A stretch of 62,326 nucleotides of DNA, counting the filler, from Collodictyon triciliatum (taxonomy: Eukaryota), in assembly GCA_043381765.1 (NCBI GenBank). It is 7 parts of 7 records of this genome, joined end to end, with 100 filler letters (N's around TTAATTAATTAA, not from the genome) between each part and the next. Parts side by side here need not be neighbours in the genome. Positions count along the whole stretch, not along the records: positions 47,175 to 55,393 come from JBHJMP010000126.1; 6 more parts are not named here. The stretch is one strand, 5' to 3'. The first letter of the stretch is position 1; the number at the start of each line of letters is the position of its first letter. A program made the translations under genes and the position numbers. Below, piece by piece: positions 1 through 62,326 of this stretch. The notes below the pieces were generated by a model. It had not been told where the DNA came from, ran no database searches, and saw only the letters and a list, made by a program, of their open reading frames with translations.

Positions 1-61
1 TTTCTTTCTTTTTCTTTCTTTTTTCTTCCTTTCTTTCCTTTTTTCTTTTTTCTTTTTTTTT

Positions 62-111
<50 letters not shown>

Positions 112-812
112 GTGTGCCTTTTTTTCTTTTGATTGTCTTGTTCAAATGTCCGAAAAGGAAAAGGGAGAAGGGGGAGTATGAAAGAAAAAAGAACAAAGGA
201 CAAGGCAGATCTTGTTGCTTTGTTGTTGTTGGACTGGTTATCTTTGCCGTGTCTGCCAGTAAGGGGCTGCAATAGGTCCGCTTCCATAGGCATTGAGTGT
301 CCTTTCGCACTGGAAGAAACACTCTGTCGTCGTCAGGTGCCTTGGGTGTGTGGCGAAAGGGCGATGGATTATCCCTCTCGCCCGCCTTTTGAACTGGGTG
401 TCTGTTGGGCGATTTTTCTCCCGTGCAGACTCGAATGGTTATATGCAATGCAAAACATAGGTACGTCAATGCCGCTTCGACCGGCGCACCACATGACGTC
501 ACGAGGCCACGCGCAATATAGCACACGCCCCGAATTTCCACTTTCGAGACCTTTGTTCATGCTCTCTAGTATTATATGTACGGTATATATACAGGGCGTT
601 GTGCCGTTGCATCTCTGGCGCTTTTTCCTTTCCTTTCCTTTCCTTTCCATCGTGGTTGGCTGCGTTCGCTCTGATTGTGCTTCGAGACGCACTTAGTGTC
701 AGGCGATCGGCTTTAGATATAGACAAGTTTTTTAAAAGGATATGGCCGATTTATAATTAGAAAAATGGAACGGACTGGTGCTACATAAGTTTTTCATCTC
801 TGTTGGCACTGT

Positions 813-872
813 GGAGTTGAGGGTGAGATTTTTTTTTTCCTTTATTCGATTCAAAGGAGTTGAGGGTGAGAT
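813..872 (-). mobile_element. 26-nt poly(A)-tailed retro-insertion with a perfect 17-bp TSD
   Basis: GGAGTTGAGGGTGAGAT at 813-829 and 856-872 flanks T-run-CCTTTATTCGATTCAAA. Confidence 0.85.
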
Positions 873-1156
873 ACGCATTGGGTTGATTGCGACCAAACAC
901 TAGAAGACCTTTGCATCAGAAAAATCTTTTTCATTTGCCTCTGCTGAAAGTAAAAGAATTTGACGCATGGCCAGTCTTTAGAAAAATCATCCCTTTAACT
1001 AATCAATCCGGCCTAGGAGACGAGAATTTGTAAGAATTTACATCATCGCCTCAGAAAGCCTGCAGATTTGCGAGCACTAGTAGCAGGTTTTTTTTTGTTT
1101 GAAGAAAAAAAACATATCACGTCAAGGTTGGCAAAAAAAAAAATGCTGATGTAATA

Positions 1157-1237
1157 AACAGACACAGCAATTTTTTTTCCTTTATTCGATTCAAACTGCT
1201 GCGAGGTTATGCCGTACAAGCGAACAGACACAGCTAT
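1157..1237 (-). mobile_element. ~51-nt retro-insertion of the same family, 15-bp TSD
   Basis: AACAGACACAGC(A/T)AT flanks T-run-CCTTTATTCGATTCAAACTGCTGCGAGGTTATGCCGTACAAG. Confidence 0.8.
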
Positions 1238-2026
1238 GCTATATTTGTCTTCACATAATGATTGAGTAAAAGAAATGCACCATAATTGGTGTTATTGATT
1301 TTTCTATTTTTTGGTTTTGGTTTTGGTTTTGGTTTTGGTTTTGGTTTTGGTTTTGGTTTTATATTTTTTTGGTATTTTTTGGTATTTTTTGGTATTTTTT
1401 GGTATTTTTTGGTATTTTTTGGTATTTTTTGGTATTTTTTGGTATTTTTTTTTTTAATACCTTGTTGTTCTGGTGTTTAAATCTACCGAAATCTCAATCA
1501 ATTAGTGCTAAATTTGTATTGGCTGTCCCTTCCAATTTGTGTATAAAAGAGGCAGGCTATTTCTTGCATTTAATCTATTTATGGAAATTATATTAATTAT
1601 AGTATAATATGTTCCTTTTTACTTTCTTGATTATATAAAGTAATATATTAAATTGTATGAGATTAAAATAAATAAGTAGAATAAGCCTACTATCCAGCAA
1701 TGAATGAGACATTCATAGTGTCTCCTCACAACAGAAAAACAATGATGGCGACACACCCGACCACTTCTAGAATCTTCATATACAAATATGGCAACCCAAA
1801 GGAGACGCAGCTACATAAATTCCACATATGACTATCATCTTTGAGAACTCGAGGCCTTTCGTTGGGTATTTATAATCTCGCTGGTCTTTATTTTCTATCA
1901 CAAGCCCCTAACCCCACAAAGGAATCGCATCATGGCTGACAGCGCACTCGCTACTCTGAGCAGGCACAATCTCCCAGCTTTCCTCTGAGTGAACAAAACA
2001 TTTCTTCCAGTGCAGTCATTTGAAGG

Positions 2027-2118
<92 letters not shown>

Positions 2119-2223
2119 AAATCACAAGTTTGTAACATCCAGCATATATTATCAAACAGCAAAGGACACGGGCTCTCACAGTCCTAGAACACCCTCAACT
2201 GCGCCTAGGTATCTTTTGTTGCA

Positions 2224-3767
2224 ATGTACGAAGATGCTGCATTCTATGGGGATTATGACCTCATGGTTATGGACTTGACGATTCCAGACCTTGAGACCTT
2301 GGAAAAATCTCCAACGGTGGTCATCCGTGCTAAAAACCTGTTATACATCCCTGATACTATCTTTCTACTGAAACGTTTGGAATCGCTGGATATTTCCTAC
2401 AATACGCTGGCTTCGTTGCCACCAGAAATATCCTGTCTGACACAAATGGTGCGACTTGATGTTGACAGAAACAAGCTGTCGTCATTGCCACCAGAAATAT
2501 CTTGCTTGACTCGCCTTACGGCCCTTCGTGTTCAAGTCAATTTGCTATCATCTCTGCCACCAGAAATCTCTTGCTTAACTGGTCTCAAAGATCTGGGCGC
2601 CAGTGAAAACTGGATATCATTCCTTCCACCAGAAATATCCTGCTTGGTCGCTCTCACATTTCTCCATATTTGCGATAATCCGGTATACATAGTCTATTCT
2701 ATACATTTCCATGTTCTGTAATTAACACTGAGATAATCGATTGCAAACAATTATGCCCCAAGATGCAGGAGCTCCCACCCCAAATCATAGCGCTCACAAA
2801 CTTAAAGAATCTCTGGATCGGCAGTGATGGTACGCAAACCATAAAGAGAGCCCCGCGGGGCATCAAAACCCTTCCATGCTGGACTAACAGAAAGCACAGA
2901 GACCATTCTAGCATCCGCGCCTTATGGCTCTACGATGTCCCTGTAATGTTATTTTTCATAACTTTCGTAAAAATAATAAATATAATAATAAAAGATGTAC
3001 CACCTATACTTCTTGACTCAAAAAAAAAAAGGACAGTGAAATGATGGCAGATGGTTGGACGCCAAATGAGAGACAAATGGGCATCAAGTCACTTCATTTT
3101 GATGGAATGAAAATTTCCGTTTTACCAAATAACATCTCGAAGTTGACTAATTTGATTGGCCTCAGCATCAAATACAATGAAGTGAGATACAGTAATTTAT
3201 GATGTTTTTTTTTTCCCCCTAGAGAGAGAACGATAAAACAAAATCAAAAAGAAAACATCCGTGATTTCTTCACCAAAAAAATATTGTTGTCTAGTTTTCA
3301 GAATTGCCAGTGCAGCTGTCTAAAATGACCTCGATCCAACATCTGGACTTATCCAACAATCCGGTTAGGGCTTTAATTGAGAAATGTATCCTAATGGTCG
3401 TAAATATACAAACAAAAAATATTGGGTTCATTCCACCTGACTCTATCAAAGAACTCTGACATCCATTCACATATTCTTTATCAGATCACCGATTGTCCTG
3501 GCTGGGTTAGCAGCATGGTTGGGCTAAAAAAACTGATTATTTCGCAGTGTCAAGTACGTATTCGATCCAACTTGTGCAGACGCAAATTGCCGATTTTGCA
3601 ACAAAGGCTCTTTACTGAAAAAATAAAAAAAAATCCCTTTATTTGATTCAAAGTGCAGCGAGGTTAAGCCATACAAAGTACTAAAAAAAAATAATTAGTT
3701 GACCAAGGTCCCAGAGGCTTTAGCCAAACTCACGGGCTTAGAGGAGCTGGATGTTTCATACAATCAT
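2224..3767 (+). CDS. Leucine-rich repeat protein, multi-exon; 3' end unresolved
   Basis: Repeated LSSLPPEISCLTxL units in 2224-2682. Further LRR exons follow through GT-AG introns: 2763-2942, ~3032-3181, FSELPVQLSKMTSIQHLDLSNNP, ITDCPGWVSSMVGLKKLIISQCQ, LTKVPEALAKLTGLEELDVSYNH. Confidence 0.85.
3634..3678 (-). mobile_element. ~45-nt retro-insertion of the same family, in an LRR-gene intron
   Basis: CCCTTTATTTGATTCAAAGTGCAGCGAGGTTAAGCCATACAAAG with degenerate TACT(G/A)AAAA...TAA flanks. Confidence 0.7.
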
Positions 3768-4624
3768 GTTAGTGGCAACTTATTTAACACCAAAGATGAA
3801 ATATAACCTGTTCTGCAATTTTCTTCATTAGTATAAAAGTACCTTGATGAAATTTAGAATACAAAAAATTATAATCATTTGAGTTTCTGATAAGTGTTGT
3901 AAATATCTGAAATGGATCACTATTCGATACTTTTATAATTTGCAGATTTTTTTTTTTTGTAATTCTGGAATACTCAAACTCTACAAAATCCTTGTCTTAT
4001 TTTATTATTTTTTTTAACAAAAAAGTCTTCTAAACTATCTTGAAAATAGATGCCTCTAATCGACTAGGAACAAGCGTCTATTGTGCCCAGCTTTACATAA
4101 GTGACGACCAGACAAAGTTGCACGATTGAAAAGCAAAGAATAAAACCAAAAAAGAAATAGAAAATAACACACCTGTATTCGATGATACGACCCACCTCCG
4201 AAACAATTAATAGGATAAAGTTCAAAGGACAGATTAAGCCTTAAAACACTATTAGGTACGCAGTTGGTTAATATCCTATTACTTGGTCACGCCCGTAAGA
4301 TTGCACGATAGATGGAGTGCAACCAGATAGCCTTTTCCTTTGAACCCCTTTTTCTTTCTTTTTTTTCTTCTCCAATTTATGTGCAGCCCCATCAGTTCTA
4401 TCGTTCAATGGAATAACGAAAAGGGCATAGACTTTAACTTATATGATCAGGAGTGAAACGAAGCGCCAAACAGAACTCTTTGACAATAACCAGATGACTG
4501 AGAATAAGTATGTCTCCAACAGGAATAGGGGACGAAAGAAAAATATTTATTTTTGTTGAAGGGGTAAGAATCTACCACGTGAAGTGTAATGCTATTTGGT
4601 TTTTCGAGGTCGGGTGTGGGATGG

Positions 4625-6966
4625 TTAATTTGGGTACTTTTCAATTGCTTCTTTCACCAAAAGTCTGATTTGGCTGAACATCCCCGGGACTCTGGCCTCA
4701 GGAAATCGGTCGTATATGGTTTTTGTGATCTGTACAAATCGCTGGGGTCCGGGTTGGCCTTTCGAAGACTTTGCCAAATGCTCGATTTCGTTCCTTAAGA
4801 CCGGTACAGATGGTGGCCTTGGCGTTGTGTCTATCACTTTCACTTTACTGTCTGTTTCGACATGTTAAAAAAATATGAAAAAATCGGCAGATTAGAATAT
4901 TATGTGATGTGTCATGATGTTTTATCTTGTTTTTGTTTGTTTTTGTTTTGTTTTTGTTTTTTTTTAAAAAAAAAACAATAGTTATATATTTCATATGGGT
5001 TCAATTTTGATATAAAAATATGAGTATGTGCTAATTATAATTGAATAGCTTTTCTCACACAAATTGACATAGTATGTTTGTATTAACCAAAATAGAAAAC
5101 CTTGAATCCTGGATGCAGTTGTTTCATTCTGGGTTTGTAAGAAATCGTGAGAGTCTTTCTTTCGAATATCTTGAGTCTGCATTCATTCATTAATACAATA
5201 ATTTGTATTAGAAAACTACCTACCTCTAGAGGATTTCTTTGTATAGGACAACGTAATGATAATAATAAACTCATAGTGTACATGGATATGAAGACATATA
5301 CGGAAATTAATTTGAAAAGAGGGAGAGAAAAAACCGGAATGTAGTGAATGCGGTCGGTGGCTTTTTCGTGACCTGTGGTTCCATAATTCACATCACTTTG
5401 AGGTGGATTGGGTTGAGCGTGAAAGACTGGTCCTGAATTCATATGATTAGGAATCGCGTAAGAATTTTGTTGGAAATTTCCACCAGGCAGAATGACTGGG
5501 CTTGTGTATTGCACAACTGGTTGGATTGGTACTAATGATGCTGTCTGGACAACTGGCTCGCCTTTAAGCACTGAATAAAAGAGAATTAGCCTATTTCGTA
5601 AAACAACACTTGTGTACATTCTTTGAGCGAGGTTTTATGAATATACGCAGCAAATAAGCGACATATAGAATCAATTCTATTTTTATATTTTTAAATAATT
5701 TGCGAGGCAGTGTGGTTCGTCATCACATAAATAATATGTCTATGAAAGATAGGCTACTGAACCAGCCATGCAAACGTTCAATAGGCAAAATGAAATTAAA
5801 ACTCACCCTCCTCTTGCATTTGCCGTAGTTTCTCGGCCTTTTCTGCTAATTTTGATTGTAATCTACTAGCAACCTCCTGTATATCTTTATCCATTATTGC
5901 TGTTCTTTGAGTTTTGACAGGTTCTTTGGACATGTGAGCACTTCTATTTAAGTAATGAAAGGGTGTCATCGAAGGAATAAGTTCCCATTCTCTTAAAGTT
6001 GAGTCTATCGGAGCTGCCACAAAGATTTATGATACTTGTGTTTGAATGATGATGCAACCAAGCAGTATGTTAATAAATAACAATAACAATAACAATAACA
6101 ATAACAATAACAATAACAATAACAATAACAATAACAATAACAATAACAATAACAATAACAATAACAATAACAATAACAATAATGAAGAAAGAAAGCAAGA
6201 AAGTAAGAAAGCAAGAAAGTAAGAAAGAGTAATGATTATCATAGCAAATATTGTAGAAAGAATGTAATCCGGGTTTTAATCATACACGCTTCTGTCATAG
6301 TCATGTTCTATTGGAGTCTTTCGGCTTCCCCAAGTTTCTTTCTCGGACACTCTGCTTGTGTGTTCTTGGATATGTGGGCTCGACACATTTCTTCTGCTGT
6401 ACGTTTGACGAGGGGTTGAACGTCGAGACGAGAATACGGAACTCGTGTCTTCATCTTCGTGCTGGCTGTAAGTATATCGACCGCGGGTATTTTCTTGTAT
6501 AAGCTTCAGCTCCTTATCTTTGTCACTCAAAACAGTGTCAAGCACGTCAGAGACATATTGCGGGAGTATATCGGTTAAGGTACGGCGGATGGCAAGGTGG
6601 ATCTGAGGTAATAGTAAAAATGATGGGCGAAATCTTGAGATTGAATTGATTAAAATAAATCCCTATCATATTCCATATGGGAACCATTTTTATGTTGTTT
6701 TCAATGGATAGGGCCACCTAAAATGTTAAACTGCTTTGAAATAAAAAATTCAATCAGTGTACCTTGTTTTCAACATAGTCTCTCATTTTATCCTCGATGA
6801 GCAGATCTGATGTGGGAACTATCTATAATTTTTTTTTTTAAAAAAAAAAAAAGGGAATATAGGTTTATTTTTTCCCTCGATATATAATCTTAGGTTTACA
6901 TATTCATTAAATCTAATGTAAAGTCATCGCGCAATATAAGGGGGGGGGGGGGGGGGGGTTTCCTTT

Positions 6967-6997
<31 letters not shown>

Positions 6998-8238
6998 GCC
7001 CCCGCGAGGCAGCACCCCCGCTACTGTCATGTGAAGGACCCCCCACCNNNNNNNNNNNNNNNNNNNNNNNNNNNNNNNNNNNNNNNNNNNNNNNNNNNNN
7101 NNNNNNNNNNNNNNNNNNNNNNNNNNNNNNNNNNNNNNNNNNNNNNNTATTATAGTTCTGAAATGGAGAGGAGGATCTGCCGGGGGGAGGGGGGGGGGGG
7201 GGGGGGGGGGCGGGCTCTACTTCTTCTTTGACAGCTGAAATTCCCTCGGCTATTCGACTGTGCATTTTTCGGTCAATAAGATTGACTTGGTCGCGAATAT
7301 GAGGTGTGATGACATTGTCTATCATATCCCTTTCCCAGACAAATAATCTTTGCTCGAGCAACTAAAGATATTCATTTATTAATTGATAAGGTTGAATAGT
7401 AGAAAAAAAGAAAGAAAAGAGTTAAAAAAACATTCATGTCGATATTGACAATCTGTTTGGGGATGAAGCAAGTGGCTAGAACTTTCCTATATTTTTGAAA
7501 TAGACAGAAAGAATACCATCAAAGATAAAAAGAAAGTATAAGAAAAATACAAATAAAACAATTCTCCTAAAACTGGGAAAATTATTCTATGATGTTTTCT
7601 TACACTTGCTATCGTATTATCCATGTTATCCATGATACCCATGCACCTATGTTTGATTTTGCTAACTTACTAGAGGGCAATATATATATTCAGTTTTTAT
7701 TTTATTTTTTTGCGTAACCCGTTCCGCTGAGTGGATATGTTGAGGGGGGAAAGGTAAGAAAAACTAATCTAAATTATAATTTTTGAAGCAATGGGAAGTG
7801 GCCTACTTTTCGACCCTTCCAGAAATCGCATCTAGCGCAACTTCCGTAGAGGTTTTTCCATCGAATTGTGCACGTGGCTCAGCTTTAGTAACAGGCTCGT
7901 GGGCTCCTGAGAAAGGAATTTTGGATCTTTTCTGTATATAATCGGCCACCTTCTGTACCTGTAATACATATTCGCAAAATATTTTTAAAAAATCACAAAA
8001 TCCTGTGTCAGGTATATGAAAGTAACCAAGAGAAGCTGTATCGGATTTGAATTAAATCGAATAAAATGCATTTGATGATTTAATATATATGAATAGCTAG
8101 TATAATTGATTTGATTTTACATCATATACGTTTTATAGAATAAAATTGACATGTCTGGGATTTACCATACAAGAATATATGCTTCATGTCTAATCGCTTT
8201 CAACTTTTTCATTTTTTATTTCTATTGTGGCTTCTAGC

Positions 8239-8273
<35 letters not shown>

Positions 8274-10554
8274 TGGATGAGGGTGAAGGGGAAAAAAGCT
8301 TCAATATGATTACCTCATTTCTCATCGATTCTAATTGAACTTGGAGCTCATGAGCAGTGTTTGACCTATGTTGCGATGCTGAGGCTCGACCCACCACTGG
8401 TGATTCTGGTCTTCTATATGGGGAGCTTTTGGGCCCTTTATGCAGGTATTGTGTTGTGGCATTTCTTGGGTTTTCTGAATCGATTGTATTCATAATAGTA
8501 GAGGAATATGAGGACGAAGAAAATGGAGTGAGTTTTTCATCTAGATTTCCTTTAGTTACCAATGACTCTTTTACATCACTACCATGAGTCGGTTTTTTGA
8601 CATGATAAGGTGCTTTCTCTGGATTTTGTGGTTCTTTTAATACAGCTTGGCTTTGTTCTATAAGCCTAGATGGACGAGAAAAAGATACATCGGGCGACTT
8701 TTGGCTGGCTGAGTGAAAAACTGGGTTAATACCTTTATCCACACTTAACTTAGAATGAATAGTCTTTTCTGTTTCAAAAAATCTATCTCTATCACTTTGC
8801 TGTTGAGGTCGACTATCTTTCTTAAGATCACTTGCCGCGGTAAGATGTGATGGATTATAGCTTTGGCTTTCAAGGTTGATTTTTGACTGGGCTGTTGGCA
8901 GAAATAAACTGTGGTTCCCCGGATCTCCAGAATCAAATGCTGATGAGAGCGACTTCGACTGGGACCCCACAAAAGTACCTGAATAATGCTGGGTGTCTGA
9001 ACCCGCAGTCGATGTGTGCGGTCTCAATGTTGTATTATGATCTCCTTGATAACCTCGAAGTGATTCATTGCCTGCGAATGTGTTTTGTTGCGAAAGCCCT
9101 ACACTTGAGCTTCGATTAGGTTGCGAATATGCCATCGATGATGTGGTCGTACTTGAGTGTCTTTCCTGTATAGCTGCTCGGCTGTCAAGTGATTTTTCGT
9201 TTTGTATTTTTTTCCTACTACTGGTATCAGTCTCAGATATGTCAACAAGACCAGAAACAGATGTTGAGTTCTGTGAATCTGAACTGGATCCAGTTGGTTG
9301 TCTCAGTATCGAGGCAGGACTCATGCCTGGTGCCCTTGCTCCCGCGTACTGATTCTGCAATGAAGATTTGTATTGGCCTTTGGATGGAACAAAGTGTGAA
9401 AATGAAGCAGATTGGCTTTTCAGGTATGAGTCACTTGCTTGGGGTTTTTGAGGGACAGATGATGTCGAGTGGGACTCATTATGGAGCTCAGATTGGTTGC
9501 TTGGATGCGAGTTTGTTTGGCTATCATGTTGCAATGATACTCTAGAATATCCATCAGTTTCGGAACGGAACTGTGATGTTGTATTTACACCTGATTTCGA
9601 TGCTGACTTGGTGCCACTTGTATAAGATTCATTGGGCAAGTATGGTCTTCCCCTACTATCCCTCTCGTTATGTGATTCTGTAGTAAACCTGGAAATATTT
9701 TGCGATTGGGGATAAGAATTGGATTGGAGTCTGGACTGATTCGTGTTTGTTTGATTTTGTGAGCTAAGCGTAGACTCTTCGTTGTAGTAAGACCTGTTTG
9801 GAGTTTGTGAGATTGATTGAGAGGGAGAGTCGCGCCTTTGTATGGGAGCTCGATTAGGGTGATGAGACTGGGATTGAGAGTATGAAAGGGAATGAGACTC
9901 GGAGCGACCATCTGAAATACTCAACTGGGTATTCCTCGTTGCAGTTTGAGATTGGGTTAGTGATTGCGAAAATGACTGCGAAAGTGATTCGGTGTTTGGG
10001 TCTTGAGAGTAGAATGAGCGAGAAGCTTGGTCCGGTCTTGAGTGTGCTTGCACTTGGTGCTCTGCACTAACCCTTTGAGGCGAATTATCCTGCGAATCCA
10101 TATCGACTTCTGATTCTGACTGAGGGTAAGAGCGACTATAATGTGGGGAATATGACACAGAATGACTCAATACATCCGACTTGGGATTACCGCGTGTTGG
10201 TGTTGCAGAATATATACTTTGAGGATTGGTTGCGTGGGAAAATGAATGAGTTTGTGAATGCGGATCAGACTGGGATGGATACTGCGATGGAATCATCGAC
10301 TGAGACAGTGACGTAGAAGGTGACTGTGTTCGTGAGTGAGGAGTGAACCGCGACCCTGAGGCATCTTCGTCTTGTGTGATGTCTCCTGACCGAGAAAAAA
10401 ACTGCCGGATGCTTTGTGGCGTTCCAATAGGCGGGCGACCGGCTGAACGCTGCGGACGTCCGTCTGGTTCTGACCCAAACGAATCGAATTCGTGACTTTT
10501 GCCGTTTTCAAAGTAGCTTAGGACAGAGGTAGAGTCCGAGCCTGTGCGGGACAT
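4625..10554 (-). CDS. Large Ser/Gln/Thr-rich hypothetical protein, multi-exon
   Basis: Open first exon of ~2.2 kb ends at MRNE|gtaatc. Later exons: VQKVADYIQKR..., LLEQRLFVWERD...poly-Pro, LDTVLSDKDKE..., APIDSTLREW..., GEPVVQ..., and a probable last exon ...KEAIEKYPN* (4625-4843). No domain recognised. Confidence 0.7.
6078..6182. repeat. (CAATAA)n microsatellite, intronic
   Basis: Tandem array seen directly. Confidence 0.95.
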
Positions 10555-10764
10555 TTCTCTGCGGCCAAGAGTTTTGTTGGTTTATAGTCTGATGTATTTG
10601 TCCTGCACGCGATCCAATATCATAAAGTTTTTGAACCCTCTCTCTTTTTATTATTTACCTTCTATATTTTTACTTTGATTGTTCACTTTTACTTTTGTTT
10701 TTTTGTTTTTTGTTTTTTGTTTTTTTGTTTTTTGTTTTTTGTTTTTTTGTTTTTTTGTTTTTTT

Positions 10765-10826
<62 letters not shown>

Positions 10827-10926
10827 NNNNNNNNNNNNNNNNNNNNNNNNNNNNNNNNNNNNNNNNNNNNTTAATTAATTAANNNNNNNNNNNNNNNNNN
10901 NNNNNNNNNNNNNNNNNNNNNNNNNN
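10827..10926. other. Artificial scaffold-joining spacer; also at 26358-26457, 30031-30130, 39070-39169, 47075-47174 and 55394-55493
   Basis: Identical 100-bp N44-TTAATTAATTAA-N44 blocks that put stops in all six frames. Confidence 0.95.
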
Positions 10927-11265
10927 ATTATGTTTATTATTATGTTTATTATTATGTTTATTATTATGTTTATTATTATGTTTATTATTATGTTTATTAT
11001 TATGTTTATTATTATGTTTATTATTATGTTTATTATTATATTTATTATTATATTTATTATTATGTTTATTAATATTATTTTGTATATGTAGATTATTATT
11101 CCTTTCAATTTGCAAAACGTGGGAAAATGAAAATAATTGCAACATAGCTGGACCGTGGTTATAGGGGATGAATAACACTTGGAAATTGGTAAGAAGGGAC
11201 GGAAAATCGGTTGGAGGTGTATATTGGTACCACAATAACTCTGTAAAATTATCAAAGTTTCATAC

Positions 11266-12299
11266 GGTTGATGGTGATGCATATCTCTTTGATGCAGAGG
11301 AAGGCCGGGCCGAGGGTTGACTTTGTTTACTTTGGTATAATGTTTGCTGTTGCTGTTGAGGTATTTGCTGCTGTTGTGGTGTAGGTCCCGAATTCATAGG
11401 AGCAGATGTTTGGGTTTTCGCTATACGAGCCTTCACTCCTCCTCCGCCTTGTCCATTTAACGATACACAGCTTCGAAGATGTATTTGCAGGCTTTCTGGC
11501 TTGAATGTTCTAAAATGGTGTCGATATGATTACGTGAATTACTTCTATGGATTATCATGAATAGAAAAAAGTGTATTAAGAGTATATTGAGAGATACCTT
11601 CCACAATTCTCACATGGCACGAGATTGTTATTTGCGGTGGCAAAAGCTGCATCATTGTATTCATCGACGTTCGAAAAGTTTCTGTGATTTTATATTATTT
11701 TTATTCCTTTTTTAGATTGAGATTATCCCATCATTTTGTATATTTATAAGAGGTGTACTTATCATTCATTTTGATCGCAAATGACCATTAAGAAGGTAAA
11801 AATATGATGATAAATATATAAATTTAGAGCATAGATTATTAAAATAGGATTAAATGTGTGACATTGCAAAATGTATATAATACTTTGGATTCAACTCTAA
11901 GGGTTGTGCCATCTTGCTGCGGAGGTGAGGAGGAAGCTTGGACTGTTCGATCTCCCATTTTTTTATGCACGACTTTTGGTGTATGGGAAGGGACATTGTC
12001 CCGAATCCTTGTCCACATATGTGGCTGAAGAGCATGAACAGTAAAATGCGGAAAAGAAAAGAAAAAGAAGAAAAAAGAACAGGCTAAGTGGAGCCACACA
12101 AAATGGCTGATGTTGCGTTTCGAAGGACAGGGATAAAGTCTGTTTCACTCACAACGAACATAAAAGAGGACGACTGAGAGGCATTTTAGCATCATATGAA
12201 AAACCTTATGAGGTGGGGAACACACAGACATATTATTATCATGATTAAAAAAAAAATAGTGCAAGCTTACCAGATCAACATCCGGGGCCGATTCGCCAT
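11266..12299 (-). CDS. ZNF474-like tandem C2HC zinc-finger protein; 3' end unresolved
   Basis: Spliced product MANRPRMLIC|HICGQGFGTMSLPIHQKSCIKKWEIEQSKLPPHLR...YNDAAFATANNNLVPCENCGR|TFKPESLQIHLRSC has two CxxC-x11-H-x3-C fingers with the ZNF474-type linker. All junctions GT-AG. Confidence 0.85.
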
Positions 12300-12304
12300 C
12301 CAGA

Positions 12305-12365
12305 ACGTCTTCCAGAGTTTTTTTTTTTCCCCCCTTATTCGGTTCAAAGAGCACGTCTTCCAAAG
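12305..12365 (-). mobile_element. 35-nt retro-insertion of the same family, 13-bp TSD, just upstream of the ZNF474-like ATG
   Basis: ACGTCTTCCA(G/A)AG at 12305-12317 and 12353-12365 flanks T-run-C6-TTATTCGGTTCAAAG. Confidence 0.8.
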
Positions 12366-12825
12366 CTAACAAGTTCAAGTTGCCTATTCATAGAAAACGC
12401 AAGGTGACAGATTAACAAGGTTTATCGGCATCTCTCTTCCATCCGACTTTGCTTTTCGTTTCGGCAAGATCGTGTTGGCTGAGCGGCAAAGGATCACAAT
12501 TTGGTGCGTTCGTTGTGTGTTTCTGGCACGGTTCGATTTGTCTGTTTGGATAGGGAAATCTGCACGTCCTGGTGTGGTGAGAGCTCATGGGATACGGCGC
12601 AATCTGAGATGCGCTGGGACATGGTGCCTAAGGCAGCAGTGAGAAGCAAAACACGGGGCGCTGACTCACAGAAAACTAAAGCCTTGGTAATAAATAGTAT
12701 CATGATCGTAACCGTAACTGTAGCTATATTGGTCCCGATAGTAATGGCGATGGCGATGTTGGTGTTGATAACAGATATAGATGAAGAAATATAAATGGCA
12801 GCAGCAAAAGTGTACATGGAAAATC

Positions 12826-12881
12826 TCTACCAATCATGTTCTTCCCCTTATTCGATTCAAAGTAATTCTATCAATCATATT
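12826..12881 (-). mobile_element. 26-nt retro-insertion of the same family, 15-bp TSD with 2 mismatches
   Basis: TCTA(C/T)CAATCAT(G/A)TT flanks CTTCCCCTTATTCGATTCAAAGT. Confidence 0.7.
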
Positions 12882-13064
12882 TTAATGTTGTCATTTTATT
12901 TCGTTTTTTTATATTTGAATGTATCTCAACCAGGCCATATTTCTCTTGTGTTACTTCCAGTAAGTGTTTCCTCAGATATCTACGTTTTCATTTTATGATA
13001 CAATTATATATTGATCAGCAATCACATACGTCAATTCTTCTTTTTTTAAAAAAAAGGAAGATAT

Positions 13065-16000
13065 TTAAAAGGTTATAATGTGATATAAACATAATAAGGA
13101 AAATGAATGCCTACTTTGGAACGACAACACTATTGTGATAATAAAACCAATCAACGACAGCAGGGATATCCCAAATACATAGTATTCGTGGCTAAAATGC
13201 CAAGTATACGGAGTTGTAACGTATTCCTGGTTAAAAGATATAATTTTTTTAGGTCTTCTAATCGGGAGGCGGGGAATACAATTGATTAATTCCCAATCAT
13301 ATAACACAGATGAAGGGCTGGGGGTTGAGCTTCTAAAATCACATTATTTCAATGTTAGCTGATGAGATACCTCTCCGATGAATATGGCAACATATTTTTT
13401 GGAATGATACTGGAGAAGAGCAGGGAAGAAGAACATAATGAAAAACCCAAATATTCCGGTAAAATTAACCACTAGTTTTTACAGATTGTTAGATATAAAA
13501 TTCAAATTATCATCGATTTTACAAGCAAAAAATAAAGAGAATTACATATTGCGGGGTCCCTCAGGAACATTCCACCAATTAACGGAATGAAAGCAATCAC
13601 GAGCCTCAAGAGTGTGTCGAACACTAATTTTTTTTAAAAAAATAATAATAATAATTTTTAGTCGTAGTAATCATTTAGATACGGTTATTTTTTCCTTTAT
13701 TCGATTCAAAGTGCAACGAGTTTATGCCATACAAAGGGGCGAGATAGGTGTGCATGGTAGAGAGCCTTTAGATACTGTTGTAATGCTTAAATATAGTTCA
13801 AATAGAATAGACGTTTTTCGCCAAAGATTTTCTTGACTCGTTTGGGAACATCAGATGATATGTTGTTGGAAAGCGTCACTGCTATTGTAAAAAAAAAAAA
13901 AGTAAATAAAAATGGATGTGTCACATCAAATAAATTGATAAAATTGACCCTGACATAACTTTATATGTTTTATGATGCTCTAGGCTTTTTTTATTTCTTT
14001 TATTTATACTTCAAATACTTTCTCCACAATAAACAATAGATCTCGCTACTGTCACTTTGAATCGGATAAAAGAGAAAAAACTCATCACTACCGTATAATG
14101 GAAAGGCACAAGATACAATAGAGCACGGGAAGAGGACCACAACATACGACACGAAGTTTGAGAATCCCCCACTGAATCATATTAGGAATTATACCAATCA
14201 TTAAAAGTTTGATTGTATGGTGTCACCCACGTACAAAGAGAAAAAAAACAGCGTGAAAAACTCAAGCGTGTAAAAATGACACTTCTATTTTAACCATGTA
14301 TTCATTTATCACCTTACACCAGAGTAATCTTCGTAGTTTTTCCAATTGAGTGTAACTAGCTCTTTAATCTATGAGGTACTTGGTGAGTGGTGTAATTTTA
14401 TTTGTGTAGTTCATATCCGTGCATTTGATCAAACTACTTTTCTTATGAAAAATAAAAAGAAGTCCGGGTGGCCCATTATGAATGTGTGAATTTATGGTTC
14501 TATGTTCATTACCCCTTCATTTCCAAAGTAAATTACAGATATGGTCCCAAGAGAAATATAGAATAAGACTGTTGTGACCATAGCAGATATGAAAACTGTT
14601 CGGACCTAATTTGGTAGTGAATTAAACGATGAATAAAATGTCTCTTGGAGTATTGCAGAGTATTTTTTTTATCTGAAAAGACCTTTGTCTTATCAGCACA
14701 CAATCTAGTGACTCCTGGAGCGCCATGGTGGGCGAGCATAGCAAAAACTGCAGCCGAAAATATGTACCCAATCCCACCAAAGTTGACAAGATCATACTCA
14801 CCCAGGTTATCACTTGAATTAGTTTCATTTCCTTCGAAAGCGCCCTAGATTAATTTTAAATTTGACCTCAGCATCAAATATCGCCATATTCATGTCTTTA
14901 TTACCATACAATAGAAATTAATATTATACATCGTTTTTTGTTGAATCTTTCTCCAGAGGATAGGCTCCATTCCCAATAGCCCCAATTGTTGTGAATATCA
15001 TAACCAACATGATTGATAGAGCTAACCCCGTCAAAGTCATTTGCACTCCCACCTTTTTTTAGGAATGTAATTCGTTATTTTATTTTAAAAAAAAATAAAA
15101 ACGATGAATTTTTTAGTTACCAAGACGCGACCGGGATGTTAGAATTATCTAACCTTGTAAATGTTTTCTTTTGCTATTTTCTTTAGAGAACTCATTTAAC
15201 ATTCTGAAATCCAAACCTGGGCTTTTAAGTCACGCAATACCATGAAGCACATCAAAGATCCATATAGTATCACATACAAGTAATATCCATTCTGACAACT
15301 TTCATACCTAGAAAAAAAAAAGAACATTTAATTATTAAATGATCTCATAATTAATGTTTTGACCGAAGAACGTCTCATTTAGATAAAACCACAGAAAATT
15401 GCTGCAATGTTTTTGGTTTTTTTTTTTTTGTTTTTTTTTTTTTTTTTTTTTTTTTTGGTTNNNNNNNNNNNNNNNNNNNNNNNNNNNNNNNNNNNNNNNN
15501 NNNNNNNNNNNNNNNNNNNNNNNNNNNNNNNNNNNNNNNNNNNNNNNNNNNNNNNNNNNNTTTTTTGTTTTTTTTTTTTTTGTTTTTTTTTTTTTGGTTT
15601 TTTAATTAGGATACCCATCAGATGATTGGTCGGCATTTGATCCAAAATCAGAAAATTGGTTGTACAGATCACTATGAAGAATCGATTTAATGAAAATTTT
15701 AATGAAAATGTGAATTTTTTGTATCTAGAAATATTTTTTTTAATCTTTCAATTTGTGAAAGATAATGGGAATGGTCTAGAAACACTTTATCTTTCTTTAT
15801 AGTGTTCAAATATATCAAATAAGTACCAGTCATATCCATCTGTGATTCCGGGAAATCCCAACCGAGTCACCATAGAAGCGGCAAAAACAACTGTATAAAC
15901 CCACCTTAGAGTGCAAAGAGTAAATTTTAATATCTAGTGATGTTATTAAATCAAATTCATACTCCATGAGCACAATCTCTCAAAAATCTGATAAAAGGAA

Positions 16001-17160
16001 ATGAGCACTTTGAATGATGTGAATAGATGATTTTTAAGAAAAATGTCTACGTGTTATTGAACAAAGGACATCGTGTTATATTTTGTTTAAATCCTTTAGA
16101 AACTTACAAAGCTCCCTCCGTGAAAAAAAATAATGCAGCGATATAAACACGCTTCCATGAGTATCCTAGAAAATACTCAACCATTTCCGAAACCTCAACT
16201 TTATAGTTTTTAATTTCCCAATTCGGAGAGGACTGTATTGTGAAAATGGATAGTATGTAGAATGGTATATAAAGATGTGGTTAAATACGTATTATGTTCA
16301 GAATACATATAAATGACATCGTCTAGACATGGTAATAAATTAAACTGTTTTGGTTGCGGAATATATAATTAGTGAGTATCATCACTGTGTATAATTTCTA
16401 CGGTGTTATTTTATATGTACTATCGATGGTTAAGGAATCATGAATATATGCAAAGGGGTGAAATTAATACATGTAAACCACCACGACTTTCAATTAAGCC
16501 TGTGAGTATTCCTTGGACCTAAGTATTAGAAGTAATTCAATATAAATTAATGATTTGCTATGTATTAAGTCATTTATTAATAAATAATTTTTTAATGAAA
16601 GATGGCATCAGGATTTTTCTCCCTGTCATAGTGAAAAAAAAAAACCTCAACCATCCAAGACATGGTAATGCAACCAATTATCATGATGAGGATTAGGAAA
16701 AATATTGACGCAAGTATCCCAGCCTTCGAAAAGGCGTAAGGAAGTCCCAGTAAACCGGCATCCACTAATGGTTTCAGTTTTGCTTTAAAACAACTATCTA
16801 GATGTACAACCACATAACAATTTTGACAAATGATCGAACCTTTGGTACGAATATAAGAATTAAAAAAATCAGGTTCATTTACCAAGGAAGTTGACAGTAA
16901 AGACAACTAGATCGATAAATATTGGTAAGAAACAGTTAAATGTTTGGTTATACATCACAAACTGTCATGAATATATAATGTATGTGTAGATTAAGACATG
17001 AGACAATAGGTCCGTATCCGTCACATTCATCAATCTTCAGTCTTGTTCCCATTGAGCCGTAGGTGGAGTAAGTATTCCCGATATTCTCCTTTGATTCATT
17101 TAATATTCCCTCATCCTCAGCTCTATGTGTCGTCGTAATTTTTTTGAAATGTTTCACTGA
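13065..17160 (-). CDS. Amino-acid transporter family (Aa_trans), TMEM104-like, multi-exon; ends approximate
   Basis: Exons encode FTVNFLVDAGLLGLPYAFSKAG...SWMVE, KVEVSEMVEYFLG...EGALWVYTVVFAASM, NFGGIGYIFSAAVFAMLAHHGAPG and a final TM segment after PYTWHFSH. These are collinear with recalled TMEM104 motifs. Confidence 0.8.
13674..13779 (-). mobile_element. 80-nt retro-insertion of the same family, 13-bp TSD; overlaps LINE 3' UTR homology
   Basis: TTTAGATAC(G/T)GTT flanks the insert. Its distal 42 nt match 54723-54764 at 37/42 positions by manual alignment. Confidence 0.85.
14043..14094 (+). mobile_element. ~28-nt degenerate retro-insertion of the same family, opposite orientation
   Basis: CACTTTGAATCGGATAAAAGAGAAAAAA with weak TC(G/A)CTAC(T/C)GT flanks. 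Confidence 0.55.
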
Positions 17161-17533
17161 CAAAATCGTTTAAAATCGTGTGGACTGGTTTGTGCATGTG
17201 TTAAACTGTTTGCTGCTTGGAAAAGAATGTCTTTTTCTTTAAAAAAAGAAAGAAAAAGAAAGAAAGAAAGAAGGGGAAGGTATTTTAGTGTCAATCCACT
17301 CACCCAAGTTCCTGGCTAAGCATTTTCCCAACCTTATTTTACTGTTGCTTGTTTACCTCGCTGGATTTCTTTTTCATGAGAAAATGAAATTAATTGAAGG
17401 AACGTGATCGTTCGGTAAACTTAAAATGTTGATCAGTTAGTTTTGCGATCTACAGATTCTGTAAGACCCTAGCTGTGCAATGACTGTTTCGTTCTTTGGA
17501 GGCCAGTAACCCGTTACTTTTTTTCTTTTGCTT

Positions 17534-17570
17534 CTCGCTGCACTTTGAATGGAATAAAGGGGAAAAAAAA
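17534..17570 (+). mobile_element. ~37-nt retro-insertion of the same family
   Basis: CTCGCTGCACTTTGAATGGAATAAAGGGG followed by A8. TSD is weak. Confidence 0.7.
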
Positions 17571-17659
17571 GTTTTGTTCCTTTCCTTGATTTACAAAACC
17601 TTAACGAAAAAGAAAAGTTTTACGGTACACCCCCTCCTTGAAGAAAAAAAAATGATAGA

Positions 17660-19130
17660 GATATGTAAAATAGGGCGATAACATCTCCTGCAGAACCTGA
17701 CGAGTGAGAACTGTCCGCTCATGGAAGATTTTGATAGGGGACCTTGCCACACCGCCAAGAAAACTTTGTGCTTGGAGGCTGAACGACCAATCGAAACATA
17801 AATAGATGATTTTGGGGGATCGCACGGGGAGTACAAAAAGGTCGCGTTTGCTGGTGGGAGCCCGTGGCACGTATGGAATTTCTATTGTGCGCAGGCCCTT
17901 GTTGTATTCCAGACAAAATTCGCTCATCTTTGACAGACCCCTATTTGGCTGGGATGTGAACACCTGGCCGAACCGTTTCAGAGGATTTGGCTATGTATCT
18001 CCGCGCTCGGTGTTTATATAAAAAACTTTCCTTATACAGGTGGTCGACTCCAAAAGGGTTGTCTTTGTGTGTTTCGCAGATGATCCTATCGTGGTTGTGA
18101 TGTCGACTCGTCTAAGTGTCGATGACCCAGTAGTTCCAGAATTGCACTACTATTTGAGATATATGGTAGTGTCTGGGGCCAGGCCTTTGATCCGCCGCCC
18201 CCTTGTATCTTACAAATCCCTCAACAGACAATGTCGTGGGTGTGGTCCACAACACAAGAGGCAAGCGAAGTCCGCGTGGTTCAGAACGGGCGTGGACAAA
18301 AGACTTGTGGGAGGGGATGCCACTGGAAGGAAAAGAGCAGCCACGAGTTGATTGTCCATGGACACGTCGTGGGCTAATTGTGACAGGAGACCTCGCGCAG
18401 TGTTGCTCTCCCCGCTTGTGGTCGGGGGTAGTCAGAGACCTGGCTAGCTTTTTGCAGGTTATCCAAGCTCCGATGCACGAAGCCTATCCGGCCTAGCAAG
18501 ACAGGTATCTTGTCCCCACACATAACCAAGGAGAGGGAGCCCACACATCCACAGAGGGGCTGCAGTATGCTAAAAGGGAGTTAGCCCAGAAGACCGGTGG
18601 GTTGGGCGTTCTCCGGATCTGCCACGAGTAGTTCGTTTCGTTTTTTTTTTTTTTTATTATTGGTTTAAGGAGGCGTTCCGACGTGTCTGGCGTGGAGGGA
18701 GGTTTATCTCGTTTGTGCAGCATGGGGGCCTAAGTAACAAAGGAGGTTAGCGAAGGAACAGGACAACTTCACAGATGAGAAGCTGGACATAGGCCGAGGG
18801 AAGGGAAGAACAGAGAGCCGGCACGAGTGTTGGCAGGGGTCTCTACCACGCTTATTTGATGCATTCTCAATATGTGTGCAGCATGAGAAACGGAAGGACT
18901 CTGGAGCTAGACAGACAGGCCAACATAAAGGGACGCACCTCCCCGTGCCTCAAAGGCAGGAGGGAGGGACGCATCCCCAGAGGCTTGCCTGCTGCCACTC
19001 CATCGAAGCTTCCGTTCCTTGCTGCTTGAGGTACATTGGTTAAGGTGGATGGGTCTCTCCTAAGAAGGCCTGTGCTCTTCATGGTTGGTGGGTGTCTAAC
19101 CTTGCGTACGAAGTCGTCCTGGTCGAAGCG
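17660..19130 (-). mobile_element. Decayed DIRS/Ngaro-like tyrosine-recombinase retrotransposon (RT, RNase H and YR remnants)
   Basis: GC-richer, stop- and frameshift-riddled region. Motif remnants occur in RT-RH-YR order: FDQDDF (~19120, YxDD-like); LLA...VWAP...AWI...ARS...VHG (RNase H-like); GLAPDT, GLSKMSEF, SKRDLF, PIKIFHERTVLTR (YR-like). Confidence 0.5.
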
Positions 19131-19581
19131 CGGGGCTGGCGGTTGCGTGGGTGGCTGCAATCTGTGCGTGTTTGATTAAACTGATAACGCCTGGGGACAT
19201 GGCGAAGCTTTGTGTCGTCCTTTATACGATTGATATGTTGACCTGTCCAGAATAATGCGATGACCACAAGAATAGCATATAACTGTATATATTCCATTAT
19301 ATATAGCTAATTTTTATATACATTTATTTCATAGAAATTAATGCAATGATGGTATAAACATGAATTTATAAATTCCATATTTTGTAATTTAAGAAACGCA
19401 AGCTCCAGTCAATTACTTCCAACCGCGCTTGTCTTACCTCAGTTTATGGCGTGGATTTTGCTTCGTTTTGCCTTACTATTTTCTCCTTCGCGCTCAACTA
19501 TAGCAAGGTTTCATAGGGCCCACAAGCGCCAAGATCGCAACAAAACAAAGCACCAGTGACAGGAAAGGAGCTCGCATACAC

Positions 19582-20733
19582 ATGGTAAGGACAATTAATT
19601 CTGGCCGAAGTAGTGGAGACATCTTAAACTCACACTCTTTCCTTTTTTTGTTTCCGTAAATCGAATGCCCGTGCGGTTGCCGTCGCCCCAGGACGATGGC
19701 AGACGCGCAAGGATTCCTCCTTTTTCTTCTTCTTTTCTTCTCATTTTCTTCATCTACTTCTTACTTCAGTGCTATTATGACTAAATATAGGACGGTGATG
19801 ACTTACAAAGACTCAAGGGCTTGTTTAAGATTCACAAGGACAGAACTGGGAAAATGTTTGGCTTCCTTCTATAGACCAATTATCACAACAGTATGATGGG
19901 CGATTGCGAGTTACAAAGTGGCTGCAATGTTAACTGAGACTGCATTGATAAAGCAGAGAAAATTTCGCATGTCTGAATTTACATTGTGCTCACGTAGGGG
20001 ATTCGATGCATCGGACTTATACGCTATCTACGCCAAGTATGATTTAAAAATTGCCAAAGTGAGTCAACAAAACAAAATAGTCACTTACATATGACCAGAC
20101 TTATGCATCGCATTCATCGAGATTACAGAAAGAGAATCTTGACCCATAGAGATAGTGTTCCTTTAATACATATGCAGAAAAAAGTAGAGGATATCATATG
20201 GGAGGGAGATGAGAACGCAGATGGTATAATCAACTTACAGGATGCGATATCCGTCCTAGTCAAAGTGCGCCAAAATCCTTATACTTGCGAGGGACAAAAG
20301 TATGATTAATAATATGCCATTCATATATAATGGTGTTATATGCGACCAAAGAAATAATTTGATTATTATTTTGAAAAGTACAATATCAAGAAAATCTGCA
20401 TACAGATTGGCAAACATAATCGAATTCTCAATGTATGACCAAGGAGCTTCTGGTTACATTGACGTAGAACATGGTTTTATTGTGGTATGAAAGCATCCCA
20501 CCAACACAAAGAAATACTGTAAAAATGAATGCGCATATCTTCCATGTGTCGCATGCCTGTGATTTATACGCTCAAACATGCAGGTTCAAAAGAGATTTGG
20601 GATTCGTGACCATCACCTCCAGCCGAAAATGCGGCGCTTCATAATGGAATCCGCACACAGCATGGGTAGAAAGCTGTCTTTCAGGGAGTTTGAGGAGCAA
20701 ATAACATATAGAATAATGCTAAAAACAGCCTAG
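19582..20733 (+). CDS. Calmodulin-like EF-hand protein, about 6 exons
   Basis: ATG|intron|DGDDLQRLKGLFKIH..., then KVEDIIWEGDENADGIINLQD (EF loop), RLANIIEFSMYDQGASGYIDVEH (EF loop) and a last exon ...RKLSFREFEEQITYRIMLKTA*. Confidence 0.8.
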
Positions 20734-21229
20734 AAACTTGTTGGAATGGAGTTATACCATTTCTTCCATTCTACTGCAACACGGTCGATCACAACCAGAC
20801 ATAAATATTGTACATGACATTCTTCACACCGCTTGGTGGAGATCGATTCCCTCTTGATGGCTACATGCGCTATTCAGAAAATACCGTGGTTGCGAGAGGA
20901 GACTCTGAAAATGCCGTAATGTAATGCGATGCAATGCGATGCGATGAATTCTAGTTCGTGCGACAACAATGCCAAAAGGCATATACAAAGGACTTCTTCA
21001 TGGCTGGGGTTGGACCGATAATCCCAACGGAATAATAAAAAAAATAGACTAGTGCGCTCAGACGCAGGTGGATTGGGCTCCTCTTGGAATTACGCATCCT
21101 TTTTTTTTTTTTTTCGTTTGTTTTAATTATCTTCTTAATTCATATTTTGTCTATATGTTTTATGCGCGAATCTTTCGTATTAACTTGGGCACATGTGCGG
21201 CAGCAAAAGGGTGCTTTGGATCCGTCAAG

Positions 21230-22405
21230 ATGAATCGCCCGATCGCTTCGGCTGCCAATGATGAGTTCTACTCGAACATTCTTCAGCTACTGCGAGCAAA
21301 CACAGGCGAATCGAGAACACAGCTCCAACAAGTGATTCCTCTGCTTTCGTCCACCTTCAAGATGGATCAGGCCGGTATTTTTTTGTCTTTATGATGTCTT
21401 CTGCTTTCTTTGTCCTACAAAGTCTCTAGGTTATCAGCCCATGCTTTGTAGATTCTTTCTCCCTAAAGATACGTGTGTCAAAGACACATCTACAACACTC
21501 ACCGGGCATCATTTTTCTTTTTCTCCTCTATCCCCTACTCGACTTGGCCATGCAGCTATCCAAAAGTCAGTTTCAAAATCTGCAGGTAATTCCTTACTCC
21601 AGACACGCTTTATCTGTTTGTTAAGCATCTCTCTCAATTGTTAACTTCATATAAAACAGCAGTAACAAAGTGATAAATATAACTCATTATATATGCATTA
21701 CCTCACACAAACTACCCTCTATTTTTTTCTTTCTTTCTTTCTTCTTCTTTTTTTTTTTATCTCCGCACACACCCAAATAAAAGCCGTAACAAAAGTCGAA
21801 GGTCTTAAGCGTACACTGGTAACATGATCTATCTTATTATCCACCATCATCTTGTGCATATTGATAGGAATATATAAAAAAAAAACGCAATCCGTCTGAT
21901 TAAAGATGACAGCATTCTAAACTTCCTTTATATAATACCATGTCCAATATCACTGCCATCTTATTAACAAATGAATGAATCAATCAATCAATCTACCTCG
22001 AAGGAGACAACTGAAGTGGATGCAGCATCCAAGCCGAAAAAAACAGATGTACGGACGGGAATTCCGTCCCACTCCAGTTTTCCCTTGCAGCCACCTCCAC
22101 CTCCCTCTTTCGCACCTTTAAAGAAACTCGCACCAAACTTCCTCCCATCCGGGACCCAACACAGACACGGCTCATCGCGGGCTGTGCGCAACATGCCGCT
22201 GAATCTTCAGTTTCTGAACTCCCAGCTCCACACCCCACTCGTCATCCCCAACGAGATTCCCGACTCTGTGACACGAGACTCAACACAGCCTCGCAGACGA
22301 GGAAACGATTCCGTCATCCTTTTGGAATCTGCAGACAGCGTTGCAGATGATGAAGTAATCCTTGACGGGTCGTCGCGTTCCACTCGCTCGAAGACGAAGA
22401 AGTAG
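21230..22405 (+). CDS. Hypothetical protein, 4 exons, Pro-rich C-terminal exon
   Basis: Frame-consistent GT-AG chain: MNRPIAS...KMDQA|AIQKSVSKSA|AVTKVEGLKRTL|ETTEVDAASK...RSKTKK*. Confidence 0.55.
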
Positions 22406-22785
22406 TTCGATGACGCTTCTGTTGCCTCTTCTTTCTTCTCTTAAGATATTCCATACTTTCCCTTCCCATAAAAAAGAAAAGAAAGAGCATGTAAAAAACA
22501 AACAAACAAACAAACAAACAAACAAACAAACAAACAAACAAACAAACAAACAAACAAACAAACAAACAAACAAACAAACAAACAAACAAACAAAAAGAGT
22601 CAGTCGCCCGTCCCTGTTGCTGCCCAGCGCAAAATGATGAACTGCGTGCCATTCTTTCTTTGCAGCTTTGTGCACTTTTTCTTTTATTCAATATAGCATG
22701 CCCTTTTGCTTGTCTTCGGCGGGTCTAAAAGAATGAAATCTCCTTACTATGAAGGAGGCAAACATGTTTTATTGGGATGGGGTGA

Positions 22786-23773
22786 TTATTCCTCGCGGTA
22801 GATGGGCGTCCATTTGGGGACTTCAGCAAAGAGGCGGTACGCATGGACGTTGCGAGACTCGGTAAGTGTGAAGCGGTGGTAAATCCCGACGGGCTGGTTC
22901 ATGAGAGAGGAGGTATAAGACAACGAGGAAATATATCAGGAGATCGGGATGCATATGGTATACGACGGGAAAATGTGCTAGTGCACTATGTCTTGCATCT
23001 CATCTATATGTTTGGTTACAATGGGACATACCAGAATGATAAAATCGCCTGCGTTGAGAACGAGGCGGATCCACTGATCGTTTCCATTGCGGACATCGAA
23101 TATGCCTTCGCCGTTGAAGATGTAGCGGATCTCCTCGTCCTCATGCAAGTGCCTGTGAGAGAACCGGTGAGAGATCGTCGTATAAAAAGGGTTTGGTGAG
23201 TCTGACGCCAGAGTTAACGGTTAGAGTAGGTCAATGCATGTGCGTTACAATGATGCCATCGCTTGAATTGGACAGTGTAATGACTGTGACTGTAGATGGG
23301 GGGAACAGAACCATGATATTCAGAACATATTGTACTGTCATACTCTTTGAAAAAAATCTTGAGCTTCTCTTCAAGGCCGGGAAGTGTTTCATTGAGCTTC
23401 ACCTGAAAGCCATACAACATAGATCAGTACGTGACTATTCGATAATGTTTGCAAAAATAAAAACAATTAAAAAAAAACGTTTGTGCGCAGCTGAGATGGT
23501 CCCTGCAAACACTGACATGAATGACATAATCGAAGCAAAATGCCCTTAATTGTCGAGGCCAATAAAGAAGGGAAAAAAGCGGCGAGTTAGAAAACAAATG
23601 ATTTATGAAATGAAAGGTACTTCGTCACGGTTCTTATAGTTGCGCTCTTTCATGATAGCTTGCAGCTCAGGTTCGCAGTTGGCCGGATCGATGAACTGAT
23701 AAAAGACATTCAACGGCTTCAGCTCTTCCAGCGAGACAGAGACCTCGGGTTGATCAAGGAGAAAGGCTTTCAT
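22786..23773 (-). CDS. ADI1: Acireductone dioxygenase (ARD cupin, methionine salvage), 4 exons
   Basis: Spliced product contains [55 protein letters not shown] and [11 protein letters not shown]. The metal-binding H-x-H-x3-E...H motif is intact. Confidence 0.95.
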
Positions 23774-24519
23774 GAAGAGAAGTTGTGATGCTGTAGGAGA
23801 GGAGTTTTAGTTGTGGTGGTTTTCTTTTGCATAACTATTGTGTTATCATCTTCAGTTTTTTGAGCAAGAGAATCGCGACTAAAGTCGCACAGCTACAGAC
23901 CACTTCCTTTCCTTTCCTTTCCTTTCCTTTCCTTTCCTTTCCTTTCCTTTCCTTTCCTTTACATAATTCACTTTACTTTTTTATTTTTCTGCTGAAAGCA
24001 AATAAAGCGAATGAATATCACGGAGGGGCGATACTTCCACTCGGGAAAGCAACAGGTGGTTGTGTGTTGCTTCTTCGAAACGCGCCGCATCGGACAAGAC
24101 AGTTGCTTCTCGTGTGCTCGATCAAGAGTGTTGTGGTGGCATTGAAGAGTCCTCTTCGATTGAATATCAAACGGCATAAGGTGTGAAGCATTCCAGGCTT
24201 TGGAATACATAAAGTAAAGGGTTGCACTGCGGGAGTCTGATTTGGGCGTGCCACGACACCGTGGGATAGATGTTCAGTTCTCGCACTTTCCTTCTGATTG
24301 CTTGTGAGGATCTTTTCGATCCCACAGAAATGGAGACAGAGCACAGCTCTATTGTGTTGTGGGCTTCTTGTTTTGATGCTTTGCGATCCTGTCTTCCAGC
24401 GAAGACGAGTTTTCAGAGAAAAGAAAGTTGTGTTCCACATAAGGATCGTTCATTTGTGCTTGCTTCGACAAAGTTTTCTAATGTCTCCTGGGACTTTCGC
24501 TTCGGTGAGATAACACGTA

Positions 24520-24621
<102 letters not shown>

Positions 24622-26191
24622 AATAAATCACAGTATGAACCACGAATGAATAAATACAAGCAAAGAAAAAAAAGCTCCTTAAATTATAGAGGAATATGCA
24701 ACCAAGGTTTATAGTATGATAAATCTTGTCCTTCATACAAGACCCACACTTGAGGCATTTTCATTTGTCGGGTGTATTTCGTTATTCTTTTTTATATAAA
24801 AAAATCCAAAAAACTCTTAGTGGGCGTATGATTTTTCAAGCTCCATATTTTGGCGTAAATCCCAGCTTGAAGGCAATCTCAGAAAGATACTGATCCATCT
24901 AAATCCATTTATCCCTCGTGTGAGTATGAATTCGCACGGGGGGGATGATGTGTTACATTTAGCAAATCTAACTCTAGAGCAAAATAATAATATACAAGAA
25001 TACGGTGATTGGCCCCTTTTCGAGCACACTCTTCATGAGAGAATCTTTCAACACGGTCTGTTCTTGTCACATCCGGCATGTAATAAAAGGCAGACGCCGG
25101 AGTGAATGTGCTACAGTTATTAAGTTATTAGAAATCACACGATATATATATATATATATACATATATTTTCGTACTTAAATTTATCACATTCCAATAAAA
25201 AAACCTTGTGCTAACGATAGAGTCTTCGAAGAGCTGGTAGCTTTGTATAGGCCTATATGACTCGGAATCTTCTCTCCTTTTGATATTTTTTGTGCTCAAG
25301 CTCAGTTTTTTTTACGTGTTTTTTTTCTTTCTTTGAACATTATATGTAAATATAAAAGTTTACGATTGTTCTGAGAGCCGGGGGTCGTAGGCATTCAAGG
25401 GGGCAGTCAATATTACGGATGTATAAATGCCATCAGGCTTTCTTTGAAGAATGAGGTCCAGGACGTCGCACATGAAGGCGGCATTGCGTGACCTGACTTC
25501 CTAAAATATTTCACCATTTCTAGGGCGTAATTACCAAAAAAAAAAAAAAAAATACAATCGAGAGATTGTGTGTGTGCATATTTGTAGAATTGATATTTAC
25601 TGAATCTTGCTTGGGAGTTAAAGGTAAATGCACAAGCAAAATATCGCAAGCACCCTCCTAAATTATTGGATAGAAAGATACGTACTATATGATTTCATAT
25701 TACAGACAAATATGCCTTCCACTTTTCTGAAATGTTAGGATATTACTGTAAATATATTGGCTATGTGCTTGCCTTCTCAACCTTCTTTTCGCCACCTGGG
25801 ACTATTATGGATTCAACTAAACGTAGCAAGTCTATGAAATTAATATTTTCATCAACACCTTACATCCAAAACCAAATCTATGGATTTAACGTGAATATTA
25901 TATATAAAGAGAGAGAGACCTTCTGGTGAGTGAGAATCTGTAATATGTTCCACCACCGAGAGTTTGTGACATTGAATATGTGCAAAGCACGTTTTTTCTG
26001 GAGACAAAAAAGCCATATTCATCTGCCCGAACCTACATATTTGTTCAAATTAATATCACTGTATTCCGCAGTATCAGGCAAGTAATCCAACAGTGATATC
26101 TATGACATGAGGATCTGAGAGAAACTTGTTTTCTCTCTTGCCTTATTTTCGAATAAGCTATTTTATGACTAATAATAAGTTTTCTTTTGGC

Positions 26192-26357
26192 AATACCAAT
26201 AATACCAATAATACCAATAATACCAATAATACCAATAATACCAATAATACCAATAATACCAATAATACCAATAATACCAATAATACCAATAATACCAATA
26301 ATACCAATAATACCAATAATACCAATAATACCAATAATACCAATAATACCAATAATA
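26192..26357. repeat. (AATAATACC)n tandem repeat at scaffold end
   Basis: Tandem array seen directly. Confidence 0.95.
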
Positions 26358-40211: not shown

Positions 40212-41577
40212 TTATCTTGTGTATGTTGCAATAAAGAGGAGAAAAAAAAAGTGGGTGTATGTGCTTATCCATCCAGATTGTTTTGCAAAGCGGCACTTGT
40301 GCGGGGTGTGATGGGTAAGGATGGAAGCATGAGCCATTACAGATTTCATTTTCTTGGGGTGGTACGGAAGAATCTTGAAGAATCCTTTCCAGTCCTGTGC
40401 GTGCGAAGGAAGCTTCGTTTTCAAACCGGCAAACTCGGCGGCTGGGAGTGGGAAATCAAGGAAGGTGAGACGTTTGCCTGGTGTTTCGATGGAGGTAAGG
40501 GCGCTAGTTTGCGTGCGTCCGTATGTGTTTTGTGTTGCTACGAGCGACGTCTTTGTATGAAACAGAGAGAATAATATTTCTTTTGTTATTCTTTTGTTAT
40601 TCTTTTGTTATTCTTTTGTTATTCTTTTGTTATTCTTTTGTTATTCTTTTGTTATTCTTTTGTTATTCTTTTGTTATTCTTTTGTTATTCTTTTGTTATT
40701 CTTTTGTTATTCTTTTGTTATTCTTTTGTTATTCTTTTGTTATTCTTTTGTTATTCTTTTGTTATTCTCTTGTTATTCTTTTGTTATTCTCTTGTTATTC
40801 TTTTGTTATTCTTTTGTTATTCTTTTGTGTTGTTTATTACTATTCATCGCCTGGAATCGGCAGTCACTTAAGTCGAACTGGCCCTTAAGTTGGAAGGTGG
40901 TGTGGATGTCGAACATCTGCAATGATATAAGAGTTTGCTGTGATGAGCATCAGAACTCTTATTCAGAGGAGCGTGAATGGGAATAAGAAGACAAAAGCAT
41001 CGGTGGCTGGCTTGGATATGACGTACCCCATCAATAGGCTCATTTGGGCTGTTTATCACAAAGTATCTGAATATCCCTTTGGAATCGATGCTGCACCAAC
41101 GATTTTCCCACCGATTCCATAGCGCTTTCATGCTTAACTTCAACACCTGCCCAGCCACAATACCAGGTGGCTGCGAAACACAATGGAAGCGTTCAAATAG
41201 ATGTACACGACATGCATTTGCGTAAGGCTGATGATATTCCCAAGGTGAAGTTTGTGAATCTTGTTCGAATTATTTCTCCTTTTTTTTCTTCTTTTCTTAT
41301 TTTATTTTTTGTTACCTACTAGAAAATTGAGGGGGAAAATCGATGGATTGAAACATACTGCAAATCTGCTCAGATCGACGACATATGCCCTCTCGTTGAA
41401 ATAGGTGCACCATTTGGAATGTTCCTGCGAGAAAGGAATCAATTAGTACTTGCATAAAGACATCAATATGCAGCCTCATATTTATTTTATCGTGGTAGTT
41501 TGTTTCAGCTTTATCTTATTAAAAAAAAAATCAATTGTAATAACAAGGATGTGTATGTTGCACGAATGAATCGGTGG

Positions 41578-41660
<83 letters not shown>

Positions 41661-44600
41661 NNNNNTAGATAGATAGATACGGATGTTACCTCGTCACTAG
41701 GACTACTTAGTCGATAAATTCGCAGTCTATCCGAGCGTCGTCCCGGAAAAAATCTCCAACAGAACATCTTTTTTTCTGCCGAACTTGTTTCAAGATTTTG
41801 AAAAAAACACTCTGGTTTATATCAACGGATTAGCGTTACACGATTTATTTCATCTGAGGAGGAAAAGGTAGTAAATCTGGTAAAAGGTGGGGGAATCAAG
41901 TATAATTAACAATTATCAAATAATGATAGATCATTAGATTGTGTCCATAAAAGAGTAACTCAATTGCATAATATCTTACTCAATACATCCACACTTTTCC
42001 TCTTCTTGAATTCGAACTGTTCCGTACCAACATAGTTCTACAGGCATAAATCAGTTCATAAGGAAAAAGCTGACATATGTTTGGATGTGTAGGAGGGATT
42101 ATATATGTATAAATAACAACCATATGAACATAAAATACAATAACAATGAAGGGGGAGTGAGAACGAAATTTTTCGTTCTCATTTTTTTCTTATAAAATAA
42201 TTGAAAAAAAAAGGAAAAAGGAAAAAGGAAAAGGAAAAGGAAAAAGGAACCAAGTGATCATATGTGGGAGGTAAAGGATGGATTTAAGATGAATCGTTTG
42301 AATGAAGATTATACGATTTCTTACCATGTCATACCATGTAAAATAGTCATAGTCATCGATAACGCACCATCTCCATCTCCATCTGTCGCTCTTGATCATC
42401 GGTGCTTTGGACGCCTTATAAATCCATCCATGAATTCTACCCTGCGGAAACTTACGTCGGAAAAAAGGAAATTAAGCAGGACAGCATTAGTGTATATTGG
42501 AAATAATTAAGGATGGGCTAGTTTATAGAATAAGAATTGATATGTAGGGTTCTAATGTTGATGGACGGTATAATCGCAAAAATAAATTAATATATTGCTT
42601 CCTACATATCTTTCATCGAAAAGGGGTGCGAACACATTTGACTGTTGCTGTCTTGGATTCTACAAATGAGCAAATGCGCTTGAGTCTTAAGAAACCAAAT
42701 TTAGATGAGATATACAGATATACGCGCTAATATATAAGCGTAATGATGGAAATAGTAGTATTTGAATAAACTTGGGTGGTGTATTGTATTCACAGGACAG
42801 AAACATAAATGTGAAATAATTCATGAAAACAAACGTATGAACATGAATCTCGAAATTTCATACTCATTATATTGACTTAAAAATTACATTAGACTGAATA
42901 ATTAAAGCATAATAATACCATATCCACTTGGTTACGATAATGCTCAGACTGAAATATTGTCACTGGAAATGTGGCACGTGATGCTTTCCCTTGAAACTGT
43001 GCGACTGTCACAAGATTATAAAAGACACGAAATGTGGAGTTCTGTAATACACTCGGCGTAAAAATGTGGTTGTCTAGAGTTTCTGATTCGATGTCCTTTT
43101 TCGACTTTATTGCAGCGTCTCCAATAAAGAATAAAACGTCGCGGTTGATTGATTCCTCACGAGAAGTTAATTGAATTCCTAAAAATAAAAGTAGAGAAAT
43201 TCCAAATAATTGGGATTAAGTTTTTAGAGAAAGAATACATATCGGTTTCATTCATGTAGACAACCTGTTTAATTATAGTAATTGAGAAATAGTATAAAAT
43301 AATAATAATAATAATAATAATAATAGTGTAAAGGATGTATCGTTAACTTAAAGCTAGAAGCCTAGCACCTTCAAAAAAGCTGTTCATTATATATGTTATT
43401 CTCGTTTCATTTTTGTTTTAAGGTTTAAAAATTGAATGTAGGCGATGGGTTGTTAAAAAAAACTGACCGAGCTCTTTCGAATTCACAGTTTCAGTCACGG
43501 TACATTTTTCCCGAGTAGAGCCTGGAGGTGGTTCTATACATATTGTTCTTTCCAGTGAAACAACTAAGGTAACCTAATTAGAAATTATTGGATGTTATTG
43601 GATGTTATTGGATGTTATTGGATGTTATTGGATGTTGTTATTGGATGTTATTGGATGTTATTGGATGTTATTGGATGTTATTGGATGTTATTGGATGTTA
43701 TTGGATGTTATTGGATGTTATTGGATGTTATTGGATTTTATTGGATTTTATTGGATTTTATTGGATTTTATTGGATTTTATTGGATTTTATTGGATTTTA
43801 TTGGATTTTATTGGATTTTATTGGATTTTATTGGATTTTATTGGATTTTATTTTTTATGTAACTAAAATTTTAAATTGGTATTATCACTATTGTATAAAA
43901 AAATTCTCCCGATTAGTCTGTATCCAATAATCAAATTTTTAAAGAGATAATATCCTATTATTTGCTTAAAAAAAAATCATAGCTGGCATATAATAATGAC
44001 CATATGAAAAAGATTACTGAGAAAATTATTTTAAAAATAAAAGGGAGGCTACGAAATCAATCTACCTTGTTTGCGTCTAAATTGTGCTGGTGCTGTGTTT
44101 GTTGTTGGTCTTGCGACAAAGCAACACTATCCCAGGGAATATTTCGTATATGAAAATGTACAGGAATATCGTCCGCTACTCGACAACAAAGGCCATATTC
44201 GGTATTTCCGTCCCAAAAAAAACCTGCTCCCTAGTAATCGGTTATGGCAGGGGAATGTGGGAGAAGTGTAGCGCTTTGTTAGAAGGAAAAAATATCAAAT
44301 ACATGCATAATTCATCCTAAAAGAATCTAAACATGATTAACTACTAAATGAGATGGCAATAAACAAAACAAAAAAAATGAAATTTAAATGTGTAAAAATA
44401 AAATAGTACACTATTAATATATGTTTCTACATCGAACGGGCCATTTGATTCTTTGTTGAAAGGTATTCTTGGTGATGGTTTTAAAGCCAAATTATCAGAG
44501 TTTAAGAAATCGCCCACACAAATTACACTTGCAGAGCTAGATTAATGAGTTATCAAAGGGCTTGTCATTCTCACATTGGTATTATGATAAGCTATGTATC

Positions 44601-46890
44601 ATAGATCACCCTTTTGCAGAGAAAACAATACGTATATTATCAATAAAATACGGTGAATTTTTGTGGAACACATATTAAGTACATGGTATTGGAGATTATG
44701 TTGCTTGTGCAATTAAAAAAAAAGCTTAAAAAAAAAACGTAAAAAGTAAATTTCGATAACGAATAATATTTCTGGAAGAAACCTTGAATGAACCACACTC
44801 CCATCGAGTCGTGTCATCGTAGCCTCTACAGTATATGTGCATCGGGCCAACGCACGGAATTGGGCGTCTCTACATTACATTCGAAAGGTTACATCAATGA
44901 ATTCATAGACATTTAAAAGATTAAGATTAAGGTTAAAAAAAAAAGTACTAATAATATAGAGAAAGAAAAAGAAAGAGAGAAGGTATTGGTATCCTATGAT
45001 TTCAATCTAATATTATTATTTCGATGCACTTTTTCGCATGGTCCGACAGAATCCTCATAGAAATATCATGACAGTATTTTGAATATTGATGTTTACACGC
45101 AAGTTCACAACGAAAATGAAGGGGGAACATGAAATTGATGTAAAAAATGAAGAGAAAGGGGAAAACAAAAAGCTATGGTTTGTTGCATTCTCGTATCATC
45201 GAATCCAATTATATCGATAAAGTATGATAATGCTGATGATGAAAGGAATAAGAATGCTCACTTCCCATGCCCAGGATGATGGAATGTCGGCGGAATGTTT
45301 CTTGGAAACTATTAAAAAAAAAAAAAAAAAAAACACAGCCGAGTTAGCATCCCAAAATGATTTTGAAAAGAATGATATGATGATACCATAAAGAAATGAA
45401 ACCACCCGACAATTAAAAAAAACGTATTAAAAAGAAATGAAAATAATCAAATTGATATCATGAAGTGATTTGGCTAAGGTGTATTTTACAGATCAATTCA
45501 ACTAAATTAGAAATAAAAGTAAAAACAAATGAAATGCCCGCCCAAAGCAATTATGCAAATAAGACAAATGAATCTGGTCGATATATTAGGTGTAATCATA
45601 ACATAAAAGCTGCACATAGAAATGATGTCATGAAGAGACATCAGTAAAAATATATATATATTAAAGATTGCACAAACTAACCGGAATACGAAATGAAAAA
45701 CTGTAAATGCCTGGCGCAATGGCAATTTCTCGCTCTGGATGGCCACTGCTGTAGAGAACAGCTTCATGGTAGATATATCCAGCCTTTTCTGCGGACGACA
45801 ACGACGACGAAGCAGAGTCTTGTACGGGCCTTTCCATCTTCCCATAAGCGGCAGATATATTGTCTAATCAAACAGAACAGAACATAAACTAAAATAAGAC
45901 ATGGAAAGAAAGAAAAAGCTTCTCTTGATCTGGTTAAGAAAAAAAATATGCCGATAAAACATCAATACAGCGAAATGGATTTCGACAATGTGGAATGAAC
46001 ATAATGTGCTAATCAGCCCATGGTCTAGTGGTAAATTTGAAACAAAACAAAACAAAACAAAACAAAACTAAACTAAACAAAACAAAACAAAACAAAACAA
46101 AACAAAACAAAACAAAACAAAACAAAACAAAACAAAACAAAACAAAACAAAACAAAACAAAACAAAACTAAACAAAACAAAACAAAACTAAACAAAACAA
46201 AACAAAACAAATATATCTTAAATGATTTCGGGCTCGCATTATCTTATGGACGCGCCATTTGTTCATATGTATGGTTCAAACAAAAACACGAAGAAAACAA
46301 AAGAAAGCAGAAGCGCATTCCCTGGTGGACGTACCATACACCCTGATGATGACCTGCTGGGCCAGAAAGCCCCGAGCAGAGCGGAGATGGACACGGCCGT
46401 AGAGGAAGGCGCCGCCGGTGACGCAGACGCGGGCGCACTCGAGGGCGAACGGGCCCTTCTGCAAAAGAGTTGCGGGAGACTTTGCCGCATCGCCCGACAC
46501 AGAGGCCGCCTCCCCGTGCGCACTCCCAGCGACGCCTCCGCCCGCACTCTCGCCCCCGTTTGCCGCTGCGCCGTGCCCGACACTCTGACCCTGGCTTTGA
46601 TTCTGATTCTGACTTTGACTCTGACTCTGACTTTGATTCTGACTCTGACTTTGATTCTGACTCTGACTTAGACTTTGACTATGATTCTGGCTGTGGCTGT
46701 GGCTGTGGTTGTGGCTGTGGTTGTGGCTGTGGATCTGATGTGGGGTGGGAGTCTGCGTGGCGTGGGTGGCGAAGGGGCTGCCCAGTCCGCGTGGCAGCGA
46801 ATGCCCGTACGGCTCGGTGCAAAGGCCCGGCACCTCCGAGGCCGTGGACGACGTCAGCGAGGTCAGCCGCACGCGCGTGTTGCTGCCCAT
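40212..46890 (-). CDS. Arrestin-domain protein with two C-terminal PH domains, multi-exon
   Basis: After an HS/QS repeat come arrestin-N-like segments (VTGGAFLYGRVHLRSARGFLAQQVIIRVYG, IAPGIY...IPSS) and an arrestin-C-like segment (PSVLQNSTFRVFYNLVTVA). PH-like segments follow: HGWIYKAS...RWRWRWCVI...RIYRLSSPSDEEHSKW and AGQVLKLS...RWENRWCSIDSKGIFRYF. Confidence 0.7.
40580..40828. repeat. (TTATTCTTTTG)n 11-mer minisatellite, intronic
   Basis: Tandem array seen directly. Confidence 0.95.
43586..43850. repeat. (TTGGATGTTA)n changing to (TTGGATTTTA)n 10-mer minisatellite, intronic
   Basis: Tandem array seen directly, with one motif switch. Confidence 0.95.
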
Positions 46891-47447
46891 CTCGACCTTG
46901 TGCGGGCGAGGGTTCTGCGTCAGCACACGTGGCTCTTTCTTACTCTCTTTTTTCTTTTTTCTTTTTTCTTTTTTCTTTTTTCTTTTTTCTTTTTTCTTTT
47001 TTCTTTTTTCTTTTTTCTTTTTTCTTTTTTCTTTTTTTTCATTTTTTCATTTTTTCATTTTTTCATTTTTTCATNNNNNNNNNNNNNNNNNNNNNNNNNN
47101 NNNNNNNNNNNNNNNNNNTTAATTAATTAANNNNNNNNNNNNNNNNNNNNNNNNNNNNNNNNNNNNNNNNNNNNTTGTTTGTTTGTTTGTTTGTTTGTTT
47201 GTTTGTTTGTTTGTTTGTTTGTTTGTTTGTTTGTTTGTTTGTTTGTTTGTTTGTTTGTTTGTTTGTTTGCTTAATTGTTTGTTTTGTTTTGTTTTGTTTT
47301 GTTTGTTTGCCTGTTTTTTTTTATTTGTTTGTTTTTCAAGACAACCATTACAATTCATAATCATTTTCATTGTTACTATCATTGTCATTTTCTTGTTCAT
47401 TTTCTCTCCTTGACTTAAGCATACGTACCATTTAGCTAATCCGCAAG

Positions 47448-48316
47448 CAGAAAAGAATTTCATCCTCCCGTGTCCTATAACATGCAGCGCCGTTGATTCA
47501 ACTGGCCGTATTCTGGCCTGCGGACACCAAGATGGAAGCACAATCGTTTGGGATATGGTTCTCGGTACAAACGCCTCTTGTTATCTAAGCATTCCTTAAT
47601 TTGAAAGAAAAAAGTGCATCGGTTCACTTATTTTGAACATAGAATTCTTTTGGATAAAAATTGTAATATTGAAATTTTTATCACATATACTGGACAGTAA
47701 AGCTATATCGTCTGTATTTTCTTTTACTCGTGAATCAATTTTTATGACCAGAGGTCTTTTAATCACTATTTTATCTTCTGAAACAACCAAAAAAATTATT
47801 TATTTTTGGTAAAAATAGGAACCGACATATTTCTTTTGTCCAAGCAAAAAACACCAATCACTTCAGTTTCTTTCTTCAAGCAGTCGCATGTTATCAACAG
47901 CTCAGTCGAGGGGATTGTTCATTTATATGGTATTATAATTGTCTATCCCAAGCAACCGTTCCCCGTTTATTGCAATAGAGCCAGTTGTTTCTATTTTCAT
48001 ACATTTATTTCAGATTTGACTGCCTCCGGGAAATTGTCCATTCATAAGGAAAGTGTGGCGCGTGTAGATTATGTTTCTGCGCTGATGGATGTACCTATTG
48101 TAATGCACTTCCTTAAAAACAAAAAACAAAAAACAAAAAAAACAAAAAACAAAAAAACAAAAAACAAAAAACAAAAAAAACAAAAAAACAAAAAACAAAA
48201 AACAAAAAAAAAAAAANNNNNNNNNNNNNNNNNNNNNNNNNNNNNNNNNNNNNNNNNNNNNNNNNNNNNNNNNNNNNNNNNNNNNNNNNNNNNNNNNNNN
48301 NNNNNNNNNNNNNNNN

Positions 48317-48379
<63 letters not shown>

Positions 48380-50367
48380 AAAAAACAAAAAACAAAAAAC
48401 AAAAAACAAAAAAAAAACAAATAAAAGAAAATAAAAGAGACTAATTCTTGAGACTCAAACAATAGGCAGTGAGCATGTCCCAGGAAGGTTCGATTCGGTT
48501 ATACAGTATCTTTGACAGAAGAATCATAGCGAAGCTTGGGATGATGAGCCCGTGGAAGGTTCACATAATGTTTTTTTTTCCTTTTTTTTTCCTTTTTTTT
48601 GTTCTGATTTGTTTTTCTTCATAAACCCCCAATAACTCTTTGAATTATGCTGGTATATTCAAACCGTGTGAATAGCTCAAGCCTTCGGGACTTTTTATCT
48701 CATGCTTTGATAACTTTGTGTCGCTTCTTGGTTTCCGTGAGGTGATTTAACTTTACGATTTATCCCAGATTTTTTCCCTACCTATGAAAAGTCAACTTAA
48801 TCACTTTTTTCAAGACTTTAGACTAAGCAATATATTTCCCTTTTCCCTTTTCCCTTTTCCCTTTTCCCTTTTCCCTTTTCCCTTTTCCCTTTTCCCTTTT
48901 CCCTTTTCCCTTCTCTTTTTCTATGCAACGTCATATCATTCTGGCCATAATCTATCTGGATTCCAGACCGAAACTGACAACGTATCCCAAACGCGCGATA
49001 CATTCTTAATGAATAATTTTCTTTATTCCCAGCACAATCAAAATCAATTCTATTATGATATTTTTTTCTTGATAAAATTGAAAAAAAGGACAGCACAAAG
49101 ATGTTGGTGTATTTCCTTGGTGAGATGGCTATTTCGAGGTATTCTTTCTGGTTTACTATTATGCTGTTCGAGGTATAAAGGACATTTATTCAGTACTTTT
49201 TTTATTCCCTCTCCTTTTGTTCAACTACAACGATAAACGACGCCTCTATTCTTAAAAACAGGTCAGGCGACCACTCGTCTCTGGAGATTAATGTAGTTGC
49301 CATGCTTAAAGCTTCTGACAAGCACTATTTGTTTATTTGTTAAACAGCAAATTTGATAAAGGCCCATTTTTGCACTATTATTTCTAAAGTTGAATATACC
49401 TGGAGTACTATATTTTATGATAGAAGCCGCAAATTATGTTCGATATGATATTTTTTTAAAGTTCGATTCAAAAGACCACTTACTCACCTAATCAAATAAT
49501 CAGAAAGTCCCGGGTGAGATGTCCAGTACACCTATTCCACTTCCGTCTGAGCGCGAAGGTAAGATGCATTTTGTCCAATACAGATATATTAAACAACAAA
49601 TAGTAAGAAATGGATCAAAAGTGAATCTAAATGAAGAAAGAAAAAAAGGCTTTCTATGGAAAAACGTGTAAAATATTTATCTTTGTAAACTCTTTTTTTG
49701 TTGTTGTTTTCTTTATCCCTTTAGCCGACGACTCCCGAAGGTATTAGGCGATGGGCCATTTGCTTTCTTTCACATTAATTTGTATCTTCCTGAATTTACC
49801 ATAATATCACGCATTAATATAAGAAGCTGTATCTCACAAATCGCCTCGCTTTTTTTTCCTGCATTTGTAGNNNNNNNNNNNNNNNNNNNNNNNNNNNNNN
49901 NNNNNNNNNNNNNNNNNNNNNNNNNNNNNNNNNNNNNNNNNNNNNNNNNNNNNNNNNNNNNNNNNNNNNNNNNNNNNNNNNNNNNNNNNNNNNNNNNNNN
50001 NNNNNNNNNNNNNNNNNNNNNNNNNNNNNNNNNNNNNNNNNNNNNNNNNNNNNNNNNNNNNNNNNNNNNNNNNNNNNNNNNNNNNNNNNNNNNNNNNNNN
50101 NNNNNNNNNNNNNNNNNNNNNNNNNNNNNNNNNNNNNNNNNNNNNNNNNNNNNNNNNNNNNNNNNNNNNNNNNNNNNNNNNNNNNNNNNNNNNNNNNNNN
50201 NNNNNNNNNNNNNNNNNNNNNNNNNNNNNNNNNNNNNNNNNNNNNNNNNNNNNNNNNNNNNNNNNNNNNNNNNNNNNNNNNNNNNNNNNNNNNNNNNNNN
50301 NNNNNNNNNNTCTGGTAAGACTCCTTAGGTTCTTCGCCATGGGTGGCATCTGCAAAGGTAACAGTCG
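47448..50367 (+). CDS. WD40-repeat protein fragment (tentatively WDR93-like)
   Basis: Exons FILPCPITCSAVDSTGRILACGHQDGSTIVWD, PITSVSFF...SVEGIVHLYDL and AVSMSQEGSIRLYSI. Exons after 48558 are uncertain and a gap intervenes. Confidence 0.6.
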
Positions 50368-51094
50368 AACGAGTAAGCGATTGTTGAGCTTGTAGCAGCA
50401 GCACAACTAGAAAACAATTGGGTTTCCGAATATTCTATATATATATATCTTGACTTCTTCCCCATTTCTGTACAGCAACATTTGATGCTTGACTGCAAGA
50501 AGCCTCATAGGTTTCGAGAGTAATGACAGAAATAAAAGTCCAAGTAAATCCATGCAACATAGGTGAGATCAGCTTTGGATCAGCCTTGGATAATAGTACA
50601 CTACTGTTTATACCGTAAAAATATATGTGGAAAATAGGGCGGAATCCGCTCCAACCCACCGGCGGATTGGTACATCTCAGACTACGCGCCCGCCCGCCAC
50701 CACAACAATTATTTTATTACCTATAAAAAAAAAACTTACCTGTTCGGCCGTAGGCAATCTCTATTCATCACAACAATTTAATTAAAAAAGAAATTAAACA
50801 AAGAATGCCTCTGGGTATTCTCACCTCTATGATTTGGTCTAGATTAGCCGGTGTCGAAGTAAAAATCCACATTCAATTCGCCCGCATCGCCACACTGCCA
50901 CAATTCAACTGGACATTTGATATTCGCAAAAAGCCAAAGCCATCCCAACCAACGTCCCTCATCCCCTGCAAGTGCTGCTGTTTTATACGTTGCCGAGACC
51001 GAGCATCCAGGCCACAGGGAAGGGTCTGGTCATGGGGCAAAGAAGATGCGGCGCAGCATTGTTGGAGAAGGGAGGGCTGGTAGTGAGAGAATGC

Positions 51095-52915
51095 TTAGCC
51101 GAGGACGGGCATGCTCATGCTAGACGAGAGAGTGCTGATGTCGTCATCCTTCCAGAGGCTTGTGATGGTCTTTGTCTGTGTGTAGAACTGCACGGCACTC
51201 TTCCCATAGAAGTTGACATCGCCGCGGATGGAGCCACGCGAGCCAGTGAACGAGAAGAAGGGGAGAGGCACGGGGATGGGCACGTTGACACCGACCTGGA
51301 GATGATGTGATTCTGAGAAATTGTGAGAAATGGTGAGAAATGGCGAGAAATTATAACCTGTCCGACGTCGATCTCGTGCTGGTACTTGCGTGCTGCGGCA
51401 CCAGAGCGTGTAAAGATGGCGGTTCCGTTTCCGTAGGGGTTCTTGTTAATGAGTGAGATGGCATCGTCCAGGGTGTTGACCTTGACGCAAATCATCACGG
51501 GGCCGAAAACCTTCAATGATTGATTTACATATAAATGTTTGCATTCACCACTTTATTTGCATTATTGCGAGTTATGGAATCACACCAAAACCTCGAATCA
51601 GGACTTGGCTAGGATATAGTAACCATGACATGTTTCAGGCTGTGAAGATGATAGAGATGGAGATGTATATGGTTTACCTCTTCCTTGTAGATTTCCATAT
51701 CAGGAGTGACATCAGTAATGATAGTTGGGCCAACAAAGTTTCCTTGGTCGTATCCGGGCACTTTGATATTGCGGCCGTCGAGGAGGATTCGAGCACCCTC
51801 TTTCGCACTGTTTTCGATCAGGCGGTGGACTCTGTCCTTGGACTGAGGAGCAAGAAATTATATGTATATGTTTAGGGCTGGACTGACTAAGACATCTGTA
51901 CACACAGAGAGCAAAGTGCTCATGTGCTGACGTATTTTACTCTGTCTTGAAAGAGTGCTATAAAAGGGAGAGATAGATATATACAAAAAGGAAGAAAAGG
52001 ATAAGAAAAAAAAAAGGGAAGGGAGACAAGAGAGATTGTTAAAGTTCGGTTACATCTTTGGAGACAAGCGGGCCCATATTAGCCTTGGGGTCAGCTGGGT
52101 TTGTGACGACAAGACGCTTGGCACGCTCAACGAGGTCATTAATCCTGTAGTTAAAAAGGTCCACGGTAAGTAATTGAATATTGATTTACATAAACGAAAC
52201 GAAACTTCACGCAGGTGAACGCACAAAACGTATTTACCAGGCCTGGCTTTCACCCACAAACAAAGTGGCAGATAGAGCCATGCAGCGTTGTCCAGAGGCC
52301 CCAAAAGCAGCACCAGTCAGCGCATCCAGCGTCGTTTCACGATTGGCATCTGGGAGGATGGTGGCATGGTTCTTTGCTCCAAGATTCGCCTACGGTGCAT
52401 ATTAATAAAAGAAAATTATTTTCTGTCATCACAAATTGTGGAACAAGAATTGAGATTGATAGGCAACATACTTAAGTGGTCATTTGTTTAAAAGTGGTAG
52501 TTGTACCTGAACTCGTTTCCCATTCTTTGAACCTAATTCGTGAATGTAAGTTCCGACACGGTTACTTCCGACAAAGGAAATAGCACGAATGTCGGGGTGT
52601 GTACAGATAAAATCAACGGATTCCTATATGTTATAGTCTATTATTAATATGAATCACATGATATTTCCCATTTCATCTAATACTACTGGAGCAAGTGGGA
52701 ATGCAAACCTTTTGGCCGTGGATTACATTCAGTACTCCTGGTGGGAGTCCAGCTTTCAAAGCTAATTCGGCAAGGAACATAGTAGCTCCAGGGTCGCGCT
52801 CGGATGGCTTGAGGACGAAGGTATTACCACAAGCTGTGGCGATTGGGAACCTGGTGTTAAAACATATCGTTTAAGTCAACTTCAGGTTATTCTAGGATAT
52901 TTCTTGTCAAAATAT

Positions 52916-52982
<67 letters not shown>

Positions 52983-54135
52983 AAGCTCATATTAGAGGCT
53001 CCAATAACCGAGATGCAAAAATCCACTCACATCTGATCGCATAGATCGTTGGTTTCCAGGGTGAAGTCAGTGTTGATGGCAGAACAAGTATTTGTAGACA
53101 TAAATGCAATATATAGTAAAACATTATCGGTTAATTTTATGATACGTGCATTCGAGAAGAGTAAAGTTTCAGGCGGTAGAGCCATAAGGGCTAACTACAG
53201 AGTGAATGAACTATGGCATAGTACCCACCCATAGAGGAATCATAGCAGGAAAATTAAATGGGGTAATTCCAGCGCACACGCCCAAAGGTTGGCGGTAGCT
53301 GTATGTATCCATATTGCGGGAAACTCCTTCGGCAGTTTCGCCCATAGTTAATGTCGCCATCGAGCAAGCGTGCTCGACAACTTCTAGTCCACGGAAAACG
53401 TCACCCTAGCAACCCACAAGTTTCAAAAACGAAAAAAAATTGCAACTGTGAATAGAAGATTGAAATCAACATATTGATTGGATGTGTATGCGACTTTCTC
53501 AGCCAAAGTCTGTCTTCATATAAGGGGGTGCGTAAGATTACGATTTAATATACAAGCTGCAAAGCGATAAATGATGTATATCTAGAACAAACCTCAGCAT
53601 CAGCCTTGGTTTTGCCGAGCTCTTGGGTAATGAGGCTTGCAATCTTTCCCTGAAGGATGAAATGAAGAAGCATCAGCGAGGACAGGGCAAGCAATCGGGG
53701 AAAATCATGCTTGTATATGGAACAAGGAGTATGGGTGCTGTAACAAACCGTGTTCTCCCGAATAAGCTGTTGGTAATTGAACATGGTGCGGACTCTGGTG
53801 AGTGTGCTGACGTCTTTCCAGGACTTGAAGGCCTCTTTGGCGGCTGCGACTGCTGCATTCATTTCGTCGTTGGTAGTCAGCGGAACGCGAGAGACAACCT
53901 CCTGAGTGGCCTGTTTTGCGTGTTTCCGCAGAGTGATTGAGAGTTGCCATGATACTTTGCGGTTCGAGTCGAGACAAATAGTAGAATAAGGCAGTCTTCT
54001 ATGACTATGTAAGAGGAATGGAGCAAAAAAATAAAATAAAATACAGACGGGATTCGTCACGTCCACGAAGTTTTTGGCCTTGGACTCGACAGCCTGGCCA
54101 TTGATGAGAAGCTTCACAGTCGGCTGTAGCAAATC

Positions 54136-54166
<31 letters not shown>

Positions 54167-54428
54167 GGTGAAAAATACGGTACAGGCTCTTGTCCCGCTC
54201 ACTGGATAAAGAGGAGCAATGTGCAGCCATCTGATGAGCTTAACAAATATGGAGAGTCATACTTATAGAAACCATGAAAAAGACTCCTAGGGTACGAATG
54301 CTGTGGATGAACATATATGTGACATAAAACAGTATGATCCTAACTGCAGGTGAGGCATTGGCCGACAAAAGGCGGGCCGACAGACCGGTCTGCAATGGGC
54401 TGGCTTGAAGCAGTTTTGAGGCGATCAT
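51095..54428 (-). CDS. ALDH6A1: Methylmalonate-semialdehyde dehydrogenase, mitochondrial; 12 exons including a 2-nt exon
   Basis: Contains [99 protein letters not shown] and [12 protein letters not shown]. The N-terminus looks like a presequence. Confidence 0.97.
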
Positions 54429-54721
54429 ATCTGTTTGCAGGGATGAGTGATGCGTTCAGTCTTTAGGTTGGATCGTTCCTTGCGCGCTTCTCCGCACTTT
54501 GCTAGCGTGGTGTTAGCGCGACTTGGAACGGCAGAGATTTGGCGATCAGAACTGATCCACGGCAGGCTGGGAGAAAGAAGCCAAGCGTCACATTTAAAGG
54601 ATGGATGAAAAAATATGTTGTGGGTTCCGTGGTCAGTTGACATTGAACTGCCCAGTTTGGCTTCTTCAACTGGAAATAGGGTGCATTCGGCAGCCATCTA
54701 CTGATTTAAGGCAAAGAAAGT

Positions 54722-55393
54722 CATGCCATACAAAGGGGCGGGATGGGAGCGCATGGGAGAGAGCAAACGCGAGTAGGAGAAGACACTACCATGGAGAGGG
54801 TAGCACGAGGAAAGAAATCAGTGATAGCGAGCTGGTCGGGTGGGCGTCCCAACTGGTTGATTGGTTGCGTGGGTAGCAGAGGTTTGAATATGCTGTGGGA
54901 GGTATCGCACGACACATTCCCACATCTCTCTTCGCTTCCGGTCAGAGTAGCAAAGAATGCGAGCGTGCTTCAGCAGGCTGTTCAGGAAGCTGTATTGCAC
55001 GAGGCTCTCAAGCCTGGAGACATTGATTTCTCGTTCGGGTAAATCATTGGAGCGAGAGAATGCACGCACACTCCATAAGGCCCACAACATATGTCCCCTT
55101 GTGACTGTCCAGAGTATTCTAGAGTCGTGGGTCATTTGGAATTGTGGGCCAAACAGGATGTCGGACGTGCTGGGTCGGTTGGGAGCATAATCAAGCTCAG
55201 AGAGCATCTTGTGGGTCGATTCTGTCACTTTTTGAGCAAGGGAGCACTTCACAAATGTGTGTTCGATAGAGTCGTCTCCACTATGGCACATGGTGCATTC
55301 TGGAGAGGTCGTTGCTGCATGGACTACACGCGCACCTATCCACAGCTCTCTGTTGGAGATATTGAGAAGTAGGGCGCGGTGCTTCGGGAGTAG
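54722..55393 (-). mobile_element. 3' end of an L1/Tx1-type non-LTR retrotransposon (ORF2 zf-RVT region plus 3' UTR), cut by the scaffold end
   Basis: Open frame LLPKHRALLLNISNRELWIGARV...PECTMCHSGDDSIEHTFVKC...LWALWSVR runs to a stop at 54818. CxxC...EH.F..C and W..W..R are typical of LINE ORF2 C-termini. Confidence 0.85.
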
Positions 55394-56472
55394 NNNNNNN
55401 NNNNNNNNNNNNNNNNNNNNNNNNNNNNNNNNNNNNNTTAATTAATTAANNNNNNNNNNNNNNNNNNNNNNNNNNNNNNNNNNNNNNNNNNNNCACAAAA
55501 AAAAGAAAAAAAAAATGGACAAAAATATTACGGGCCGAAAAGCAACTCAAAAAAAAAAAAAAAAAAAAAAGAACGAAACAAAACTCAGTTCTTTATTCAT
55601 TCTCCTTGACCTCCTATCTAGTTCCATAAAATGCCTCTAATAAAAATACTTTTGCTGGACCGGAAAGAACAGAAAGCTAAGAAAAAAAAAGGAGTAAAGG
55701 AGAAATCATCAATCTAAAATAAAAGTGGCGCTTACAAAACTGCTTAAAATGAAAACCAAAAATTCTGACAGAATCCTTCCTTTTCTGCGTCTGTTTAATA
55801 TTGAATTATTCTTGATATGTAGAGTAATTCAGTATCATAGGCTTCAGAAACTGTAAGGAGCGTTGCGTTACTCGAGAGAGAAATTCAGATTACAGTGCAA
55901 TTTTTCTTGCATTCGTTATATATTTGTTTTGTTTATTTGGCCAAACAAAGGCACCGACTTGATTTCAAACAACACAAGCAGCTGGTGCAGACGCTCAGGC
56001 CCTTCGAGAAGAGCGATTGTCCATCGCACTGTGTTATAGCGAAAGATGTTGAGCTTCACCAGCATAGACTCGAAAATTCAGAGGAAACATGTGCATTTTA
56101 AAAAAAAACACTCAAGGAAGTAATCAAGAAAAAAAATCATGTAAAAACCACATAGTAACAATTATATCGATAGCAAGAATTTTAAGCCACTATTTAGTTT
56201 CGTATAAAAAAATCCATACGTTGCTCGTTCATCCTTGAAGGTCACAACAATACCTAGTTGCTCGTTCATAACATACCTTTTATCCTATTTCAATAAAAAT
56301 ATACCATTAAATTATAGCGTTGATAGTTACAAAGATGTCTTATCTTTTCCTTTTTTTTCTTTTTTTTAAAGAAAGATATAAATCACTTAAAGGACTTTAT
56401 TTTTGAAATAAAAATTTGCACTTAACATTCGCTGTGATGTAAAAAAATATTTTAACCCAAGTGACTGATTAC

Positions 56473-57591
56473 CTGCTTAATCTCTGCAGCAGAAAGCTCA
56501 ACAAATCGATTGTTGTTTGAAACAAATTTGAATGGAATCATTCCCAAAGCTCCGTCATAGCGATTCTTTCTGACGTCCAAGAATTGGAAATCAAGGCCTC
56601 TTTGGACTAATGATGTACCAGGAGGTCAGATGATACTTTTGAATGTTTCTTTCTATCATGTATAATTACTAACTAATCACAATATTATCAGCTTCTTGAG
56701 TTGCCTTCGCTGTGCCTGAGACTGGATAGATAATATTTAATTTTAGCCCTTCAGTGTTCAATAGTAATATTAAGAGAGGAAGAAGAAAACGTATTTATAA
56801 ACTGCAAACACCTGATGATGTAGTTAGTTGTGTGTTTGCTTCTTCCTTTCGGGGATGTATTACAATGGTTATATGGACATTCTATGCATACATAAATGTT
56901 CGTTTTTGCTTAATTAGAAGGGTCAAAAATTTCCAGTTTGAATATGAATGAAATAAGCAAATTAAAAGGTTATTTTAAACACACCATCATGGTTGCATAT
57001 TTTCGGAATTTGCTTATTGCATAGTCTTGAATATCGAACTTGTCAAGGCCCCTTCCTTGGTCGCTCAACATGAATTGAAGGTTGTCGATAATTATATGAC
57101 CAACATCATACTTGTTTGAATTCAAAATTTTAAATGAATAAAGTGATCTCTTAAAATCAATTAAGTGTTGATAAGGTCATTTTGAGTCATAATTAATGAT
57201 TCATATACCATTAAATTAAAAAAATAGTGAATTAAGAGGCAGAAAACAGGCGGACAAATAGAAATGAAAAGAAATGAAAAGAAATGAAAAGAAATGAAAA
57301 GAAATGAAATGAAAAGAAATGAAAAGAAATGAAAAGAAATGAAATGAAAAGAAATGAAAAGACAGGAAAAGAAATGAAAAGAAACTAACAAAGATACCAA
57401 AAAAAACTAAAGCATGATAGCAGGGAACTTACTCGATACACAGCAAAATCGATTGCATCAAAAATCTAAACATAATACAAATGAGAGAAGGCGAATTATT
57501 ATTTGAGTTAACATATGAGCTCAATCAGAAATTTACCAAAATAATAAACAAAGACAAAAACAAAGACAACAACAAAATAATAAACAAAAAC

Positions 57592-57625
<34 letters not shown>

Positions 57626-60600
57626 ACAAAAAACAAAAACAAAAAACAAAAACAAAAACAAAAACAAAAACAAAAACAAAAACAAAAAACAAAAACAAAA
57701 ACAAAAACAAAAACAAAAACAAAAACAAAAACAAAAACAAAAACAAAAACAAAAAACAAAAACAAAAAACAAAAACAAAAACAAAAACAAAAACAAAAAC
57801 AAGGGGCTCACGTCATCGATAGCAGTGGACCCGTAAAATTTCATAAAGTATATTTGAAGTTTTGAGAATTCATCTGCATACCTTCGTGATTGAAAAAGAA
57901 GAAGAAAAAAAGGTCGGCAAAACTTCATAACAATCGAATGAAGATATGTTGAATCAATTATAAGTCGTACTTTGGAAATTCCGTCCTAATTAAATTCAAA
58001 TCTCTTCCAAAATACTGGCACATCATTTTCTTAATCAAGTTGGTGTTTTTAACCTGTTTGTAATTTTTAATCAATTAATGTTCAAAATGAAGTTAATTAG
58101 AAGGTACAATGATTGATGTTAATCAATATAATCAAATAGTGATAATTTGTATATAGACTGATAGGTGTATACCTCAAAGCTACCCCATAAAGTGTTTATT
58201 CCTTGGTGTGTAAAGTCTACAGAGAGTTGGCTAAGAAGGGTTGTCTTTCCGCACCCTGGGAATATAATCATAATATCAGCAGACCTAAAAATCAACACAC
58301 ATTTGGTACGACCAAAGAATATCCTTCCAAGAGTACATTCGACTTAATTGGCGGATAGTATTAGACCTGTGGGTCCAGTAACAACTGTTAGCTCTCCTCT
58401 ACGAAGCCCTTTTAAAATCTTATTGTATGTCGGAAACGAAAAACAGGGCAGGCCCGCGCTCTAATGAACGGAAATAGAAAAAGCAGAATTAAATATGTCA
58501 GAATATACTACTCTTGAATGATTATGCCCGATATTTCGTCCTCAATAAAATCAGATCCATCAATCTGTCTATTACCGCCGGGTCATTGATATTGTCAAAC
58601 AGCTCTTTTTGCAACTCTCTAAAGTTCAGGACTTGCCCATGTGTTGGTTTAATAGCACTTTTAACGATTTCCTAGTATATGTATTGTTTTCATGGGATAA
58701 TATCCACAGTTTACCGATATTCTATAGTACTTTCACTTGAAATATTACAAACATTCAAGTCAAGGCCACGTAACAAAGCTTCGCTAGCGTCAATTGGGCC
58801 GTCTGGAGTGCCATTTTTTGAATGAATCACAAAGCATCTGGACCTCCCAAACTGAATGTATGATATTTATGATTTTAAATAAGCTCAGTGCATATATTTA
58901 ACAAGAATGTGAGTATATTGCTATGAACCTTTCTAATGGCCTTCTCTACGCCCTCTCTTCCAACTGGGTCATCTTGAAACCATAAATAAAGTTCATCAAC
59001 ACTGAAAGTAAGAAACTTTCTAAAGTTAAAATTTTCCCCTCGAAACGACGAAATTGTGAAAATATGAAATACGTTATTCTCGAGTTTTTTTTAAATATAA
59101 ATTGTTAGTGATATTTACTCTTCGAGTAGAGGGACAATGGCAGGGGGGATAAAACTTGTTCCAAAAGGCAATGAAAATGCAGGTATTGATGTGCCCTGAT
59201 AGGCTAAATTTCAAAAAAAAATAAATAAATTATAAGCATCGGAGTACTCATCGAACCAAACAACAGAAGAAAACAACAGAAGAAAACAACAGAAGAAAAC
59301 AACAGAAGAAAACAACAGAAGAAAACAACAGAAGAAAACAACAGAAGAAAACAACAGAAGAAAACAAAATACAACAAAATACAACAAAATACAACAAAAT
59401 ACAACAAAATACAACAAAATACAACAAAATACAACAAAATACAACAAAATACAACAAAACANNNNNNNNNNNNNNNNNNNNNNNNNNNNNNNNNNNNNNN
59501 NNNNNNNNNNNNNNNNNNNNNNNNNNNNNNNNNNNNNNNNNNNNNNNNNNNNNNNNNNNNNAGAATAAAATAGAATAAAATAGAATAAAATAGAATAAAA
59601 TAGAATAAAATAGAATAAAATAGAATAAAATAGAATAAAATAGAATAAAATAGAATAAAATAGAACAAAACAAAACAAAACAAAATAAAACAAAATAAAA
59701 CAAAATAAACAAAATAAACAAAATAAAACAAAATAAAACAAAATAAAACAAAATAAAACAAAATAAAACAAAATAAAACAAAATAAAACAAAAGAAAGTA
59801 TTCAAAAGAGAACAAAAGAGAAAATAAAAGATGCCATAAATTTAAGAGAAAGCCACCTGCCATAGCCCCCAATTCCGTGTCTCAGCAAAATAAAAAAAGC
59901 GTAGATGAGAAATGATGACTCAGTTTCTGAAACGAAGAACACATGCATGAATGAATTTTTTCGTAAAAAAAAGAGAGTGTACTATGAAAGGCTAAATTAC
60001 CAGTAAGGATGGCTTTTTTCGTATCTGTCTTTATTATAGGGAGGCCAAATAACGAGACATCAGTGGAATATTTATCACTAGGAAATACCTATTCAGCGTT
60101 GACATGAAGTCTTATTCGGATGCAGAGTCTATTCGGATGGTTGTCATTACAAGGAATGAAAAAAAAAGGAACAAACCTGGTATTCATTACCGATAACCGA
60201 GAAGCACTTTATTCTTTTCAGATTATATTCTTTTGGTATTGCCGATGATTTATTCGGGAGATACCATGGATAAACGACATGGTCTTCAAGGTTACCAAAT
60301 ATGTTTCGTTTGTTGGTAAATCCGACCTGTTTAATTATTCGATTTGTGAGTGAATTACATGTCTCTTGGTGAGATGACCCAAACAGATATTGCAAAACAA
60401 CACTTATTCTTGGCGTGGCTATTTTCTCATCAGTTATTCATCAACAAGAAACTACTTCTTAACTTGACATTTTGGTCACACAAAAAAATATAATGAGATA
60501 ATTTGTTAAGATGTTCATTTCATGATTACGCTGTAGGTTTCCAGGATTTTTGTGTCAATTTTCTTTAGTTTTCGGAAATAATCGACAATCGGGCTTGCAT

Positions 60601-62013
60601 TTATGGGTTCCACTGGAGGAATGAGTTTTGTAGTGTCTTTACTATCAGATTGTAACTAAAGAACATGAATACACATCAGTAAAGAAAAAGAAGAAGAAAA
60701 AACGCCACATATCAGAGTAGAACCTTAGTACCAAAAGCATCTGAACTCGGTAAATTGAAAAAAAAAATCGCTTTCTTTATAAATTCGAACCAGCTACGGA
60801 GAACTATGATGTCTTACTCACTTGATTTGCCCCTGATATTGCCATAAAATCTATGTCCCCATGAAGTCCTTTAAACATGTACCAGGAGCATGACTTTCCA
60901 CAAGAATTGCATGAAAAATGACCGGTGGAACGGTTCAGACTTGAAACTCCTGGCTTCATATTATCGAGGTGTTGGGTTGAAAGCAAAGATATACATAACC
61001 AAAAAATAGTCGGAAAAGAAGCAAAGCAAAACAAAAAAGAAGAAAAGTTATTCGAAAAATGTGTAATACTTCTACAAACGAAGCATCATAGATCTTGTTG
61101 GTATAAAAAAAAAAGGTGCGGCACTCATATACTGGATGCACATTCACTAAAAAAAGTATGCATATAAACATGAATCATAGCATATGTGAATATAAACTGC
61201 TAACCTCCGCACTTTTACAGGCCGGGCACCGTTTCAGGGAGAGCAAGCCTCCATCACGATGAAATTCAATTCCCCTTCGATTCAGGTACGAGGTGATTTC
61301 CTCAGGGTCTCGTGTGACGTGAGAGGAGACATATGCGTTTTGCATATCCGTCGAGTCGACAGCATTAGTGTGCTGTGGAGCAGATACTTGAGCCGCAGGT
61401 TCGACCGGCGGGCGGGTTGTTGCAACGGGCTTTTCAGTTCGACTGCCTTTGCTCTTTCTGCTCGAATGCGTGGNNNNNNNNNNNNNNNNNNNNNNNNNNN
61501 NNNNNNNNNNNNNNNNNNNNNNNNNNNNNNNNNNNNNNNNNNNNNNNNNNNNNNNNNNNNNNNNNNNNNNNNNNNNNNNNNNNNNNNNNNNNNNNNNNNN
61601 NNNNNNNNNNNNNNNNNNNNNNNNNNNNNNNNNNNNNNNNNNNNNNNNNNNNNNNNNNNNNNNNNNNNNNNNNNNNNNNNNNNNNNNNNNNNNNNNNNNN
61701 NNNNNNNNNNNNNNNNNNNNNNNNNNNNNNNNNNNNNNNNNNNNNNNNNNNNNNNNNNNNNNNNNNNNNNNNNNNNNNNNNNNNNNNNNNNNNNNNNNNN
61801 NNNNNNNNNNNNNNNNNNNNNNNNNNNNNNNNNNNNNNNNNNNNNNNNNNNNNNNNNNNNNNNNNNNNNNNNNNNNNNNNNNNNNNNNNNNNNNNNNNNN
61901 NNNNNNNNNNNNNNNNNNNNNNNNNNNNNNNNNNNNNNNNNNNNNNNNNNNNNNNNNNNNNNNNNNNNNNNNNNNNNNNNNNNNNNNNNNCCAAAGAACA
62001 GCAATCTGCTCAT
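56473..62013 (-). CDS. TWNK: Mitochondrial Twinkle (T7 gp4-like primase-helicase), many exons; C-terminal end unresolved
   Basis: Zinc domain CPAC...CNSC and a TOPRIM-like region precede [25 protein letters not shown] (Walker A), [17 protein letters not shown] (Walker B), [22 protein letters not shown] and KNRYDGALG. Confidence 0.95.
59258..59792. repeat. Compound A-rich minisatellite in a Twinkle intron
   Basis: Successive blocks (AACAACAGAAGAA)n, (AAAATACAAC)n, (TAGAATAAAA)n and (AAAACAAAAT)n. Confidence 0.9.
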
Positions 62014-62082
62014 CCACGGGCTCTCCGGTTACGGTTTACTGCGCAAAGTGTAAGGACAACAGAAAGATGAATAACGACATAC

Positions 62083-62142
62083 AGCCGAGTCCTACATTCT
62101 TTTTTCCCCTTTATTCGATTCAATGAAAGCTGAGTCCTACAT
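62083..62142 (-). mobile_element. 30-nt retro-insertion of the same family, 15-bp TSD, upstream of Twinkle
   Basis: AGC(C/T)GAGTCCTACAT at 62083-62097 and 62128-62142 flanks T-run-CCCCTTTATTCGATTCAA. Confidence 0.8.
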
Positions 62143-62251
62143 AGAAGAGTCGCAGGCAAGCATAATACCAATAATGCTATTCAATATAAACATAAAAGAC
62201 ATAAAAAAAAAACAAAAAACAAAAAACAAAAAAAAAACAAAAAACAAAAAA

Positions 62252-62326
<75 letters not shown>

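What the first reader, a model, noticed from the sequence alone, without database searches (positions are those of the whole stretch)
53031..53032. Two-nucleotide microexon (AT) in ALDH6A1
Seen: the upstream exon ends ...ATT CCT CTA TGG|gtgggt (phase 0, boundary 53229/53228) and the downstream exon begins accag|G TTC CCA ATC (52850). Direct joining frameshifts. The conserved family sequence IPLWMFP needs exactly AT. Midway, the minus strand reads gatcag|AT|gtgagt, with an ACTGAC branch-like motif ~35 nt upstream and introns of 196 and 180 nt on either side. Alternatives fail: an in-frame TAA blocks upstream acceptors, and other junctions add or delete conserved residues. Inference: a constitutive 2-nt exon in a housekeeping enzyme, near the lower limit of exon size. 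It implies intron-definition or ordered recursive-like splicing.
Basis: partly seen in the sequence, partly recalled or inferred. Interest (0 to 1): 0.85.

Follow-up and report, generated by a model that had tools for sequence, protein, structure and literature searches.

The report
Real two-base exon in MMSDH gene
A freshwater protist's gene for a common mitochondrial enzyme really contains an exon only two bases long (AT) that its messenger RNA includes; such ultra-short exons are rare but already known from plants and fungi.

Summary
On the minus strand an exon ends ...CTATGG at 53229, the next begins GTTCCC at 52850, and AG|AT|GTGAGT sits between them at 53031-53032.

Assembled RNA contigs from 3 public runs in 2 studies join 53229 to 52850 with exactly the letters AT between.

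Of 33 AT dinucleotides in the 378-nt gap, only this one has AG before and GT after. AGATGTRAGT occurs once in the whole window. With AT the spliced gene gives an open methylmalonate-semialdehyde dehydrogenase frame, 458 of 519 aligned residues identical to a Diphylleia rotans transcript protein. Without AT a stop follows after 8 codons.

The host is therefore a collodictyonid-like protist, not an animal.

In 85 of 117 metagenome loci an intron sits at the same place after the Trp codon, but the next exon starts with the whole ATG. The 180-nt downstream intron therefore looks like a lineage-specific gain that stranded AT.

Ordered splicing is inferred, not shown. A 2-bp assembly deletion is not formally excluded, because no DNA reads were laid. 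This is a new member of a known kind: 1-nt exons are published for plants and fungi.

The parts
53229..53405 (-). Upstream coding exon, ending ...[10 protein letters not shown] in phase 0 (last codon TGG at 53231-53229)
   Evidence: Sequence. It matches human MMSDH chain 9izx residues 106-162, E 6e-25. RNA contigs cover it with 0 differences in X1, X2 and X3 (table 8).
53033..53228 (-). Upstream intron, 196 nt, gtgggt...gatcag. It has a branch-like ACTGAC at 53071-53066 and sits at a position shared with many other eukaryotes.
   Evidence: GT..AG borders. It is skipped by RNA contigs. In 85 of 117 metagenome loci an intron sits directly after the same TGG.
53031..53032 (-). Two-nucleotide exon AT. 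It supplies the first two bases of the Met codon of the conserved IPLW-M-FP stretch.
   Evidence: AT lies between the two sides of the joint in contigs of X1 (depth 50.4), X2 (39.4) and X3 (2.8) (table 5c). It is the only AG|AT|GT among 33 AT dinucleotides in the gap. AGATGTRAGT is unique in the window. AT restores the frame.
52851..53030 (-). Downstream intron, 180 nt, gtgagt...caccag, in phase 2 inside the Met codon. It holds a (GTT)n microsatellite at about 52916-52984.
   Evidence: GT..AG borders. Of the 11 introns listed it is the only one whose donor reads GTRAGT. It is skipped by RNA contigs. No matching intron was found in 117 metagenome loci. No other copy exists in the window apart from microsatellite matches.
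52709..52850 (-). Downstream coding exon. It begins with G, the third base of the Met codon, then [21 protein letters not shown]...
   Evidence: Sequence. It matches MMSDH chains at residues 164-209 of 9izx and 192-238 of 5tjr. RNA contigs cover it.
51095..54124 (-). The part of the MMSDH gene that was seen: 12 exons including the 2-nt one. The stop codon is at 51095-51097. The 5' end with the start codon was not resolved.
   Evidence: Joints of RNA contigs, intron table, spliced model aligned to P0006, and the ORF end.

Best explanation
The AT at 53032-53031 (minus strand) is a genuine internal coding exon of two nucleotides in the nuclear gene for methylmalonate-semialdehyde dehydrogenase of a collodictyonid-like freshwater protist. 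It lies between two ordinary GT-AG spliceosomal introns of 196 and 180 nt, and it supplies the first two bases of the Met codon in the conserved IPLW-M-FP stretch.

Shown: the mature RNA carries exactly AT between the two large exons. The genome offers one canonical source for it.

Inferred (mechanism): a 3' splice site and a 5' splice site two bases apart cannot both be occupied at once, so the two introns are removed one after the other by intron definition. The downstream intron has the stronger signals: a GTGAGT donor and a T-richer acceptor. It is therefore the likelier first step. After that, AT plus the next exon make a normal-sized 3' exon for the weak upstream intron (donor GTGGGT, purine-rich acceptor).

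Inferred (origin): an old intron sat after the Trp codon, and a new intron was gained two bases further on, stranding AT.
For: 1. RNA. Contigs of 3 of the 4 runs laid (X1, X2, X3; studies P1 and P2) join 52850 to 53229 with the letters AT between. Their other letters in both flanking exons are identical to the window (tables 5, 5c, 8). In the fourth run (X4), two records ending at 53229 run on into a relative's cDNA that also puts ...AT before the exon (table 7).
2. Source of AT. AT is not contiguous with either exon: the genome reads GT after TGG and AG before GTTCCC. One of 33 AT dinucleotides in the gap is flanked AG..GT.
3. Chance. The motif AGATGTRAGT occurs once in the window against 0.15 expected, and in 0.1% of shuffles of the gap.
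4. Frame. With AT the spliced model is open and 458 of 519 aligned residues match the D. rotans protein P0006, which reads [16 protein letters not shown]. Without AT the frame stops after 8 codons.
5. Fit to the gene. The 9 ordinary introns are 62-211 nt. Introns of 196 and 180 nt fit that range, whereas a single 378-nt intron would be the longest.
6. Origin. Of 117 metagenome loci with [10 protein letters not shown] followed by GT, 85 (33 distinct exon peptides) have an intron at exactly this place and a next exon that starts AG|ATG. None has a G-start exon with an upstream AGATGT.
7. Precedent for ordered removal. [quoted passage not shown] Passages of PMC8831610 report that flanking introns of plant microexons are removed consecutively, with the upstream intron more often detained.
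Against: - No DNA reads of the same strain were laid, and the assembly is a gapped draft with 22 N runs in the window. A 2-bp deletion in the assembly at one junction is therefore not formally excluded.
- The RNA evidence is assembled contigs, not raw reads. Contigs cannot show rare isoforms, splicing intermediates or the order of intron removal.
- The bare AGATGT would turn up by chance in 12% of shuffled gaps. The statistical weight rests on the extended donor, yet most donors in this gene are far from GTRAGT.
- The acceptor before AT has a weak pyrimidine tract.
- No genome of a relative could be examined, so conservation of the microexon and the intron-gain scenario are untested.
Confidence: 0.9

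Rival explanations
1. Assembly error: the real genome has AT directly after ...CTATGG or directly before GTTCCC. The draft lost two bases at an exon border, so there is one ordinary 376- to 378-nt intron and no microexon.
For: The window is a gapped draft with 22 N runs. No whole genome is held. The metagenome scan found no DNA of the same species.
Against: - Neither junction is repetitive.
- The RNA contigs show 0 other differences in the two flanking exons (table 8).
- The error would have to fall exactly on an exon border, and a perfect AG|AT|GTGAGT would also have to lie in the intron by chance. That motif appears in 0.1% of shuffles and once in the window against 0.15 expected.
- A 378-nt intron would be the longest in the gene.
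Confidence: 0.06
2. The two letters are added to the RNA by another route: insertional RNA editing, trans-splicing, or a non-canonical splice that takes AT from another place in the intron.
For: Contigs show only that AT is in the mRNA, not where it came from. There are 33 AT dinucleotides in the gap.
Against: - All 9 ordinary introns of the gene, and both introns beside AT, are canonical GT..AG.
- The other 32 AT dinucleotides lack AG before, GT after, or both.
- Dinucleotide insertion editing is known to me only from mitochondria of some amoebozoans (recalled, not from a call). This is a nuclear, intron-bearing gene.
- The perfect AG|AT|GTGAGT would be an unexplained coincidence.
Confidence: 0.02
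3. Artefact of RNA contig assembly: the AT is an assembler error, or a chimera with a relative's transcript.
For: Logan contigs are automatic assemblies, and metatranscriptomes hold relatives. X3 and X4 have loose ends from other organisms at nearby places (table 7).
Against: - Three runs from two studies, years 2018 and 2025, give the same AT at depths 50.4, 39.4 and 2.8.
- Without AT the reading frame breaks.
- All 6 relatives' proteins read in full show W-M-FP at this place.
Confidence: 0.01

Closest known systems
Constitutive 1-nt exon of Arabidopsis APC11 (Guo and Liu 2015, PMC4674806; abstract and discussion passages read)
   Same: It is an ultra-short internal coding exon between two canonical introns, missed by annotation and needed to keep the frame. 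The authors argue that exon definition is impossible and that the introns are removed one after the other.
   Different: It is 1 nt rather than 2 nt, in a plant rather than a collodictyonid-like protist, and in a different gene. The plant case was tested with reporter constructs and mutations. Here there are only RNA contigs.
Plant microexons of 1-15 nt, including 1-nt exons of APC11 and VPS55 (Yu et al. 2022, PMC8831610; passages read)
   Same: They are conserved coding microexons with strong flanking donor sites (GTRAGT at the VPS55 1-nt exon). The flanking introns are removed consecutively, with the upstream intron often detained.
   Different: I saw no explicit 2-nt case in the passages read. 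The size distribution is in a figure and in supplements that I could not see. The lineage and gene differ, and conservation of the present exon in relatives is untested.
1-nt exon in Fusarium CYP621A P450 genes (PMC12940212; abstract, introduction and discussion passages read)
   Same: An ultra-short exon inside a conserved protein motif, found by frame repair and confirmed with public RNA reads. [quoted passage not shown] 2003. I could not read that paper, which is not held.
   Different: The organism is a fungus, the exon is 1 nt, and the gene family is different.
Zero-nucleotide recursive splice sites (ratchet points) of long Drosophila introns (Burnette 2005 and Duff 2015; seen only in the reference list and discussion of PMC4674806; otherwise recalled)
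   Same: An acceptor AG lies right next to a strong donor GT(R)AGT, so a 5' splice site is rebuilt after the first step. Removal is stepwise.
   Different: At a ratchet point nothing stays in the mRNA, and the introns are very long. Here 2 nt stay and are coding, and the introns are under 200 nt.
2-nt exon (TG) in Naegleria gruberi Zn2Cys6 genes, an earlier unchecked note of this scan (e1-636783)
   Same: A two-nucleotide coding exon between short introns in a protist, needed for a conserved domain.
   Different: The organism and gene differ, and that case was reported as already in a public gene model. I did not test it.

Membership tests
Ultra-short constitutive coding microexon (1-3 nt) between two spliceosomal introns | The mature RNA holds letters between two exons that are contiguous with neither exon in the genome | tested here: met
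   AT lies between 52850 and 53229 in contigs of X1, X2 and X3 (table 5c). The genome reads GT after the upstream exon and AG before the downstream exon.
Ultra-short constitutive coding microexon (1-3 nt) between two spliceosomal introns | The same letters lie in the intervening DNA, flanked by a canonical acceptor AG and donor GT, at a unique place | tested here: met
   AG|AT|GTGAGT sits at 53034-53025. It is 1 of 33 AT dinucleotides in the gap, and the motif is unique in the window.
Ultra-short constitutive coding microexon (1-3 nt) between two spliceosomal introns | Inclusion is needed for the reading frame and restores a conserved residue | tested here: met
   With AT the frame is open and reads W-M-FP as in P0006. 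Without AT a stop follows after 8 codons. Residue 163 of the human chain is the one missing.
Ultra-short constitutive coding microexon (1-3 nt) between two spliceosomal introns | The genomic sequence at the junctions is confirmed by DNA reads or an independent assembly | not tested
No genome is held. No same-species contig was among the 117 metagenome loci.
Ultra-short constitutive coding microexon (1-3 nt) between two spliceosomal introns | Constitutive use: no isoform skips the exon | tested here: inconclusive
   All 3 contigs that span the place carry AT and none lacks it. Contigs drop rare variants, however.
Recursive (ratchet-point) splicing | Zero nucleotides remain in the mRNA at the AG|GT site | tested here: not met
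   Two nucleotides remain and are coding. It may work like recursive splicing but is not a ratchet point.
Recursive (ratchet-point) splicing | Stepwise removal shown by intermediates or lariats | not testable with these tools
   Only contigs were available, and they gave no cover inside 52887-53219 (table 2).
CoA-acylating methylmalonate-semialdehyde dehydrogenase (ALDH6 family), the host gene | Full-length sequence similarity to characterised or solved MMSDH proteins | tested here: met
   The two exons match solved human and bacterial MMSDH chains at E 6e-25 and 4e-17. The spliced model is 458/519 identical to the D. rotans protein P0006, which carries Pfam PF00171. Enzyme activity was not tested.

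The most novel reading that the evidence does not exclude
This is an RNA-supported, apparently constitutive 2-nt nuclear exon in a deep-branching CRuMs-type protist. It was created recently, when a new 180-nt intron landed two bases downstream of an intron position that this gene shares with many distant eukaryotes. If so, it is a natural, datable case of microexon birth by intron gain. Its two splice sites overlap the footprint of one spliceosome, so it is also a minimal substrate for obligatorily ordered splicing outside plants, fungi and animals.
Probability: 0.55. Interest if true: 0.55.

Novelty: new member of a known kind. Interest (0 to 1): 0.45.

Why it matters
- **Annotation.** Gene finders and standard spliced aligners miss exons this short. 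This essential-looking enzyme gene would be annotated as frameshifted, truncated or a pseudogene, and the same error is likely elsewhere in this and other protist genomes.
- **Mechanism.** An acceptor and a donor two bases apart cannot be recognised together, so the case bears on how intron definition and ordered splicing work at the lower size limit. It extends the documented range of such exons from plants and fungi to a lineage near the base of Amorphea.
- **Evolution.** The contrast with 85 loci from other eukaryotes, which keep the upstream intron but have an intact ATG, gives a concrete model for how a microexon is born.

Tried and rejected
- **Own genome.** No genome is held, so there was no check for paralogues, haplotigs or other microexons genome-wide.
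- **Same-species DNA in metagenomes.** The scan for [10 protein letters not shown] followed by GT gave 117 loci, none with this window's intron start.
- **Introner or repeat origin of either intron.** BLAST of both introns against the window found only (GTT)n-like microsatellite matches.
- **RNA structure around the microexon.** The 398-nt stretch folds no better than shuffles, z = +1.96. A local 9-bp hairpin covers AG-AU-GUGAG, but 5% of shuffles fold as well. It is not taken as evidence.
- **Longer non-canonical microexons.** TGGAT at the donor and ATGTT near the acceptor would need TG, TT or GG splice sites. They were rejected by reading.
- **U12-type AT-AC intron.** An ATATCCT in the downstream intron cannot give the observed mRNA (read).
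- **Parts without RNA cover.** No contig lay inside 52887-53219 in any of the 4 runs, and X4 had no joint at this place. Neither says anything about retained introns or skipping.
- **Earlier notes of this scan.** Searches by place and by sequence returned nothing.
- **Literature.** Searches for a 2-nt exon, or for a microexon in MMSDH/ALDH6A1 or collodictyonids, found no such report in the held library. The one hit for '2 nt exon' (PMC7725694, on HLA-F; listing only) appears unrelated.
- **Papers I could not see.** Volfovsky 2003 (PMC403649) is not held. Supplements, for example the microexon size tables of PMC8831610, were not seen and may list 2-nt exons.

Full report
**What is in the sequence**

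The gene lies on the minus strand. An exon ends ...GCT ATG ATT CCT CTA TGG at 53229 and is followed by gtgggtac. The next large exon begins G TTC CCA ATC at 52850, preceded by ttttaacaccag. In the 378 nt between them the strand reads gcgatcag|AT|gtgagtgg, with AT at 53032-53031.

The two exons match solved methylmalonate-semialdehyde dehydrogenase (MMSDH) chains. In the human chain 9izx they cover residues 106-162 and 164-209, so exactly one residue is left over between them. Joining the two exons directly shifts the frame and gives a stop after 8 codons. An in-frame TAA at 52873-52871 rules out acceptors further upstream.

**What the RNA shows**

The stretch was used to look for public RNA runs. 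The best holders carried 0.43-0.46 of its sampled words. That is about the exonic share of the stretch by my own arithmetic from the exon borders (about 320 of 701 nt).

Contigs of four runs were laid on 51000-54300. In X1 and X2 (one study, 2025) and X3 (a lake-water metatranscriptome of another study, 2018), a contig passes from 52850 to 53229 with two further letters, AT, between the two sides. The depths are 50.4, 39.4 and 2.8. The flanking exon pieces have 0 other differences.

The fourth run (X4) has no joint here. Two of its records end at 53229 and run on into a relative's cDNA, which also has ...AT before this exon. The same contigs skip 9 other introns of the gene, all GT..AG on the gene strand. 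One further joint row (51299 to 51362, X2) comes from a contig with 21 other letters and is probably a relative or a paralogue. No contig lies inside the gap, so nothing can be said about intermediates.

**Where the AT comes from**

AT is contiguous with neither exon. The gap holds 33 AT dinucleotides. Only the one at 53032-53031 has AG before and GT after.

The extended motif AGATGTRAGT occurs once on both strands of the whole 62-kb window, against 0.15 expected from shuffles. It occurs in 0.1% of 200,000 shuffles of the gap. The bare AGATGT occurs in 12%.

Of the 11 introns listed, the one after AT is the only one whose donor (GTGAGT) reads GTRAGT. The others read gtctgt, gtttgt (twice), gtgggt, gtttgc, gtacaa, gtaaat, gtaacc, gtaaac and gttata. 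The nine ordinary introns are 62-211 nt long. Introns of 196 and 180 nt fit that range, while 378 nt would be the longest.

Longer microexons with shifted borders would need non-canonical sites, so I rejected them.

**The spliced model and the organism**

With the 2-nt exon the twelve exons give one open frame. It aligns along its whole mature length with protein P0006, with 458 of 519 aligned residues identical. P0006 reads ...[22 protein letters not shown].... P0006 is a transcript-derived EukProt protein of Diphylleia rotans and was by far the closest named relative, at 96% identity on the upstream exon.

Together with the lake and freshwater metatranscriptome holders, this points to a collodictyonid-like freshwater protist (CRuMs), not an animal. 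'ALDH6A1' should be read as the MMSDH orthologue. No whole genome is held for the window.

**Origin**

A scan of metagenome contigs for [10 protein letters not shown] followed by GT gave 117 loci. They sort as follows:

| Class | Loci |
|---|---|
| Intron directly after the TGG, next exon begins AG\|ATG-FP... | 85 (33 distinct 18-residue exon starts; introns 28-923 nt) |
| Read through with Val, no intron | 16 |
| No downstream exon found by my pattern | 16 |

Of the last 16, 12 have 427 nt or less of downstream sequence. Of the four with more than 900 nt of downstream sequence, L033 proved standard by tblastn, and L096 and L108 showed only later exons. None of the 117 loci has an exon that starts with G and an AGATGT upstream of it.

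The upstream intron therefore sits at a position shared by many diverged eukaryotes. The downstream intron, which splits the Met codon after AT, was seen only here. I infer that a new intron was gained 2 nt downstream of an old one. This is an inference: no relative's genome could be examined, and the 180-nt intron has no other copy in the window.

**How it most likely works**

*Shown:* AT is in the mRNA between the two exons.

*Inferred:* the acceptor AG and the donor GT are two bases apart, so they cannot be bound at once, and the introns go one after the other by intron definition. The downstream intron has the stronger donor and a somewhat T-richer acceptor. I expect it to go first. That would leave AT joined to a 142-nt exon as a normal 3' exon for the weak upstream intron.

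This is also the order reported for plant microexons, where upstream introns are more often detained (PMC8831610, passages). [quoted passage not shown] The opposite order, in which splicing of the upstream intron first rebuilds TGGAT|GTGAGT, is not excluded.

No unusual RNA structure supports either order.

**Rivals**

- A 2-bp deletion in the draft assembly at one exon border would explain the RNA equally well. It would also require a perfect AG|AT|GTGAGT to lie in the intron by chance. I give it about 6%. It needs DNA reads to be closed, and I could not lay them.
- Editing or non-canonical splicing: about 2%.
- An RNA assembly artefact: about 1%. Three runs from two studies agree, and the frame needs the AT.

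**Comparison with what is known, and novelty**

Constitutive 1-nt exons are published for Arabidopsis APC11 (PMC4674806), for plant VPS55 (PMC8831610) and for Fusarium CYP621A (PMC12940212). [quoted passage not shown] I could not read the cited paper.

An earlier, unchecked note of this scan reports a 2-nt exon in Naegleria that is already in a public gene model.

Five searches of the held library found no report of a 2-nt exon in MMSDH or in collodictyonids. Supplements were closed.

This is therefore a new member of a known kind. Interest 0.45.

Noticed in passing
window 52916-52984 (minus strand, inside the 180-nt intron): A (GTT)n microsatellite of about 23 units fills more than a third of the downstream intron. 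Similar GTT/TTG-type repeats occur elsewhere in the window, for example near 57540-57800, 48120-48410 and 10690-10830.
   Followed up: partly
whole window: There are 22 runs of N, many of exactly 44 or 100 letters and some in pairs 12 bases apart. The window is a gapped or partly masked draft scaffold.
   Followed up: no
window 51296-54048, the 11 introns of the MMSDH gene: The donor sites are very loosely conserved beyond GT (gtctgt, gtttgt, gtacaa, gttata and others). Only the donor after the 2-nt exon reads GTRAGT. Nine of the 11 downstream exons start with G.
   Followed up: partly
window 53229 and 52822 (loose ends of contigs in runs X4 and X3): Metatranscriptome contigs of other organisms align to one exon and then diverge. 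Two different relatives' cDNAs both read W-M-F-P across this junction, one AT-rich and one GC-rich (table 7).
   Followed up: no
window 53034-53011 (minus strand): A predicted 9-bp hairpin pairs AG-AU-GUGAG with UUUGCAUCU downstream, covering the acceptor, the exon and the donor. Pairing probability is 0.88-0.99 over 53034-53026, but 5% of shuffles fold as well.
   Followed up: yes
window 51299-51362 and 51093-51299 (run X2, record 4): A 498-nt contig with 21 differences from the window, and a joint shifted by 6 nt with non-canonical ends. It suggests a diverged second copy or a related organism in that run (tables 5, 8).
   Followed up: no
window 32017-34929 (+) and 8212-10581 (-): Two very long open frames of 971 and 790 residues. 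The first begins with WD40-like repeats (my reading of the letters, no family search). They are unusual in a window where other genes are broken into short exons.
   Followed up: no
proteins P0001-P0004: The top-scoring database hits are plant proteins of 1133-1206 residues, about twice the normal MMSDH length. They look like tandem or fused gene models.
   Followed up: no
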